From NCBI GenBank assembly GCA_019058295.1, contig JAHPZI010000026.1, forward strand, positions 11,067 to 75,066: DNA of 64,000 nt. Direction: 5' to 3'. The notes beneath the pieces are model-generated. The model saw only the letters and a program-made list of their open reading frames with translations, was not told the origin of the DNA and did no database searches. The stretch is from Promethearchaeota archaeon (lineage in GTDB: Archaea; Asgardarchaeota; Lokiarchaeia; Sigyniarchaeales; SOKP01). The translations under genes and the position numbers were made by a program. Positions 1 through 64,000 of the stretch are shown piece after piece (position 1 is the stretch's first letter; the number at the start of each line of letters is the position of its first letter).

Positions 1-79
1 CAAATTTATCCTAAATTTAATTTACATGTATACATACATATTTATGGAAAGAATATTAACAAATGGTATTTAAATTAAA

Positions 80-1342
80 ATGAAAAAAGTTGAACTGTTA
101 GCCCCCGCAAAAAATTTCAAGACAATAAAAGCAGCTTTAAAATATGCGGATTCTATTTATTTTGGAGTTAAAAAGCTTAATATGAGAATGCGGTCAGAGA
201 ATATAGCTTTAGAAGATCTAAATAAAATAGTAGATTATTGTGAGAAAAATAATTTAAAAACAATATTAGCAACAAACGTTCTCGTATACGATAACGAATT
301 GGAATTACTTCGTGAAATATTAGAGAAAGCAAAAGATGCAGGAGTCAATGCGGTGATTGTTCATGATTTAGCAGCAATACAAATATCTAGAGAAATTAAT
401 TTACCATTTCATATATCCACACAATGTAATATATCTAATTCCTTATCTGCTGAATTTTACGAACAATTAGGAGCTGAACGTATTATTTTAGCTCGCGAAT
501 TATCACTAGAAAAGATTAAAGAAATTAAAAGAAATATGACTAAAGCAGAAATCGAAGTTTTCATTCATGGTGCAATGTGTACATCAATAAGTGGTAGATG
601 CTATTTTTCGCAAGATATTTGTGGTACAGAAGAAAAATCAGCAAATAGAGGTAGTTGTATTCAACCTTGCAGAAGAAGATGGTGGGTGAAGGGTGAATCC
701 GGAGAAGAATACATTTATGATGGAGTTCGATTCTTGAATTCAAGAGATTTATGTACTATAGCTTACATACCGCAATTAATCGAGGCTAACATTGATGCGT
801 TTAAGATCGAAGGGCGAATGAGACACCCTCATTATGTTGAAATTGTGAGTAAAACATATCGAGAGGCTATTGAAGCTTATTATAGTGGAACATTTACGGA
901 AAAAAAAGTGGGTAGATGGATTACAGATTTAAAAAAAGTTTATAATAGAGGATTTACACCTGGATTTTATTTCAAAAGGATGACTGAAGATGACCATCAA
1001 CATAAATCACCTGCAAATTTATCTCACTTTAGATATATCAAAGTTGGATGGGTTGAAAAATATAATCAAAAAACCCAAACCGCAATTATTTTCTTAAATA
1101 ATGGATATTTAACTAAAAACGATGATTTAATTATAATGGGTAAAAAGACTGACACTTATATTCATCAAAGAGCTAAATCAATAAAATACAAAGGAAAAAA
1201 TGTCATCAAAACACCTCGAGGAAAACTAAATAATATTATTAAAGTTGAATTAAAACTCGATGATAATGCCGTTGGTAATGGGGAAGATCGGATTTATATA
1301 TTTACAGATAAAACATACGGAAAAAAAAAATATTCTTTATAA
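80..1342 (+). CDS. Peptidase U32 family Fe-S protein (TrhP/RlhA-like RNA hydroxylation family)
   Basis: ELLAPA N-terminus, HISTQ, RIILARELS, EVFIHGAMCxSxSGRC, NRGxCxQPCR, FKIEGR motifs. Confidence 0.9.
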   Translation: MKKVELLAPAKNFKTIKAALKYADSIYFGVKKLNMRMRSENIALEDLNKIVDYCEKNNLKTILATNVLVYDNELELLREILEKAKDAGVNAVIVHDLAAIQISREINLPFHISTQCNISNSLSAEFYEQLGAERIILARELSLEKIKEIKRNMTKAEIEVFIHGAMCTSISGRCYFSQDICGTEEKSANRGSCIQPCRRRWWVKGESGEEYIYDGVRFLNSRDLCTIAYIPQLIEANIDAFKIEGRMRHPHYVEIVSKTYREAIEAYYSGTFTEKKVGRWITDLKKVYNRGFTPGFYFKRMTEDDHQHKSPANLSHFRYIKVGWVEKYNQKTQTAIIFLNNGYLTKNDDLIIMGKKTDTYIHQRAKSIKYKGKNVIKTPRGKLNNIIKVELKLDDNAVGNGEDRIYIFTDKTYGKKKYSL

Positions 1343-1435
1343 GCACTGGAAAACAAAACGATGGAGATACTTAATGATATTTTCGTCAAAATTATTATTT
1401 AACGATTTTCAATAGTTTTATCCATTGTAAAGGTT

Positions 1436-2983
1436 TCAATACAGACCTATATCCTCTTCACTGACAAATTGAGGTGTTTCTTTCTTATATACAATCTTTT
1501 GATCTTGTATGAACTTATATGGTTCAAGAACTTCAGCTGACACATCTTTAACCGTTACAACCGCACCCTGCTTACGAAGTGTGTCCTGTACTAATTTTAC
1601 ATCTATCATCTTTGGATTGACATTATTCTTGATAGCTAGAGCTGCTGCCGTACCTGCTGCTTGACCGGTACAAATAGAAGGTGTGCAGTAGCGTATCCCT
1701 AAACCACTGAAAGCTCCCGCCGATATTGTTGTACCCGCCGCCATGAGGTTATCTATACCTTTAGACACTAAACAACGATATGGAACATCATGTGGCAAAA
1801 TTTCATAACTAAACCTGCCTACTGCTTCATAGAGGTCTGGAGGCATATTGCTTACAGCGACGGAATCATCAAAAGATCTTCCCTCACGCATGTCATTTAT
1901 GGATAGAATATGTTCACCAATAATTCTATGTCCGATGGCATTGAAAGGCATTGTAGATGTTTTCTCAATATATGATTTCTTAAAACCTGGCACATTCTCC
2001 TTTACAAGATTAAAGATAGACCAAGCTTGCTTCCTGAGATCTATTTCACATTTGGTTAATACTTTAGCCATCCATGCTTTTTTACGACTTGGGATTATAT
2101 AAAATGGATTCATCACGAATACTCTTCCACTTCTGTAAACATCCATGTTTGTGGCTAAAATAACGCTTCGTCCTTTGATATAGGCCCCACTTTTTTTTGC
2201 TTCTTTAATCATCTTTCTACCCCCATACATCTCACCCCATTCTTCCTCATTTTTTGCCCTAAATTCCCAAAATTTTTTAATGTCAGCTCCATTAATAAAA
2301 AAAGAATTTAAAAATGCTCCTGGGTGGCCTTTAATAACTCCTGCAGGAAAACCTTCATCACCCATGCAAGGTGCTCCAGATTTCCATGCTATATGACCTA
2401 AACCAGTGGTATCAATTATTATCTTCCCTAATATTGCCTTTCTCCCCTCGTTGGTTTCAACTATCACACCTTTAAGTGTGTTTCCTTCCCTTATAGCACC
2501 TACTGCGAATGTATGGTATAGAAGACTGACACGGGCTTCTTCCATCATAGTTTCGAGCAGATATTTATAATATTCAGGATCAAACGCCAATCCCCATGGT
2601 CCCCAATATCCAGTCTCTGTCTCCACCAGTCTTTTTGGGAGTTTTTCTGCACCAATAGTTTCCATAAAGTTATCCTTCATTTTACTTCGTTCCTTTGGTG
2701 ATAGATCCTTCAAATTTGTCAACGCCCCCCCTTTTTCAAGGCGCTTTAAAATTTCCTGTATGATGCCACTATGCAATTCAGGATCGACAAAACTAAACAT
2801 AGGATTAACACCTTGCGTTTGAAGCCCTCCTAAATGATTGAATTTTTCTATTAATATTGTTTTAGCACCATTTCGCCCTGATGCCAATGCTGCACCAATA
2901 CCAGCTGGTCCTCCACCAACAACAATTACATCCACATCCTCTAAGACATCAATTTCCTTTTGAGGTTCAATAATCTTTTTCAT
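1436..2983 (-). CDS. FAD-dependent oxidoreductase (FAD_oxidored/GidA-like family)
   Basis: DVIVVGGGPAG Rossmann motif, IDTTG, VPYRCLV..NLMAAG, GQAAGTAAA; ATG at 2983 preceded by GGAAGTG RBS-like motif (ORF track start 2992). Confidence 0.85.
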   Translation of the reverse strand: MKKIIEPQKEIDVLEDVDVIVVGGGPAGIGAALASGRNGAKTILIEKFNHLGGLQTQGVNPMFSFVDPELHSGIIQEILKRLEKGGALTNLKDLSPKERSKMKDNFMETIGAEKLPKRLVETETGYWGPWGLAFDPEYYKYLLETMMEEARVSLLYHTFAVGAIREGNTLKGVIVETNEGRKAILGKIIIDTTGLGHIAWKSGAPCMGDEGFPAGVIKGHPGAFLNSFFINGADIKKFWEFRAKNEEEWGEMYGGRKMIKEAKKSGAYIKGRSVILATNMDVYRSGRVFVMNPFYIIPSRKKAWMAKVLTKCEIDLRKQAWSIFNLVKENVPGFKKSYIEKTSTMPFNAIGHRIIGEHILSINDMREGRSFDDSVAVSNMPPDLYEAVGRFSYEILPHDVPYRCLVSKGIDNLMAAGTTISAGAFSGLGIRYCTPSICTGQAAGTAAALAIKNNVNPKMIDVKLVQDTLRKQGAVVTVKDVSAEVLEPYKFIQDQKIVYKKETPQFVSEEDIGLY

Positions 2984-3045
2984 TTTAACCACTTCCTATT
3001 CAATATTTTACTATTAATTTTTATATAATCTTAATATTGTTTTTT

Positions 3046-3075
3046 AATATTTAAGTCTACAATGTAGATTTATTT
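3046..3075 (-). promoter_or_regulatory. Putative TetR operator plus TATA element upstream of the FAD oxidoreductase
   Basis: Minus strand AAATAAATCTACATTGTAGACTTAAATATT: palindrome TCTACA-N-TGTAGA next to TTAAATA; 28/30 identical to 3916-3945. Confidence 0.7.
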
Positions 3076-3168
3076 ATAAATTATGTTAATAATATCTAAA
3101 ATAAGTTATATTGAGGAATAAATACTTTTTAAATTTATTAAATAAACTTAAAAATTTTTTTAGATTAA

Positions 3169-3885
3169 TTGATATCGATGGTTATCAAAAAAACAATTTC
3201 TAATGATAGAAAAAAAAGAAGACATAGATCACCCGAGAAGAAAACTCAACAATTTGATAAGATTTTGGAAGTTGGGAAGCAATTGTTTCTAGAACAAGGA
3301 CAAGAAGGTTTTACAATGCGTAGATTAGCAAAAAGATTAGAAATGGATCCTAATAATCTTTATAATTATGTAGAAAGTAAACGAGAACTATGGATTGCGA
3401 TAAGGAAGAAGTTTTATGAACAATATCGGAATGAAAACCGAGAAATCATTAAGCATTTTAATGGTTCAGTTATAAATTTGTTATTATTAATTTTTGAACA
3501 CTTTTTTGAATTTGCAGAAAAAGATTATGCTGCTTTTCGCATGATGCACATTATTCTATCCCCTCCATCAGAAAAAATCGGCCCATTTGAAAAAGAATAT
3601 AAACAATTTAGATTTTTAGATAGAACTACGCAGATAATTCAAAAAGCTATTGATGAAGGAGAAATTAAAGAAGATAATGCTGGTTTACTCTCATTCTTTT
3701 TATTTAGTCTATTATTAGGAGCAACTATGGTGGAAAAGGTCATGCGAGATAAAGAACATATCAATGATAAAATAGGAGAGGAAGTAGACGAACTAATGCA
3801 ATTTGAAAATCAAAATTTCACAAGCAAGGAATTTCGGAAATATTTATTGAGGAAAATCGAAAAAGCATTAAGAAATCCCAATTAA
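3169..3885 (+). CDS. TetR/AcrR family transcriptional regulator
   Basis: N-terminal HTH: ILEVGKQLFLEQGQEGFTMRRLAKRLEMDPNNLYNYVESKREL; true start may be ATG 3178. Confidence 0.9.
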   Translation: MISMVIKKTISNDRKKRRHRSPEKKTQQFDKILEVGKQLFLEQGQEGFTMRRLAKRLEMDPNNLYNYVESKRELWIAIRKKFYEQYRNENREIIKHFNGSVINLLLLIFEHFFEFAEKDYAAFRMMHIILSPPSEKIGPFEKEYKQFRFLDRTTQIIQKAIDEGEIKEDNAGLLSFFLFSLLLGATMVEKVMRDKEHINDKIGEEVDELMQFENQNFTSKEFRKYLLRKIEKALRNPN

Positions 3886-3915
3886 ATGTTAAACATAATT
3901 TTTAATCTAATTTAA

Positions 3916-3945
3916 AAATAAATTTACATAGTAGACTTAAATATT
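3916..3945 (+). promoter_or_regulatory. Putative TetR operator plus TATA element upstream of the glycyl radical enzyme
   Basis: AAATAAATTTACATAGTAGACTTAAATATT, near-identical to the reverse complement of 3046-3075. Confidence 0.7.
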
Positions 3946-3964
3946 ATAAAAATATATTTAAATT

Positions 3965-6412
3965 ATGGTTGTTCAAAATCTCAAAATGGAACCACTTCTA
4001 GGTACACCTTCAGAAAGGGTTCTAAAAATTAGAGATAAAATGCTTCTTAGTCCCTTTGAATTGGATCTTGAACGAGCACGATGTTATACCAGAATTTGGA
4101 AACTTATGGAAAATTCCCCTCCTTGTATGAGAAAAGCTAAAGCATTAGAAGAATTCCTGCAAAAACTTCCCATTAGGATTGATAATGATGAGATTCTTGT
4201 AGGAGTAAAATCTAGTAAATTAAGAGCCGATCCTTTCGAAATAGAGCGCGGAGGTAATGTTACTACTTGGGATTTAATTTTAGACGATTCTCTGGATGAA
4301 AAAACTAAAAAAATGGCTGGTCTTTTGGGCGGAACCGTTAATCGTTGTGCTCCTTTAACAGAGCAAGAGATTAACGAGTTAAAAAATCAAATTATTCCCT
4401 TCTGGAAAGGAAAAACATTAAAAGACAAGAAAATAGAACTTTTAAAGGAAGCAGGCTTATACAAAGAATATTCTGGGCCTGGGGCTCGGATTTTCAATTC
4501 ATTCTTGCCAACTATTCCCGATGGTTACACATTGCTTTATGACGTTCAAGGACATATTGTTCCAGGTTTTAAACGAGTTCTTGAATTTGGTTTTGAAGGA
4601 ATAGAAAGAAGAGCAGAAAAGGAACTAAGGAACCTTAATGAAAAAGATGAAGATTATGATCATCGCAAAGATTTTCTAGAATCTGTTCAGGTTGTAGCAA
4701 AAGCCGTTTGCGATTATTCCAATCGTTATTCAGACTTAGCAATGGAAATAGCTGAAAAAGCTGATGAAAAAAGAAAAGCAGAACTTTTAGATATAGCTGA
4801 ACGATCAAGGCAAGTGCCAGCTTACCCTCCCAGAAACTTTATGGAGGCCCTACAGTCAATATGGATGACTAATGTAGTTATGGAAATGAGTTATGGAGAA
4901 TTAAATGTTTTTTCTCAAGGACGCGTGGATCAATATCTTTATCCTTATTATAAGGCTGATTTAGCAGAAGGACGCATTACATCTGAAAATGCTTTAGAAG
5001 CGATTGAAGAATATTTAGTCAAACTCGCTTCAGTTGTTATAGCAGGACAAAACAATATAACTATTGGTGGACTAGATCGAGATGGAGAGGACGCCACAAA
5101 TGAAGTGACATATCTCTTTCTCGAGGCTACTGCGAATGTAAAAAGTTTATTAAACACATTGTCAATAAGGATTTCTTCAAAAACTCCGTTTGATTTTTTG
5201 AAAAGAGTATGTGAGACCCATCGATATACTGGAGGGATGGGTATTCATAATGATGATAAGATAGTAAACCTACTTCAAAAAGCTGGTTATTCACTAGAAG
5301 ATGCCCGTGACTATTCAATAGTTGGTTGTGTGGAACCTACAGGCACTGGTAATGATTTCTCTTGTACAGGAGGTATTGGTATTTGGATGGCGGTTGTTTT
5401 TTCAATGGCACTAAATGAAGGACGTGTTCATTTATTAGGAAATCGCCAAGTCGGTGCAAAAACTCCCGATCCTAGTACTTTTTGTAATTTTGAAGATGTG
5501 AAGAAAGCTTTTGTTGACCAACTCTCTTTTGCAATAGAAAGAGTTGTGAAAATGGCCGATTTAAGGGATCAAGCATTTGCAAAGGATTTTCCTTCCCCTT
5601 TACTTTCATCTACAATAGAAGGATGTTTAGAGAGTGGAAAAGATATAACTCGAAATGGGGCTCGCTACAACAATAGCTGTATGAATGCACAAGCACTAGG
5701 AACTGTGGCTAATTCACTCGCAGCAATTCGCTGGGCAGTGTTCGAAAAAAAATTATTGACAATGGGTGAATTGGTTAAACATCTACGTAATAATTTTAGG
5801 GGGGCGAGAGTTCTTAGAGAACAATTACTAAATAAAGCTCCTAAATATGGGAATGGTGATGAAAGGGTAGATGAGCTTGCGAAATGGGTTGCAGAAGTTT
5901 TTACTGAAATTGCAAGAAAATATAAAGGAAGGGGCAATGAAGGTGAGTATCGCCCAAGTTTGGTATCTGCTGCAGGATCACAAATTATTGAAGGTCGAAT
6001 TTTAGGAGCAACTCCAGATGGAAGAAAAGCAGGTCAACCAGTTTCCAATGGTCTTTCTCCTGTAAATGGTACAGAACTTAAAGGTCTTACTATGGCACTT
6101 AAATCCGCAGCTTTAGCAGGAGAATCACCATTAACTGATGGATTAGCTATGAATGTAAATATATCTCCCAGCTTAATAGATACAGATGAAGGTATATGTA
6201 ACTTGGCTTCTATGATCGAAGCTTATTTTGAGTTAGGTGGAAAGGAACTTCAGATTAATCCGTATGATGCCGATACACTGAGAGATGCTCAATCACATCC
6301 AGAAAAGTATAGTGATTTATCAGTTAAGGTTACAGGATATTCGGCTCGTTTCATAGATCTAAGCAAAAGTCTTCAGGACGACATCATTAAACGAACAGAA
6401 TTCAGCAAATAA
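3965..6412 (+). CDS. Glycyl radical enzyme (PFL2/eliminase-type), substrate unknown
   Basis: GRVDQYLYPYY, Cys loop IVGCVEP, GATPDGR, C-terminal glycyl loop VKVTGYSARF; 815 aa. Confidence 0.92.
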   Translation: MVVQNLKMEPLLGTPSERVLKIRDKMLLSPFELDLERARCYTRIWKLMENSPPCMRKAKALEEFLQKLPIRIDNDEILVGVKSSKLRADPFEIERGGNVTTWDLILDDSLDEKTKKMAGLLGGTVNRCAPLTEQEINELKNQIIPFWKGKTLKDKKIELLKEAGLYKEYSGPGARIFNSFLPTIPDGYTLLYDVQGHIVPGFKRVLEFGFEGIERRAEKELRNLNEKDEDYDHRKDFLESVQVVAKAVCDYSNRYSDLAMEIAEKADEKRKAELLDIAERSRQVPAYPPRNFMEALQSIWMTNVVMEMSYGELNVFSQGRVDQYLYPYYKADLAEGRITSENALEAIEEYLVKLASVVIAGQNNITIGGLDRDGEDATNEVTYLFLEATANVKSLLNTLSIRISSKTPFDFLKRVCETHRYTGGMGIHNDDKIVNLLQKAGYSLEDARDYSIVGCVEPTGTGNDFSCTGGIGIWMAVVFSMALNEGRVHLLGNRQVGAKTPDPSTFCNFEDVKKAFVDQLSFAIERVVKMADLRDQAFAKDFPSPLLSSTIEGCLESGKDITRNGARYNNSCMNAQALGTVANSLAAIRWAVFEKKLLTMGELVKHLRNNFRGARVLREQLLNKAPKYGNGDERVDELAKWVAEVFTEIARKYKGRGNEGEYRPSLVSAAGSQIIEGRILGATPDGRKAGQPVSNGLSPVNGTELKGLTMALKSAALAGESPLTDGLAMNVNISPSLIDTDEGICNLASMIEAYFELGGKELQINPYDADTLRDAQSHPEKYSDLSVKVTGYSARFIDLSKSLQDDIIKRTEFSK

Positions 6413-6507
6413 TAACATTCTTTTTAAAATATATCTTTTTTAAATCCATTTTTTTGATTTCTTTTTCCCTACTATCTGTTCAGGATTTACTTTCTTCTTC
6501 CAATATT

Positions 6508-8265
6508 TTACCTAAAAATTTTTACTCCACGTTTCTCTAATTTCTCTAATGAGTCTGGGAATGTAATGATATTATTTTTTTCTAAATTAAGATATTTAAG
6601 TGATGAGAGTGACTCTATCGACTCTGGCAAGGTTGTCAAGGTGTTAGCTCTTAAAAATAAATATTTGAGAGACGAGAGAGAACCAATAGTCTTCGGAAGT
6701 TCCGTTAAATTATTATTGCCTAAATATAAATATTTTAAAGAGTGGAGTGAACCTATTGAGTCTGGGATTTTTTCTAATTTATTATAATAACAGTACAAAT
6801 ATTTTAGTGAATTAAGGGTCCCAATTGAATTAGGAATCTTAATTAAATGATTCTTTCCTAAATCTAATATTTCAAGTGTAAAGAGAGAACCTATTGAATC
6901 GGGTATAGTTTCTAATTTATTAAATCCTAAGATTAAAGTTTTTAATTTATGAAGAGATCCTATGGATGCTGTTAGAGTGGTTAATTTATTACTTGATAAA
7001 TCTATTTCTTTTAAAGAAGATATCTGTCCTATTGATTCTGGGAGCATTCTAATGTTGTTTTTACTCAAATCTAAGATTTCTAATGAAGATAGAGATCCTA
7101 TCGATTTAGGTAACTCCTTTAACAAATTATCATATAAATCAAGTTCTTTGAGTGAAGTAAGCAACCCAATTGATTCAGGAAGCGTTTCCAGACGATTAAG
7201 ACCAATTTTTAATTCTTCAAGTGAAACAATTTTTCCTATTGATTCTGGAAGATTATTTAGATAATTTCTCTGCAAATTTAATCGTCTTAGGGATCTTAAT
7301 CCTCCTATTGTATCTGGAAGTGATTCTATTTTATTATTATGGATGTCTAATCTCATTAATGATTTTAAATTGCCTATAGATTCAGGTAATTCAGTTAAAT
7401 AATTAGATGATAAACTTATATTCTCTATAGATGAAAGTGAACCTATAGTCTTTGGAATAGATTTTAGCATATTTTCCATCAAACCTAAATATTTAAGGTT
7501 GCTAAGAGCTCCTATTGATTCTGGTAAAGTTTCTATATTATTTCCTTTTAAAAACAAAGCCGTTAAAGAGGTTAATGAACCTATCGATTTAAAAATAGAT
7601 TTTAAATTATTATTTCTTATATTGAGTCTTTTTAGTGATTTTAATGAACCAATAGATTCAGGTAAAGTTGATAATTCATTATTTCCCAAATACAATATTT
7701 CTAATGAAAAAAGAGAATTGATGGATGTTTTAAAAATTTCAAGTTTATTTCCACTTAAATCTAGTGTTTTTAAATTTGATAAATTGTTTAAAGATGAGGG
7801 TATATCCTTTAAATAATTCTCGCTTAAATCCAAGAATTCTAAAGAAGAGAGAGATCCTAAAGATTCTGGTAAAGATACTAAATTATTCGATTCTAGGTGT
7901 AATTCCTTTAAGGAGGAAAGATTACCTATTGATTCAGGCAATTCTGATAAGTGATTCTCACTAAAATCTAAAATTTCAAGAGAATCGAATGAAAAAATTT
8001 CATCAGGAACATTCTCTAAATAATTTCCTCTTAAATATAACTCTTTAAGAAAACTCAAAGAATTTATTGATTTTGGAATAGAGGTTAATCCACAAGAAAA
8101 GAGTCCTAATCCAGAGATATGACCTTCATGAACAAAAAAACCAATGTTATAATATTGAAGTTCAGTGAGTTCAGGTAAAGATGTTCCAATTATTTTTTCT
8201 AAAACTCCAATTACTTCTTTTTCTTCCACTGGAATTAAATCTTCAGAAGTTCTTTCTTCTGGCAT
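6508..8265 (-). CDS. Leucine-rich repeat protein
   Basis: More than 20 tandem 23-aa repeats, consensus LPESIGSLSSLxxLxLxxNxLxx. Confidence 0.95.
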   Translation of the reverse strand: MPEERTSEDLIPVEEKEVIGVLEKIIGTSLPELTELQYYNIGFFVHEGHISGLGLFSCGLTSIPKSINSLSFLKELYLRGNYLENVPDEIFSFDSLEILDFSENHLSELPESIGNLSSLKELHLESNNLVSLPESLGSLSSLEFLDLSENYLKDIPSSLNNLSNLKTLDLSGNKLEIFKTSINSLFSLEILYLGNNELSTLPESIGSLKSLKRLNIRNNNLKSIFKSIGSLTSLTALFLKGNNIETLPESIGALSNLKYLGLMENMLKSIPKTIGSLSSIENISLSSNYLTELPESIGNLKSLMRLDIHNNKIESLPDTIGGLRSLRRLNLQRNYLNNLPESIGKIVSLEELKIGLNRLETLPESIGLLTSLKELDLYDNLLKELPKSIGSLSSLEILDLSKNNIRMLPESIGQISSLKEIDLSSNKLTTLTASIGSLHKLKTLILGFNKLETIPDSIGSLFTLEILDLGKNHLIKIPNSIGTLNSLKYLYCYYNKLEKIPDSIGSLHSLKYLYLGNNNLTELPKTIGSLSSLKYLFLRANTLTTLPESIESLSSLKYLNLEKNNIITFPDSLEKLEKRGVKIFR

Positions 8266-8427
8266 TATTACTTTCTATAAAAAATTTTTTATATATTTTT
8301 CTTTTAAAAAAAGATATTCATTTCTTATATATGTAATATAATACTAAAATTATTTCATAAATTAGATTGCTAATATTTTAACTTTAATTATGAAATAGAA
8401 GAAAATATATTCAAAAAAAAAATTCAA

Positions 8428-9180
8428 TCAAAAATAAAGATCCATTGATTGAGCATATCTATAAGACATTTGTATATTTTTATTTCCTTCGTCAGAGATA
8501 TTCATATGGCCAGGTAATAAATATTTCACGTCTAAATTATTCGCTATAAATTTAATTGAGTTTTGGAGATCTTTTAAAGAACTTCCTGGGAAGTCGAACC
8601 TGCCTATACTACCACCTGTAAATACTAAATCCCCAGGAATTAATACTTTTTTGGAGGGTTCGTAGTAAGAGATCGAACCTAAAGAATGTCCTGGTGTATA
8701 ATGAATTTGAAAACTGAACTCAGAATTAATACTAATTTCTTTTAGATTGGTTAAATCTGTGATTTTAAGGGGTATTATCTTAGCTCCAAACATTTTAGGA
8801 GTTATTCCAAGAGCCCCAGGACAAATTTTTGATTCATCCCCTTCAGATAAGATTTTAACAGTTTCTCCATACGCAAAAATTTCAGGAGGATTATCTTTCA
8901 TGGCTTCTAAAATTTTGTACAAACCTATTACATGATCTATATGTTCGTGAGTTAGGAACACTTTAGTTATATTATTATAATCTAGATTTTGTTTTTCCAT
9001 ACCGAGAAATAGACCATTTACCGAGAGTGAATTTCCAGCATCAAATAAAACGATTTCTTGAGTATCGCTGTCGATTATACAATACTGATTACAATCTAAC
9101 ATTTGATTTTCTGAGAAATAATACAAATTTTTTAGGACTTCTTTACCTCTTTTTTCAGAACTACTGCTTTTAAAAAACAT
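8428..9180 (-). CDS. MBL-fold metallo-hydrolase
   Basis: THEHIDH, TPGHS, GD, PGH metal-binding motifs. Confidence 0.9.
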   Translation of the reverse strand: MFFKSSSSEKRGKEVLKNLYYFSENQMLDCNQYCIIDSDTQEIVLFDAGNSLSVNGLFLGMEKQNLDYNNITKVFLTHEHIDHVIGLYKILEAMKDNPPEIFAYGETVKILSEGDESKICPGALGITPKMFGAKIIPLKITDLTNLKEISINSEFSFQIHYTPGHSLGSISYYEPSKKVLIPGDLVFTGGSIGRFDFPGSSLKDLQNSIKFIANNLDVKYLLPGHMNISDEGNKNIQMSYRYAQSMDLYF

Positions 9181-9258
9181 ATTATTGAAAAAAGTTAGCT
9201 TAACTTTAATGTTTTTTCTTTATAAAGGTTAATAAATTCTGCAAAATAATTATATATT

Positions 9259-9654
9259 ATGTCTAAAGAGCCCAATATTGATGATTTAAAATCTAAAATA
9301 GGATTTGGAATAAAGATATGGTTAGAATTTGGTTCTATTGATAAAAAAAAGAATATTTTGGGTTCTGGATGGGCAAAACTTTTAGAAAATTTAGATAAAA
9401 ACATGAGTGGATCATTGACTCAAGCTGCTGAAGAATGTGGATATTCGTATAAATATGCTTGGAATATTTTAAAGCGCATTGAAAAACGTACTGGAATGTC
9501 AGTTGTTAATACTGGGAAAGGTGGACGAGGTGGTGGGGGTTATGTCGAATTAAATGAATGGGGGAAATATCTTTTAAAAACTTATAATAATTTACTATTT
9601 GAACTTGAAATAATAGAAAAAAGACTTGGAGAAACTTTTAAAATTAATGAATAA
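9259..9654 (+). CDS. ModE-like winged-helix regulator (DNA-binding domain only)
   Basis: GSLTQAAEECGYSYKYAWNILKRIE...GGRGGGGYVELNEWG. Confidence 0.85.
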   Translation: MSKEPNIDDLKSKIGFGIKIWLEFGSIDKKKNILGSGWAKLLENLDKNMSGSLTQAAEECGYSYKYAWNILKRIEKRTGMSVVNTGKGGRGGGGYVELNEWGKYLLKTYNNLLFELEIIEKRLGETFKINE

Positions 9655-9950
9655 ATACTTTTTAATATATAATAGCATTTCCGCACAATAATAAATCTAA
9701 TTTGAAACAATCATGGGGGATAGTCTTAAACAATTTGGTGAAACTTATTGGATTTGTCTTTTAAAAGGATATTTTAACAAAACTGCTAGAACTTTTAAAC
9801 CAATAATTTATTAATTAATAAGATTAAATGAATTTAATTTGGGTTGAAAATGTTATAAGAAAAATTAAGAATAATTTTAATAATTAAGGGATTATAAGAT
9901 CTAATAATAATAATTATAAATATAAAAAAAATTGAGGCTATAACCGTAGA

Positions 9951-11435
9951 ATGGCTTTACCGCTTCCAGGAACACCAGTTATAATTGATATCGGTAGTGC
10001 TTATGTTAAATTAGGTTTTGCTGGTGAACCTACACCTCGTTTTGTTTTTCCTTCTATTGTTGGTACTGAAAAATATAGAGCAGTAATGGTTGATGTTGGC
10101 GGTCAAAGGAATTATTACGTTGGAAATGATGCCATGAAAATGAGGGGCGTCCTTAAAGTAAATTATCCTATACAGAGAGGCGCGATTATGGATTGGGAGG
10201 CGTACTACGAGATTTTAAACTATATTTTTTATACTTTACTTAGAATAGAGAATCTTTCAAATTATCCCATAATATATGCTGAGCATCCTTTTGTACCAAG
10301 AGAAACTAAAGAATTTATAGCAAGAGTTTTGTTCGAAACGCATAAAGTTAATTCTTTAATAATGTTGCAATCCCCATTTTTATCAATGTTTTCCGTTGGG
10401 TTGACAACGGGATTGGTAATTGAGAGTGGGGACGGGCTAACTTGGATTGTTCCAATAGTTAATGGGATTATCCAACAACAAGCAATCCAAAAGTTAAATC
10501 TTGCTGGAATAGATGTAAATCACAATTTAAGAACGTTAATGATGAGAGAAGGAATTAACATTGAATCTTCAGCAGCAGCAGAAATATTAAAAGAAATAAA
10601 AGAAAAAAACTGCTATTTTGTATTAGATCCTCAATCTCCTCCACTTTCGCAAGGGTCCTTCGCGTATCCAATGCCTGATGGCTCGGTTAAACAAATTCCA
10701 AGTAATGTTTTGCATGAAGCTCCTGAGGTTATGTTTCAACCTGGTATGTTAGGTTATAATATAATGAATATCCCCCAGGCGATAATATATTGTTTACAAA
10801 TGATGGATAAAGCCTATTGGAGTGACTTATTATCACACATTGTACTTTCAGGCGGGAACCTCTCTTATAGCGGATTTGAAGAACGATTGAAACAGGAATT
10901 GATGACCCTTTTGCCTCAGTTGGGACCTATTCCTAAAGCTCAAGTTCAGCCAACTCCTATTGGCAGCCAAGAGCCTAAGCTTGAAGCAATTAAAGTAAAA
11001 GAAAAAACAATAGACACATGTCCTGAATGTGGTGAATTAGTAGACTTATCTGGTGGGGGGGAGTCCTGTCCTTCTTGTGGAGCGAGTATGAAATTGCCAC
11101 AATTATCCATAGATATAGGAAAGTCAATTGATAAGAAATCGAGGAAATGTCCCCATTGTAATAAAAAAATTATGGATGCATCATCTGTCTTTTGTCCATT
11201 CTGTGGAAAAGGAATTGCTGATAACTTTTCTAGTGTGAAAGAGTTTACAGATATCTCAGATTCAGATGAGGTTATTAAATTTTTTGTTCCTGATAATCTT
11301 CAATATGCTATTTTTAATGGATCCGCAATACTTGGAAGCCTTCCAAGCTTTCAGAATCTATTCGTTACATACGACGAATTTCAAAGTAATACAAATGCCT
11401 TATACAGAGAGATTTCTGATGTTTTTAAAATATAG
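9951..11435 (+). CDS. Actin-related protein with inserted double zinc ribbon
   Basis: IIDIGSAYVKLGFAGE..PRFVFPSIVG, YPIQRG, ESGDG, EIKEKNCY, PEVMFQP, VLSGG; insertion carrying CPEC/CPSC/CPHC/CPFC. Confidence 0.93.
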   Translation: MALPLPGTPVIIDIGSAYVKLGFAGEPTPRFVFPSIVGTEKYRAVMVDVGGQRNYYVGNDAMKMRGVLKVNYPIQRGAIMDWEAYYEILNYIFYTLLRIENLSNYPIIYAEHPFVPRETKEFIARVLFETHKVNSLIMLQSPFLSMFSVGLTTGLVIESGDGLTWIVPIVNGIIQQQAIQKLNLAGIDVNHNLRTLMMREGINIESSAAAEILKEIKEKNCYFVLDPQSPPLSQGSFAYPMPDGSVKQIPSNVLHEAPEVMFQPGMLGYNIMNIPQAIIYCLQMMDKAYWSDLLSHIVLSGGNLSYSGFEERLKQELMTLLPQLGPIPKAQVQPTPIGSQEPKLEAIKVKEKTIDTCPECGELVDLSGGGESCPSCGASMKLPQLSIDIGKSIDKKSRKCPHCNKKIMDASSVFCPFCGKGIADNFSSVKEFTDISDSDEVIKFFVPDNLQYAIFNGSAILGSLPSFQNLFVTYDEFQSNTNALYREISDVFKI

Positions 11436-11566
11436 CTAAAACTAATTATTTTTCATCAAGAATTATAAAAAAATCTACTTAAATTGTTTTAAATTTCGAT
11501 AATTTTTAATTTCAAGTTGAATTTAGAAATTTAAGTTTAAAAGATTAATCTAAGGTAATTACTTAA

Positions 11567-12721
11567 TTGAAAATATCGAAAATTCGATTATTAACAATTT
11601 TTATGTTATTCCTTGTGATCTCTTTAAGTTTATCACCATTCGCATTAGCAAAAACACGAAAAACGTATTTATCTGATTTTCTCTTAGATAATTTTATCGA
11701 TGATGAAGGTTTTTCAAACTGCAATAGAGAGGAATATCGTGAGGATAGTGATGAGGTATCATACGAAGCAACCGCTTATGCTTTAGAAATTCTTGGAGGT
11801 TATAATTTGTTAGAACAGAAAGATCTATTTGGAAAAGTCGAAAAGAGCTATAATTCTTCAGATCTTCAAGAAGATTTAGAAAAAACCCTTGATTCTATGT
11901 ATGGTTCTGGTTTTGAAGATATTTATGATACATATTATATTTTAAAATCATTAGAAGATATGGATGTTGAAATCGATGGAACTTTAGCTCTTCAAATTAA
12001 ACTATATCTCGATGCCACTGCCCAGAGCAATGGAGGTTTTGCTGGTACAGATACTTCTACATCAGCTACTCTAATTTCAACCTATTTTGCTTTACAAATT
12101 TATGACTTACTAGATCAACCTCTTCCAGATCCAAGAGGTTTTATCTTGTCGTGTGGTAATCCTGATGATGGTGGATATGGAGGTGATCCTACATCTTCCT
12201 CAACTATCGCCAATACATATTACGCTATTTTAATCATGGATTTTTTAGATGATTTTGGGGCTTTAATCTCAGAGAGTGCGACCATTGATTATCTTAATCA
12301 GTTTTATGTTGATGATGAGAATGATGAAGATAATTACGGGGGATATTTACCTGATCTAATAAATGCTAAATATGCATTACTTAGTAGTACTTACTATTGT
12401 CTAAAAGCCATTTCTTTACTCGATAAAGATGAAATAGAAGATGAAGATGCTACCTCAGAATGGCTTTTAGATCGACAGAATTTCCAAGACGGAGGTTTTG
12501 TTGATCAAAGTGAAGGATACGAACAAAAATTTTCTTCAGTAATTAGTACGTATTTTGCCCTAGAAGCGTTAGATTTACTAGGTAAGGAAGATCTATTAGA
12601 AGAAAAAGTTTTCATGTTAGAATGGGAATGGTATGATTGGTTAATATTCTGTATTATATTGATAGCTCTTATCGCATTGGCTATAATAGGTATTTATATT
12701 AGACGAAAAAGAAGATTATAA
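11567..12721 (+). CDS. Secreted, membrane-anchored prenyltransferase/squalene-oxidase-repeat (alpha/alpha barrel) protein
   Basis: Signal peptide, repeated QxxDGG[FY]...STY[YF]AL units, C-terminal TM plus RRKRR tail. Confidence 0.75.
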   Translation: MKISKIRLLTIFMLFLVISLSLSPFALAKTRKTYLSDFLLDNFIDDEGFSNCNREEYREDSDEVSYEATAYALEILGGYNLLEQKDLFGKVEKSYNSSDLQEDLEKTLDSMYGSGFEDIYDTYYILKSLEDMDVEIDGTLALQIKLYLDATAQSNGGFAGTDTSTSATLISTYFALQIYDLLDQPLPDPRGFILSCGNPDDGGYGGDPTSSSTIANTYYAILIMDFLDDFGALISESATIDYLNQFYVDDENDEDNYGGYLPDLINAKYALLSSTYYCLKAISLLDKDEIEDEDATSEWLLDRQNFQDGGFVDQSEGYEQKFSSVISTYFALEALDLLGKEDLLEEKVFMLEWEWYDWLIFCIILIALIALAIIGIYIRRKRRL

Positions 12722-12819
12722 AACATTCTCGTTCCTTTTTATATTTATTCAATACCATTCTTCAAGCTAAAATAGAATTTCTTGAAAATTAATAATATAA
12801 AAGAATAATTCAATGCGAT

Positions 12820-13689
12820 TTGGTAATAATGGGAAAAATTCTCGATGGAAGAAAACTGGCAGATAAATTGAATTTAGAATTAAAAAATGAAATTGATGAA
12901 GTCATAAAAAGGACAAGAATCAAACCAAAATTAGCCACAATTTTGGTTGGAGAAGATCCAGCATCAAAAATATATGTGAATATCAAACATAAAACATGTA
13001 CTCAAGTTGGGATTGAATCATATCAAGTTAATCTGAGTAAGGATATAAACAAGACAGAATTAATTAATGAAATAGAAAAATTAAATCAAGATGCAAATAT
13101 TCATGGGATCTTATTACAATTGCCTCTCCCCTTGAAAATTCGAGACTTTACACCTCAATTTCTTGAAAAAATTTCACCACTTAAAGATGTAGATGGTTTT
13201 CATCCTATAAATAGAGGTAAACTCTTTGATTATAACGAAGAATTAGCTCCGTGTACCCCTAAAGGCATAATTGCACTGTTAGAACATTATAATGTCGAAA
13301 TAAAAGGAAAAGATGTAACCATAATTAATCGGTCCAATCTTGTAGGGAAACCATTGATTTTTATGCTTTTAAAAAGAAATGCTACCCCTACTATATGCCA
13401 TACATCTACTAAAGACTTAGACCGCTTTATAAAGCAAGCAGATATTTTAGTAGTCGCTGTAAGCCGACCAAAATTTATTTCTAAAGAAAAAATTAAAGAA
13501 GGTGTGATAATAATTGATGTCGGAACCAATAGGGTAGAAGGTAAATTATGTGGAGATGTAGACTTTGAAGATGTATTAGAAAAAGTTAGTATGATTACGC
13601 CAGTTCCAGGTGGTGTTGGTCCGATGACTGTAAGTTATTTACTTCAAAATACTTTCAATGTGTTTAAAAAACAAATAAATATAAATTAA
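12820..13689 (+). CDS. folD: Methylenetetrahydrofolate dehydrogenase/cyclohydrolase
   Basis: ILDG, YVNIK, GILLQLPLP, KDVDGFHP, PCTP, RSNLVGKP, TPVPGGVGPMT. Confidence 0.97.
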   Translation: MVIMGKILDGRKLADKLNLELKNEIDEVIKRTRIKPKLATILVGEDPASKIYVNIKHKTCTQVGIESYQVNLSKDINKTELINEIEKLNQDANIHGILLQLPLPLKIRDFTPQFLEKISPLKDVDGFHPINRGKLFDYNEELAPCTPKGIIALLEHYNVEIKGKDVTIINRSNLVGKPLIFMLLKRNATPTICHTSTKDLDRFIKQADILVVAVSRPKFISKEKIKEGVIIIDVGTNRVEGKLCGDVDFEDVLEKVSMITPVPGGVGPMTVSYLLQNTFNVFKKQININ

Positions 13690-13800
13690 ATAAAAATCGA
13701 AGAAAAAAAATAAATTAATAAATTATTATTTTAACATTATAAAATAAACAATTAAAGATTATTCCAAAATTTAATTAAATATATTTGTATAATTCGGGTT

Positions 13801-14253
13801 ATGGCTGTCCTTGAATGCGGAATTAATATAGGTAATAGAAATTTAATAGAGGTTCGATACTACGCATCATCAGACGTTTTAGATCCAAATCTCCGTGCAG
13901 GATTTCTATCTGCTTTAGAAAGTTTTACCACTGAAGTATTCTCTGACAGCATCAATGTAGTTTCCCTTGCTTCTTTTAAATTAGTTTGTTTCTGTGAGAT
14001 GGTAGCATTACCCGGTGATGACGAAGATAATACGCAGCCCCTGTTAGCATATGCCATAATAGAAAAAGAAACTGAGTCAGAAGTAGTCAAACGTCTTTTA
14101 AATCAGATTATTATGACTTTTACTAATCGCTATTCTGTCTTAGATATTTTCGAAAAGAAACCTAAATATTTCAGAAAATTTGATATAAGGATTAGCGATA
14201 TTCTTGGTGATTTAAAAATGAAAACAGAAGACCGGTTCAAATCTCTCTTCTAA
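13801..14253 (+). CDS. Longin-like domain protein (putative)
   Basis: beta-beta-alpha(DPNLRAGFLSALESFTTEV)-beta-beta-beta-alpha-alpha pattern typical of Asgard longin-like proteins. Confidence 0.55.
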   Translation: MAVLECGINIGNRNLIEVRYYASSDVLDPNLRAGFLSALESFTTEVFSDSINVVSLASFKLVCFCEMVALPGDDEDNTQPLLAYAIIEKETESEVVKRLLNQIIMTFTNRYSVLDIFEKKPKYFRKFDIRISDILGDLKMKTEDRFKSLF

Positions 14254-14290
14254 AGTAATGTCTTAAATTATTTTTTAGTTGTGATATAAT

Positions 14291-15484
14291 TTGAGTTCGA
14301 ATATTGGACCTGAAGCGCAAGCTGCTTACCAGAAATATCTTGATGCTGGGACTTTAGATGAAAAAATTAAGAGATTAGAAGAATTTCTCTCTCTAGTTCC
14401 TAAACATAAAGCAACCGAGAGAATTGTAGCTCTCAATAGATCTCGTCTCGCTAAATTAAAGCGTCAACAAGAAGAACATAAACAGAGATTGAAATCCTTA
14501 GGTAAAAAAAGTCCATTTTCAATCAAAAAAGAAGGTATTCAAGTAATTCTGATAAGTGATTATTATAATCCAGGTGTTGGAAAGAGTTCAATTTTAAATT
14601 ACTTAACCGGGGCAGCTAAAAAGAAAATTGGTAAATTTACGTCAATTCCTGAAATAGGGATATATAAATTTAAAAAAATAAAATTTCAAATTGTTGAGAT
14701 GCCCTCCATAATGGAAGGTGCGTCAAAAGGAGTAGGCAATGGTAAAGAAATTCTTGCACAAATTAGGTCCTCAGATTTAATCTGTATTTGTATTGATTTA
14801 TCACGAAATTTTGAAAATCAGATGAATTTAATACTAACCGAACTTTCTAACGCAGATATTAAAATAAATGATCCTCCTCCCCCTATAACTATTGAAAAAA
14901 CGGGTTCCAACAAAATCCAAATATTTTACTTAACAAGTGAAGCTCAAAAAATGGAAAACATGGAGGATTTAAACGAAAAAATAATTGAAGTTGTTCAAGA
15001 AGCTGGAATCCGAAATGGAATTGTAAAAATTTATGGTGAAATCAATCTTGATCAAGTTGTAGACGCTTTAACTCCTTCAGTAGTATATAAAAATGCATTA
15101 ATTTTAGGAACTAAAGGAGATCTCCCTCACACTGAAACTGCTTATATTGATTTAAAAAACCAATATTCTTCTCAATTTCCACTAATTTTTGGTACAAGTG
15201 TTAAGAAAAACAACTTTCCTAACAATTTTGGAGATATTATATTAGAAATTTTGAAAAAAATAAAGATTTACACTATGAACATTTCTGGAAAAGTTGCTGA
15301 GAAACCTCTTATAATGGATAAGGGTGCCACTGTAAAAGATGTAGCATTTCGGATTCATAAAAGTTTCAAAGAATTATTTGATTATGCCGTAATCGTTAGA
15401 GAAGGAGCTCGTCAAAAAAAGAAAAGAGTGGGTATAGATTATAAATTAGAAGATAATGATATTATAGAGATTCATACTATTTAA
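14291..15484 (+). CDS. DRG/OBG-family GTPase with TGS domain, divergent G motifs
   Basis: VPKHKATE N-terminus, PGVGKSS, EGASKGVGNGKEIL, TKGD, C-terminal TGS (RVGIDYKLEDNDIIEI). Confidence 0.85.
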   Translation: MSSNIGPEAQAAYQKYLDAGTLDEKIKRLEEFLSLVPKHKATERIVALNRSRLAKLKRQQEEHKQRLKSLGKKSPFSIKKEGIQVILISDYYNPGVGKSSILNYLTGAAKKKIGKFTSIPEIGIYKFKKIKFQIVEMPSIMEGASKGVGNGKEILAQIRSSDLICICIDLSRNFENQMNLILTELSNADIKINDPPPPITIEKTGSNKIQIFYLTSEAQKMENMEDLNEKIIEVVQEAGIRNGIVKIYGEINLDQVVDALTPSVVYKNALILGTKGDLPHTETAYIDLKNQYSSQFPLIFGTSVKKNNFPNNFGDIILEILKKIKIYTMNISGKVAEKPLIMDKGATVKDVAFRIHKSFKELFDYAVIVREGARQKKKRVGIDYKLEDNDIIEIHTI

Positions 15485-15545
15485 ACTATAAAATAGCTAT
15501 TTTAATTTAAAACTAGAAGAATAAAATGATTTATTTCTTATTATT

Positions 15546-18221
15546 TCAATTCGACTTTATAAATTCAATTATTTTAGGAATTTCAGAGATTTGATCTATA
15601 TAAACTTGATTTAAATTAGAAATTCCTCCTGAAATATTTTTAATACTTTCAAACGAGTAAATTAAATTCTCTAGATAATCAATAATATCTCCCTTAAAAA
15701 CCAGAATTTTATATTCTTCATTTAAATATTCGCAAATTTGCTCTATGGAAAGTTTTTCATTGATTCTTAAATTAAGAATAATATTTTCAAGATTGAGCCG
15801 ACCGCAATCGCAATATGGACTATCTTTACAATTACAATTAAATATGTCATTAATCCATTTTGTAATAAAGTTAATAAATTCTTTTGAAAATGTTTTTCTC
15901 TTCTTAATATATTCAGCATTCATTAAAGAAAGAACGCTTGCACTAAATAAATTGTTAGAAAAATACTTCATACTTACGTTTTTAGATAAATCTGCTACGA
16001 TCTTTTTAGAGATATACACATTCCTTAACGGTTTTAAGTCAAGTGCCAAATCTAATACACTTTCGATTTTATTTAATTTTAATTTTTCTATAATATCTAA
16101 ACTCTGATCAACTGTAAGAAAAGATTTCGATACAGATTGTCCTAAATTAGTAGGTTTATGAATGAAATTTTCTTTTATCCTTATTAATTTTAAAGAATTT
16201 AATTTTTTTAATACTTGGTCGAGATTATACTCTTGATTAATTAATAAATCGTAGAATGCATAAATATGATCTAATTCAATTCCTTGATTAAACATTGAGA
16301 TAAACGCGAGCAATTCTGTAATTGATTTATCTTCGTCAGGAATTAATTCGAAATCTTTAATTTTTCCATTTAATAATTTAATTGCTATATTTTCTTCTGT
16401 AATTTTCATTTTTGGCGAATAAACTTTCCCAGGCTCAACAAGTAAATATGTCAACCCCAAATCATGCTTTCCTAATCTACCAGCTCTTCCTAACATTTGC
16501 TCAAATTCGGCTACTGTTAACCAATTTATTCCCATCGCTAAAGATTCGAATATTACTTGAAGCGCAGGAAGGTCTACACCTGCAGCTAAAGCTGCTGTGG
16601 CAACAACACCTGCAATTTTTTGTGATTGAAATTCTAACTCAATAACCTTTCTTTCTTCCGTTGTTAACCCACTATGGTATGATCTAACGAAAATGTTCCT
16701 ATTCTGAAGATATGCTGTTAAGGCTTCGCATTTTTTTCGTGTATTTGTAAATATGATTGATTGTCCTTTAAAACCATATTTTGATTTTCTTTTAAAAGCC
16801 GCTCGCACAATTTTTGAAATTAATTGATGTTTTCTTTGTTCATTTAAAGCTAATATTAGATGGCGCTCAATTGGAACAGGCCTATTATTGTATTGAATTA
16901 AAGATGCATTTAATTTTTGTGCAAGTGTTTCTGGTTCTCCAATCGTAGCACTTAGATATAAATATTGAGAATTTCTATATAGCGACTTTAACCGAGCGAT
17001 AAAACCGTCTAATAAAAAACCCCGGTCAGGATCGATCAAGGTTTGAATTTCATCAATAATAATGGTACCAATACTTCCTAATCGCTCTTTGTTTCCACTT
17101 CTTAGTATATAATCAATTGCTTCATAAGTCGCTATAATGATGTCGGCATTTATTAGTTCCTCTAAATTATCATCTTCTTCCTTTTTATCAAGCAAAGATT
17201 CTCCCACTCTTTTAAAAATTCTCAGATTAAGAGGTTTATACTTATTCTTGAACTCTTCTGTTCTTATATTAGCTAAAGCAACAATGGGAACCAAATATAA
17301 CATTTTCTTTTTATCCATTAATATCTTTGAAACTCCTGCCAATTCTCCAACTAAAGTTTTACCTCCTGAAGTTGGCGCCATTATTAATTGATCTTTTCGG
17401 TCTGAAAGTAGACCATTATCTATAGAGATCGCTTGAATTGGTAAAAGTGTAGAAATCTCCATATTTTCTAAAATATTTTTCAAAGAACCTGGCACACTAA
17501 GATTTTTGACTTTATAATTAAGATATTTTTGGCTTACATCAGGATTCTTTTCGATGTCATATAACGTAATTTCTCTATTCCCAACAGGATTAAAATCAGA
17601 TTTAAAAGCACTTAAGACTTTTTTAACATCTTTAAATTTCAAAATCATATGATTAAAGAAATTTTTTAATTTAGGGTTAATACGCTGATCCATGGATAAT
17701 AGACCAATAAGCTGTGCTTCTCTTATAATGATATCCATAGCACAATTAGAACAAATTATATCATTTTTATACGATTTTATCTGAATATTTTTATCTAATA
17801 TCGTAAATTTTCCCTCATCTAAACATAATTTACAAAATGTTAATTGAGTTATCTTATCTTTATCTAATTGAAAATTTTTAAGCATCTCCATTATTGGCGC
17901 AAATTCTTTAGATTCTGTTTGACTCGAAAATGCAATAAATTTATTTTCATCAGCAAGCAAGAATTTTTTGAAAAGGCGAGGATCTATAGGTATTTGATTT
18001 TGCTTTCCATCTTCCTGAGTTTTTGTAAATTTTAAGGGACGCATTTTATTTTTAATATCTAATCCAAATGTAACTAACCCTCTAAAGAAAGGCTCATTCA
18101 CATAAGAGATGGTTTTCGAGCGCGATTTTAAATAGAAAAAATTAACATTAAACATTAACTCGATTTTTTGCTTATGTATTTTATCAATAACTATAAAGTA
18201 ATTCTTTAAAGGAATAGTCAA
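15546..18221 (-). CDS. Archaeal superfamily-2 (Ski2-like, DUF5814-type) helicase
   Basis: LLPIQ, APTSGGKT, DEIQ, SAT, YHSGL, TAALAAGVDLPA, QMLGRAGR, C-terminal CxCxxxPYCxC. Confidence 0.88.
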   Translation of the reverse strand: MTIPLKNYFIVIDKIHKQKIELMFNVNFFYLKSRSKTISYVNEPFFRGLVTFGLDIKNKMRPLKFTKTQEDGKQNQIPIDPRLFKKFLLADENKFIAFSSQTESKEFAPIMEMLKNFQLDKDKITQLTFCKLCLDEGKFTILDKNIQIKSYKNDIICSNCAMDIIIREAQLIGLLSMDQRINPKLKNFFNHMILKFKDVKKVLSAFKSDFNPVGNREITLYDIEKNPDVSQKYLNYKVKNLSVPGSLKNILENMEISTLLPIQAISIDNGLLSDRKDQLIMAPTSGGKTLVGELAGVSKILMDKKKMLYLVPIVALANIRTEEFKNKYKPLNLRIFKRVGESLLDKKEEDDNLEELINADIIIATYEAIDYILRSGNKERLGSIGTIIIDEIQTLIDPDRGFLLDGFIARLKSLYRNSQYLYLSATIGEPETLAQKLNASLIQYNNRPVPIERHLILALNEQRKHQLISKIVRAAFKRKSKYGFKGQSIIFTNTRKKCEALTAYLQNRNIFVRSYHSGLTTEERKVIELEFQSQKIAGVVATAALAAGVDLPALQVIFESLAMGINWLTVAEFEQMLGRAGRLGKHDLGLTYLLVEPGKVYSPKMKITEENIAIKLLNGKIKDFELIPDEDKSITELLAFISMFNQGIELDHIYAFYDLLINQEYNLDQVLKKLNSLKLIRIKENFIHKPTNLGQSVSKSFLTVDQSLDIIEKLKLNKIESVLDLALDLKPLRNVYISKKIVADLSKNVSMKYFSNNLFSASVLSLMNAEYIKKRKTFSKEFINFITKWINDIFNCNCKDSPYCDCGRLNLENIILNLRINEKLSIEQICEYLNEEYKILVFKGDIIDYLENLIYSFESIKNISGGISNLNQVYIDQISEIPKIIEFIKSN

Positions 18222-18497
18222 GTGTTAACACAGCTAAAAGTTTTATAAATTTAAATCAGTATATAATGCTATAAGGATTTATCGAATGTTAATTTTATTA
18301 TTTCTTAATAATAAAAATGTTCCTAAAAATTATATTGAAAATATACTATATTGGTATATCTGGGTAGTTTAAAATATATTTAATGTTGTAACTTCTCATG
18401 TTTTTAGAGGAAATAAGCCTAATCTGAAAATATTTATAAATTAATAAAAATAAATAAAAATTACATTAATGGAATTTTTTTCCAGTGCGGTGAAAAC

Positions 18498-20063
18498 ATG
18501 TCGAGAAGAAATATAAATATAGTCATAATTTTGATTTTAGGGATTCTTTTTTGCTCGGTTTGTTTTTCAATAAATATAAGTTATAAAAATGAAAATAGAA
18601 TAAAACAAGATGAAAAATCTATAATTGAAAGGCAACCAATAGAACAATCTTTAGACACTACTACTAATAACAAAAATGAAATAGATACAAACATAGATCC
18701 TACCAGTACGGTTTCTTATGATTTACAAACTGGAATTGAAACAATAATTCCAAGTAAATCATATTCGAAATTGAATAAAGAATCATATTTTAATATAGCA
18801 GAACCAATTGTAAATCCATCATCCGCAGAAAAGACTTCTCTTATTGAAAATAGTATAAAAAAATCTGAAGATGAAATTATTATAAATGATGTAATACTTC
18901 CTGATGACAGAGAAAGAGAGACTTCAACAACCATTTACCCTTTGAGCACTATATGTAAACTATATATAACAGCTGCTGATAATGACGAATACCATGGATC
19001 AGGATTTTTAGTTGATAGTTATCATGTCTTAACAGCAGGGCATTGCGTCTTCATCCATGATCATGGTGGTTGGGTTAGATCCATAGAAGTTGTCCCAGGA
19101 AAGGATTTCAATAATGAACCTTATGGTCGTGCATATTATACAACTTCTAGATCTTATACTGCTTGGACAATTGATGAAAATCAAAATCACGATTGGGCCC
19201 TTATAACACTTGATCGTCTTATAGGAGCAGATACAGGTATTATGCCATTCCGAACATTTGATATTGCAAATCCTGTATATAGTGGACCTTTAAGCGTAGC
19301 AGGATATCCGACAGATTATCCATTTATTGGATCCCTCTATGAAGGTGAATTCATGCTTAGTTCTACCGAAAGCGGTGTTTCGGTTAGCGATACCATTCAT
19401 TGGTATAATATGGACACTTATGGCGGAATGAGTGGCGGTCCTGTTTGGAGAGAGGAAAGTCCAGGTAATCTTTATGCGCTCTCAATCCATGCATATGGAA
19501 ATAATGATGGGACTGGTCTCAACCATGGAACCCGAATAAATGAAGAGAAATTCAATCGGCTTCATGCTTGGTTAAGGGAAGATGCAATTCCTGATATGGT
19601 AAAGTCTGATGCTGGATGTTCTTCATCTCCAGTTGGAGGTAATAGAGAATTAGAAGCTTGGTGTGAAGTCAGAAATATTGGTTCTGGTGAAACAGGTGAA
19701 ATTACAGTTAAATATTACGCATCAGAAGATAAAAAAATCAAAGATTCTGATACACTTCTTGGAAAAGACACAATCTCATCAATACCTCCTCTTGATATTG
19801 TAAAATCTTCTTGGAAAGGTCATATTTATGATCTTCCGGAAGGAGAATATTATATAGGCTTCATTATAGATGAGAATGATGATATTATTGAGTTTGATGA
19901 AGACAATAATAAAGGGTTATGTAGCTCTGATCCAATTAAAGTGAGATACGATTTTATCATTCAGTTTTTTACATCGGTTCCTGGATTTATAACAATTGGT
20001 AGTGTTGCTCTTATTTCAATAGGTACTATTTTAGTTGAGAAAAAATTAATTGTTAAAAGATAA
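18498..20063 (+). CDS. Secreted V8/glutamyl-endopeptidase-like serine protease with CARDB-like domain and C-terminal anchor
   Basis: Signal/TM, TAGHC, DWAL, GMSGGP catalytic triad; VRNIG...IDENDDIIEFDEDNN; C-terminal hydrophobic helix. Confidence 0.88.
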   Translation: MSRRNINIVIILILGILFCSVCFSINISYKNENRIKQDEKSIIERQPIEQSLDTTTNNKNEIDTNIDPTSTVSYDLQTGIETIIPSKSYSKLNKESYFNIAEPIVNPSSAEKTSLIENSIKKSEDEIIINDVILPDDRERETSTTIYPLSTICKLYITAADNDEYHGSGFLVDSYHVLTAGHCVFIHDHGGWVRSIEVVPGKDFNNEPYGRAYYTTSRSYTAWTIDENQNHDWALITLDRLIGADTGIMPFRTFDIANPVYSGPLSVAGYPTDYPFIGSLYEGEFMLSSTESGVSVSDTIHWYNMDTYGGMSGGPVWREESPGNLYALSIHAYGNNDGTGLNHGTRINEEKFNRLHAWLREDAIPDMVKSDAGCSSSPVGGNRELEAWCEVRNIGSGETGEITVKYYASEDKKIKDSDTLLGKDTISSIPPLDIVKSSWKGHIYDLPEGEYYIGFIIDENDDIIEFDEDNNKGLCSSDPIKVRYDFIIQFFTSVPGFITIGSVALISIGTILVEKKLIVKR

Positions 20064-20481
20064 AATTGATGAGGCAATTTTTATGAAATTTAAAGTAAAT
20101 ATAACGAAAATTATTGGAGTAATAATCGGTCTTGTTGGAGTAATAATTGCAATAATTTTATTGATACCAGGTCTTCAGCCTATGATGGCATGGACAGATG
20201 GTTCTAATAATCAAACGATACTTTCGGGATATCTAATACTTACAATTTTAATAGCTTGGGTCGTTGCGATTGTTGGTGTTGTCTTAGGATTTTTAACAGA
20301 ACGATATGGCGGTCTTTTTTTCATAGTAGCTGCTGGTATTTGCATCGGAATCTTTTCATATTGCTTCATTTCTTCATTCGATAGCCCTGATCCCTCTGTT
20401 TTTAGCCTTGTGACTATTCCTTTTGGGGGGTTTCTTTACTTGGTTGGAGGAATAATTACTATTTTAGGAGAGAAAAAATAA
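20050..20481 (+). CDS. Four-TM membrane protein
   Basis: Four hydrophobic segments; start may be the downstream ATG (MKFKV). Confidence 0.7.
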   Translation: MLKDKIDEAIFMKFKVNITKIIGVIIGLVGVIIAIILLIPGLQPMMAWTDGSNNQTILSGYLILTILIAWVVAIVGVVLGFLTERYGGLFFIVAAGICIGIFSYCFISSFDSPDPSVFSLVTIPFGGFLYLVGGIITILGEKK

Positions 20482-20606
20482 TAATCCTTTTTTCACTCAT
20501 AATTTTTCTTTTAAAATTATTTTAAGAAGAAATAAAAAGTTGCATAACAAACAGTTTTAAAGATCAAAAGTGAATAAAATAAGAAATATAAATCAATATA
20601 TAAAGT

Positions 20607-20768
20607 TTAAAAGCCAAAGATTTGTTTAATTTTATCATAAACTCCTTTTATTTGTCTAAGTTTAGTCTCATCACCCAAGTTTAAAAAATGCTCAATCCAT
20701 TGGGCTAAACCACCTTGTTTAATCCAATCTATAAAGTATTGTACAGCTTGTTTATCTGCGTCCGACAT
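20607..20768 (-). CDS. Small helical protein, 53 aa (not in ORF track)
   Basis: ATG..TAA, MSDADKQAVQYFIDWIKQGGLAQWIEHFLNLGDETKLRQIKGVYDKIKQIFGF; GC higher than the flanking intergenic DNA. Confidence 0.65.
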   Translation of the reverse strand: MSDADKQAVQYFIDWIKQGGLAQWIEHFLNLGDETKLRQIKGVYDKIKQIFGF

Positions 20769-20908
20769 AGTTACTCAAAGATAATTTTAATTTTCTTATA
20801 TTATTTATTAATTTAAAGTTCTTATTATAAAAAAAATATAACATATTATACTTATAATTTTTTATAAAAAAGAAAATGATTTTTTTTAAATAATGGAGAA
20901 AATAAAAT

Positions 20909-21868
20909 ATGCCAGATGTAAGAATTAAGACTCCAAACCTCGATGATATTTTCGAGAGATGGAAAAATAAAGCAGGAAGGACGCAACGTAAACAAATGGA
21001 GAAACAATTTGGCACAAAAGGCTCTGTGTTCACATTAGATGCGATATCTGCTGCTGAATATGTAACCCCGCCTGCCCTTAAAGGAGCAGCTATTTATTTT
21101 TCAATAAAAAAAACTGTTGCGGCTTCTTCGGTTAAAGAAGAAAACATAGTCCTCGCACCAAGATTAGGTCGTGAAACTTTTTATTCTTTCAAAGGAAGCA
21201 GGGATATTGATAAGGACAATTGGAAAGGTAATGATGAAGTGCCAATGTTTGAGTCAATACAACCAGTTCCATGTAAAACTTGCCGAGGCAATGGATATAT
21301 TGAAAATAAATGTAAGGCGTGTAAGGGTACAGGAAAAATTGTAGAAAATTGGGTAGTTCTCGTAGGAGAAGAACAGAAAAAAGAAAAAAAAACATTTGAA
21401 TATCCATGTGGAAATTGTTATGGCACGGGCAAATTACCAACTCCGTGTAAAGAATGTGGAGGCCATAAAAATCTCTATAAGTATGAAATTCTCCCAGTTC
21501 CTTTCAAAACGGTTGCAATGGGTATACCTATACTTCACAGCAGTTTACAAACTAAATATGAAAAAGAAATGGGAAAAGATCTACAGGAACTCATTGAAAA
21601 AGTAGAAGGTATAAAGTTTAGCGATTTCAAAGAGCTTAACGCCAAAGCAGAAGGATCCTTAGGTTATTGGGATAAAAATGTTAAGAAAACAATTAGTGCA
21701 GCAGGAAGTGATTACAAAACCCACGATAAAGATAAAGACACAAAAATCCAATCTCAAATATATCTCTATCCTATGGTTAAGCTCAATTGTAAATCGAAGC
21801 GGGGAAAATCATTCGAAATCTTCAGTATAGGGTCTGATCAAAACTTTATGATATATTCCAATTTTTAA
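20909..21868 (+). CDS. DnaJ-type CxxCxGxG zinc-finger protein without J domain (SSUH2-like)
   Basis: CKTCRGNG, CKACKGTG, CGNCYGTG, CKECGG; no HPD motif. Confidence 0.75.
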   Translation: MPDVRIKTPNLDDIFERWKNKAGRTQRKQMEKQFGTKGSVFTLDAISAAEYVTPPALKGAAIYFSIKKTVAASSVKEENIVLAPRLGRETFYSFKGSRDIDKDNWKGNDEVPMFESIQPVPCKTCRGNGYIENKCKACKGTGKIVENWVVLVGEEQKKEKKTFEYPCGNCYGTGKLPTPCKECGGHKNLYKYEILPVPFKTVAMGIPILHSSLQTKYEKEMGKDLQELIEKVEGIKFSDFKELNAKAEGSLGYWDKNVKKTISAAGSDYKTHDKDKDTKIQSQIYLYPMVKLNCKSKRGKSFEIFSIGSDQNFMIYSNF

Positions 21869-21975
21869 TTTTTAGTTAAAATTTTTTTTTATTTTTTATA
21901 TATTATTGATAAGCATTTACTAAATCTAGCTTTAAACTTAGGTTTCATCTTTTTAAAAAATAATTTTCTGATATA

Positions 21976-22641
21976 ATGGAGTTAATAGCTGTATCTTGGA
22001 GTGGAGGTAAAGATAGCACATTAGCGCTTTATTATTCACTGTTGGAAAAAAAATATGAAGTTAATTCATTACTGACAACATTCTCTGCGGAATATAATAG
22101 AACAAGTATGCATGGTATAAGGATTGATTTATTAGAAAAACAAATCCAATCTATTGGGATACCTGTTAATTTAATTTCTCTTCCTAAGGATGTTAGTAAT
22201 GATAAATATGAGGAAATTATGAGAAAAGAAATGATTACTCTTAAATCTCACCAAGTTTTAAGTGTTGTGTTTGGAGATATATTTTTAGAAGATCTACGTG
22301 AACAAAGAGAATCCAATCTTTCTAAAATTGGAATGAAAGCGTTATTTCCGCTTTGGCGTAAAAATTCAAGAGAATTGGCTAGAGAATTTATAGATTTAGG
22401 ATTTAAAGCAATTATAGCTTGTGTAGATTCAACTTATCTTAATGATTCTTATGTTGGACAAATATATAATGATAATTTCTTATCATCACTACCTTCAAAT
22501 GTGGATCCTTGTGGAGAGAACGGAGAATTCCACACATTCGTATTTGATGGACCGATTTTCTCTTATCCAATAAAATTTAAGAAAGGAAAAATTGTTTTGC
22601 GAGAAGAACGCTTTTACTATATTGATTTGATTCCACAATAG
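21976..22641 (+). CDS. Diphthine-ammonia-ligase-like PP-loop ATP pyrophosphatase (Dph6/DUF71 family)
   Basis: SWSGGKDS, FGDIFLED, PLW, DPCGENGEFHTFV. Confidence 0.88.
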   Translation: MELIAVSWSGGKDSTLALYYSLLEKKYEVNSLLTTFSAEYNRTSMHGIRIDLLEKQIQSIGIPVNLISLPKDVSNDKYEEIMRKEMITLKSHQVLSVVFGDIFLEDLREQRESNLSKIGMKALFPLWRKNSRELAREFIDLGFKAIIACVDSTYLNDSYVGQIYNDNFLSSLPSNVDPCGENGEFHTFVFDGPIFSYPIKFKKGKIVLREERFYYIDLIPQ

Positions 22642-22705
22642 ATTAGTTTCATTATTAAAATATTTATATGATCGTAATCCTTAATTCTTATAATTAAAAA
22701 TTGAG

Positions 22706-23434
22706 TTGAAAATAATGTTAATTGATCCAAAAGTAACTAAATTGTCAATCTTTAATGGTGGCGGTGGTATTGTAGAGAGAGAAATTAAGCTTACCTTAAG
22801 CCAAGGAGCGAATGAATTTGAAATTGCGAATGTGCCCGCGAGTTTTAATCCTAATTCTGCTGACATAAAATTAGAATATGTTTCTCCCGGTGATAAAGAT
22901 CTTATAACATTACAGCAAACAATCGTTTCTTTACCAGATGTAAATACATCCCAACAAATAATTGACCGTGAAAAATCAGCAGCGACTAATATTATAACTT
23001 ATAGTATCGATTTTACACGTGAATTACGAGAAAAAGTATCTGAAATTTGTGAAGCAAGTTCATATAGGACATATGCAGATATGAAGGGCACCTTTAATTT
23101 TATTATAAATTCAAAGATAAACGGCGAGGTTATTGTAAAAATTCTATATTTTATCGCAGATCTTCGAATTAAATGGGAAACCACACTTCAAGTAAATATT
23201 AATGATGATGGGAACTCTGCTGAAATAGAAGCATATCTTGTTGTAGATAATCAAACAGGATTTTCTTATGAAGATGTAGAATTAGGATTTGCGATCTTTG
23301 AGCTTCCTAGGACTACTTTTGAAACAACTGGAGCAGATTTTGATTTTGCTGCTAACATGCCCGTGGAACAACAAGCTTTTTCGGAGTTAAGTAAGCAAAA
23401 GAGAACACAAAGAATGAGAAATTTAATGTTATGA
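22706..23434 (+). CDS. DUF4140/DUF4139-like protein, N-terminal half
   Basis: VTKLSIFNGGGGIVERE..L..G.N..EI..VP, Y....IKW, AYLVVDNQTGFSYEDVEL. Confidence 0.6.
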   Translation: MKIMLIDPKVTKLSIFNGGGGIVEREIKLTLSQGANEFEIANVPASFNPNSADIKLEYVSPGDKDLITLQQTIVSLPDVNTSQQIIDREKSAATNIITYSIDFTRELREKVSEICEASSYRTYADMKGTFNFIINSKINGEVIVKILYFIADLRIKWETTLQVNINDDGNSAEIEAYLVVDNQTGFSYEDVELGFAIFELPRTTFETTGADFDFAANMPVEQQAFSELSKQKRTQRMRNLML

Positions 23435-23445
23435 GGTGATAAAAA

Positions 23446-24132
23446 GTGAAAGCAAATATACCTACTCGGAATAAAATTAAATTAAATTGGTTTAAATCGA
23501 AAGCAAATCTTGATATTGAACGAAATATAAATATACAATACGATGCAAGTAGTGTTACATATAATAAACACAATTGGGAGGTCTCTGTAAAATATGTCCT
23601 TGTTAAGCAAGGAGATCCTAAAGAAATCCCTGTAAATTCCCCTATGACTCTGTATAAAGGTGGACTTCCATTTTTATTTCTCTCTACAGCAGGGATTATT
23701 GGGAATAAGATTATTTCTGAAGAACTTATAGATGATGATATAAAAATTGATGATGATATTGTACAGATAATAGAGGGCGAAGAAAAGGTAACTTATGAAG
23801 ATGCGAGTGACCCAAAACAACATATTGAAGTAAGAACTCGATTTGATAAGATTTCTCGAAGAATTACTATTGAAAACAAATTAGATAATGAAATTGACTT
23901 AGTCTTTGACTTCAAACAAACGAAAGACATCACCTTTGTTAAGGCAACTCCAGAACCCTCTACAATAGAAGAGCCCGATTATAAATTTGAGATTAAAATT
24001 CCATCTGAAGAAAAATCAAGAATAACCTTGGAACTTCAAGCTAAAATCGTAAAGCGAGTGACAAAAATTAAACCTGAATTTATAAGAATCCCAAAAGTCA
24101 AACCTGAATTAATAAAAAAAGAAGGACAATAA
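23446..24132 (+). CDS. DUF4139-like protein, C-terminal half
   Basis: GTG start after GAGGTGA RBS; beta-rich, RRITIENKLDNEIDL...FEIKIPSEEKSRITL resembles the DUF4139 C-terminus. Confidence 0.5.
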   Translation: MKANIPTRNKIKLNWFKSKANLDIERNINIQYDASSVTYNKHNWEVSVKYVLVKQGDPKEIPVNSPMTLYKGGLPFLFLSTAGIIGNKIISEELIDDDIKIDDDIVQIIEGEEKVTYEDASDPKQHIEVRTRFDKISRRITIENKLDNEIDLVFDFKQTKDITFVKATPEPSTIEEPDYKFEIKIPSEEKSRITLELQAKIVKRVTKIKPEFIRIPKVKPELIKKEGQ

Positions 24133-24160
24133 CTAAGAAAACAAATAAAGATTTGATAAA

Positions 24161-25180
24161 ATGGGCAAACAAAACGAAATCATTGAACCATCAAATTTAT
24201 TTGAAAAAGATGGAACACTTGTACAGAGGGGGTGGGGGAGAAAACCGCTTTTAACCTACAACAAAGAAGATATTAGAGCAAAAAAGTATCGAATTAAAGA
24301 ATGGGACCATTATTCGATTTTAAATAAAGAATTTGGATTACAAGTAACTATTGCTAGTATTGGTTACTTAAGATTGATGGGATTTACTTGGCTCGATTTT
24401 ATAGATCAGGTTAGATTTGGCAAAGATATGATTCAACCTTTCAAACATATAGATTTACCTAGAAGCTCGTTAGAAGAAAGTGATATCATTTTTCCTAGTA
24501 AAAAACTGAATGCCAGCATTTCTACTCGTAAGGGTAAAAGAATAATTACGATAGATCATCCAAAATTTGATAATAGAGGATTAAAAGGAGAAATTATCCT
24601 TTATGATGATCCTAAGTTTGATAACACTGTCGTTGTTACCGGGTATGACGATCCTAAAAGGTTTTATTATAATCATAAGGTTAACTATATGCCAGCAGAA
24701 GGTACAATGCAATTGGGCAATAAATCTTATACTTTCGACCCAGAAACTTCGTTTGGGCTTTTAGATTGGGGCCGAGGTGTATGGCCATACCGAACTCATT
24801 GGTTATGGGGTTCTGCTTGTGGTAAAGTAGATGGTGTACCAGTGGCCTTTAATATTGGTTATGGCTTTGGCGACCTTTCAACCCATACAGAAAATATCAT
24901 ATTTTACGATGGAAAAGCCCACAAAATTGATGAGGTTACGTTCCATCACGAGAATCGAGATCCAAAAAAACCTTGGCAATTTACTAGCAATGATGATAGA
25001 TTCAACATGGTCTTGAATCCACTTATTCCACAAGAAGCAAAGTTAAATCTTGGAATCATTAAGTTAGATACTTCAATTCTTCATGGGCTCTATTCCGGGG
25101 ATATCGTTCTAGATAATGGTGAGAAAATTCACATTGATGAGATGTTGGGACACGCTGAGGACATCTACTGGAAATGGTAA
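24161..25180 (+). CDS. DUF2804 family protein
   Basis: GWGRKP, RIKEWDHY, FYYNHK, LDWGRGVWPY..HWLW, GFGDLS..TEN. Confidence 0.85.
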   Translation: MGKQNEIIEPSNLFEKDGTLVQRGWGRKPLLTYNKEDIRAKKYRIKEWDHYSILNKEFGLQVTIASIGYLRLMGFTWLDFIDQVRFGKDMIQPFKHIDLPRSSLEESDIIFPSKKLNASISTRKGKRIITIDHPKFDNRGLKGEIILYDDPKFDNTVVVTGYDDPKRFYYNHKVNYMPAEGTMQLGNKSYTFDPETSFGLLDWGRGVWPYRTHWLWGSACGKVDGVPVAFNIGYGFGDLSTHTENIIFYDGKAHKIDEVTFHHENRDPKKPWQFTSNDDRFNMVLNPLIPQEAKLNLGIIKLDTSILHGLYSGDIVLDNGEKIHIDEMLGHAEDIYWKW

Positions 25181-25223
25181 AAGAAAAAATATTATCAACT
25201 ATTAGCGTTAGAAATAGAAGAAA

Positions 25224-25844
25224 TTAACTCTCTATAATAAATATCTTTTCAAATGCTTCAGGGAGTGCATCAATAATTCTTCTCCTTGCCGTTAGCGCAA
25301 AAAGAATTGCAAAAACTGCCCCAAATATAAATTGAAATATATTACCAGGTATTTCAACGATGGCAACTGCTGGACCATATAAAATGCTTTCATAAATAAA
25401 ATATCCGGATACAATAATGATCCCTCCGAAAATTACAGCTATTATATCTCTATAGGTTAATTTTTTATAATTTTTTCTTGGATTTGCAATTAATCCAATG
25501 ACTAATCCCTCTAATCCTTTAATTATCAACGTTGCAGGAGCGTATATGACATAACCTGATAATAAATCTGCTAACATAGAACCAACACCTCCTGCAATTC
25601 CTCCAATAACAGGCCCCAATAATAATCCTGCGATCATTACACCTAAATCCCCTATGTTAATGTATCCTCCTGTAGCAGGAATAGGAATCTGAATAACCAT
25701 TGTTAAAACACATATCACGGCAGCAAAAACAGCAATCATGGCAATTACAACAGAATTTGATGGTAAATAGTATCCCATAAAAGTTTTTTCTTTTAAAGAA
25801 ATGTATCTTTTTTCTTTTTCTTCTGTTTCGCTTTCATTATTCAT
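25224..25844 (-). CDS. ECF transporter S component
   Basis: IPIPATGGYINIGD, GSMLADLLSGY..YAPATLIIKGLEG, PGNIFQ. Confidence 0.9.
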   Translation of the reverse strand: MNNESETEEKEKRYISLKEKTFMGYYLPSNSVVIAMIAVFAAVICVLTMVIQIPIPATGGYINIGDLGVMIAGLLLGPVIGGIAGGVGSMLADLLSGYVIYAPATLIIKGLEGLVIGLIANPRKNYKKLTYRDIIAVIFGGIIIVSGYFIYESILYGPAVAIVEIPGNIFQFIFGAVFAILFALTARRRIIDALPEAFEKIFIIES

Positions 25845-26007
25845 TTTTTAGCCCTTTTTAATATATAAAAATTTTTTATTTTACATTGAGGTTAATAAAT
25901 TTCCGGATTATCGATATATTTAAAATCTTTATTACTTATTAATCTTTATTTGCATTATAAACCTATATATTTGAGTGATTTCTATTCATTAATATAATAA
26001 ATAAACT

Positions 26008-26782
26008 ATGGTCGAAGTGGTAAAAAATTCTTGTATGGGTAATATTATTTAGTATATTGGGGAGCATTGGAGCGATCTCCGCCGCTGCGGCTTTTGTGTT
26101 TTTAGCTGATAAAGCTCAAAAATACCTTGTTACTATTTTAATTGCGTATGCTACAGGAACTCTACTAACTGCTGCTTTATATGGGCTGATACCAGAAGCT
26201 ATAGAAGGTGCAGGTGGTGAACCACATATGATAATGTTGCTTGTTTTAGGAAGTATTCTTTTTTTCTTTTTTTTGGAGAAAATAATCATTTGGCGTAATT
26301 GTTCAGATACCACATGCGATGTCCACGCAGCAGCGGGACCTATTGTACTTGTTGGAGATGCGTTTCATAATTTAACCGATGGAGTAGTAATTGCAGCTGC
26401 ATTCTTAACAGATTTTACGATTGGCATTGCTGTGGGTTTTGCTATAATAGCACACGAAATTCCTCAAGAAACAGGTGATTTCGGAATTCTTCTTAATGGG
26501 GGTTATTCAAAGAAAAAGTCCTATTTATATAATGCGATATCTAGTACAACCACAATACCAGCAGCAATTATAAGTTATTATATTTTAGGGTCAGTAACAC
26601 TTATAATACCTTATATCTTGGCGATTTCAGCAGCAAGCTTTCTTTATATAGCTTTATCAGATTTAACACCAGAACTCCATCAAAAACTAGGTTTAAAACA
26701 CAGTGTACGACAATTGATTTTTATTTTAGCAGGAATTATTACAATGTTGGTCATTTTTACATTTGCAATACATAATCATTAA
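26008..26782 (+). CDS. ZIP family metal transporter, apparent frameshift near the 5' end
   Basis: GDAFHNLTDG, AHEIPQETGDF; ATG 26008 joins the main frame only if one A is removed from the A6 run at 26022-26027. Confidence 0.85.
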
Positions 26783-26933
26783 TACATTAAATAATAACTT
26801 TAGAATAATAAAAGATAAAGAGTCAAAAGATCTTAATCGAAATGAAGATTAATCCATCATCAATAAACTTATTAATCCTATGTAATTATACAAATATTAG
26901 ATAAAGACATCTATGAATTAAAAAGTATCAATT

Positions 26934-27047
26934 ATGAAAGAAAGAACTTCAAATATATGGTTGGGTATTTGTGGAGCCTTAGTCGTACTAATTATTCTAA
27001 TAACTAATATTATAATCATATATCAACTCATAAGGAAATATTCCTAA
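26934..27047 (+). CDS. Putative 37-aa single-TM microprotein (not in ORF track)
   Basis: MKERTSNIWLGICGALVVLIILITNIIIIYQLIRKYS. Confidence 0.45.
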   Translation: MKERTSNIWLGICGALVVLIILITNIIIIYQLIRKYS

Positions 27048-27102
27048 GAAGAAATCCTATATTATAAATAAATATGAAATTAGTTTCAAAAAAAAACTGC
27101 TA

Positions 27103-27579
27103 TTATTTCAAAATTTCATTAGATGCATAAGCTTTTACAACTTTTCCAAAGAATGCGTAATGACTAGATTTAAATGGTATTTGAGAGTCACCAAGTAATT
27201 CACACTCATAACTTAAAAGGCTATCTTTAATTGTAGGAACTCCCTTAATTCCTTTTATCATTTCAGCTCCTGTTTGTTTGAACTTATCAGTATTCCGACC
27301 AGAAGCAGAGCCTGCTACATTAGTAAATTTAGACGTTTTATCTGAAACTATATTCACTGTGAATGCTTTAGTTCCTTCTTTAAGACATTCAAAAGTATAT
27401 CTCGTCGTAGCAACCGCAACTGCTATTATTGGTTCATATCCAACGTTTCCTAACATTTTCCAATCAAGTGTCATCATATTCGGTTTCCCATTCTTATCTA
27501 CTGTTACCAAGAGAGCAGTAGTATCATTAAATTGTTCTGAATACTCATATGGTCCAATTTCTTTTCTATTTTCTGACAT
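27103..27579 (-). CDS. Flavin reductase-like protein
   Basis: LLVTVDKNGKPNMMT..W, RYT, FTVN, GSASGRNTDKF, YEC, H..FFGKV. Confidence 0.88.
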   Translation of the reverse strand: MSENRKEIGPYEYSEQFNDTTALLVTVDKNGKPNMMTLDWKMLGNVGYEPIIAVAVATTRYTFECLKEGTKAFTVNIVSDKTSKFTNVAGSASGRNTDKFKQTGAEMIKGIKGVPTIKDSLLSYECELLGDSQIPFKSSHYAFFGKVVKAYASNEILK

Positions 27580-27671
27580 AATTTATCTTATTAGTTAATT
27601 TAAATTAATTATATTATTAATTGAAACAAATATCATTTAAAATTTATTAAAATAAATAATGACGATTTATT

Positions 27672-28631
27672 ATGAGTCCTGATATAATATGCTTGGGTGA
27701 GCTCCTAGTCGAGATTATGCGAACAGAAGTCGATATTCCTCATAAAAAGATTGGTGAAACATATAAAGGCCCTTTTCCAAGTGGTGCTCCAGCTAATTTT
27801 ATAGATTCTGCGGCTCGTATGGGAAAGTCGTTAAATATCTCAACAGGCTTTATTGGAGTAATTGGAAATGACGAATTTGGGGATGTAATTATTAATAAAT
27901 TGAAAAGTGATGGTGTAGATGTCTCTCAAATTAGAATTGCTAAAGAAAAAACAACGGGTATAGCGTTTAATCAATATAATTCTGATGGCTCAAGAAAATT
28001 TATTTTTGCTGCTGGGGCTGCTGGTGAAACTAATCCTACAGATGTTAAAGGAGAATATTTTAAGGATGTTAAAAGTCTTCAAATAATGGGCAGTGGATTA
28101 TCAATCAGTGAAAATTCACGAGAAGCATGTTATAAGGCAATAAAGATAGCGAAAAACCAAAATTCTAATGTAATTATCTCATTTGATCCTAATTTACGAC
28201 CCGAAATGCTAGATTTGAATACAATTATTAAAATTTGTAACCCTGTTTTAGAATCAACTACTATTTTACTCCCAAGTGGAGAAGAAGCTGAAATGTTAGC
28301 AGGAGTTAGAGGAGAAAAAGAAGCGTGTCAAAAATTATTAGATAAAGGACCTAAAATTATCGTGTTGAAACAGGGTAAAAATGGATGTACAATTTTTACT
28401 AACGATAATAAAGATGGTATTATAGTACCGGGATTTAAGGCAAACGAAATAGATCCAACGGGTGCAGGAGATTCATTTGGGGGTGCATTTATCGTGGGAT
28501 ATTTAGCAGGATGGGATTTAAAAAAAGCAGCAAAATTTGCTAATATTGTAGGAGCTTTAAAAGTAGAATTTTTTGGTCCTATGCCTGAAACTACTTATGA
28601 AGAGGTTATTAGTTTATTAGAAAAACCTTAA
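27672..28631 (+). CDS. PfkB family sugar kinase
   Basis: GELLVE, SGAPAN, GNDEFG, FDPNLR, DPTGAGDSF. Confidence 0.93.
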   Translation: MSPDIICLGELLVEIMRTEVDIPHKKIGETYKGPFPSGAPANFIDSAARMGKSLNISTGFIGVIGNDEFGDVIINKLKSDGVDVSQIRIAKEKTTGIAFNQYNSDGSRKFIFAAGAAGETNPTDVKGEYFKDVKSLQIMGSGLSISENSREACYKAIKIAKNQNSNVIISFDPNLRPEMLDLNTIIKICNPVLESTTILLPSGEEAEMLAGVRGEKEACQKLLDKGPKIIVLKQGKNGCTIFTNDNKDGIIVPGFKANEIDPTGAGDSFGGAFIVGYLAGWDLKKAAKFANIVGALKVEFFGPMPETTYEEVISLLEKP

Positions 28632-28642
28632 TATAAGACTTT

Positions 28643-30679
28643 CTATTCTTTAAACTCAGATTTTTTTGGATGACTAATTAAGTGTAAAGAAAAAACATCT
28701 GCACCAGTTATTTGATTGTTTTTTATCGTAAAATATCTAAAGCCTGGCGCTTTAAACTTATCTTTTAACGATATGGGACCAACTGCTTGAGTTTGGAACA
28801 CAAAAGGTTTATAAACATCGAACCAAATTTTTAATTCATTCTGATCTTTGAATTTTTTAAAAAAATCTCTATATTTGTTAGTATAAACTTCTACAGGTAC
28901 GGTAACATGAATAGGGAAAAAAAGATATCCAAAATTGAATTTCTCGGGATTTTTTGTCTCTTTTAATCTAAATTCTTTAAGGGTATGGGTATGGCCACAG
29001 AGTACCAAATCTACTTTCCTTCTGATTATTTCATCTGAGCCTGTAAAAATTCTAAGGAGATTAGCCCAATTATACATAATTGTTTGATATTTTAAATTTA
29101 ATACTCGATCTAATCTAGAATCTCCAACATACTTCTCTAAATTATTCTCATAAAAATCTCTCCACATTATTTTTCGGTTCAATCTAAAAATCTTTTTAAA
29201 TTTCCTCTGCGTCGATCGTCCAAGACGGGGAGATATAGGGGGTGTGTGCATTACGACAATAATTTTTTCATTATGTGATAATCTTATGTATGCTCTTAAA
29301 AGGTCAACTTGGTAGTCTTTTATTCCTTTAGTAGAGGGACCACCACTTAAGAGATCATGCATATTAGCAGTAGAATCTTGACCAGTATCAAGAAAGATAA
29401 AATTGTATTCATCTCCAATTTTCAATTTATAATTCAAATTGGGATTCAAATATCTAAAATAATCCCTTAAGTACTTATCCCTTGAACGTATAACTGTAAA
29501 ATAATTAAAGAATTTAATATCATAATATCCTTTAATATCTTTTTTCTTCATTCCAAATATTTTACGTACTTTTGCAAATCTTAAACTATAATGTCCTTTA
29601 CGATAGTCATGATTACCTACTAAAGTGAAAATCGGGGCTAATATTTCTTCTTTATTAATGTATTCTTCTTCTGTTAAATATGGATATTTGTCTAATCTCC
29701 TATTTATACCGAGTAAGATTTCAATAAACACAAAAAAATTGTTTTTATATTGATAATTCCCTCTGGCTATAGTAATATAATCTATTAAATCACCAGTCAT
29801 TAAAACAAAATCTAATTCATCATCTTTAACCCTCTCATTAATATAATTAATCAATTTTCTCAAATTTTGGTTGAAATTATATTTACCATATCGTAAATCA
29901 TTTAGATGGTCTTCTTGAAATTCCTTTCTAAATTCAAAATCTCTGGTTAAAATAAAATGAGCTTTACTTGAAAGTTGCTTTTTTAGAGTCCTATATTTTT
30001 TAATTTTATCTTTTGCTTTATCTTTTAAAAACTTCGAAATAAAATCATTTCTTCGAGCAACATGAAAATCTGTAGCATGTATAAATTTAAAATCATCCCA
30101 ATCCTTATCAAAAAACGCAATTGCGTGATAATTAATTTTCTCTTCAATTATATTGGGAATATCGTGAACTATATCAAATATTAAAGAAGATTTTTTAGAA
30201 CTCTTTAAGAGTTTATGAATTACTTTTGCATTTTTCACTTGGAATTTGATGTTATAAAGATCTTTTCTCTCTCCAAAAAGACCTTCAATTTGTAACATAG
30301 TATTAAAAATATCCCATATTACACAATGCTCTTCATTTAATACACTATCTTCTCTAAAATCTAATTTTTCTACTTTTTCAATCTCCTGTATTTGTAATGA
30401 ATATTTTTCACCTCTCCTTTTGGAAAAATCTCCTTTATCATTTAAAATAGGTTGAATAAATAAATTCAAATGAAAAAATTGTAAAATTTCGTTTACATTT
30501 TGCCCAGGAATTGCAATTATTAATGCATCAAAAACAATTTTTTTGATAAAATTACCATTATCGTCTATATAATCTCTTAGATTTATTAAAATTGGTTGCC
30601 CCAGATTAGGCTTGATGATTATAGGATATTTCCCTGTTTTCAAGTCTAAATTATACATCTTTAAGAGATCTTTTCTCAA
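28643..30679 (-). CDS. Large calcineurin-like metallophosphoesterase
   Basis: TDFH, TGDLID, GNHD, MHTP, GHTH: complete motif set. Confidence 0.85.
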   Translation of the reverse strand: MRKDLLKMYNLDLKTGKYPIIIKPNLGQPILINLRDYIDDNGNFIKKIVFDALIIAIPGQNVNEILQFFHLNLFIQPILNDKGDFSKRRGEKYSLQIQEIEKVEKLDFREDSVLNEEHCVIWDIFNTMLQIEGLFGERKDLYNIKFQVKNAKVIHKLLKSSKKSSLIFDIVHDIPNIIEEKINYHAIAFFDKDWDDFKFIHATDFHVARRNDFISKFLKDKAKDKIKKYRTLKKQLSSKAHFILTRDFEFRKEFQEDHLNDLRYGKYNFNQNLRKLINYINERVKDDELDFVLMTGDLIDYITIARGNYQYKNNFFVFIEILLGINRRLDKYPYLTEEEYINKEEILAPIFTLVGNHDYRKGHYSLRFAKVRKIFGMKKKDIKGYYDIKFFNYFTVIRSRDKYLRDYFRYLNPNLNYKLKIGDEYNFIFLDTGQDSTANMHDLLSGGPSTKGIKDYQVDLLRAYIRLSHNEKIIVVMHTPPISPRLGRSTQRKFKKIFRLNRKIMWRDFYENNLEKYVGDSRLDRVLNLKYQTIMYNWANLLRIFTGSDEIIRRKVDLVLCGHTHTLKEFRLKETKNPEKFNFGYLFFPIHVTVPVEVYTNKYRDFFKKFKDQNELKIWFDVYKPFVFQTQAVGPISLKDKFKAPGFRYFTIKNNQITGADVFSLHLISHPKKSEFKE

Positions 30680-30796
30680 TATTTTAATTTAGGAAATTAA
30701 TAATAAAATCTTTATTTATAATCTAATTTTTGGATTTAAATGTTATTTATTATATTATTTCAAAATATTCAAAAGTTATATAAATGATATAAAAAT

Positions 30797-32272
30797 ATGA
30801 GTGAAGAAAGGTTATATCAGCCAGATTTTTCTAGTATTTTTGGAAAAGAATTTTCAAACGCTTTTCTTTATGGTCAAATCGATTCCTTAGTTTGGCCTAT
30901 ATTTACGGACTTAGAAAAGTCTGACACATTGAAAAATCTTTTAAAACTCAAAGATAACGAAGGTCGTGGATATTTTTATCATAGAAATATAAGTCTAGAT
31001 GACGAAAAAATAGAATTAAATTGTTCAAATATAGATCTTGCGTTAATTCAAGCATTAGAATTAGGAAGAGAATATGGAATTCCAAACTCTAATGTTGTAG
31101 CAACCGTTAAAAAAGAGCCTAATTTATTTAGAGCTGTATTATCTTTTAATATATCTCAAATTTCCGATTCCTTATCGGAGCTTAAAAGTCTTGAAAAAGA
31201 GGTTAATGTAGTTGGAATTGTTTTTTATCCTTCTTATACTAAATCTGAAATAATTACAGACAATAGACCTTTTGATGATTTTTTAGAATATTGTAGAAAT
31301 AAAGATTATTTTATTAAGATTGATATTGGAAATCTAATGCTTCCTAAGAATTATCCGGAATTTACTTCATACATAAAAATCAAATCGTTTCTATCAAAAC
31401 ATCCTGAAAATATCGTCATTTTAAGTGGTTTGGATATTTCTGGAGATTTTAATCTATATTATCAATTGGTTAAACTATATAATAATGTATGGATTGAGAT
31501 TGATCCAAGATCCATTGGAGGTATGACTCCAACAGATTGTTTTAAAGAATTATTTTCAATTAAAGGTTTTATTCAAAATTGTTGGCATAGAATATTAATA
31601 GGAAGCGCAACTCCAACATTGGAAATCTCTCAAATGGTACGAGGTTTTTTAGAAGCAACAGAAGATCTTGCTTTCTCTCAAAAATGTATCTTAAGAACAT
31701 GGGGCTTTCGAAATGGCAATAGACTAAATTCATCAATCTTCTCTATTGAAAATATTGATTTAAAACAGTTTGAGACTATTATAAAAATTGATAATCCTTA
31801 TGTTCTCGAGAGTGAAAATGAAGTTAATCTCATTTACAACATTAAATTAAGAAGTTTCAGCATTACTCAATTAATCTTTTTAACTCAATTAATAAAAGAA
31901 GTTCTTAGTGATTCATTAAATAAATTTCCAAATTTACAAAATGGGGAATTTTTTATTAGAACTTATCATACCACCACCTCTTTAATCGTTAATGAACATG
32001 AATTTGGAAATTACCTTGATATGCATTATATGTTTGCCGAAATTACGAGAAAGGACAGCTCAAAGTCTTTACATACTGTTAGAGCATTAGAAAACCGAGC
32101 CGATTTTAATCCCCTTGACCATCAAATCGCTACAACTTATGGTCATAAACAATTAAATCTTCCTATTATAAAAAGAAATTTAGAAATTGGAAGCCGTGAA
32201 AACTTTTATATTCTAGTTACTTTTGGACCAAGAGTATTTCAACTTTATATTCAAATAAAACTACTAAAATAA
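30797..32272 (+). CDS. Fusion of a degenerate amidohydrolase-like barrel with a YjbQ/UPF0047 domain
   Basis: VGIVFYP, NNVWIEI, RILIGS; C-terminal HTTTSLIVNE, DH, LEIG, FGPR. Confidence 0.7.
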   Translation: MSEERLYQPDFSSIFGKEFSNAFLYGQIDSLVWPIFTDLEKSDTLKNLLKLKDNEGRGYFYHRNISLDDEKIELNCSNIDLALIQALELGREYGIPNSNVVATVKKEPNLFRAVLSFNISQISDSLSELKSLEKEVNVVGIVFYPSYTKSEIITDNRPFDDFLEYCRNKDYFIKIDIGNLMLPKNYPEFTSYIKIKSFLSKHPENIVILSGLDISGDFNLYYQLVKLYNNVWIEIDPRSIGGMTPTDCFKELFSIKGFIQNCWHRILIGSATPTLEISQMVRGFLEATEDLAFSQKCILRTWGFRNGNRLNSSIFSIENIDLKQFETIIKIDNPYVLESENEVNLIYNIKLRSFSITQLIFLTQLIKEVLSDSLNKFPNLQNGEFFIRTYHTTTSLIVNEHEFGNYLDMHYMFAEITRKDSSKSLHTVRALENRADFNPLDHQIATTYGHKQLNLPIIKRNLEIGSRENFYILVTFGPRVFQLYIQIKLLK

Positions 32273-32292
32273 AAAAAAAAAGAATTTATAAA

Positions 32293-35200
32293 TTATTTTT
32301 TAAACATTTCAACTATTTTTCGTCGCTTTAAGATTAATGCAACAGATACTAACGCGATTGCCATTAGTAAGAACGAAAGTTCATAACCATAGATTATCTC
32401 TGCCCCATCATCACTATCATCATCATCTCCACCCACAACAGGAATTCCACCTCGTGGACCCATAAATAACCATGCAACCATAACTAACAGGGTTCCATTT
32501 TGGTTATACACTTCTAAAGTTACATTATTATTTACAGTATCTTTAGTAAATTTTCCCATGGGAAATTCAGATAACGGGATATAATCCCAAATACCAGATT
32601 CAGGATGAGAGGGATTATATTGATATACAGCTAACCACTCGATTTTACTAACGGGATACCTTGCAGGTAAATCCATTTTAAATGTTAAATTATAGGCTTC
32701 ATTCGTATGATTTATACAGAATAAATCAGTGAAAAACATTGGATTACCATGTGCCGTAGACAATGAGCTGTTTACAGGATTATGATATAGCACCGCTTCG
32801 AAGAAACTAAGGTTACCGAAATAATCAACTGTTACAGTTGCGTTTATGTCAGGTATTATATAATTATCAAACTCAAAAGTTATATTATTAGGACCTGGAC
32901 CCCCATCATAATTTATGTATGTATATTCCTTTTTAAAAATATTAGCGATAAATGTCTCACCTTCGTAATTCGCAAATGTGTACCAATAATTAGAAACACC
33001 AGTATCTATGTCCAAATACCATTCAAGAAATGCCGAAAAACTAGGCGCCTCAGGACTAGTTATATCAATTCTCAAAATTTCAGTCGTATTTAATGTTACG
33101 ATTGGTTGTACTTCCCCTTCAAACATCATTTGTACAGCAAAAAAAGCGAGAAAGTCTCCAAAAGTCTCAGCAAGATCATATGATTTTATCCCTTTTGGGG
33201 TTAAGATTGGTACGAAAGAGCCTGATAGATTAAAATATTTAAAATAATCACCAATTGGAAATGGATAATAATTATTTGCTGCCCCTACTATAATAGTGTC
33301 ATTTGCATAGATATCAAGATCTGTGAGATCAACCCATTCACCTATTTGGACTCCATTATCATCACTTATAATATTCCATACCTCAATTTTTGCCCATACA
33401 TTTGAAAATGTTAACCAGGATTGAAAAACAGGTGGTCCCCCTTCATCTCCATTTCCATCATCACCACGAATTAAATCTCCCAGAAAAATAGCTGTTTGAT
33501 TAATATCTACTATTGTTACATTGACTTCGATTGTTGGTCCACCCCTAGGAAAGTTTGAACCAAAATAATAGCTATCGCCTATTTCCACACCCCATTCGAC
33601 TTTATCTGTGTGATTATAATTATTTACACTAATTGTTGTTAAATTAAATTCAACCATATTTCCAGAAAGATTGAATTCGACAGAAAAATCTGCTTTCATA
33701 ATGGTGCCATTATTGTAATAAGATAATGCCATATAGAAATCTGTATCAGTATCATTTAAAATTAAAGTTTGAGTAATTGTATTTACTTTAATCTCATCCC
33801 ATATTGGTAATCCAATATCCCTAGCCATTTTTGAACTGTAAAAACTCTCATTTAGAGCTCTTCCGATGGAAATCAAATGCAATTTTTTGAATCTCAGCGG
33901 TATAACACCTGGGAATCCCATTGAATGCTCAGATATATTCATATAAAATTTAGGATTAAAGGAAGAGCTGTAGTTGTATTCATTCAGAGAAAATTCATCC
34001 ATATTTTTAGGTTTCACTAGTTTTCTAACTATTGGATCCCAGTATAACATTTCAGCGTTTATTTGATTCATCCAACAAACCAAACCATCTCCTCTATCTT
34101 TATTAATTAAACCCATGGAAGTAACATTCATTATATAAAAATCAACGAATGGGAAGGTTACTATACCCATTTCTTCAGATATCTTTCCATGTAAAGTTCC
34201 TGTAGTTTCATAATACATTTCTTCCCCGATATTTATTTCAGATGACCAATTCCATTCTTCAGGCGCTCCTATTGCGTAAAATGATAAATGTTTACTATAA
34301 ATTTCAATCCTATTTTTAGTTGTATTAATTGTGTAATTTACATTTTCTGTCAGCTCAATCCATTCAGATTCATTGAAATGTTCAGATTCATTGAACATGT
34401 AGACTTTAATCTTTTTTTCAGGTATTCCTGAGTTATTCAATTCCCACTCGTCATATTTAATTGTTAAATTTGCCCATTCTACTAAATTCGACTTGTTTGT
34501 ATAAGCATCGATATATATTGTAAAATTCTCGATTTCTTCATAGAATGGGACTCCGGCAGCCTCAAAGGGATTTTCTTCTAAAACTGAGTAATATAACTCT
34601 ATAGTTGGAGTTCCGGTTGTTGTAAGGTTTAGCTGTACCTTATGATTTTCAACTGTTATTGGTTTGAAATCAAACTCATATTCTTCATCTACAATTGTTT
34701 TATTTTCTTTTCTAAACAGCATTCTTGAGATATAACCCTCTTCCTCTGTTAACCATAGATTTACAATTCCAGATTCATTCGTTTTTATGAGAAGACGAAA
34801 GTTTGCCTCAGGAAATAATATCTCTAATTCATTCTCATCCGGAACATCGGGAATTCCCCCTTCCATAGAGAAGTGATCTCCCATAAATTCTAAATCTTCT
34901 TTTTCTGTTGTATTTGGGAATACACCTACCATACCATTCTCAATTATGCTTGGGATGAATGGATAAAAATTATTCGCACTACCTAAAACTTGATTAGTTA
35001 TAAATAAATTGTAAGTTTCTGTTGTATCATCCCATATTGATATATTCCCAAGCACGTTCTGAAAAGTCATATTTATCGGACCCCAATACGTCATTACTTC
35101 TGCCATTGAATAGTTAAATCCATTTACATCAATTTTAAATTCTGAAAATTCAGGTTCTTCTTCACCACCTCTACTATCACTAAGACCATAATAGAACACA

Positions 35201-36039
35201 TCTCCTTCATCCACTCCCCAATCAATTTCATCTGTGATGTTATATTCATCAACTTTCTTAATTGTGTAATTATAAAATCGCCAATTAGATTCTTGATTTC
35301 CATCATCTTCCAAAATTAAGATGCATGCTTCTTGATATTCTAATTTATCATTGGAGTCATATTTAATTCGCACATAAAAATCACCTGTATAAAAATCTCC
35401 TGTACGATAAGGAACGGTATTATCATTATCTCCGAGGAAACTTATATTAAAACCACCCGTATTAGGAACTACAGAATTGAAATAATTCAACCTCCCCCAT
35501 TGATATGGTTCATACAAAGACTCATTCAATATATCTGCTATCACTGTAAAATCTTGTGTAGTACCATTTCTAGGAATAATAAATGGGGCGAATCCTCCCT
35601 CCGAAAAATAATATCTCTCGCGAGGAGTTCTTGAGTCATTATATCCAAACATAGCTAATGTATATGGTTCATGAAATTGTTTTAGAGAATCACTAACACA
35701 ATCATAATAATATTCTGTAGCAGTGACTCGTGAGACATTTGTAGCATCATAATTAGTGTAATCAAATGAAGTAATATTGATTATATGAATCGATTTAGAT
35801 GAAAAAATTAAATTGCCTGTTTCATTATCATATACTTCCATTTCCAATTCATAAATGAGCTGATCATCGACAGCAAACTCCCAATGCCACTCATTCCGAG
35901 GATCTACATAAGGATCTATTGGAATATTCTCATCTGCTTTTCCTGAAGGAATCAGGAATCCTAAGAGCATCGTAAAAGGTATAGCGACTGAAATAATTAA
36001 GATAATAGCTTGAACTTTTTTCTTTTTAGCTTCATTCAT
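32293..36039 (-). CDS. Large cell-surface glycoprotein, two tandem units, Loki-CTERM-like sorting tail
   Basis: Signal peptide, many NxS/T sequons, duplicated W.W..V..GE/WGV..GD modules, poly-Asp linker, IYGYE-TM-KRRK. Confidence 0.85.
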   Translation of the reverse strand: MNEAKKKKVQAIILIISVAIPFTMLLGFLIPSGKADENIPIDPYVDPRNEWHWEFAVDDQLIYELEMEVYDNETGNLIFSSKSIHIINITSFDYTNYDATNVSRVTATEYYYDCVSDSLKQFHEPYTLAMFGYNDSRTPRERYYFSEGGFAPFIIPRNGTTQDFTVIADILNESLYEPYQWGRLNYFNSVVPNTGGFNISFLGDNDNTVPYRTGDFYTGDFYVRIKYDSNDKLEYQEACILILEDDGNQESNWRFYNYTIKKVDEYNITDEIDWGVDEGDVFYYGLSDSRGGEEEPEFSEFKIDVNGFNYSMAEVMTYWGPINMTFQNVLGNISIWDDTTETYNLFITNQVLGSANNFYPFIPSIIENGMVGVFPNTTEKEDLEFMGDHFSMEGGIPDVPDENELEILFPEANFRLLIKTNESGIVNLWLTEEEGYISRMLFRKENKTIVDEEYEFDFKPITVENHKVQLNLTTTGTPTIELYYSVLEENPFEAAGVPFYEEIENFTIYIDAYTNKSNLVEWANLTIKYDEWELNNSGIPEKKIKVYMFNESEHFNESEWIELTENVNYTINTTKNRIEIYSKHLSFYAIGAPEEWNWSSEINIGEEMYYETTGTLHGKISEEMGIVTFPFVDFYIMNVTSMGLINKDRGDGLVCWMNQINAEMLYWDPIVRKLVKPKNMDEFSLNEYNYSSSFNPKFYMNISEHSMGFPGVIPLRFKKLHLISIGRALNESFYSSKMARDIGLPIWDEIKVNTITQTLILNDTDTDFYMALSYYNNGTIMKADFSVEFNLSGNMVEFNLTTISVNNYNHTDKVEWGVEIGDSYYFGSNFPRGGPTIEVNVTIVDINQTAIFLGDLIRGDDGNGDEGGPPVFQSWLTFSNVWAKIEVWNIISDDNGVQIGEWVDLTDLDIYANDTIIVGAANNYYPFPIGDYFKYFNLSGSFVPILTPKGIKSYDLAETFGDFLAFFAVQMMFEGEVQPIVTLNTTEILRIDITSPEAPSFSAFLEWYLDIDTGVSNYWYTFANYEGETFIANIFKKEYTYINYDGGPGPNNITFEFDNYIIPDINATVTVDYFGNLSFFEAVLYHNPVNSSLSTAHGNPMFFTDLFCINHTNEAYNLTFKMDLPARYPVSKIEWLAVYQYNPSHPESGIWDYIPLSEFPMGKFTKDTVNNNVTLEVYNQNGTLLVMVAWLFMGPRGGIPVVGGDDDDSDDGAEIIYGYELSFLLMAIALVSVALILKRRKIVEMFKK

Positions 36040-36152
36040 AAATTTTCAATCAAAATTTTTTATTAAATTTTTTAAAAATTTAATAATATTACTTATATTT
36101 AACAATTAATATATTTTTTAATAACAAAACTAACGAGAGATTTTAATCCTCA

Positions 36153-36206
36153 GGACCAAGAGTATTTCAGATATTTGTTAGAATTAAATTACTAAATAAG
36201 AGATAA
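36153..36206 (+). pseudogene. Relic copy of the 3' end of the YjbQ-fusion gene
   Basis: GGACCAAGAGTATTTCA identical to 32225-32241; translates GPRVFQIFVRIKLLNKR* versus GPRVFQLYIQIKLLK*. Confidence 0.75.
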
Positions 36207-36234
36207 TAAAAAAAAAAAATATTGTTTAATAATT

Positions 36235-38238
36235 TTATATTTTTTTACGTCGATTTAAGGTAATTATTACTGAAAATAGAGCGATTATTGCTATTAAGAT
36301 GGAAATATCATAACCAGGAATAATTTCACCCTCATCGTCATCATCGTCGTCATCACCTGCTCCAGGAAGGGCAGCGCCTGGTGGTATTGGCACTCCTATA
36401 GCAAAATAATTTGAGTTTGGACCCCCTTCAGCTGGAAAATATATATATATTACATTATTCACAGTATCAATTTCGTAAAACTCACTTGGGGCTGCCTCCC
36501 ACTTCATTGTTTCAAAGTTAAAAGCATATGGTCTTAATTTTGCTTCATTAACTCCTGCCGCAGTTAACGCTGCACCATCGTAATATATGGTCAAGTTAGC
36601 AGATTCAACTGCTTTGGTATTGTTTGTATAAACATCAAAGAAAAAGCGAACTGAAGCAGGAAGCTCCTCCTTAAAACGAAAATTTAATGGATTTTCTGGT
36701 AATAATGCCCAAAATAATCTGTAATCCTCACCGTAAGTCACATTTGTAGTTACATTTGCACGTAATTGCCAATTTGTGACTAAACTTGAATAACATAAAA
36801 AATCGGTTAGATTATTCGGTTCTAAGACAGTCGTTGTATTCTTATAAAAACTTATTATTTTTCCTTCTGGACCTTGTATTTTATAAAATTTCACTATGCC
36901 AGTTGCATTATCCGCTATTATTACGATTTCCGATATTTCATCACCATCTTCCAATCTTACTCTAAGTTCCCCGTTATTCTCAGTGAAATAGACTTTAGTC
37001 ATCTCTACCATTGGTGCCGTAATATTATTCAGCATAAATTTCCAATCGCTAAGCTTTGTATTTTTAGGAATAAAAAATAGTGGCAAGGGACCACCCTGGT
37101 AAAAAGGGAAATATGGATAGAGATTATTAGCTTGGTATATTAGAAAGTTTGTTTGTTGAGGATCCCATTTTTCTGATGTAAAATTCCATATAGATATGTT
37201 AACATAGATTCTGTAGAATGGCATAAAGCCTCCTGAGAAAAATTCGAACATAGGATCTGTAAATTGTTCTCTTTTCATTGCAGCAATATCTAATTTAAGT
37301 TCTAAGTCTCCCTCTTCTCCTGTATAGCCAAAATAGAATGTATCACCAACATCAAAATCCCATTCAATTTCATCGGTTATATTGATGCTAAATACTCTTC
37401 GCATTGTAATATTAACTATAGTATCTAAACTACCACTTTCACCTTGTACCAAGAAATAACCTTCAGCATATTTAAGAGTTCCATTATTATAAAAATACCA
37501 ATCCCAATAATATCCGTCAGTTGAATTTTTAAACCATATCTTATTCTCGCCTGGATCACTCCCACATAAGTCAAAATGACTCATGAAACCTCCCAAAGAC
37601 ATCATTTGTATATAAGTATTGTTTATAATATCATCCATTACATTAACATCAACATTCGCAAATTTCGAACCATTAACAGGAAGTAATATTGGTTGATAAA
37701 ATCCTTCCATTGCGGCATATTTCTCTGGAAAGAAGAGGTGAGTTCTATTATATCCGAACATAGCAAGTTGAAATGGAGGCACGTCTGGATTAGTTTCTAA
37801 TTGTTTGGTGGTATAGTTAAAAAATAACAAAGAACCATTCACACTCGATAAGATTTGTCCAGGTCCCATAAAATCTGTTGTTATATTTTCAAAAGAAGTA
37901 ATATTAACAATACTGAATTCTCTCATAGCCATAACTGCAGTAGTAAAATTTCGCATTGTAACATCCATCTCAAATATTAACTTTTCGCCTACATCCACAT
38001 CATCATGCCAAGTCCATTCATTTCTAGGTTCAATATGTGTGGCATTGGGTATGTCTGGACCTTCTACTTGTGGTGTATCATCAGTATCTTTGATTACTTG
38101 AAGATTTTTATCTCTACTTGATATCTCGTTTTCATCAGGAATATTTGCAACCATCGAATTAAAGAAAAATGCAGTCGGAAAAATAATAAGTAAGGTAAAA
38201 AGTATTATAATCCTTTTTTTCTGTTTTGTTTTATTCAT
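36235..38238 (-). CDS. Cell-surface glycoprotein, single-unit paralogue, Loki-CTERM-like tail
   Basis: PRNEW.W and NITDEI.W....GD.FY motifs shared with the neighbour; poly-Asp, IPGYD-TM-RRKK. Confidence 0.85.
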   Translation of the reverse strand: MNKTKQKKRIIILFTLLIIFPTAFFFNSMVANIPDENEISSRDKNLQVIKDTDDTPQVEGPDIPNATHIEPRNEWTWHDDVDVGEKLIFEMDVTMRNFTTAVMAMREFSIVNITSFENITTDFMGPGQILSSVNGSLLFFNYTTKQLETNPDVPPFQLAMFGYNRTHLFFPEKYAAMEGFYQPILLPVNGSKFANVDVNVMDDIINNTYIQMMSLGGFMSHFDLCGSDPGENKIWFKNSTDGYYWDWYFYNNGTLKYAEGYFLVQGESGSLDTIVNITMRRVFSINITDEIEWDFDVGDTFYFGYTGEEGDLELKLDIAAMKREQFTDPMFEFFSGGFMPFYRIYVNISIWNFTSEKWDPQQTNFLIYQANNLYPYFPFYQGGPLPLFFIPKNTKLSDWKFMLNNITAPMVEMTKVYFTENNGELRVRLEDGDEISEIVIIADNATGIVKFYKIQGPEGKIISFYKNTTTVLEPNNLTDFLCYSSLVTNWQLRANVTTNVTYGEDYRLFWALLPENPLNFRFKEELPASVRFFFDVYTNNTKAVESANLTIYYDGAALTAAGVNEAKLRPYAFNFETMKWEAAPSEFYEIDTVNNVIYIYFPAEGGPNSNYFAIGVPIPPGAALPGAGDDDDDDDEGEIIPGYDISILIAIIALFSVIITLNRRKKI

Positions 38239-38396
38239 ATTTTTTCAGCAAAAAATTTTTTTTTTAGATTTTTTTAAAAATTAGTTAAATAAAAAATAGT
38301 TTGTTTAAGTTTTTATACTTTTCAGTAGTATTTTTATGTAAAATTCGATTAAAGATATTGGTAAAAATTAGAAATTTTTCGATGTACCCCATGCAA

Positions 38397-38486
38397 TTCT
38401 CATATTTAAATCTATTTATAATTCATTCATAAAATTTTGAATTTATTTTGAAAAATTGGAAAAAATCAAACATTTAAATATGAGAA
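38397..38486. repeat. 15-bp perfect inverted repeat in a divergent intergenic region
   Basis: TTCTCATATTTAAAT (38397-38411) and ATTTAAATATGAGAA (38472-38486). Confidence 0.75.
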
Positions 38487-38663
38487 AAGGGTATAGATCT
38501 TAGACATTTTTTTTCATCGGATGATTTTATATGATCAATTATCTATTTGTTTCAAAGACTATTTTAATAAAAAATCATCTAGGTTATTTTTTTTATTTAA
38601 AGGAAAATTAAGTTTTTAAAATCTGTAATTATAATAACTTATCAATAAGAATATATTAAATGT

Positions 38664-40130
38664 ATGATCTATAAAAGCGATAAAATGTCGGATGACGAAG
38701 AAGAGGAAAAAAACAGCAAAACAGAAAAGGATGTGGAGAAAGTAGATAAGGAATTCTTATCGAAAGCTAAAAATTCAAGAGATATGATTGATAAAAAGTT
38801 GAGAACATTTGAAAACACGATAACAGATATTTCAAAGACTAAGGAGGATAAGGATAAAAACAGAGAAGAGGACAAAAAAGAAAAACCTCAAATTCAAGGA
38901 GATCTAAATGAAGTACAGAGTCAATTTGAATCCATTTCAAAAAAAATAGATGACAAAAAGGACTATTTATCGGCTTTAGAAGTAAAAATTGCTGCGCTTG
39001 AAGAGAGTTATAATCGAAAAAATGAAGAAAATATCAATATAGAAGAACAGTTAAAAATTACTAGAGAAAGTAAAGAGACTTTAGATGAGGAATATAAAGA
39101 ACTATTGAGAAATAACGAACAATTAGTAAAAACATATGAAAATAGACAAGTCGATCTAATTGTTCTTACAGACAGTATCAAGGAAAAAGTTACAGCTCAA
39201 GACGATCTAAGAGCAAAGATTGCGAAATTAAACAAGGAAGTTGAGGAAAATGAAAACAATCTTGTTAAGCAAAGAGAAGAAGCGGAAATGATTGAGCAAA
39301 AATTAAAAAGTCTTAGAACTGAGAACGATTCTCTTAAAGTATCAATTGATAAAAATAAAATTGAATATCAACATATTGAAAAATTAGCTGAGGCAAAAGA
39401 AGAAGAATTAAAGTTATTAAACGAACAATTAGACAAAAAAGAAGATAGAATAAAAGAGATTGAGGCACTGCTAAAGGAATATAGCGAAGGATTTCCTGAA
39501 AAGGAAAAACAAAAGCAAACATATGACGAACTTCTTGAAAAATATAAAGTTCAACTTACGGAGAAACAACAAGATTTGATTGGTATTGAATCACGACTAC
39601 AATCATTAAATGAAACAGTAGAATCTCTTGAGGAACAGATTTCTAAGAAAACTGAAGCAATTGAAGTAAGTGAGAAAAGATTAACAGATATTAAAAATGC
39701 AATTGAAGATTCAACAACAGAATATAATGAACGAGAAGAGCGCCTTGTTGCTACAACTGAGAAGTTAGAAACTTTTAAAGAAGAATATGATAAATTGGTT
39801 AAAAATAAGGAAGTAATTGAGGAAAGTATCAAGGATTCTCGAGAACTCTTTCAAAAATTAAAAACAGAATTAGATGCTCAAGAGAAGGAGATAAGAGATA
39901 AAGAATCAAGAATTTCTCGATTGGGTTTTATGTCAACTATATTTAGGATTTCTAAAGTTTATGGGGGGCTAATTATTGGATTAGGATTTATTCTTATAAT
40001 AATAAGTATTGCATATCTCCTTAATATCATGAATGTTGGACCAGGAACTAATTTCATGAGCTTTTTAATATTAATAATAGCTGCTGGAGCTATAATAGCT
40101 TCAGGTTTGCTACACTATGTAAAATCTTGA
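38664..40130 (+). CDS. Long coiled-coil protein with two C-terminal TM helices
   Basis: About 350 aa of E/K/L heptads, no ATPase motifs, two hydrophobic helices at the C-terminus. Confidence 0.85.
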   Translation: MIYKSDKMSDDEEEEKNSKTEKDVEKVDKEFLSKAKNSRDMIDKKLRTFENTITDISKTKEDKDKNREEDKKEKPQIQGDLNEVQSQFESISKKIDDKKDYLSALEVKIAALEESYNRKNEENINIEEQLKITRESKETLDEEYKELLRNNEQLVKTYENRQVDLIVLTDSIKEKVTAQDDLRAKIAKLNKEVEENENNLVKQREEAEMIEQKLKSLRTENDSLKVSIDKNKIEYQHIEKLAEAKEEELKLLNEQLDKKEDRIKEIEALLKEYSEGFPEKEKQKQTYDELLEKYKVQLTEKQQDLIGIESRLQSLNETVESLEEQISKKTEAIEVSEKRLTDIKNAIEDSTTEYNEREERLVATTEKLETFKEEYDKLVKNKEVIEESIKDSRELFQKLKTELDAQEKEIRDKESRISRLGFMSTIFRISKVYGGLIIGLGFILIIISIAYLLNIMNVGPGTNFMSFLILIIAAGAIIASGLLHYVKS

Positions 40131-40207
40131 GAAAAGATTAATTTTTAGCTACTTTATAATTAATGATTAAATAGAAAAATTAATTATTGATACAGTTGTA
40201 AAAAGGT

Positions 40208-42115
40208 TTGACCGAGAAAGACGCCGAGGAAATAATAACAGAACTATCTGAAAAAAAATATGGTATAAAAGCAGGAATTTTATACGGTGTCGGGTGCGGA
40301 ATTGGAGGTTCTATATTTATATTATTAGGTACTGGAATTGATTTAGCAGGACCAGGTGTTTTAATTAGTCTTATACTTGGTGGTGTTCTGATTTTACTGA
40401 TTGCACTCAATTATTCTGAACTTTCAATCAGTTTACCAGTTTCTGGTGGAGCCTATAACTTTGGTAAGGAAGGTCTCGGGGGATTTTCAGCATTTATCAT
40501 CGGGTTTTTTTTATGGATTGCTAATATTGCTACATGTTCTTTTTCAGCCCAAATACTAGCTCTCATAATTGTGATCTTTTTTCCTTTTTTAAATGAATCT
40601 ATTTTCATAATAACGATCTCTGTTCTTTCTATTCTATTTATCACTATTGTATTTTTTAGAACTCAAAGATTTGCGGTACGAACGCTAATAATTCTAACAC
40701 TCATATTAATAGTAATTATCTGTATATTTATCATATCAGGTCTTTTTATTTCTCCAATCACTAATCCTTCTGGTTATAATCCGAATTATATATCTACAAA
40801 AACAAACATTTTTGGTGTACTATTGATATTTGCGCTTCTTTTTATTTTCTTTACTTCAATAACTTCAAACTTAGCATATTTTAATCCAGATTTGAAAAAC
40901 CCTTCAAAAAATATCCCCGTTGTTAATATTTTAGCAATTTTATTAACTCTAATAATTTATATATCGATAACATTAGTCGTTTTGATAAATCTTGGTAATA
41001 TATCAGGAAATATTGGGGAGTCGCCAATCTTATTAGGAGAGATCTTATATAATATTTTGGGACCTTTTGGATTTTATCTCATGGGTATCGCAGCAATAAT
41101 TTCAATTTTAATTGCTATGAACGCAGCCGTAGGTTCAGGTATCAGTGTTTTTCAAGCATTAGCAAGAGATCATTATATACCTAACGCTTTTCTAAAAAAA
41201 GGTAAAAAAACTGATTTACCTGTATATTCATTGATTGTAACTACGATTGTAGCAATCGTGTTCACAATTTTTGCGGAAATTTATGCAGGAATTGGATTTA
41301 CTGCCGGTATTACAGGTTTTATCTATTTTGTTGGATTAGCATTTGTTAATTTAGCTGCCGTGTATTTAAGATATAAAAGGAAAGAATTAGATCGTCCATT
41401 TAAAGCACCTTTTTTCCCCTTCTTACCTATAATAGTAGCTATAACGTGTTTAGTTCTGGCCGTTTTTTTATTCATTTTAGAACCAGCTGCTTTTATATTA
41501 GGTTTGATTATTCTCGCAATAGGACTAGTCTATTACATGATAATCATAGCTGATCGATATTCTCTCGTTATGACATTAGCAGGAATTAAAGTACTATGTG
41601 TAATTGTTGTAGGGCTCTTTATTTGGATTATTAATAATGTAAGTATATTAAGTTTTGAGTTATCAGGATTAGGTAATATCTTTTCCAGTGTTTTGTTGCG
41701 AATCTTAATTATAATTTGTATAATAATTATTGCTACAATTATACTGGATATAGTTCCTCTAAGAGAATTATTATTTTACTTTACTAGAAAATTAGATAGG
41801 AAAAAAGTCGCTATAGATCTTGGTTTTGGACAGATAATTGAATTTGATAAGACTAAAGTTAAAATAGTTTACATAGTAAACTTAATAATTGCATTATCGG
41901 AAATCTTTTCGGCGCTCTTTATCTTTTTTATTGTCTACTTATTTGGAATGAATTATGTTTCTATAGTACAAATAAAATTAGGAGATATTATAATACAACA
42001 AGTAATGGCAGAATATTTCTTAGTAGCAATTTTAGTTTTTTTCGCAAGCAGTCTCTTAATAAGTGGAGTTATAATGGTATATATTAATAGAGAAGTTTTA
42101 GTTCTTGGAATGTAA
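40208..42115 (+). CDS. APC family amino acid permease with extra C-terminal TM helices
   Basis: IGGSIF, AGPG, YSELS..LPVSGGAY, LKNPSKNIP, ALARD, RPFKAPFFP. Confidence 0.9.
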   Translation: MTEKDAEEIITELSEKKYGIKAGILYGVGCGIGGSIFILLGTGIDLAGPGVLISLILGGVLILLIALNYSELSISLPVSGGAYNFGKEGLGGFSAFIIGFFLWIANIATCSFSAQILALIIVIFFPFLNESIFIITISVLSILFITIVFFRTQRFAVRTLIILTLILIVIICIFIISGLFISPITNPSGYNPNYISTKTNIFGVLLIFALLFIFFTSITSNLAYFNPDLKNPSKNIPVVNILAILLTLIIYISITLVVLINLGNISGNIGESPILLGEILYNILGPFGFYLMGIAAIISILIAMNAAVGSGISVFQALARDHYIPNAFLKKGKKTDLPVYSLIVTTIVAIVFTIFAEIYAGIGFTAGITGFIYFVGLAFVNLAAVYLRYKRKELDRPFKAPFFPFLPIIVAITCLVLAVFLFILEPAAFILGLIILAIGLVYYMIIIADRYSLVMTLAGIKVLCVIVVGLFIWIINNVSILSFELSGLGNIFSSVLLRILIIICIIIIATIILDIVPLRELLFYFTRKLDRKKVAIDLGFGQIIEFDKTKVKIVYIVNLIIALSEIFSALFIFFIVYLFGMNYVSIVQIKLGDIIIQQVMAEYFLVAILVFFASSLLISGVIMVYINREVLVLGM

Positions 42116-42117
42116 TA

Positions 42118-42846
42118 ATGGACTTCCCGAAAATAAATTTACATACTCATTCAGTTTTTTCCGATGGAAAAAATAGTATTAAACAGATGGTAACCGTAGC
42201 ACTTAAATTAAAAATAAACTATCTTGCTATTACAGACCATTTTTCAGATTCTTGGAAATGTAAAATAATACCTACTCTAAATACAGCTGAAAAAATTGAG
42301 GACTACTTAATTAAAATTGAAAATTGCCAGAGCTATTTAAAAACCAACAATAAAAATCTAAGACTTTTTAAGGGAATTGAAATAGATCTAGGAAGCTCAG
42401 AAAAGGTAATAAAGAAATTTATCAGACCTGAACATTTTGATATAATTTTATTTGAGTATTTAGAGACTCCTGAGGGCATGGCTTATGTTAGAAATATAAT
42501 TGAATACTGGAAAAACTTAAAACCTGTTAATAATAAGTTTCCAATATTAGGATTAGCTCATTTTGATCCTTCTAATTTTATCTATCAAGGTTTAGATTCA
42601 TTAATATATTTTCTCAAAGAGTTTAACATTTATTATGAATTTAACTCAAGTTATTATGAATGCTTCTCTAGAAAAAATGAATTATTTTTTAAGAAATTAA
42701 AAGAACATAAGATATATGTAGCGATAGGAAGCGATGCCCATAATTTAAATGGGTTGGATTTTATTGAAGAACCATTAAAAATGATTGAAATTTATAATCT
42801 CGAGAATAATTTTAAACTTTTTTTAGAAAGATTGAAAAATATTTAA
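42118..42846 (+). CDS. PHP domain phosphoesterase
   Basis: NLHTHS.FSDG, ITDH, GIE, AH, GSDAH. Confidence 0.9.
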   Translation: MDFPKINLHTHSVFSDGKNSIKQMVTVALKLKINYLAITDHFSDSWKCKIIPTLNTAEKIEDYLIKIENCQSYLKTNNKNLRLFKGIEIDLGSSEKVIKKFIRPEHFDIILFEYLETPEGMAYVRNIIEYWKNLKPVNNKFPILGLAHFDPSNFIYQGLDSLIYFLKEFNIYYEFNSSYYECFSRKNELFFKKLKEHKIYVAIGSDAHNLNGLDFIEEPLKMIEIYNLENNFKLFLERLKNI

Positions 42847-42978
42847 TAAAGGGAAAATTGGCAATTTAATCTGAAAATATAAAATTAAAATTACTAAAAT
42901 ATTGATGTAATTTTTTCAACCTGAAATTTACAAAATAAAACAACTTTCCTTTTATTTATTGTAATCTTAGCTACCATT

Positions 42979-43560
42979 TTATACATTAATCCATCTATGT
43001 CTAAATCTTCGTTTGGTGTCAGGTTTTTCAATAAAAGGTTTATCAAGAAATTCTGTTACTATTTGACCAAGTTTCTTGCATGTTGCCATTGATCCAAAGA
43101 AAAAATTTCTTTTTCTTGAATTTTGGAATATAAAAGCTAAAGCATAACCACCACCACCATCATAGCTAGAAGAAACTTCTTTAATTTCATGAAATTCAAT
43201 TATTTCCGTTGTTTTAAATCGACGAGATTTGTTATTAAACATTACTTTTTTTGATTGATTATCAAAAAGAATTTCTCTTTTTCGCTTATAACCGTATATA
43301 AATAAACCTAATGGAACAAATGTTATTAGAGAAAAAAATGGAAAAATTAATAATAAATAAGATAACTCAAAAAACATTGCAATCCCACTTGATAGATATC
43401 CAAAAATTAAAAAGAAAATTATGAATGGAAGACCAAATAAAAAGAAGACTTTTATTGCTAATAAAATTTCATGCCAAACATCATAACTAATTATTAACTC
43501 TTTCTCAGTCTTTGAAAGTTCCCAGTAAATCTTTAACCATTCCTCCTGATTATTTTCCAC
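42979..43560 (-). CDS. Hypothetical protein, two TM helices plus soluble beta-rich domain
   Basis: Two hydrophobic helices followed by a PH-like beta-rich region (fold is a guess). Confidence 0.65.
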   Translation of the reverse strand: MENNQEEWLKIYWELSKTEKELIISYDVWHEILLAIKVFFLFGLPFIIFFLIFGYLSSGIAMFFELSYLLLIFPFFSLITFVPLGLFIYGYKRKREILFDNQSKKVMFNNKSRRFKTTEIIEFHEIKEVSSSYDGGGGYALAFIFQNSRKRNFFFGSMATCKKLGQIVTEFLDKPFIEKPDTKRRFRHRWINV

Positions 43561-43582
43561 TTTGCACCCTCAACTTATATTT

Positions 43583-43999
43583 TTATTTTGAAAATGATAA
43601 ATTAACCGTTCCATTCATAACTCTTATATTATTTATTTTTTCAACTTGATATTCACAATGTACAACTTTTCTATTATCTTCATGCTTAATATCAATAATT
43701 TTTCCATTAAATATTATTTCATCGTTAGGATAAACTGGATTCTCAAATTTAATCGTTATACCGGATAAAGCATTTATGTTACCATCAATCCAATCAATAA
43801 TCCATTTAGGAACGAAAGAAAACAAAAAATTCCCAGCTATAAGGATATCATCATAACCCAATCGATGAACATATAATTTGCTAAGATGCATAGGATTGAT
43901 TTCTTTTGCTAATTTGTTGTATTGTTTATAGGTTTTTTTTTCCATTTTAACTTTGAAAGATGGAATCTCTTGTCCTATTTCTATTTCTTTTGTTATCAT
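43583..43999 (-). CDS. MaoC-type (HadB-like) hot-dog dehydratase subunit
   Basis: EINPMH, G.....IAG, IKFENPVYPND; ATG 43999 after GGAAGTG (track start 44008). Confidence 0.8.
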   Translation of the reverse strand: MITKEIEIGQEIPSFKVKMEKKTYKQYNKLAKEINPMHLSKLYVHRLGYDDILIAGNFLFSFVPKWIIDWIDGNINALSGITIKFENPVYPNDEIIFNGKIIDIKHEDNRKVVHCEYQVEKINNIRVMNGTVNLSFSK

Positions 44000-44023
44000 T
44001 ATAAACACTTCCTATTTGACTTT

Positions 44024-44515
44024 CTATAATTTGAAAAAACAATCATGATTATCTACAGCGTAAATAATATTGTTTTCATCTAAAACAGATAATTTAAAAA
44101 CAATATTATAATAGACGCCTTTTTTACCAGATTTTTTAATCGGCTCTGATAATTCCGTTTTGATTTTATATTTTTTATTCATTGTCATTGGTTTAAAGAA
44201 TTCAATTTCTGAACCTACATGTATAAATGCCTTAACTAATTTTGAGAATAAATGTGGACCACCTTTAGTAAGAATAAGTTGAACTAACGGATTCGTTAAG
44301 CTCGTCATATAACTTGGGGGGATAACTTTACCCTCAAATCCTGCTTTATTTGCCGCTATATTGTCAAGATAAATTAAATTATCATCACCAATCAAATCAC
44401 AGAATTTTGTTATCTCTTTATCATCTGGTTTAAATTCGTAAAATCCTATTTCTTTTACATTTTTTTTTAACTGTCTGTTAAGTTCTTCTACTTTCGATAT
44501 GTTATTTTCTGCCAT
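44024..44515 (-). CDS. MaoC N-terminal-type (HadA-like) hot-dog subunit
   Basis: ITKFCDLIGDDNLIYLD..AA..AGF...VIPP, IHVGSEIEFFKP. Confidence 0.8.
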   Translation of the reverse strand: MAENNISKVEELNRQLKKNVKEIGFYEFKPDDKEITKFCDLIGDDNLIYLDNIAANKAGFEGKVIPPSYMTSLTNPLVQLILTKGGPHLFSKLVKAFIHVGSEIEFFKPMTMNKKYKIKTELSEPIKKSGKKGVYYNIVFKLSVLDENNIIYAVDNHDCFFKL

Positions 44516-44598
44516 AGTAATAGTATTCTTGGAAATTTTTAATGATATATATGTTTTTTTTAAAATCTTAGTCCTCAGAAAAAAAAGTGGAATATGAA

Positions 44599-45135
44599 TT
44601 ATAGAATAATAATAACTTGATAATAATCAAGAATTATTAAACCCAAAAATCCTAATTCTATTAAGAGCCAGATATTCCGTTTTAAATTCCTTACTACTTT
44701 TAATCCCTTACCACTATAACTGATTATATTGTAAATAAACATCAATATCCAAGCTAATAAAAGAATTACAACGGGAAGGATCAATGCCATAATATGTCCA
44801 TCAGTAAAATCTATTAAATACTTATAACCAAGAATAACAAATCCAATTATAACAAACGTAAATCCAAGCCCAAATGTATATTCCGCAAAGTTTATAAATC
44901 TCTTTATTTTCTTTTCAGATATTTCTTCAAATTGAGATTCATAATGCGCTCTTGAATTTGCGGTTACTGAATTAATAAATAAAATAAAAGCCATCATTAA
45001 CAAAAAAGTTACAGTTATTATCCCATGTTTAGGTTTGAATTGCCAAATTAAAGCAAGTATCGTTAAAAGAGCGCCAATCATAGTTGTGGAGAGAACAATC
45101 CAGTCTTTTACATTTACTTCATCTTCTTTTGCCAT
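44599..45135 (-). CDS. Hypothetical multi-pass membrane protein
   Basis: About five hydrophobic helices. Confidence 0.7.
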   Translation of the reverse strand: MAKEDEVNVKDWIVLSTTMIGALLTILALIWQFKPKHGIITVTFLLMMAFILFINSVTANSRAHYESQFEEISEKKIKRFINFAEYTFGLGFTFVIIGFVILGYKYLIDFTDGHIMALILPVVILLLAWILMFIYNIISYSGKGLKVVRNLKRNIWLLIELGFLGLIILDYYQVIIIL

Positions 45136-45242
45136 TTTTTTACCTCAAAATTATTACTTAATTAATTAATTGCTTACAAAAACTTTAGATTTATTACTTA
45201 TAAAAGTTTTGCGATGTGTTATAATCGTTATCAACTATAAAA

Positions 45243-46046
45243 TTGAAATATTCATTATCTTTTTATAATCGCATTTTTTTAGTTTATATTATGGAATTAG
45301 AAGAAAAAATTGAATTAGCTGCAAAATGGATAGCTGAGTCAAAGAACTTAGTAATTTTTACAGGTGCGGGAATTTCGACAGGTAGTGGATTACCGGATTA
45401 TAGAGGTCCAGATGGCGTATGGACTAGACGAGATAAAGGCCTCCCTCCCCCAAAATCACCACCGTGGGATCAAGTAAAACCTAATCAGGGACATTTCATC
45501 ATTCTAGAATTATTAAAAATGGGAAAACTAGATTTTGTTATTTCTCAAAACGTTGATGGACTACATGCGAAATCAGGAATTCCCTTTGACAAACTTGCTG
45601 AGCTCCACGGGAATATGTACTTCATGAAATGCCTTGAATGTGGCAAAAAGATGACATTCGAAGATGCAGGTTGGGATAAAAATAAATGGGGTAAAGGCTA
45701 TAGAACTAATCGTGTTCATAATGGTCAACCAACATGCCCAAACTGTGGAGGAAGGCTAATTTCAAGCATAGTTAATTTTGGGGATCCTTTACCGGAAGAC
45801 GAATTATACGAATCAATAAAAAGATCTCAGCAATCTGATGTATTTTTTGTGATAGGTTCCTCCTTAGTTGTTACCCCAGCAGCAAACATGCCAGAGTACG
45901 CAAGAAGAAGTGGTGCAAAATTAATTATTTTAAATATGGGAGATACTCCTTATGATAGCGTGGTGGACCTAAGATTCTTTAATAAAATAGAAGACATACT
46001 TCCTCCAATCTTTGAAAAAGTAAAAAATATAATTAATTCAAGTTAA
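45243..46046 (+). CDS. Sir2-family NAD-dependent deacylase (class IV-like)
   Basis: TGAGISTGSGLPDYRGPDGVWT, SQNVDGLH, ELHGN, CLEC/CPNC, GSSL.V.PA; likely start at MELEEK. Confidence 0.93.
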   Translation: MKYSLSFYNRIFLVYIMELEEKIELAAKWIAESKNLVIFTGAGISTGSGLPDYRGPDGVWTRRDKGLPPPKSPPWDQVKPNQGHFIILELLKMGKLDFVISQNVDGLHAKSGIPFDKLAELHGNMYFMKCLECGKKMTFEDAGWDKNKWGKGYRTNRVHNGQPTCPNCGGRLISSIVNFGDPLPEDELYESIKRSQQSDVFFVIGSSLVVTPAANMPEYARRSGAKLIILNMGDTPYDSVVDLRFFNKIEDILPPIFEKVKNIINSS

Positions 46047-46048
46047 AT

Positions 46049-47716
46049 TTATTTCAATTTAGCAAAAATTTTTTTGCTTCTATCAACTTCTTTGAGAATT
46101 CTTCTTCCTTCTTTATTAGATAATGATAAATTAATTTCACTATTTCTGCTTAAGGATCCCGTAAAAATTTCCTTCTGGTCGGCGAAAACTTTAATATTTT
46201 GGCTAGCAAACCTTGGAGCTGCTTTTAATATAACTTTATCTTTTTTTATTATTACATCAAGCTCAATTCTTTCCTTATTTGAACTTACTCGTTTAAAAGT
46301 GGATGATTTTTTAAAATCAAGTGAAGAAGCTTTTGAAAGTTTTGATTTTTGTGGATTAATAGGATTTATGACGACATCTTGCCCAAAAGAATAAATTTCG
46401 AAAGCAAGTTGTCCTGAATTGAAATCTCTAACTTCTACAACAGGTCTGGCGAGATCTTTATCCCTAAAACCATGAGGTACTTTTACCGTCATTTTTATTA
46501 TTAAAACTGTCGAAATGTCGCCCCCCTCTATAAATATAATTGTATCTATAATAGAAGGAAGCATTCCAAGTTCGATGCGGCCAATAAATCTTTGGATTGC
46601 ATCTATCGCGGATGAAGAGTGTACAACGCCAACCATACCAACACCAGATAACCGAAAATCTGAATATATTTCAAAATCTTTTGTGGTTCTTACTTCATCA
46701 AAAATAGTGAAATCAGGTCTTACTAATAAAAGAATATCTGCTGAATTTTCAAGATTACCCTCTAATTTAGTATATTGAGTAATTTCTGGTTTAACTTGTA
46801 AATCTCTCACACTTTCTAAAGTTTTAACTACTTTATTCTGACCTAAATAATAATTAGCTAGTGCTGCAGAAAAAGTCGATTTACCTGCTCCTGGAGATCC
46901 GCAAACTAATATTCCCTCTGCGGTTTGCAATCTCTTTTGTAGTCTGGCATCAATTGAATAATCTGACAGTGTTAAGCTAACTAATGGATGAGTAGCTGTT
47001 ATTTCAACATCAGTAGAAAATGGTGGACGTGTTATTACTATTCTAAATTCCCTTAATTGTGCGACTACTGCGCCTTCTCTTTCTATTTCTATAAACGAAT
47101 GTTCGTCTTCTCTTACATTTTCAATTATCTCAAGGGCAATATCTTCTATTAGTTTATTGCCAATAGGCTCAGAATCAATTTTTACTAAGTGCCAATCACC
47201 AGGAGAACCTTTCTTTGCATAAGGTGGTAAATTTCGTTTAAGATGAACGCTCATGGTTGATTCATCAAAATAATCGAATATCTTAAGTTTAAGAGGTTCT
47301 TCTTTAAGGGGTGGTTTTTTTTCCCATGCAAACAACACTTCTAATCCTTCAAAAATACCAATATCTCCTTGAATTCTATCAGCCGTAATTAATACTGCAT
47401 TGTTTTCTAAGGCTGATTTTCGGATTAGCGCATCAAGCTCCCCGCCCGGACTCATTTTTATTTCTTCCCTCGTTGGACGGCTTCCAATGATTTTCAAATT
47501 AATTTTTTTCTCATTATGAAGCTCACGCAATTTTTTTAATACATTGAGACCATAAAATCCTATCTCCTTCTGAATATTTGTACGATATTCAACTTCTGCA
47601 ATTACGATATTAGAAATAATGATTTCTGGATGATCTCCCAATTCTCCGTCTTCGATTAGACTTAGAATCTGACCATTGAATATGACTGATGTATCGCAAG
47701 CAAATTTATCTGGCAT
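46049..47716 (-). CDS. PIN-domain ATPase (PINA family)
   Basis: DTSV PIN N-terminus, GSPGAGKST, KTLES.RDLQ, LLVRPD.TIFDEVR, GMVGVVH, DLARPV. Confidence 0.92.
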   Translation of the reverse strand: MPDKFACDTSVIFNGQILSLIEDGELGDHPEIIISNIVIAEVEYRTNIQKEIGFYGLNVLKKLRELHNEKKINLKIIGSRPTREEIKMSPGGELDALIRKSALENNAVLITADRIQGDIGIFEGLEVLFAWEKKPPLKEEPLKLKIFDYFDESTMSVHLKRNLPPYAKKGSPGDWHLVKIDSEPIGNKLIEDIALEIIENVREDEHSFIEIEREGAVVAQLREFRIVITRPPFSTDVEITATHPLVSLTLSDYSIDARLQKRLQTAEGILVCGSPGAGKSTFSAALANYYLGQNKVVKTLESVRDLQVKPEITQYTKLEGNLENSADILLLVRPDFTIFDEVRTTKDFEIYSDFRLSGVGMVGVVHSSSAIDAIQRFIGRIELGMLPSIIDTIIFIEGGDISTVLIIKMTVKVPHGFRDKDLARPVVEVRDFNSGQLAFEIYSFGQDVVINPINPQKSKLSKASSLDFKKSSTFKRVSSNKERIELDVIIKKDKVILKAAPRFASQNIKVFADQKEIFTGSLSRNSEINLSLSNKEGRRILKEVDRSKKIFAKLK

Positions 47717-48311
47717 TAAAATCAGAATCTATATCCTTATTCATAATTTGAAATTTCTTAACATTATAATAAATAGGCTTACTTAATCTATCCACTGTTG
47801 CAACAATTAGTTCCTTGCGAGAACTCAGAGCAACTTTAGACATTTTATCTAAATCTCTTAATTCAATTGGACTTCCCTCAAAAACGGGAAAAATCAAATA
47901 TTTTGCAGAATCTTTTTCATAATCCGCACCTCGATTATAAACTCGAAATTCAATTCCATCGCCATATCCCGTACGAACAATATACCCTCTCTTTCTTAAG
48001 TCCATGTAAATAATGTACTTATGCCATAATCTATCGTCAAATTGAGTAAAATAAGTTAATAAATCTTCAAAATCGTGTTGCTTTTTAGTTTTATCATTAT
48101 CTTCCCATAATAAAATTCTATTTCTTTCGCAAAGAAGTAGCGTTTCGACTGGAGCTAATATTAAAATTTCTTTTTCTTCTGTTGTTTTTTCAACATTACC
48201 TATGTATGAATTTTTATAAAATTCTTCAATTCCTTCAAGATCCGAAATTACAACTTTATCTTGTTCTATAGCACCTTCTATTTGAATCTTCTCATCAGAT
48301 TTTTCTGTCAT
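47706..48311 (-). CDS. endA: tRNA-splicing endonuclease subunit, probably structural/non-catalytic
   Basis: L...E.L.L, KYIIYMDLRKRGYIVRTG, FRVY, SRK.LIVA.VD. Confidence 0.8.
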   Translation of the reverse strand: MTEKSDEKIQIEGAIEQDKVVISDLEGIEEFYKNSYIGNVEKTTEEKEILILAPVETLLLCERNRILLWEDNDKTKKQHDFEDLLTYFTQFDDRLWHKYIIYMDLRKRGYIVRTGYGDGIEFRVYNRGADYEKDSAKYLIFPVFEGSPIELRDLDKMSKVALSSRKELIVATVDRLSKPIYYNVKKFQIMNKDIDSDFNAR

Positions 48312-48408
48312 AACCTAATTTATAATTATATTTTCTAATTAATGAATTTAACCATTCTAAGGCTTTTTAAGAAAATTAAATTAGTGTAGAATATTATGGA
48401 ATTTAATT

Positions 48409-48978
48409 ATGAAGGATTTACTCGAAACCATTTTAAATAAATTAAATGGTGCTTCAAAAATCATTTTCATTGGAGTTGGAGAAGTGAAATTAAACGATGA
48501 TGGAGTAGGACCATATATTATAAGTGAACTTTTATCATACTCTAATGAAAACTTCCTTTTTATTAATGCTAGTACCGATCCAATGGATAGAATTGATGAA
48601 ATCGTAGATTTTAATCCTTCACATATAGTAGTTATAGACACTTGTACATATAATGGTCCACCTGGAACTGTAGCGATATTAGAACGAGAAAATATGTGTG
48701 ATTATGTACCTATTTCAACTCATACTATACCGCTCTCTGTTGTAATTGATTTATTAGTAGAACGATTGCCAAATGCGGAGATTTTCATGATTGGATTAGT
48801 TCCAGAAGATTTAAAGGGTTTTACCCAATTAACCCTCTATAAAGAGAACGAATTATCCCTTGATGATTACTCTGAGAATATCGATTTGCCTTTTTTTAAT
48901 TTTAATTTATCAGACACTATTAAAGATGTAGCAGATAAACTAATAGATATAATAAAAAAAATTACTGAAAAAATATAA
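48409..48978 (+). CDS. Hydrogenase maturation protease (HycI-like)
   Basis: GVG....DDGVG, P.HIVVID, PG, STHTIPL. Confidence 0.85.
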   Translation: MKDLLETILNKLNGASKIIFIGVGEVKLNDDGVGPYIISELLSYSNENFLFINASTDPMDRIDEIVDFNPSHIVVIDTCTYNGPPGTVAILERENMCDYVPISTHTIPLSVVIDLLVERLPNAEIFMIGLVPEDLKGFTQLTLYKENELSLDDYSENIDLPFFNFNLSDTIKDVADKLIDIIKKITEKI

Positions 48979-48993
48979 ATTATTTTTTAGACT

Positions 48994-49248
48994 TTAATAA
49001 CCGCCTGCCTGCGTAGCCATAACAGTTATTACATCTTTTTTAGGATGGATACCTATTTTAGCAAATTTTAATTGATCAGGTAAAACCTTCCCTTTAAAAA
49101 TAAATTGAATAGCTAAAATCGGATTTAGCTTATATTCTCTCTGAACTGATTTTTTAATATCAGCAATATTTTGATTAGGATCTACCTCAATTAATTTAAT
49201 AGCCTGGTCTGGCGGGACTCCAGTAAGCCTAAATCTGTATTGTGTAAT
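48994..49248 (-). CDS. Ubiquitin/SUMO-like modifier precursor, 84 aa, ATT start (not in ORF track)
   Basis: (M)TQYRFRLTGVPPDQAIKLIEVDPNQNIADIKKSVQREYKLNPILAIQFIFKGKVLPDQLKFAKIGIHPKKDVITVMATQAGGY*; GGAAGTG RBS-like motif upstream. Confidence 0.85.
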   Translation of the reverse strand: MTQYRFRLTGVPPDQAIKLIEVDPNQNIADIKKSVQREYKLNPILAIQFIFKGKVLPDQLKFAKIGIHPKKDVITVMATQAGGY

Positions 49249-49407
49249 TTTTAATCACTTCCTTTTTTAAATTCGGAGATAAAATATATTATTATATATA
49301 TAAAGTTAATAAAAATAATTAAGTATTTTAGTCTAAAAGGTTATACTTGAGTTTAAAGCGACTTTTTTTTAGGATTCAATTAGATATTCAAGAAGGTGTT
49401 AGATATT

Positions 49408-49596
49408 TTAAAACCGAAATGGTTCAGGTGGAGGTGGGGGTCCAGGTGGTGCAGGACCTGGAGGAATAGGGGGGCCAGGTCTAAATGGAGGTCGTTTAAG
49501 TAAATTTTCTAATGATGAAAGTCTTTTTTCTATCTCATTTATCCTTTTTTCAATTTTATTAATTCTATCTAATAAATTCGGGTTTTCTAATGACAT
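49408..49596 (-). CDS. 62-aa coiled-coil plus polyproline microprotein
   Basis: LLDRINKIEKRINEIEKRLSSLENLL then RPPFRPGPPIPPGPAPPGPPPPPEPF; GC-rich relative to surroundings. Confidence 0.75.
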   Translation of the reverse strand: MSLENPNLLDRINKIEKRINEIEKRLSSLENLLKRPPFRPGPPIPPGPAPPGPPPPPEPFRF

Positions 49597-49796
49597 TTCT
49601 ATATTAATTTAATTTATTCTTTGTAGTTTTATAATTATGATACTTATTATTTTTAAAATTTTTATCTAAATTTATTGAAAAAACATATTTAGTCGGGATC
49701 TATACTTTTTTAAATATAAAGGTTTTTCAGAAAAAAAAGAGTTTTAGTCCAGAAAAAAAGTATAATTTTTTATATTTATATTATTATATTTCTATT

Positions 49797-50915
49797 ATGG
49801 AAAGCTGGAATATTTCTAAAAAGCTAAAAGGTGAGTTATTAACAAAAGCCAGTGGTATTGAAGATAATAGCAGAAGAATATTATTTATTCTAAGAAATCT
49901 TGGTCCACAAAGATTTACCAATTTAATAAAATATTCTAATTTAAGTAGATCTACAGTCTCAAAATATTTAAGTTTCCATAGAAAAAATAATTATGTTGAA
50001 CAGAGAATAATTACTGATAAATTATCCAATAAACAATATCAAGGGTATGTTATTACGGAAAAGGGCATTGAAAAGCTTGGTGAAGAACCTTTAAGATTGA
50101 AGAAAGAATTATTTATGATTAATGAACTTAAAAATAATGTTAAAAAGCTTGAAAATTTAATCGCATTCTATAAAGAAATAAGCGTAGAAGAATCATTTAT
50201 TTTTCATATAGTAAGAATTATTTCCAAAATCGGTGATAATTTTTTTGAAATTCAACAAGATAGAGATCTTTATCTTGCCCTTTTTTATGTTTTTTACAAC
50301 TCAATTCTCGGGCAAGGTGCTTTTGCAAAAAAATATTGGCACCTTGATGAATTAAATGATACAAAAAGACCTGAAGAATTCTCAGGTTATAAATTAAATT
50401 TACAACAATTTTGTGAACTTTATAATATAGCACCAGAAGCTATAAACTATTTGGCAAGACTTAAGCTTATGACAAATGAGCTTGGTTTTTATCTAATTAA
50501 ACGTAAAAATGATGACTTTTTTTTCCATGAAGAAGATCTATTAGGAACAACAACTTTACGTTTGATAAAAGATCGATTAATTGAGGAAATAATATATATA
50601 GATGCGGGAATTCATTCTGAAATTTATGATTTAGATAAAATGTCAGAGGAAATATCCGAACACTTAAAAGAAATGGGATTAATATGGAATGCAATTCAAG
50701 AACAATTTGAACTATTAATTTTGAACCTTATAATAAAAAATGCAATTGACATCGGTTTTTTAGAAACTGATAGGAAAAAATTAATGGAAATAATTTCTCA
50801 ATCTAAGAAATTGCCTAAATCTATTGAAGGAAAAATGCTTCAAGAAAGCATTTTAAATGGCTCAAGGATTGAAGAGAACTTAAATATTCTCACTATTATA
50901 GAGAATGAAAATTAA
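49797..50915 (+). CDS. Winged-helix (MarR/ArsR-like) domain protein
   Basis: ILFIL...GPQRFTNL....NLSRSTVSKYL, YVITEKG. Confidence 0.75.
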   Translation: MESWNISKKLKGELLTKASGIEDNSRRILFILRNLGPQRFTNLIKYSNLSRSTVSKYLSFHRKNNYVEQRIITDKLSNKQYQGYVITEKGIEKLGEEPLRLKKELFMINELKNNVKKLENLIAFYKEISVEESFIFHIVRIISKIGDNFFEIQQDRDLYLALFYVFYNSILGQGAFAKKYWHLDELNDTKRPEEFSGYKLNLQQFCELYNIAPEAINYLARLKLMTNELGFYLIKRKNDDFFFHEEDLLGTTTLRLIKDRLIEEIIYIDAGIHSEIYDLDKMSEEISEHLKEMGLIWNAIQEQFELLILNLIIKNAIDIGFLETDRKKLMEIISQSKKLPKSIEGKMLQESILNGSRIEENLNILTIIENEN

Positions 50916-50993
50916 TCGTTAAAATAAGATTTTAAAAATTAAAAAAAAAAAAAAATTAATTTTTATTGATATTGCCTTACATTGCTCAGTAGA

Positions 50994-52046
50994 TTATCTT
51001 CTTTTCTTCCTAATTATTATAAAAATAATAAGGCCAATTAATGCGACAATTACAGCACCAGCAATAAGAGCAATCCACCACCAATTTTCAGTAATATAAA
51101 CTGCACTAAATCCAAATTGCGTTAATTCAAATTTTGCGATTATGTCTCCATCGTAAGTCCACTCATAATAATACATAATCCCATCATTATTAAATCTGAT
51201 TTCAGAATCGAATTCTTCGAATTCACCGATTAATTCGACATTGGTCCAAAGTCCAACATCTCTATCTCGGAAAAAATAATTAACATCAGGTGCACCCACA
51301 CTAACACGATCTTCGAGATTGGTTCCATAATCCGCAACATATCCTCTATCTTCGATCCATTCATCACAATCATCAGCGACATCATCATAGTCTAAATTTT
51401 TTGGAGCAAAAAACATTGGCCATTCTGGTGAAACAACCCAATCAAATGGATCTTGTAAAACTGGACCTGTAGGGGTAAATTGTTTAGTAATAGTATAATA
51501 ATATAGCCCCATACCAAGTTGAACGGCTATAAAAGTTTGTGTGCCGGAGGGTGTTGTATACGGAATCAATTGATCCGCAAAGCTTGCTAATAGATAATCG
51601 GAATAGACGATCTCTTCACCTTCCCAAATTTTAAAGGATTCGCTTTTATCTAAATCTTCCCAATCTTCTTCTTCTTCTTTTTCATAGATATTTATTCTTG
51701 TCTTTACATAACCGACATCATCTTCATCGTCTATAGCTCCGTCATAATCTGTATCATCGTCATCTTTGATATCATCTACAACAACTCTCCAACCAACGAT
51801 ATCATCATCAAATTCGAGGTGGTCGAAAATAGCATCTGCATATCTATCTCTAAGTTCTGGATCGGTCACACCCCAATCTTCAAAATAATCTTCTAATGGC
51901 CCTTTATCGAATTCAGTATTATAGATAAAGTCTTGGTTTTCATTAACTCCGACATAATTAGGTTGAGCAGCGTATCCACTCGCAATATAAGGTAATAGTA
52001 ATGATACAATCAACAATCCATATAATATTGCTTTTGATACTTTCAT
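50994..52046 (-). CDS. Acidic secreted protein with C-terminal membrane anchor
   Basis: Signal peptide, YVGVNENQDFIY module, Asp/Glu-rich, TM plus RKKRR. Confidence 0.8.
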   Translation of the reverse strand: MKVSKAILYGLLIVSLLLPYIASGYAAQPNYVGVNENQDFIYNTEFDKGPLEDYFEDWGVTDPELRDRYADAIFDHLEFDDDIVGWRVVVDDIKDDDDTDYDGAIDDEDDVGYVKTRINIYEKEEEEDWEDLDKSESFKIWEGEEIVYSDYLLASFADQLIPYTTPSGTQTFIAVQLGMGLYYYTITKQFTPTGPVLQDPFDWVVSPEWPMFFAPKNLDYDDVADDCDEWIEDRGYVADYGTNLEDRVSVGAPDVNYFFRDRDVGLWTNVELIGEFEEFDSEIRFNNDGIMYYYEWTYDGDIIAKFELTQFGFSAVYITENWWWIALIAGAVIVALIGLIIFIIIRKKRR

Positions 52047-52196
52047 TATTAATCTTTTTTTTTTGGAAATTAAGCTTAAATAATTATCTTTTTCTTTTAT
52101 TTAAAAATTTATGATACTAAAATTAAGTTTATAAAACCTTCCACGATAATCAATTATGGATTACAAAAGTGGAAGAAAAAAGGAGAAAAATTTATT

Positions 52197-53141
52197 TTAA
52201 GAATAATCGAGCATCTTATTTATCGGACCTAATGCTCTTTTAGCAACATTTTTTGGAACCTTGATTTCAAAGTTTTTATCATCCAAATTTTCGAGGAGGT
52301 ATTTAATCAATTCTAGGTTATGCTTTTTCATATTATGACAAATCATCTTATCACTTGCTAAATAATACTTATTAGTTGGAAAATCTTCGATCATACGTTC
52401 TAAAAGTCCTATTTCAGTTCCTATTATGAATTCATTTATTTCAGATGGGCTTTCTTTAACATATCTATGCATCTGTGTTGTAGAACCAACGAAATCGGAT
52501 AATTCTCTCACACTTCGTTGGCATTCAGGATGTACTATGACTTTTGCTTTTGGATGTGCTCTTTTTATTATTCGAACATCTTCTATTGTTAGTTGAGAAT
52601 GAACATAACAATGACCATTTTCTGGCATTTTAATAGTTTTAATTTTCGATATTTGTTCTGTATAATCTGCCAAATTAGCATCAGGTCCAAATAGAACTGC
52701 TTGAGCATTAAATTCTTCCTTTATTTTCTGAACAATTTTCACGGCATTAGATGAAGTACAACAAATATCAGATTCTGCTTTGACAGCAGCAGTAGAATTC
52801 ACATATGTAACAACTGGTAAACCCGGATTTTTCTTTTTAAAATCTATAACCATTTCAGGAGTGAGAAAAGCAGCCATGGGACAACATGATTCATAGTTAG
52901 GAATTAACACATGCTTATCTTGATTTAAGATTGAGGCAGTTTCAGCCATAAAATCAACTCCAGCGAATATAATATATTCTGTATTTGCTTTATCTCTCGC
53001 AATTTGAGAGAGACCAAGTGAATCACCTAAAAAATCCGCGATTTGCTGAATTTGAATTGTTTGATAATAATGTGCTAAAATGGTAACATCGCAATTTTTT
53101 TTTAAATCTAAAATTTCCTCTTGTAATTGTTTCACACTCAA
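52197..53141 (-). CDS. nadA: Quinolinate synthase
   Basis: ILAHYYQ, GDSL, GVDFMAE, CPMA, YVNS, CCTSSNA, PD.NL, C.VH, HPEC, GST, C..MK. Confidence 0.97.
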   Translation of the reverse strand: MSVKQLQEEILDLKKNCDVTILAHYYQTIQIQQIADFLGDSLGLSQIARDKANTEYIIFAGVDFMAETASILNQDKHVLIPNYESCCPMAAFLTPEMVIDFKKKNPGLPVVTYVNSTAAVKAESDICCTSSNAVKIVQKIKEEFNAQAVLFGPDANLADYTEQISKIKTIKMPENGHCYVHSQLTIEDVRIIKRAHPKAKVIVHPECQRSVRELSDFVGSTTQMHRYVKESPSEINEFIIGTEIGLLERMIEDFPTNKYYLASDKMICHNMKKHNLELIKYLLENLDDKNFEIKVPKNVAKRALGPINKMLDYS

Positions 53142-53212
53142 TTCTATTGTATCTTCTTTTAATCCTTTTATTTTAATAAAAGATTCAAATATCTTAAAAT
53201 TTAACCAATTAT

Positions 53213-55012
53213 ATGATTAAATCAATGGAGAGAAAAAAATTATTTCTAAATATCAGCTTCATTCTTATAATATCAAGTATTTTTTTAGCAATCTTGTCAA
53301 TCATTTTTGCGTTCTCAATACATACTCAACGAATGGCATTTTTCGAAAAAGAGGATATTTATTTCGAAGAATTCTCTGTTAAAATGAAGGATAATGTAGA
53401 AATTAAGGGATTAATATATGTTGATAAAGATCTAGAAGAAAAAGAGGATAATTCAGTACCTACGGTTTTATTACTGCATGGAATTAATGGTCGGAAAGAA
53501 GATCAAATATATAAAATCTTTCAACTTGTAAAGCGTGGATTTGCCGTTTTTTCTGTGGAACAGCGGGGTCATGGAGAATCTGGAGGATTTTGTACTCTTT
53601 TGAGAAAAGAACCGGGTGATATGGAAAAAATAATTGATTTTATAGAAGATCATTATGATTTTTCTAACGCAACACATATAGCTCTTTTAGGATTTTCTTT
53701 TGGAGGTGGTATAGGTGCCATACTTCAAGCAAAAGACGATAGAGTTTATGCCTCCGTACTTTATCACCCTTTGGTCTCAATTGATCATTTAATTGATTTA
53801 TTGCCTTTCCAAAACCTTTTTGGTTTCACGTATGGAATAGGTCGTCTAGAAGATATTAAAGATGGTCTTGACAAATGCACAACTTCAAATACAAAAAATT
53901 TACTTTTAATTCACGGAAAAGATGATGAACTTATTTCTCCAGATGATAGTAAAGAACTCTATAACCAAGTAGGTGGATCTTATCGAAATGATATAGGATT
54001 AGAAATTCGGCCCGATTTGAATCATTTTGAAAACGATATAGATGATGAATCTTTTAAATATGCGATTATCTGGCTCGAACATTTTTATATCGATAGTTCT
54101 ATTGATATAATTAATAGAGATTTAGAAATTACCTATATTAAATTCGAAGATTTTGACTATCCTGATAGTTCAATTCCAGAATTACTCATCTTAATCTCTT
54201 CAATAATTTTCTTTTTAGGATTTAGTTTATTACTATTAACAACAAAAGTATGGCCTCTCTCGAGCGAAATTTCTTCAAATTTACAAAATAAAATATCAAA
54301 TGATAGAGATATTCAAAATTATAAAAAAATGGTGTTATCCCGTGTAATTGTTTATATTATTCCAGTAGCTATTGGTGCTCCCCTTTTTGCTTTATTTAAT
54401 CCATCTTATTTATTTGGATATGCCTTAATAATTCCAATAGTAACGATAATTCTATTTCTTTTAATACCACGTTTTGAATACTCTGATTGGAAATCAAAAT
54501 GGAAATCCCATTTGAAATCAGAGTGGAATCACTGGTATCAAAATAATTTTAAATTACTTCTATATGGCATAATAATAGTTATAATGCCCGTACTATTTTA
54601 TGTTATAATTTTTAATTTCAATGCTTATCAAATGAAAAGCGTTCCTATCCCATTTTTTAATACAACAATGATTCTTTACCTTTCAATGGGAATTAGCACC
54701 TTTTTTATGGACTATTTATTGGTACGTGGATTAAAAACTCAACACTCAATGATCCTAATCTTTTTAAGACCTTTAACTCTTTTGATATTTTTTATATTTA
54801 TTCCTATTCCTGCTTTCTCTTTTACAGGTCTACCTATTAGTGGTGAGATCGGCCAAATTTTGATATTTTCTCTGATAGGACTTGTTTTTTGGATTGTACT
54901 AATGTTAATGATACAACTAAGGAAGATATATAAAAATATCTTTCCTGTTATGCTGATATTCTTTTTCCCTTTAATTATATTTCTGTTATTTGTATTTATT
55001 AGGTTAGTTTAG
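53213..55012 (+). CDS. Alpha/beta hydrolase fused to a multi-TM domain
   Basis: LLHG, RGHGES, GFSFGG, IHG..D..I, NH; about 8 C-terminal TM helices. Confidence 0.85.
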   Translation: MIKSMERKKLFLNISFILIISSIFLAILSIIFAFSIHTQRMAFFEKEDIYFEEFSVKMKDNVEIKGLIYVDKDLEEKEDNSVPTVLLLHGINGRKEDQIYKIFQLVKRGFAVFSVEQRGHGESGGFCTLLRKEPGDMEKIIDFIEDHYDFSNATHIALLGFSFGGGIGAILQAKDDRVYASVLYHPLVSIDHLIDLLPFQNLFGFTYGIGRLEDIKDGLDKCTTSNTKNLLLIHGKDDELISPDDSKELYNQVGGSYRNDIGLEIRPDLNHFENDIDDESFKYAIIWLEHFYIDSSIDIINRDLEITYIKFEDFDYPDSSIPELLILISSIIFFLGFSLLLLTTKVWPLSSEISSNLQNKISNDRDIQNYKKMVLSRVIVYIIPVAIGAPLFALFNPSYLFGYALIIPIVTIILFLLIPRFEYSDWKSKWKSHLKSEWNHWYQNNFKLLLYGIIIVIMPVLFYVIIFNFNAYQMKSVPIPFFNTTMILYLSMGISTFFMDYLLVRGLKTQHSMILIFLRPLTLLIFFIFIPIPAFSFTGLPISGEIGQILIFSLIGLVFWIVLMLMIQLRKIYKNIFPVMLIFFFPLIIFLLFVFIRLV

Positions 55013-55230
55013 ATTATTTTCATAATAATAATTGAGAATAAAAAAAGCTGATATTATACTCTTAAAAATAATTAAACCAATTTTTAATAAGAATTAAACT
55101 TTTAATTTGAATATTATATCCTTACTAGAGATAAATGATATCTTACCTGAGAAAAGAGTTAGTTTCAAAAACATAAAGAAATAAGAGAAAAATTAAAAAT
55201 TAAAAAATAACAAAATATTAGAGGAATAAT

Positions 55231-55779
55231 ATGCCGATAATAATGCCTAGTCCACAAACAGGAAAGGAACCTCAGATCCATGAGAATGCATATATAGCTC
55301 CAAGTGCAACAATCATTGGGGATGTTACAATTGAGGAGGGAGTTAATGTGTGGTTTGGAGCTGTAATGAGAGGAGATTGGGGTACAATTAAAATTGGAAG
55401 AAATACAAGCGTTCAAGAAAATGTCACTATTCATATAGAAGTGGGTAAATCTGTAATTATTGGAGAAGATTGCATAATAGGGCACCATGCTATGATACAT
55501 GGTCCATGTGTGATTGAGGATGGTTGCTTAGTTGGAATAGGATCTAATGTTTTGAATAATTCCAAATTAGGTGAAGGCTCACTATTAGCTGCTGGGGCCA
55601 CACTTGTGAATAAAGAGATTCCTCCAAAATGTCTAGCAGTAGGAACTCCTGCAGATGTTAAGAAGCAATTACCTGATAGCCCTCAATTGATTGGAGCTAG
55701 AACTAGTGGAGCCTATGTTAAAAATGGAAAGGCTTTTAAGGAATTTTTTGAAAAAAATCCAGAATATACAAAATATTAA
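55231..55779 (+). CDS. Gamma-carbonic-anhydrase family (YrdA-like) protein
   Basis: Hexapeptide repeats, IGDV.I, W..AV.RGD, Q....IH, IGH.A.IHG. Confidence 0.9.
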   Translation: MPIIMPSPQTGKEPQIHENAYIAPSATIIGDVTIEEGVNVWFGAVMRGDWGTIKIGRNTSVQENVTIHIEVGKSVIIGEDCIIGHHAMIHGPCVIEDGCLVGIGSNVLNNSKLGEGSLLAAGATLVNKEIPPKCLAVGTPADVKKQLPDSPQLIGARTSGAYVKNGKAFKEFFEKNPEYTKY

Positions 55780-55801
55780 CTATTCTATTTTATTTTTTTA
55801 T

Positions 55802-56542
55802 TTATTTAGAGCATATGCAGTTCTCATCTTTAACAACTTGTATTTTATTAAAACTTAAATCTAATAAGTTTACCATTAATAGATTGTCATATAAATTTGG
55901 AAGTCCTAATGTTGTTTTAATAACTTCTAAGGCTTCTAATGTTCCTAAAATCCCCGGAGTAACCCCTATTACCGGTAAAGGACCAGCATTTGGATCTATC
56001 GAATCTTTTTCAGGATCTGGAAATACACATTGATAACAAGCGCTCTTTTTAGGATTAATTGTAATTATTTGACCATAGAAGTCTTTTATTCCAGCAATTA
56101 CACATTTCATATTGTTTTCAATGGCAACTTTATTGACAAGAAATTTAGTTGATAAATTATCGCTGCAATCAACTATAAAATCTTGACCTTTTAAGTACTT
56201 TTTAATTGAATTTTCGTCTATATAATCCTTATATGTTTTAATCTGAATTTCAGAATTGAGATTGGATAAAACCTCTTTTGTTAATTCAGCTTTATTTCTA
56301 CCTATCTGTGTCTCGTTATATAAAATTTGTCTTTGTAAATTTGAAAGATCTAAAACATCGTTATCTATAATCGTCAATTCTTTTATTCCTGCAGCTGTAA
56401 GATATAAAGAACATGGAGATCCTAATCCCCCCATTCCAATTTGTAATACGCTAATATTTAATAATTTTTCTTGCCCCTCCTCACCAATTAGAGGGGATAT
56501 TATTTGTCGAGAGTATCTCTCTTTTTGGTTTTCTGTTAAAAT
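55802..56542 (-). CDS. ThiF/MoeB/E1-like adenylyltransferase, ATT start
   Basis: Frame extends upstream of the track start to include ERYSRQ..IGEEGQEKL..GMGGLGS; SNLQRQ, K, DCSDN, CYQC. Confidence 0.9.
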   Translation of the reverse strand: MLTENQKERYSRQIISPLIGEEGQEKLLNISVLQIGMGGLGSPCSLYLTAAGIKELTIIDNDVLDLSNLQRQILYNETQIGRNKAELTKEVLSNLNSEIQIKTYKDYIDENSIKKYLKGQDFIVDCSDNLSTKFLVNKVAIENNMKCVIAGIKDFYGQIITINPKKSACYQCVFPDPEKDSIDPNAGPLPVIGVTPGILGTLEALEVIKTTLGLPNLYDNLLMVNLLDLSFNKIQVVKDENCICSK

Positions 56543-56552
56543 ATAAATCGCC

Positions 56553-56933
56553 TCATGAAATTAATATTTCTTTAATTTTTTTAATTGTTTCCTCAATTTC
56601 TATTAAAATTAAACCTAAATTAACATTTAAATCTAATAATGAGACAAGAATTATCTGATCAGTGGCTTTCATCACGATCAATTGGTAATCGTCTCCCAAT
56701 TCAACTGTTAGATTATTAATATTTGTAGGCCCTAAAGCACTTGTAGCAGTTTCAACTGCACCTAACATAGTAGCTGCCATTGCTCCAAACTTTCGGTCAT
56801 CAATATCCCTTGGTAATCTAGAAGTAATTAATAACCCATTACTTTTTACTATTGCTGTACCAATAATTCCGCTAATTACTTCTAAATTCATCAATAAATC
56901 ATGAAGTTCTTCAGTTCTGTCTTCTGAACTCAT
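56553..56933 (-). CDS. Roadblock/LC7 domain protein
   Basis: GIIGTAIVKSNGLLITS, GAMAATMLGA, NLGLIL. Confidence 0.9.
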   Translation of the reverse strand: MSSEDRTEELHDLLMNLEVISGIIGTAIVKSNGLLITSRLPRDIDDRKFGAMAATMLGAVETATSALGPTNINNLTVELGDDYQLIVMKATDQIILVSLLDLNVNLGLILIEIEETIKKIKEILIS

Positions 56934-57010
56934 TAATTCTTAAATTATAGGTAATTTTAAAATCTAATATATTTAAAAGTAAGATTTTAGCTTCCTTATT
57001 GTTCAGAATA

Positions 57011-57211
57011 TCATCTATAAAATCCTTTATTTCCATTAAATGGTTTATGACGGTTTCTCCAAGCGGGTTGTCTCAATTTAGCGGTCCTACCGAAACCACA
57101 ACTCGCACAAAATCTTTTTCTCCTATGATAAGAATGTTTACCACATCGTCTACACGTTTTATGAGTGGCAGTTTTATTTTTCTTACCTTTACTCGGTGTG
57201 CCTTTACCCAT
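57011..57211 (-). CDS. rpl37e: Ribosomal protein L37e (eL37)
   Basis: MGKGTPS.GK, THKTCRRCG..SYH.RK..CASCGFG. Confidence 0.97.
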   Translation of the reverse strand: MGKGTPSKGKKNKTATHKTCRRCGKHSYHRRKRFCASCGFGRTAKLRQPAWRNRHKPFNGNKGFYR

Positions 57212-57229
57212 TTTATCACCTAAATTTTC

Positions 57230-57544
57230 TTATTCTTCCTCTGATTCATGCTTGTGCATTACTTTATCATGATTAAGCTCTGTATCAGAAAAAATTAACT
57301 TTTCTCTTTCCTGACCAATGAAAATAATTGAAGCCCCTCGGATCATCACAGTCCCTAAATCCTTAGATCTTTTTCCTCCTCGACCAAAATAAATCTCTTT
57401 AGCATTTTCGACAATTAAATTCATATAATTATCGAATTTTACCAACTTTCCAGTAAGATAAGTGTTCCAAATTTTTAACTTAATTCTAACTTCGGGCTGA
57501 AGAATTGCTTTGCTTAAAGTCCGTGAAATAGTTGGTTGACTCAT
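57230..57544 (-). CDS. Sm-like (SmAP/LSm) protein
   Basis: G.L..FD.YMNL...A.E, LG.V.IRG; directly upstream of rpl37e. Confidence 0.9.
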   Translation of the reverse strand: MSQPTISRTLSKAILQPEVRIKLKIWNTYLTGKLVKFDNYMNLIVENAKEIYFGRGGKRSKDLGTVMIRGASIIFIGQEREKLIFSDTELNHDKVMHKHESEEE

Positions 57545-57669
57545 AGAATATAAATCTCTTCAAAATAAATCTAACTATATTTAATTATAATTGAAAATAT
57601 AAATATTTTTTTATATTCTCTGATTAAACATATCAAATAATAATAATTAAATTGTAGAGCTATAAAATC

Positions 57670-58713
57670 TTGAAAAAAATTGCATATTTTGATGCGGGAA
57701 TTATCACTCCAGAAGAGATTTTAATTGCCGCTGATTTGGTACCCATTAGACTTTTAGGCAATCCCAATATTGGTATCGACAAGGCAAATGAGCATATCCC
57801 TCCAACTCATTGCGTTTGGGCAAGAAATATCCTTGAGCAAGCAATTAAAGGGCTTGATAGTGATATTAAAGGTGTAATAGTAACACACGGCTGTGATTGT
57901 ACTAATAGAGAATTTGATATTTGGTTAGAGTGTGTCGATCTTGATTTTATGTTTTTCCTTAATGCCCCTTTAAAGCGCGACAAGACTTCTCTAAAATTTT
58001 TTGTTAAAGACATGAAAGAATTAATCACTCAATTAGAAGAAAATTTCAACGTAAGTATTACAAATGAGAAAATAATCGAAGCTATTAAATTGATGAATAA
58101 AATAAGGAATCTACTTAAGGAAATTTCAGAGTATCGAAGTAAAATGATATTAAAGGGTTCAGAATTTCACCATATCGTGAAAAATGTGCAACAACAAGAT
58201 AAAAAGGAAGCTTTGAAAATGCTCGAAGACAAATTGGAGGAAATTAAAACTAAAACTTCATTCACAGATAAGAATCTTAAAAAAATCTTTTTAACTGGCT
58301 CTGTAATTGACGATACTGAGTTTATTAAATTTTTAGAATCTCTTGGGTATCAGATTGTACAAGATGACCTATGCATTGGTACGAGATATTTCTGGGATAT
58401 TGTTGATGAAACTGAAAAACCAATTAAAGCTCTAGCAAAATTTCACTTAAGCAAACCAATTTATTCTACAAAAGTGCCCTCTCAAAAAAGATTTGATTTT
58501 GTTAAAGATTTAGCCGAAAAATATAACGTTGATGGAGTTGTAAACATAGCTCAAAAATTTTGCGAACCAATATTATACGACCATCCTTTTATGTCTAAAA
58601 AATTTAAGGAACTTAAAAATCCAATTCCATATTTATTTATTGAGATGGAATATAATCGAGAATCTTATAAACAATTGGCCACAAGATTTGAAGCATTTGC
58701 TGAAATAATTTAA
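57670..58713 (+). CDS. 2-hydroxyacyl-CoA dehydratase subunit (HgdB-like)
   Basis: PEEILIAA, HC, GCD, DDLCIG.R, VDGV...KFCEP, RFEAF.E. Confidence 0.88.
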   Translation: MKKIAYFDAGIITPEEILIAADLVPIRLLGNPNIGIDKANEHIPPTHCVWARNILEQAIKGLDSDIKGVIVTHGCDCTNREFDIWLECVDLDFMFFLNAPLKRDKTSLKFFVKDMKELITQLEENFNVSITNEKIIEAIKLMNKIRNLLKEISEYRSKMILKGSEFHHIVKNVQQQDKKEALKMLEDKLEEIKTKTSFTDKNLKKIFLTGSVIDDTEFIKFLESLGYQIVQDDLCIGTRYFWDIVDETEKPIKALAKFHLSKPIYSTKVPSQKRFDFVKDLAEKYNVDGVVNIAQKFCEPILYDHPFMSKKFKELKNPIPYLFIEMEYNRESYKQLATRFEAFAEII

Positions 58714-58716
58714 GAG

Positions 58717-59988
58717 GTGTTTAGAATGTCAAAAGCATATGTAAAAAAATCTAAATTATTAAAAGCTACGTTAGGATTAAAAAATATAATGGGACGACAT
58801 TTCCTTGCAATTGAACAAGCTATTAGAGATGGAACACCAACGGCTTGGGCGACATCAGGAACTCCTGTTGAGCTATTATATGCAATGGATGTTCAACCAA
58901 TGCTTCCAGAGAATTCAGCTACAATATCAGCTGCACGAAAATACTCGCAAAAATTTATTGAACTAGCTGAGGATCAAGGATTTTCTTACGATTTATGTTC
59001 TTATTTTAAGACTAATATTGGAGCCGTGGAAAGTAATGTGGATGTGACCATAGGCGGAATAAATAAACCAACTTTTATGTTGTCCAGTGATGTTATTTGT
59101 GATACACACGTAAATTGGTTTCAAGTACAAGCAGAAAGAATGAATGTGCCTCATTTTACTATTGATGTCCCTCACGTAGTAAGTAATACGAATAATAGAC
59201 AATATAATTATTTTAAAAAATATGTAGCAGAACAGGTCTGGGAACTTTTAGATTTTATTCAAGAAATAACAGGGCATGAAATGGATATGGAGAGATCCAA
59301 AGAAGTTGCCAAGAATTCGTACGAATTAAGTATGGTTTGGCAAGATATCTACGAGTTAAGAAAAAATATACCCTGTCCCATATCTACTAAAGATACTTTT
59401 GGCGGGTTGTTTCCGTTATTTACAATGCCAGGATTGAAGGCTCCTATTAAATTATATAAAAGGATGTATAGAGAGGCAAAAGCTCGTGTTGATGCTGGCA
59501 TTGGAGCTCTGGAGCAGGAAAACTACAGACTTATGTTTGAGGGTATCCCATTCTGGTACAACTTAAAATATTTTGCCATGCTTGAAAAATATGGGGCTAT
59601 CATTGTATATGAACCTTATACTTATGCTTTTAGTAAATTCATGAACCCAAATGTCACTAAAGATATGTTATTAAACAATCCAATTGAAGCTATGTCGGAA
59701 TTAATGCTTAGTTTCTGGTATATCTACGACTTGAAGACGCGCATTCAAAAATTCAAAGAAACTGTTGAAGAATGGAAAATTGATGGCGTTCTTTTACATA
59801 ATAACATGTCATGCAGACCTAATGCGTGTGGACTATACGACTTGAAAAGACGATTAGGTGACGATTACGACATTCCTTGTCTTATAATCGACGCAGACAT
59901 GAATGATCCACGAAAACTGAACGAGACTCAAGTAACAAATAAAATTGAAAGTTTTATTGAAATTCTAAGGGAGCGGAAAAAAAAATAA
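58717..59988 (+). CDS. 2-hydroxyacyl-CoA dehydratase subunit (HgdA-like)
   Basis: PVELL.AMD..PEN, DLCSY, ICD...WF, IDGV..H...SCR, D..DPR. Confidence 0.88.
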   Translation: MFRMSKAYVKKSKLLKATLGLKNIMGRHFLAIEQAIRDGTPTAWATSGTPVELLYAMDVQPMLPENSATISAARKYSQKFIELAEDQGFSYDLCSYFKTNIGAVESNVDVTIGGINKPTFMLSSDVICDTHVNWFQVQAERMNVPHFTIDVPHVVSNTNNRQYNYFKKYVAEQVWELLDFIQEITGHEMDMERSKEVAKNSYELSMVWQDIYELRKNIPCPISTKDTFGGLFPLFTMPGLKAPIKLYKRMYREAKARVDAGIGALEQENYRLMFEGIPFWYNLKYFAMLEKYGAIIVYEPYTYAFSKFMNPNVTKDMLLNNPIEAMSELMLSFWYIYDLKTRIQKFKETVEEWKIDGVLLHNNMSCRPNACGLYDLKRRLGDDYDIPCLIIDADMNDPRKLNETQVTNKIESFIEILRERKKK

Positions 59989-60038
59989 TATTCAATTTGT
60001 ATGGTTAAATATTTATAAAATAAAATTTCCAAGAAAGC

Positions 60039-63000
60039 TTAGAATAAAAATCTACCACAATTTGAACAAGTTTTTTGTGTTAATTCGTTTAATTGTCCAC
60101 AAGATTTACAAATCTTCTGCTCTAACATTTTTAAAGCTAACTCAGAATTAATTTCGCTATTGTCCTTATCAAGTAAGTTTAATACGTATGCTTTGATCTG
60201 ACTATTGTTTGGTTCAGGTACACCGTTTTTTAAGCAATCAATCATTAAATCCAAAGCTTCTATGAAATTTCCATCTGCTAATATCTTTTGAATCGTACTT
60301 GTTTTTAATAATTCACTATGACCCTCAGGAGAAAATGGAGATTTAGCTGGAGGTAAATTATTAAAAATATAATCTTTTATTCTTAATTTAAAATTACTTA
60401 ATTCAGAATCAATTAATTTAAAATCACTAAATTTAATATCTTTTTTGAGAGTTGATGATTTTTCTTCTACTTGAGCCCCGCATATAGTACAAAAATAATC
60501 TTCTAATGAGACTTGATTTCCACACTTTTTACATATTCTAACATATTTCATTTCCTCCGTTTTCAAGCTTTCCTCCTTTTGAATATTTAGATCTGATTTT
60601 AATGTAGATGGAGGCCTCTCAACTCTTTCATCATTAAAAATTTTTTTTCTTGGAGTATACTCTTTACTGATGGTTTTTTTTGATCCTCTTTTTTTGACTA
60701 AAATAATTATAGTTGTGGCACCGAGAACACCGACACCTAAAATTATTAAGATTATAATCATATTTATTAAAGCTTGATTATCATGAGATTTTTTACTGTC
60801 ATCATCATCATCATCACCACCACCATTAGTTATTTTTGGGATTGTAAAAGTGAACGTATTAGACCAATTACTTTTGAATTTACCATAATTAGCACGAACA
60901 CGCCAATAATATTGACCTCCCGGTAATTGTAAATTAATTAAAATACTGGTATTGATAGAGGTCTCAGGAATTTGTGTTTGTTCAATTTTTATGGTTGAAA
61001 AATCAAAGTTATTAGAAATCTGCAAAGTATAACTTATTGGTCCAAAAGGAGGTTCTAAACTCGTCCAAGAAAAGTTATTCCATCCATTGTTTAAAATACT
61101 AGTATCCAAGGGACTTAAAAGATTCAATTCTGATGAAGATCCAATTGAATATACTTTTACATCATCAACTAACCAACCTCTATAATCATTTACGAATTCA
61201 TCAAGAGTCTCAAAAAAGAATCTTATTTGTACAGAAGAATTTCCGCAATAACTTGAAATATTAATAACTTCCCGCTGCCATGCTGGAAGAACATTCATAT
61301 AATCCTCATAAAGAAGATCCCAAGTAAAGCCATCAATAGATATATATACTCTCGAAACATCCCAGGGTGCTGCTTCTTCTACTATTCTCCAATGATAAAA
61401 CTCTAAAATAGCGTTTGTGACTGTAGATAAGTCAAAGGATACAGAAGTTATATTTCCAGCCTCAGGAGATCCTGTATCATAATTTCCTGTTGATTCATTT
61501 CCAAACCACATCGAATGTTCATAAGAATGGTAAGGATCAGACCAAGAGCTGCCACTATCTGTTAAATTCCATAATCCTGTAACAGTTACCCATTTTGCTA
61601 AACCACTTTCAAAGTCGTCTTGAAAAAGCATTATATTTTGAGTTAAATCTACGAAAGGATTAACTTCCGGGCCTATAATCCATCCAGTTGAATTCGTGAA
61701 AACTCCATCCGAACAATTAATTTGAAATTTATAAAAACCCCAAGGTAATGTAGTATTATAGTAGTAAAGGATTCCATCTATCGCATTGAAATCTAAAGGA
61801 TCTGCTTTTTTCATTAAAAAAGTACCAGTATTGTTTATTGTTATCTTAACATAAATGGGAGGATTGTTGTCTTGGTCAGAATATACTACTGTAAAGTTAA
61901 ACATTGTCAATTGCGAACCAGAAAGAGGTATAACTTCTTCAGATGTGAGATTGGGAGTGAAATTGTTCAGGATTAAGTTAAATGTATAAACTTCAGACCA
62001 ATTACTTTTTAATATACCATAATTAGCACGAACACGCCAGAAATATAAATCAGCAACGAGATCAACATCTATTTCCACAGTAGTTTTAACAGGAGTTTCG
62101 AGAATTTTAGTCTTCTCGATATTAACAAACGTAAAATCAGAAGTATTAGAGATCTGCAGAGTATAATTTACTGGTCCACAAGGAAGTTCTAAACTCGTCC
62201 AAGAAAAGTTATTCAATCCATTGAATACATTGGAATCATAACTTGGCTCTAATAGGTTAATTTTAGATCCTCCTGGCTTGAAATTCTTTAATGCGGTATA
62301 AACTAACGAGTTATAATATAATTGAGTTTCTTCCGCTGTCCATGATCCTCCCCAATCATATACACAACAGTGAGTAAGATAAATAGCTCTTCCTAATCCC
62401 GTCATCCCTCCTTCATGGAATATTACGGCACCTCCATCAAAAGTGCTTGAAAGATCTCCTATTGGAGCACCCACATAAACCGCCGCAAGTTCACCAAGAT
62501 CAGATTGGTTTAATTCCCACCCAGATAGATAATAACCATTATAGTTTTCCATTGGAGAAATTAAGTTATTAAATAACATTGTAGAGTCGTATCCATAATT
62601 TAGAGGATCAATATCAAGTGTGTTAACTTGGTTAAACATACCAGTGGTCATTGTAGAATCCATCCCAAATACAGGGGCCAATAACATATTATTTATCGCA
62701 TCATAAAATGTAGATGCAGAGGCTACTATTCCTTTTCCTTGTTGCACATATTGGCGTATGGCATTGATCTCCGCTACTGTAAAATCCCAGGCACCCCAAG
62801 CGTCCGAAAGAACAATTACATCAGCACCAGTATTCACAATATCAGTATATGTTATTCCATCAAAATTTAATGTAGTATAATCAATTGTAACATTATAAGT
62901 TCCATATGTATTCCAGTTTGTATTTATCTCATCCCATAAACCCGTATATGGTGCATCACTTCCTACTGAATCCAATATTACAATTTTAATTGTATCGGTA

Positions 63001-64000
63001 CCACCCGTGATATTATAAAATGGATTAACTTCTGGGCCTATAATCCATCCAGTTGAATTCGTGAAAACACCATCCGAACAATTAATTTGAAATTTATAAT
63101 AACCCCAAGGTAATGTAGTATTATAGTAGTAAAGTATTCCATCTGTCGCATTGAAATCCAAAGGATTTACTTTTTCCATTAAAAATGTGCCAGTATCATT
63201 TATTGTTATGTTGATAATGGTGAGTTGATTATTCTCTATATCATAGTACCACACAGTAAAATTAAACAGAGTAGAATTATCTCCAATGGAAGGATTTAAA
63301 TCTGGATTAATAAGGGTTGGTGCAATTAGGTTAATTTCTGTTACTTCTAAATTATCATAGAGGATAGTAGAATTAGCATATTTCCCGTCATAGCAGATAA
63401 AAGAATAGGTATAATTGAACGCTGCTTGAGATAATTTAGTTAAATATTGGAAAATACAACCATCTATATAATCCGTATCTAAGGGATTTACTTGACTCAT
63501 CGAATAAGAGGTACCATTTATAGTTACATAAACATAAATGGGAGGATTGTTGTCTTGGTCAGAATATACTACTGTAAAGTTAAATATTGTCAACTGCGAA
63601 CCAGAAAGAGGTTTAACTTCTTCAGATGTGAGATTGGGTGCAAAATTGTTAATGATTAAATTAAATGTAAAAACTTCAGACCAATTATGATAAAATGGAC
63701 CATAAGTGGGACGGATTCTCCAATAGTATTGATCTGCCGCTAAATTTAAATCTATGAGTATACTGGTATTATCGGGCGTTTCTGGAATATTCAATTCTTC
63801 AATATTAATTACTGAAAAGTCTATTTGATTCGAGATTTGAAGAGTATAATTACAAGCACCAAAATATGCATCTAAGCTATCCCAAGTGAAGTTATTCAAT
63901 CCATTGAATACATTGGAATCATTAATTGGTTCTAATAGGTTAATCTTAGATCCTCCTGGCTTGAAATTCTTTAATGCGGTATAAACTAACGAGTTATAAT
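60039..64000 (-). CDS. Very large modular single-pass surface protein with cytoplasmic zinc ribbons (5' end outside window)
   Basis: Frame open to the window edge; FN3/Ig-like modules, DDFESG...GWLVDDV jelly-roll-like module, poly-Asp, TM, CKKC/CTIC and CKSC/CSNC. Confidence 0.85.
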   Translation of the reverse strand, partial: YNSLVYTALKNFKPGGSKINLLEPINDSNVFNGLNNFTWDSLDAYFGACNYTLQISNQIDFSVINIEELNIPETPDNTSILIDLNLAADQYYWRIRPTYGPFYHNWSEVFTFNLIINNFAPNLTSEEVKPLSGSQLTIFNFTVVYSDQDNNPPIYVYVTINGTSYSMSQVNPLDTDYIDGCIFQYLTKLSQAAFNYTYSFICYDGKYANSTILYDNLEVTEINLIAPTLINPDLNPSIGDNSTLFNFTVWYYDIENNQLTIINITINDTGTFLMEKVNPLDFNATDGILYYYNTTLPWGYYKFQINCSDGVFTNSTGWIIGPEVNPFYNITGGTDTIKIVILDSVGSDAPYTGLWDEINTNWNTYGTYNVTIDYTTLNFDGITYTDIVNTGADVIVLSDAWGAWDFTVAEINAIRQYVQQGKGIVASASTFYDAINNMLLAPVFGMDSTMTTGMFNQVNTLDIDPLNYGYDSTMLFNNLISPMENYNGYYLSGWELNQSDLGELAAVYVGAPIGDLSSTFDGGAVIFHEGGMTGLGRAIYLTHCCVYDWGGSWTAEETQLYYNSLVYTALKNFKPGGSKINLLEPSYDSNVFNGLNNFSWTSLELPCGPVNYTLQISNTSDFTFVNIEKTKILETPVKTTVEIDVDLVADLYFWRVRANYGILKSNWSEVYTFNLILNNFTPNLTSEEVIPLSGSQLTMFNFTVVYSDQDNNPPIYVKITINNTGTFLMKKADPLDFNAIDGILYYYNTTLPWGFYKFQINCSDGVFTNSTGWIIGPEVNPFVDLTQNIMLFQDDFESGLAKWVTVTGLWNLTDSGSSWSDPYHSYEHSMWFGNESTGNYDTGSPEAGNITSVSFDLSTVTNAILEFYHWRIVEEAAPWDVSRVYISIDGFTWDLLYEDYMNVLPAWQREVINISSYCGNSSVQIRFFFETLDEFVNDYRGWLVDDVKVYSIGSSSELNLLSPLDTSILNNGWNNFSWTSLEPPFGPISYTLQISNNFDFSTIKIEQTQIPETSINTSILINLQLPGGQYYWRVRANYGKFKSNWSNTFTFTIPKITNGGGDDDDDDSKKSHDNQALINMIIILIILGVGVLGATTIIILVKKRGSKKTISKEYTPRKKIFNDERVERPPSTLKSDLNIQKEESLKTEEMKYVRICKKCGNQVSLEDYFCTICGAQVEEKSSTLKKDIKFSDFKLIDSELSNFKLRIKDYIFNNLPPAKSPFSPEGHSELLKTSTIQKILADGNFIEALDLMIDCLKNGVPEPNNSQIKAYVLNLLDKDNSEINSELALKMLEQKICKSCGQLNELTQKTCSNCGRFLF
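61657..64000. repeat. Intragenic near-identical direct repeats
   Basis: 61657-61844 ~ 63022-63209 (offset 1365); 61848-62004 ~ 63531-63687 and 62205-62317 ~ 63888-64000 (offset 1683). Confidence 0.9.

What the first reader, a model, noticed from the sequence alone, without database searches (positions are those of the whole stretch)
9951..11435. Actin-related protein with two zinc ribbons inserted in subdomain 3
Seen: about 115 aa (approx. 10925-11270) with a Pro-rich linker and four CxxC pairs lies between LLPQL and IKFFVPDNLQY, the equivalents of actin LAPSTM and IKIIAPPERKY. Known: this loop (actin ~322-326) is near a longitudinal filament contact, and Arp3 also carries an insertion in this region. 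Inference: a non-polymerising Arp acting as nucleator, cap or adaptor through its zinc ribbons.
Basis: partly seen in the sequence, partly recalled or inferred. Interest (0 to 1): 0.72.

Follow-up and report, generated by a model that had tools for sequence, protein, structure and literature searches.

The report
Lokiarchaeal actin relative with zinc-ribbon insert
This gene encodes a real, strongly conserved actin-like protein found in one order of Asgard archaea; it lacks actin's ATP-splitting residues and has two small zinc-binding modules on flexible tethers in the loop actin uses to stack into filaments, and neither the insert nor its function appears in any paper I could search.

Summary
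Window 9951-11435 (+) encodes a 494-aa actin-fold protein (Pfam Actin, 240 bits). Residues 323-441 replace actin residues 323-326 with a ~115-aa net insert holding two Cys4 zinc ribbons.

- **Conservation:** all 8 cysteines are invariant in 60 aligned homologues, and 120 near-full-length homologues each have exactly four CxxC pairs.
- **Phylogeny:** the family forms one clade (SH-aLRT 100).
- **Distribution:** it is confined to one GTDB order (145 of 153 genomes). It is absent from 7 genomes of sister orders and essentially absent from other Asgard classes. NCBI labels suggesting Hod, Thor or Odin members look unreliable.
- **Published link:** the 'Ca. Lokiarchaeum ossiferum' orthologue is UYP44711.1, shown by exact qPCR-primer matches. 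Rodrigues-Oliveira et al. 2022 treed it as an "ARP" and measured its transcript by RT-qPCR, but I found no description of the insert.
- **Catalytic residues:** these are replaced (Q137→S/T, H161→W, H73→R).
- **Variation and synteny:** ribbon 1 is universal and ribbon 2 is lost in some lineages. A wHTH–ARP–surface-protein–FolD gene order persists across the order.

My best reading is a non-dynamic adaptor or terminator subunit on Lokiactin filaments. That mechanism is inferred, not shown. This scan has already reported the same family on other genomes. I class it as a new variant of a known kind, of moderate interest.

The parts
9951..11435 (+). Whole gene: 494-aa actin-related protein with zinc-ribbon insert (stop codon included)
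   Evidence: ORF list and translation. Pfam Actin scores 240 bits. The N-terminus 'MALPLPGTP' is conserved in homologues.
9951..10916 (+). Actin core, N-terminal part (residues 1-322): subdomains 1, 2 and 4 and most of 3, with the phosphate-1, phosphate-2 and adenosine motifs
   Evidence: Pfam and PDB alignments cover residues 6-323. AF2 pLDDT is mostly 80-95 except residues 37-68. Foldseek TM is 0.80-0.87 to actin chains, normalised by target.
10371..10373 (+). S141, aligned with actin's catalytic Gln137 (Thr in most family members, Ser in divergent ones; Gln invariant in Lokiactins)
   Evidence: Joint alignment of 60 family members, 9 divergent members and 41 Lokiactins.
10443..10445 (+). 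W165, aligned with actin's catalytic His161 (Trp invariant in the window's GTDB family; F, T, S, Y or H in divergent members)
10176..10178 (+). R76, aligned with actin His73 in the sensor loop (Arg in every family member examined)
10917..11009 (+). Insert, linker 1 (residues 323-353). It starts with the conserved 'PQLGxIP' motif, then becomes basic (mean net charge +3.6), Pro-containing and poorly conserved
   Evidence: L324 and G325 are invariant; I327 and P328 are nearly invariant. Charge and length are. pLDDT is below 50 for residues 333-350.
11010..11087 (+). Zinc ribbon 1 (residues 354-379; C357, C360, C373, C376). Present in every family member examined
   Evidence: Length is fixed at 26 aa in 60 sequences. 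pLDDT is about 73-77 with beta hairpins.
11088..11138 (+). Variable linker between the ribbons (residues 380-396)
   Evidence: Conservation 0.47; length 13-25 aa; pLDDT below 50 for residues 385-395.
11139..11213 (+). Zinc ribbon 2 (residues 397-421; C400, C403, C415, C418). Invariant in the window's GTDB family; absent in the L. ossiferum orthologue and in the earliest-branching lineage
   Evidence: Best Pfam stretch is DUF7575/Zn_ribbon_3 at 398-421.
11214..11273 (+). Insert, acidic linker 2 (residues 422-441). At 20 aa it is the shortest in the family, against a mean of 31
   Evidence: mean net charge -4.3. pLDDT is below 50 for residues 425-437.
11274..11432 (+). Actin core, C-terminal part (residues 442-494; equals actin 327-375)
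   Evidence: Second HMMER stretch to actin; pLDDT 88-95.
9259..9654 (+). Conserved upstream neighbour: 131-aa ModE-type winged-helix protein
   Evidence: Pfam HTH_1 and NCBIfam ModE_repress hits, both below cut-off. Present next to the ARP in 69 of 80 loci and in orthologous loci at 34-41% ARP identity.
11567..12721 (+). Conserved downstream neighbour: 384-aa signal-peptide protein with a prenyltransferase-like alpha/alpha toroid and a C-terminal TM helix plus basic tail
   Evidence: Pfam Prenyltrans 64.5 bits. Adjacent on the same strand in 79 of 80 loci, and also in loci with 34-47% ARP identity, including L. ossiferum. Median gap to the ARP stop is 150 nt.

Best explanation
**What is shown**
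- The gene encodes a genuine actin-related protein, specific to the Lokiarchaeales-type order.
- It has a complete actin fold.
- The catalytic residues for ATP hydrolysis are replaced, while the phosphate and adenine loops stay highly conserved in the window's GTDB family.
- A ~115-aa insert at the subdomain-3 loop (actin 323-326) carries one universally kept Cys4 zinc ribbon and a second that is usually kept. The ribbons sit between a basic and an acidic low-complexity linker.

**What is inferred**
- The protein is a non-dynamic structural or adaptor subunit of the Lokiactin cytoskeleton.
- It docks on Lokiactin through actin-like longitudinal surfaces: the D-loop 'VMVDV', the 'MRGVL' strand and the 'PDG' loop.
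- Its own barbed-face subdomain-3 contact is altered (R290→W) and carries the tethered ribbons. It would therefore most likely sit at or terminate a filament barbed end rather than be an ordinary internal subunit.
- The ribbons would then hold a still unknown partner.
For: **Identity and fold**
- Pfam, PDB and Foldseek hits and an AF2 model with a confident core.

**The insert is selected, not junk**
- All 8 Cys are invariant, and ribbon lengths are fixed at 26 and 25 aa while the linkers vary.
- The family is one clade with SH-aLRT 100.
- It is near-universal in one order (145 of 153 genomes), absent from 7 genomes of sister orders and essentially absent from other Asgard classes (5 weak, partial hits, E about 1e-6, among 240 genomes of other orders and classes).

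**Hydrolysis residues**
- Q137→S/T, H161→W (F, T, S or Y elsewhere in the family) and H73→R. All three are invariant in 41 Lokiactins.
- P1, P2 and adenine motifs are 0.93-0.96 conserved in the window's family, against 0.78 for the remaining core positions.

**Position of the insert**
- Actin 322-325 contacts 243-245 of the next subunit in F-actin (PMC7247010).

**Pointed-face elements**
- 'MRGVL' is 1.00 conserved in the family and 0.98 in divergent members, and 'PDG' is invariant.
- The family consensus matches Lokiactin at 50% of pointed-face positions against 34% of barbed-face positions.
- Barbed-face segment 283-294 is the least conserved segment examined (0.59) and carries R290→W.

**A partner filament exists**
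- The genome encodes a Lokiactin.
- The L. ossiferum orthologue UYP44711.1 was one of the actin homologues assayed by RT-qPCR; the paper reports Lokiactin expression as several-fold higher (primer match; PMC9834061).
Against: - There is no direct evidence of binding to Lokiactin or of zinc binding.
- The pointed-versus-barbed conservation contrast is not significant (Mann-Whitney p = 0.08) and vanishes among the nine divergent members.
- The contact residue sets were taken from memory of F-actin structures.
- The linkers are long and predicted to be disordered. The ribbons could swing clear and let subunits add beneath, so capping is not required.
- The AF2 model is poor for subdomain 2 (residues 37-68, pLDDT 32-45), the very part proposed to dock.
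- In divergent members the phosphate-2 Asp157 is C, T, S or E, so nucleotide binding itself may not be general.
- The barbed-end cleft residues stay fairly conserved (0.88-0.89), which would fit something binding there too.
Confidence: 0.4

Rival explanations
1. It polymerises by itself, or co-polymerises along the length of Lokiactin filaments, as a static filament in the manner of Arp1. The zinc ribbons would decorate the filament surface as repeated docking sites.
For: - Apart from the one insert, every polymerisation element keeps actin-like length: D-loop, PDG loop, hydrophobic plug, W-loop and C-terminus.
- Arp1 scores as well as actin against it in the PDB (223 bits).
- The flexible linkers could let the insert exit the interface.
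Against: - The insert anchors exactly at the 322-325 contact.
- Segment 283-294 has diverged, including R290→W.
- The paper reports Lokiactin expression as several-fold higher than that of the other actin homologues, the orthologue included (PMC9834061); its cryo-ET filament was attributed to Lokiactin.
Confidence: 0.2
2. It has a non-cytoskeletal role, as nuclear Arp4 and Arp8 do. The actin fold would serve as a scaffold or nucleotide sensor, and the zinc ribbons with their basic linker would bind nucleic acid or another non-filament protein complex.
For: - Zinc ribbons commonly bind DNA, RNA or proteins.
- Linker 1 and ribbon 2 are basic.
- A ModE-type winged-helix gene is a conserved upstream neighbour.
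- The ATPase residues are degenerate, as in several nuclear Arps (recalled, not tested).
Against: - Ribbon 1 and linker 2 are acidic.
- Actin-type surface elements (D-loop, MRGVL, PDG) are among the best conserved.
- No HSA-type partner or chromatin remodeller is known in these archaea (recalled).
- The intergenic region shows no convincing repeats.
Confidence: 0.15
3. It is a nucleator. It would mimic the first subunit of a filament, like Arp2 or Arp3. The ribbons would anchor it to a site, such as the membrane or another filament, and Lokiactin would grow from its barbed face.
For: - The barbed-end cleft residues (139-148 and 346-355) are 0.88-0.89 conserved.
- As I recall, Arp3 carries an insert in the same alphaK/beta15 loop that holds a non-actin subunit without blocking growth. 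One search supports only that two Arp3 inserts have complex-specific roles.
Against: - ARPC2 and ARPC4 were not found in this genome with the Pfam models, though it is 79% complete and the controls rang nowhere.
- The subdomain-3 half of the barbed face is the least conserved part.
- A single Arp cannot by itself template the two-stranded short-pitch dimer (established knowledge of Arp2/3).
Confidence: 0.12
4. It is a ParM-like segregation system. The actin-like protein and the adjacent small DNA-binding protein would move DNA.
For: The gene pair of a small wHTH protein and an actin-fold protein is conserved across the order.
Against: - The 296-nt intergenic region has no iteron or centromere-like repeat array, only AT-rich low-complexity matches.
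- The catalytic residues needed for ParM-type dynamic instability are missing.
- The sequence is far closer to eukaryote-type actin than to ParM or MamK.
Confidence: 0.04

Closest known systems
Lokiactin (conserved Asgard actin; best solved relative 'HC1 actin', PDB 9wc4; this genome's own copy at G000:C2:177094-178152)
   Same: - Same fold and motif order.
- It is the best PDB sequence hit (247 bits).
- It falls on the same side of my tree.
- The D-loop, PDG loop, plug and C-terminal helix are of similar length.
   Different: - Only about 36-41% identical.
- Q137, H161 and H73 are invariant in Lokiactins but replaced here.
- It carries a ~115-aa zinc-ribbon insert at actin 323-326.
- It has a 5-residue deletion in the subdomain-4 tip.
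- It is restricted to one order, whereas Lokiactin is found in all Asgard classes (PMC9834061).
'ARP' UYP44711.1 of 'Ca. Lokiarchaeum ossiferum' (Rodrigues-Oliveira et al. 2022, Nature; PMC9834061)
   Same: - It is the orthologue. Both published qPCR primers match exactly inside the orthologous gene of the 6,035,313-bp closed genome.
- It belongs to the same clade.
- It has the same wHTH–ARP–surface protein–FolD neighbourhood.
   Different: - 41% identical.
- It has only the first zinc ribbon. The second is replaced by a Lys/Glu-rich segment.
- It keeps His at the H161 position but has Cys at Asp157.
- The paper gives only its tree position and RT-qPCR signal, and does not mention the insert.
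Eukaryotic Arp1 (centractin) and conventional actin
   Same: HMMER scores are about 223-226 bits over residues 7-323. JGI auto-annotation calls some members 'centractin'.
   Different: - Orthology to any eukaryotic Arp class is not shown.
- Neither has a zinc-ribbon insert.
- Both keep Q137 and H161 (recalled for Arp1).
Arp3 alphaK/beta15 insert (Liu et al. 2013, J Biol Chem 288:487; cited in PMC4947185)
   Same: As I recall it, the insert sits in the same helix-K/strand-15 loop of subdomain 3 and serves to hold a non-actin subunit. That would be a precedent for this loop acting as a docking platform.
   Different: It is short, with no zinc ribbon, and works within the seven-subunit Arp2/3 complex. 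I could not read the paper or obtain an Arp3 sequence, so the positional equivalence is untested.
Pfam DZR (PF12773), Zn_ribbon_3 and DUF7575 stand-alone double zinc ribbons
   Same: The CPxCG...FCPxCG pattern is shared. Scores lie just around the cut-offs, and the nearest Atlas clusters are DZR proteins (scores about 0.8, leads only).
   Different: Those are free-standing or N-terminal modules of bacterial and phage proteins with no known function. Here the module is spliced into an actin fold.

Membership tests
Actin superfamily, actin/Arp branch (Pfam PF00022) | Profile score above the curated cut-off | tested here: met
   240.5 bits against a cut-off of 27.
Actin superfamily, actin/Arp branch (Pfam PF00022) | Four-subdomain actin fold | tested here: met
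   AF2 model with a confident core. Foldseek TM is 0.80-0.87 (target-normalised) to many actin chains, E about 1e-30.
Actin superfamily, actin/Arp branch (Pfam PF00022) | Phosphate-1, phosphate-2 and adenosine motifs | tested here: met
   DIGSAYVK, ESGDGLTW and GGNLSYSG are present and 0.93-0.96 conserved in the window's GTDB family. They are degenerate in some divergent members.
Lokiactin / conventional actin | Catalytic Gln137 and His161 (and His73) retained | tested here: not met
   S141, W165 and R76 here; Q, H and H are invariant in 41 Lokiactins.
Lokiactin / conventional actin | Uninterrupted core of about 375-381 aa, with about 60% identity between Lokiactin and eukaryotic actin | tested here: not met
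   494 aa with a ~115-aa insert. It is 36-41% identical to actins and Lokiactins. Lokiactin is 57-64% identical to eukaryotic actins.
Lokiactin / conventional actin | Groups inside the Lokiactin clade on a tree | tested here: not met
   It forms a separate clade (SH-aLRT 100, stem 0.56) outside the Lokiactin clade (97).
Actin-related protein (Arp), operational sense | Actin-fold paralogue that coexists with a conventional-type actin, is clearly divergent from it and carries lineage-specific inserts | tested here: met
   The genome has a Lokiactin as well as this gene. Divergence and insert are as described above.
A specific eukaryotic Arp class (Arp1-Arp10) | Orthology on a tree that includes named Arp1-10 | tested here: inconclusive
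   My tree held no named Arps. The two sampled representatives I checked were divergent actins. Published trees place UYP44711.1 among 'Asgard archaeal and eukaryotic ARPs' without a class.
Arp2/3-type nucleator | Partner subunits ARPC2 and ARPC4 encoded in the genome | tested here: inconclusive
   PF04045 and PF05856 were not found in the 79%-complete genome. The control panel rang nowhere, so the search is weak.
Zinc ribbon (Cys4 knuckle pair) | Two CxxC knuckles 11-12 residues apart on beta hairpins, with invariant cysteines | tested here: met
   C-x2-C-x12-C-x2-C and C-x2-C-x11-C-x2-C. The cysteines are invariant in 60 of 60 sequences, and the model shows beta hairpins.
Zinc ribbon (Cys4 knuckle pair) | Bound zinc ion | not testable with these tools
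   Needs metal analysis of purified protein.

The most novel reading that the evidence does not exclude
The protein is a built-in filament-end anchor. It would be an ATPase-dead actin mimic that caps Lokiactin barbed ends and, through its tethered zinc ribbons, couples them to a cell-envelope or protrusion-tip component. The co-inherited sorted surface protein may be part of the same module. That would be the first archaeal Arp with a defined end-binding role, and an origin of 'actin mimics as regulators' independent of the eukaryotic Arps.
Probability: 0.2. Interest if true: 0.8.

Novelty: new variant of a known kind. Interest (0 to 1): 0.55.

Why it matters
**What is known so far.** Asgard archaea build a Lokiactin cytoskeleton that shapes their protrusions. 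Profilins and gelsolins have been tested biochemically. The 'ARPs' seen in their genomes have no assigned function.

**Why this family is a good entry point**
- It is near-universal in the order that contains 'Ca. L. ossiferum', a strain grown in enrichment culture.
- Its orthologue in that strain was assayed by RT-qPCR alongside Lokiactin.
- It has an obvious handle for pull-downs and deletion tests: a zinc-ribbon module spliced into a filament-contact loop.
- Together these make the question 'what do archaeal Arps do?' directly testable.

**What tempers the interest**
- The family is confined to one order, not the Heimdall/Hod lineage thought to be nearest to eukaryotes. It is probably a lineage-specific innovation rather than an ancestor of eukaryotic Arps.
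- The sequences are already public.
- This scan has reported the family repeatedly.

Tried and rejected
- **Complex prediction.** I submitted the ARP alignment with a Lokiactin alignment. The tool did not fold the pair because Lokiactin resembles a eukaryotic protein. There was no verdict and the job was counted.
- **Expression in public runs.** No RNA holder is listed for window 9200-12800.
- **Protein-atlas search with the ribbon region.** It returned only generic DZR clusters at scores of about 0.8, which is chance level.
- **NCBIfam.** There is no family for the ARP beyond weak MamK or crenactin-type hits, and none for the surface-protein neighbour or the 150-aa neighbour. The 150-aa protein has no PDB sequence relative.
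- **Literature.** Six full-text searches combining Asgard or Lokiactin with ARP, zinc ribbon or insertion found no description of the insert. Da Cunha et al. 2022 split 'asgardactins' into five clades. I could not tell which one this family is.
- **Arp3 insert claim.** Liu et al. 2013 is not held. Representatives P0206 and P0237, which I hoped were Arps, are divergent conventional-type actins.
- **Top non-family hits P0129, P0130 and P0135.** I had considered them ARPs with other inserts at the same site. They are tandem double-actin proteins, so I rejected that idea.
- **Centromere-like repeats upstream.** None are convincing.
- **Pointed-versus-barbed face conservation test.** It gave a trend only (p = 0.08), with none in divergent members.
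- **NCBI organism labels.** Labels of Hod-, Thor-, Odin- or Hermodarchaeota on close homologues would imply a pan-Asgard family. I rejected that reading because, in GTDB terms, confident matches fall in one order.
- **Direct docking of the ribbons on the neighbour's cytoplasmic tail.** I judged this unlikely. The tail is a 5-6-residue basic stub that looks like part of a sorting signal.
Full report
**1. The observation**

Window 9951-11435 (+) is a single 494-codon ORF.
- Pfam Actin scores 240.5 bits over residues 9-323.
- HMMER against the PDB finds a second actin stretch at residues 432-481, matching actin 344-393.
- 'LLPQL' (residues 320-324) aligns with actin 'LAPST', and 'IKFFVPDNLQY' (442-452) with 'IKIIAPPERKY'.
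- The insert holds four CxxC pairs: C357/360, C373/376, C400/403 and C415/418. They score around the cut-offs of Pfam DZR, DUF7575 and Zn_ribbon_3.
- This is not chance. The ribbon region (C357-C418, 62 residues) holds eight cysteines, against two in the rest of the protein. All eight are invariant in a 60-sequence alignment. All 120 near-full-length homologues have exactly four CxxC pairs.

**2. Anatomy**

Conservation by region across 117 homologues:

| Region | Conservation |
|---|---|
| Actin core (N-terminal / C-terminal parts) | 0.81 / 0.77 |
| Ribbon 1 | 0.73 |
| Ribbon 2 | 0.67 |
| Three linkers | 0.47-0.58 |

- Ribbon lengths are fixed at 26 and 25 aa, while linker lengths vary.
- Mean net charges are +3.6 for linker 1, -2.5 for ribbon 1, +1.8 for ribbon 2 and -4.3 for linker 2.
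- The window's protein has the shortest linker 2 in the family, 20 aa against a mean of 31.
- The insert opens with a conserved 'PQLGxIP' motif, and AF2 models this stretch with confidence.
- The AF2 model built on the 60-sequence alignment has mean pLDDT 74.9. The core scores 80-95, the ribbons about 73-77 and the linkers below 50. A large part of subdomain 2 (residues 37-68) scores 32-45.
- Foldseek matches actin chains at target-normalised TM 0.80-0.87.
- The picture is two small metal-binding modules on flexible tethers growing out of an otherwise complete actin fold.

**3. Active site**

I aligned 60 family members, nine divergent members and 41 Lokiactins together.

| Actin residue | Lokiactins | This family |
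|---|---|---|
| Gln137 | invariant Q | Ser or Thr (S141 here) |
| His161 | invariant H | invariant W165 in the window's GTDB family; F, T, S, Y or H elsewhere |
| His73 | invariant H | Arg throughout (R76) |

- The window's Q140, one residue upstream of S141, is not conserved; most members have Pro there.
- The phosphate-1, phosphate-2 and adenine motifs are 0.93-0.96 conserved in the window's family, and E214 and K213 are kept. Nucleotide binding without efficient hydrolysis is therefore the likeliest state there.
- In divergent members Asp157 becomes C, T, S or E, so even nucleotide binding may not be general.

**4. Family, range and published identity**

- A word-indexed search found at least 339 relatives. 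The top 120 are 59-100% identical over the full length, and all that span the insert carry Actin plus zinc-ribbon domains; the one exception is a 340-aa fragment.
- An exhaustive search of 50%-identity representatives shows ribbon-bearing members down to 41% identity. After those come ordinary actins at about 36%.
- A scan of species-representative genomes found 126 genomes with the gene. The closest is the Lokiarchaeal MAG AMARA_1S at 92%.
- I searched 400 Asgard genomes with residues 300-460:

| Group | Genomes with a match |
|---|---|
| Window's GTDB family | 127 of 134 |
| Three other families of the same order | 18 of 19 |
| Other orders of the class | 0 of 7 |
| Remaining 233 genomes (other classes) | 5, all weak and partial |

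- The NCBI labels Hod-, Thor-, Odin- and Hermodarchaeota on close homologues therefore look like mis-assignments, and the family is order-specific.
- On a maximum-likelihood tree all 16 sampled members form one clade (SH-aLRT 100, stem 0.56). The clade sits on the Lokiactin side of the actin tree, but the connecting branch is very short and not reliably supported.
- Genome G138 is a closed genome of 6,035,313 bp. Its orthologue contains exact matches to both RT-qPCR primers published for 'Ca. L. ossiferum' UYP44711.1. The family is therefore one of the three 'ARPs' in Fig. 5d,e of Rodrigues-Oliveira et al. 2022. It was assayed there by RT-qPCR; the paper reports Lokiactin expression as several-fold higher.
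- That paper does not mention zinc or the insert. Six full-text searches found no paper that does.
- The L. ossiferum protein and the earliest-branching lineage (P0127, L093) have only ribbon 1. Ribbon 1 is thus the constant element and ribbon 2 is variable.

**5. Neighbourhood**

- The gene order is: metallo-beta-lactamase (-), ModE-type wHTH (131 aa), ARP, a prenyltransferase-like surface protein (384 aa), FolD, a 150-aa protein, a DRG-type GTPase.
- This order is kept in 66-79 of 80 loci.
- The core wHTH–ARP–surface protein–FolD block persists at 34-47% ARP identity, including in L. ossiferum.
- The ARP and the surface-protein gene are always on the same strand, with a median gap of 150 nt.
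- FolD and the GTPase are housekeeping genes. I therefore treat the synteny as a weak to moderate hint of coupling, not as proof.
- The surface protein ends in a conserved motif, a TM helix and a basic stub, 'VEFN[YF]…W(R/K)4[ILV]-COOH'. This looks like a sortase- or archaeosortase-type sorting signal, which is my inference from the known tripartite pattern. Direct binding of the ribbons to that tail is therefore unlikely.

**6. Mechanism**

- Published F-actin structures place residues 322-325 against residues 243-245 of the next subunit along the strand (PMC7247010). The insert is anchored in that contact.
- The adjacent segment 283-294 is the least conserved part of the core (0.59) and carries R290→W.
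- The pointed-face elements behave differently. The D-loop 'VMVDV', 'MRGVL' and 'PDG' are among the best conserved, and the family consensus matches Lokiactin at 50% of those positions, against 34% on the barbed face.
- Lokiactin shows the reverse pattern, with its barbed face more conserved than its pointed face (p = 0.006).
- The contrast within the ARP family is not significant (p = 0.08) and is absent in divergent members.
- My best reading, at about 0.4, is a non-dynamic adaptor that docks by its pointed face on Lokiactin, probably at a barbed end. It would present the zinc ribbons to an unknown partner.
- The rivals are a static homo- or co-polymer (0.2), a non-cytoskeletal scaffold (0.15), a nucleator (0.12) and a ParM-like system (0.04).
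- The one complex prediction I could send was not folded by the tool, so nothing computed here bears on binding.

**7. Comparison and novelty**

- It is a member of the actin/Arp family: profile, fold and motifs are all met.
- It is not a Lokiactin or a conventional actin: catalytic residues, length, identity and tree position are all not met.
- Orthology to a eukaryotic Arp class is unresolved.
- ARPC2 and ARPC4 were not found in the 79%-complete genome, but that search is weak.
- The architecture, a double zinc ribbon spliced into the helix-K/strand-15 loop, is undescribed in the literature I could search. The sequences are public, one orthologue has been treed and assayed by RT-qPCR, and this scan has reported the same family on many other genomes.
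- I class it as a new variant of a known kind, with interest 0.55.

**8. Aside**

- The genome's own Lokiactin gene (locus L001) carries two hairpin-containing interruptions of 31 and 30 nt within its last 25 codons.
- The interrupted form stands unchanged in the contigs of two runs of one study. Related strains in those samples carry the uninterrupted sequence.
- I did not resolve what these interruptions are.

Noticed in passing
L001 1400-1540 (minus strand); G000 contig C2, about 177.1 kb; outside the window: The genome's only Lokiactin gene is interrupted twice within its last 25 codons, compared with 98-99% identical full-length Lokiactins. The reading is TFHR | 31 nt (in-frame TGA; perfect 8-bp hairpin TTCAAGCG-AGAA-CGCTTGAA) | MWVTRRE | 30 nt (7-bp hairpin) | YKEMGPQVIHRCF*. 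The region folds strongly (dG -46.8, z -5.1). The interrupted form is identical in the contigs of two runs of one study, while related strains there have the uninterrupted sequence. It is not a canonical bulge-helix-bulge intron. Mini-introns, tiny palindromic insertions or a pseudogene all remain possible.
   Followed up: partly
window 11567-12721 (+), C-terminus; orthologues in L006-L085 and L090-L092: The prenyltransferase-like surface protein next to the ARP ends in a conserved tripartite signal: 'MVEFN[YF]', a TM helix, then 'W(R/K)4[ILV]' as the very C-terminus ('KYKNRI' in the L. ossiferum group). This resembles sortase, exosortase or archaeosortase sorting signals, but no NCBIfam or Pfam CTERM model matches it.
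   Followed up: partly
window 13801-14253 (+): A 150-aa protein is conserved between FolD and a DRG-type GTPase in 74 of 80 related loci. It has no Pfam, NCBIfam or PDB sequence match.
   Followed up: partly
window 6508-8265 (-): A 585-aa protein made almost entirely of leucine-rich repeats (LRR_14 at 308 bits). It matched in only 1 of the 80 related loci (which reach ~6 kb each side), so it appears to be a local addition.
   Followed up: no
They carry ARP orthologues 59-73% identical to this Lokiarchaeal protein within the same gene order. In the GTDB-based genome set, confident matches occur in only one order, so these NCBI labels are probably wrong.
   Followed up: partly
G000:C19:81352-81642 (-); outside the window: A 128-aa ORF gives a weak profilin-like match (18.5 bits, below the cut-off). 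It is likely the divergent Loki-type profilin.
   Followed up: no

Follow-up and report, generated by a model that had tools for sequence, protein, structure and literature searches.

Ubiquitin in Caldiarchaeum subterraneum is encoded together with an E1, an E2, a RING E3 and an Rpn11-type JAMM metalloprotease, which removes the tail of the precursor (PMC5654768, PMC6043591). Archaeal pro-ubiquitins with tails after the Gly-Gly were characterised earlier, and processing and conjugation in vitro have been published for both the Caldiarchaeum and the Helarchaeia pro-ubiquitin (PMC6043591; bioRxiv 10.1101/2023.07.25.550441). For the Lokiarchaeota, Supplementary Data 1 of Hatano et al. 2022 prints the protein Lokiarch_37670 as 'Ub', and a ubiquitin-UEV interaction was observed by yeast two-hybrid (PMC9192718).

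We have analysed a window of 64,000 nucleotides from a Promethearchaeota archaeon of the Lokiarchaeia (GCA_019058295.1, contig JAHPZI010000026.1), in which an initial annotation had pointed to an 84-codon ORF with no ordinary start codon and had read its product as a SUMO-like modifier of a possibly overlooked Asgard conjugation system. We conclude, with a probability of roughly 85%, that the gene encodes the Lokiarchaeia ubiquitin, the orthologue of Lokiarch_37670, and that it has an AUU start and a precursor tail. The two proteins are identical at 78 of 83 positions and share the ...TVMATQAGG end and a tail beyond it; they differ in that Lokiarch_37670 has an ATG start and a five-residue tail (ISIIH), while the window gene has ATT and the single residue Tyr. 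The window protein also resembles the Caldiarchaeum and Helarchaeia proteins in being an archaeal ubiquitin of eukaryote type with residues after the Gly-Gly, but those are encoded in an operon with E1, E2, E3 and JAMM, whereas the window gene stands alone beside genes for a winged-helix protein and a HycI-type protease (Table 1).

Table 1. Positions of the features discussed. Window positions are given unless a contig or locus is named.
Feature	Position	Strand	Remarks
Ubiquitin gene	48994..49248	minus	84 codons + TAA stop; Lokiarch_37670 orthologue
Inferred initiation codon ATT	49246..49248	minus	homologous to the ATG position of relatives
Shine-Dalgarno motif GGAAGTGAT	49254..49262	minus	includes in-frame TGA 49255-49257
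Possible archaeal TATA box TTTATATATA	49295..49304	minus	~45 nt 5' of ATT; sequence reading only
Gly82-Gly83 codons GGC GGT	49000..49005	minus	predicted mature C-terminus
Tyr84 codon TAT	48997..48999	minus	one-residue tail after GG
Winged-helix protein gene, 372 aa	49797..50915	plus	divergent neighbour; Pfam HTH_5 and HTH_45 at N-terminus
HycI-type maturation protease gene	48409-48978	plus	convergent on ubiquitin gene; 49/80 loci
tRNA-splicing endonuclease gene	47706-48311	minus	adjoins HycI-type gene; 26/80 loci
MoeB/ThiF-type E1-like gene, 246 codons	55802..56542	minus	ThiF 222 bits
PF00240-matching frames, own genome	C12:9883-10257, C22:3492-3878, C12:4181-4969, C22:4846-5691
Six genes with non-canonical start, own genome	C21:181915-182451, C21:117302-117799, C8:140-1027, C8:86786-87748, C6:130374-130808, C3:40372-40899
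Site A inserts in relatives	L090:1714-1758, L092:1714-1759, L095:1028-1072, L096:2383-2427, L097:311-355, L098:4253-4297, L136:414-458, L137:414-458, L138:222-266
Site B insert	L129 (G027:C61:5981-6256)		30 nt with TAA, between Pro69 and Lys70
Site C insert	L130 (G024:C105:6204-6490)		31 nt, frameshifting, between Lys61 and Phe62

Identity of the protein

The stop-to-stop frame covers 86 codons of the minus strand (48994-49254), of which 84 are counted from the ATT, and is bounded by a TGA (49255-49257) and a TAA (48994-48996); it reads L-K-I-T-Q-Y-R-F-R-L-T-G ... T-V-M-A-T-Q-A-G-G-Y. The translation matches the Pfam ubiquitin model PF00240 at 36.5 bits (cut-off 25.4), and HMMER aligns the same two segments, QFIFKGKVLPD and ubiquitin RLIFAGKQLED, whose likeness the initial annotation had noted. 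The AlphaFold model, built on 50 homologues, has a mean pLDDT of 92 and places its elements (E2-8, H13-16, E17-22, H28-38, E45-51, E73-80) in the order of the ubiquitin β-grasp. The best PDB match found by Foldseek is ubiquitin itself (TM 0.72-0.77 by model, 0.78-0.84 by target), followed by NEDD8, ISG15 and the Caldiarchaeum ubiquitin 6fnn_C (TM 0.75 by model, 0.71 by target). Compared with eukaryotic ubiquitin and NEDD8, the window protein keeps the fold, the I44/K48 region (as FIFKGK) and the Gly-Gly end, and it has a precursor tail as does the last repeat of eukaryotic polyubiquitin; however, identity is only ~20%, the β1-β2 loop is longer, the end is ATQAGG rather than LRLRGG, and the gene encodes a single-copy monomer, unlike polyubiquitin or the ribosomal fusions.

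A word-index search returned 194 homologues at 69-96% identity, nearly all of them from Promethearchaeota or Lokiarchaeota assemblies and nearly all with a precomputed PF00240 match; several bear the NCBI name 'ubiquitin-like protein', and one comes from the cultured Lokiarchaeum ossiferum. Within the class, 135 of 161 genomes were found to have the gene, which is single-copy in the genome studied here. High identity over the full length, the single copy in the present genome and conserved neighbours make the window gene and Lokiarch_37670 orthologues. Since that orthologue has been published as the Lokiarchaeal ubiquitin, the proposal of an overlooked SUMO-like system amounts to a rediscovery: the family was already described, NCBI already names its relatives, and archaeal pro-ubiquitins had been characterised. 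The protein itself is the known Lokiarchaeal ubiquitin.

Genomic context and partner enzymes

Around the ubiquitin gene the winged-helix gene is the most conserved neighbour (77 of 80 loci), NadA is found in 65 of 80, and synteny decays with distance in the way of ordinary local gene order. HycI enzymes are known for hydrogenase maturation, and for this reason, together with the ordinary decay of synteny, we set aside the adjacent HycI-type protease as a candidate for trimming the tail. A 62-residue ORF with a coiled coil and a proline-rich tail (49408-49596, minus strand) lies 160 nt upstream of the ubiquitin gene; it is matched by tblastn in 21 of 80 related loci. Small genes of 59-62 residues, which may or may not be its homologues, occupy the corresponding site in L006 and L092.

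The remark that no E2, E3 or protease gene adjoins the ORF is accurate as it stands, yet a ThiF-type E1-like gene lies 6.6 kb away and the other enzymes are encoded elsewhere. The genome, which is 79% complete, has four ThiF-type E1-like, three UQ_con E2 and six JAB genes. They form clusters, on C12 (a ubiquitin-like gene, E1, E2 and JAB), C4 (E1 and E2) and C28 (an E2-like gene, E1 and JAB), all on contigs other than that of the ubiquitin gene. Three JAB genes (frames of 446, 484 and 319 residues) lie within 3.2 kb at C28:148867-152058. No OTU protease was matched in this 79% complete genome; nor was a C48 (Ulp/SENP, PF02902) protease, whose absence from an assembly of that completeness is no proof. 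A Vps28 homologue is present; the Pfam UEV model finds no match here and none in any control genome either.

Four other frames of the genome match PF00240. Two have acidic N-terminal extensions and end in ...IPASTAG(I), and the other two form the C-terminal, ubiquitin-like part of larger proteins; the E1-E2-JAB cluster of C12 lies between the two C12 frames. As the ubiquitin-like genes in the E1/E2 clusters are these other paralogues, ending in ...STAG(I), the cluster enzymes may serve them instead of the window ubiquitin.

This arrangement bears on the alternative that survives best, a protein of SAMP or Urm1 style that would be activated by the E1-like enzyme of 55802-56542 without E2 or E3 and would act as a sulfur carrier, a simple tag or both. 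The ubiquitin gene does lie outside every E1/E2 cluster, the ubiquitin-like genes linked to those clusters being different paralogues, and of the 13 genomes with both genes on one contig, 11 have the compact 246-residue ThiF-type gene at a distance of 4-13 kb from it. The linkage is loose, however: the two genes do not form an operon, and some families of the order no longer show the linkage. Neither ThiS/MoaD (PF02597) nor Urm1 matches the window protein in Pfam, even at E values up to 10, and no ThiS, MoaD, SAMP or Urm1 fold occurs among the 50 best PDB matches, which are headed by ubiquitin and NEDD8. The Lokiarchaeum orthologue, moreover, is the 'Ub' used in the study that detected ubiquitin-UEV interactions. 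We regard a protein of this SAMP or Urm1 style as unlikely.

The initiation codon

Listing ORFs by ATG, GTG and TTG returns none at the ubiquitin locus, the only canonical start codon in frame being that of Met77; gene callers miss the ORF because its start is AUU. What the initial annotation had recorded here is correct: the lack of an ATG, GTG or TTG start in the 84 codons, the in-frame TGA three codons 5' of the ATT, the GGAAGTG heptamer (49256-49262) 7 nt before the ATT, and the same motif 6 nt before the minus-strand ATGs at 2983 and 43999. The heptamer occurs six times in the window where about three occurrences are expected, so that the count itself is not unusual.

We compared the homologous start codon at 82 loci (80 species representatives, the window and one further locus) and found ATT at 41, ATG at 30, ACG at five, ATA at three, TTG at two and GTG at one; every one is ATG or a single substitution away from it. 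On a tree of the conserved neighbouring gene at least 17 changes of the start codon are needed. Isoleucine codons at this position are 41 ATT, three ATA and no ATC, while inside the ubiquitin gene isoleucine is encoded 54% by ATT, 25% by ATA and 21% by ATC. Alleles starting with ATT and with ATG are under equally strong purifying selection (median dN/dS 0.011, with synonymous sites saturated, and 0.017, respectively). Contigs from two other samples (X2, of the study that is the probable source, and X3, of a different one) have the start region of the window with no difference listed, and the ATT is therefore not a slip of assembly. Contigs from RNA libraries of two studies, in which DNA carry-over is possible, span 49046-49258 and 49046-49263; they hint weakly at expression and, by their ends at 49258 and 49263, at a short leader.

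The region upstream of the start has the conserved logo ..GG(G/A)(T/A)GTGA(T/A).., and the upstream stop is often the TGA within this Shine-Dalgarno motif. Duplex energies were computed against a generic 16S 3' tail, as the assembly includes no 16S gene or rRNA operon and the genome's own anti-Shine-Dalgarno is thus not assembled; on this basis the window motif reaches -12 kcal/mol. The median is -10.5 kcal/mol for ATT, ATA and ACG alleles versus -3.9 kcal/mol for ATG alleles (Mann-Whitney p = 3e-11). Once relatedness is allowed for, five independent pairs are left, all in the same direction but not significant, and we describe the association of a weak start codon with a strong Shine-Dalgarno as a trend, not a proven coupling.

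A start elsewhere than at the AUU, for instance at the out-of-frame GUG in the Shine-Dalgarno with a later frameshift, or from a leaderless transcript, has to be weighed, as a GTG does overlap the motif and an in-frame GTG or TTG occurs upstream, before any stop, in seven of the 49 near-cognate loci (2-4 codons away in six of them). In the window, however, the GTG is out of frame and its own frame stops after nine codons; an in-frame ATG, GTG or TTG upstream, before a stop, is absent from 42 of the 49 non-canonical alleles; in most ATT alleles an in-frame stop separates any GTG from the ATT; and the ATT/ATG position is the only one conserved at a fixed distance from the Shine-Dalgarno. A homopolymer frameshift separating the upstream GTG from the frame was considered by comparison with P0006/L006 and rejected: L006 has an ATA start and a chance in-frame GTG. 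We judge a start at another codon to be quite improbable, and, from the comparison of sequences, the ATT is very likely the real start of the ubiquitin gene.

We envisage that the gene has its own promoter and a short leader, and that the strong Shine-Dalgarno GGAAGUGAU would position the small ribosomal subunit so as to bring the AUU, which follows after 7 nt, into the P site, where it would be decoded as methionine by the initiator tRNA.

The C-terminus and its processing

The ...TVMATQAGG end is nearly invariant in the family. Gly82 and Gly83 of the protein (G84 and G85 when numbered over the 86-residue frame) are at least 90% conserved among 36 aligned homologues; an alignment of 50 sequences has G82 invariant and G83 at least 90% conserved; and a Gly-Gly end was scored at 81 of the 82 loci. 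The one locus scored as aberrant (L038) does not show the odd end when the tail motif is located directly, and is probably a script artefact. What follows the Gly-Gly is variable: nothing at 19 of the 82 loci, one variable residue at 56 and two to three residues at six. A nearly invariant Gly-Gly with a variable tail behind it is what one would expect if the tail is cut away, and a conjugated modifier would have such a conserved Gly-Gly exposed either directly or after removal of the tail. We suggest, by analogy with Caldiarchaeum and Helarchaeia, that the tail would be cut off, our best guess and the most likely candidate being a JAMM/Rpn11-type metalloprotease of this genome, and that an E1 would adenylate the exposed Gly-Gly and hand it on to an E2, both enzymes being encoded elsewhere in the genome.

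The description of the product as a Gly-Gly-Tyr precursor with a one-residue propeptide stands to the extent that the Gly-Gly is conserved and the tail is present; the SUMO1-type reading of the end does not. Likewise, the eukaryote-type ubiquitin fold holds, but its qualification as SUMO-like does not. The points of resemblance to SUMO are a Gln three residues before the Gly-Gly (...TQAGG against SUMO ...QTGG), synthesis as a precursor, and a family profile whose last 50 residues can be aligned with SUMO1 (E 0.06). That value is about as weak as those for ubiquitin monomers (E 0.04-0.07), and among solved chains the profile best matches the UBL domains of Get5/Mdy2 and Rad23; we therefore place the family on a branch of its own within the ubiquitin superfamily and not with SUMO. 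The SUMO-type model Rad60-SLD (PF11976) reaches 19.0 bits, below its Pfam cut-off of 23.8, SUMO chains rank lower in the Foldseek search (TM 0.62-0.75) than ubiquitin and NEDD8, the protein has no flexible N-terminal arm of SUMO type, no Ulp protease was found in the 79% complete genome, and the orthologue is published as the Lokiarchaeal ubiquitin. A distinct SUMO-like modifier with a conjugation machinery of its own, still unrecognised, is accordingly very improbable; neither the SUMO idea nor that of an overlooked system is supported.

Least probable is a decaying or silent gene without a start codon, or an ATT produced by a sequencing error: the missing canonical start and the omission of the ORF from the annotation track would suit it, but it is contradicted by the ATT in 41 species, a dN/dS of 0.011, the single copy of the gene, the same letters in two other DNA samples and the RNA-library contigs of two studies that span the coding region.

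Other genes with AUU or AUA starts

The Lokiarchaeia ubiquitin gene is not alone in its start, as ATT or ATA also serves at least seven further genes of this genome (at least eight with ubiquitin). The E1-like gene near the ubiquitin gene has its start at ATT (56540-56542) behind GAGGCGA, with no canonical start before the conserved RYSRQ motif; where its relatives read ATG TTA ACT GAA, this genus reads ATT TTA ACA GAA behind GAGGCGA or GAGGTGA, and the ATT start is found at 10 of 30 loci. We screened the genome for long frames that lack a canonical start nearby and open with ATT, ATA, ATC or ACG behind a strong Shine-Dalgarno. The screen gave 26 candidates. ATT and ATA are enriched over triplets of similar composition. 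In six of the eight candidates tested the Pfam domain begins 5' of the first canonical start, behind a Shine-Dalgarno and an ATT or ATA; these genes encode a Ras GTPase, a flavodoxin, two TFBs, ribosomal protein S12 and a rubrerythrin. A call from the canonical start would lose the P-loop of the Ras GTPase and the zinc ribbon of the TFBs.

Bacteria have AUU-started genes too, infC being one. Enterococcus ebpA is another (PMC4447247). The bacterial cases share with the present ones a near-cognate AUU behind a Shine-Dalgarno; they differ in that they are rare, gene-specific regulatory devices, whereas here there are at least eight genes in one genome and the codon alternates with ATG across species. 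In the literature searched we found no paper describing a habit of AUU or AUA starts in Asgard archaea. The AUU start of ubiquitin is well supported by comparison as part of a genome-wide habit, and the sequences indicate that the lineage has a relaxed start-codon repertoire, missed by gene callers that rely on ATG, GTG and TTG.

Candidate introns in related ubiquitin genes

The window ubiquitin gene is uninterrupted. Some relatives, however, encode 94-residue forms whose last β-strand is interrupted midway by ten extra residues, and one breaks off there; inserts of 30-31 nt occur in relatives only, at three sites. At site A nine distinct alleles have an insert of 30 or 31 nt between the codons for Ile74 and Thr75. 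Three of the nine inserts contain a stop codon, and one of these is also frameshifted, with the downstream ...TVMATQAGG frame intact. The bulge-helix-bulge is the motif of the archaeal tRNA-splicing endonuclease. All nine inserts fold into a 4-bp helix, a second 4-bp helix, a 3-nt bulge, a hairpin and return strands with a second 3-nt bulge (the fold of L136 was parsed by hand, the others by a script pattern), and if each bulge is cut behind its second base, D-V-I-T-V is restored in every case. Covariation is consistent with this structure, as 88% of the cells pair, compared with 37-58% when the partners are slid. The central helix is paired in all sequences, and one pair occurs as C-G, U-A and A-U, its exon side being the third position of a Val codon. 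We regard the site A insert, from these sequence features, as a candidate coding-sequence intron spliced by the endonuclease.

Sites B and C are represented by one gene each, in both cases the only copy found in its own genome, that with site C being 100% complete. Their folds (a helix of 3-4 bp, a 3-nt bulge and a hairpin of ~9 bp) were parsed by hand and are looser than that of site A. Three further loci (L133, L134 and L140) were considered as additional intron sites and set aside as partial or deleted extra copies. Two of the intron-bearing alleles also start with ATT.

As of 2020, cbf5 was the one known case of a bulge-helix-bulge intron within a coding sequence of archaea (PMC2738675), and the literature searched gave no report of introns in protein genes of Asgard archaea. 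Taken together, we think the odds slightly favour the broader proposal that Lokiarchaeia routinely start genes at AUU or AUA (sometimes ACG) behind a strong Shine-Dalgarno, which hides or truncates genes including those for ubiquitin, the E1-like enzyme, the Ras GTPase and TFB, and that the ubiquitin mRNA of some relatives would be spliced by the tRNA-splicing endonuclease at bulge-helix-bulge introns (three sites), the second such archaeal family after cbf5.

Implications

As a protein, the product of this gene adds nothing new to the known ubiquitin of the Lokiarchaeia; it is the encoding that matters in practice. Ubiquitin starts at ATT in half of the species examined, and ribosomal protein S12, two TFBs and a Ras GTPase are among the other genes of this genome that begin with ATT or ATA; hence surveys of Asgard genomes based on ATG, GTG and TTG undercount or truncate genes of the eukaryote-signature kind. 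The candidate introns, if spliced, would extend endonuclease-dependent splicing of mRNA to the closest archaeal relatives of eukaryotes.
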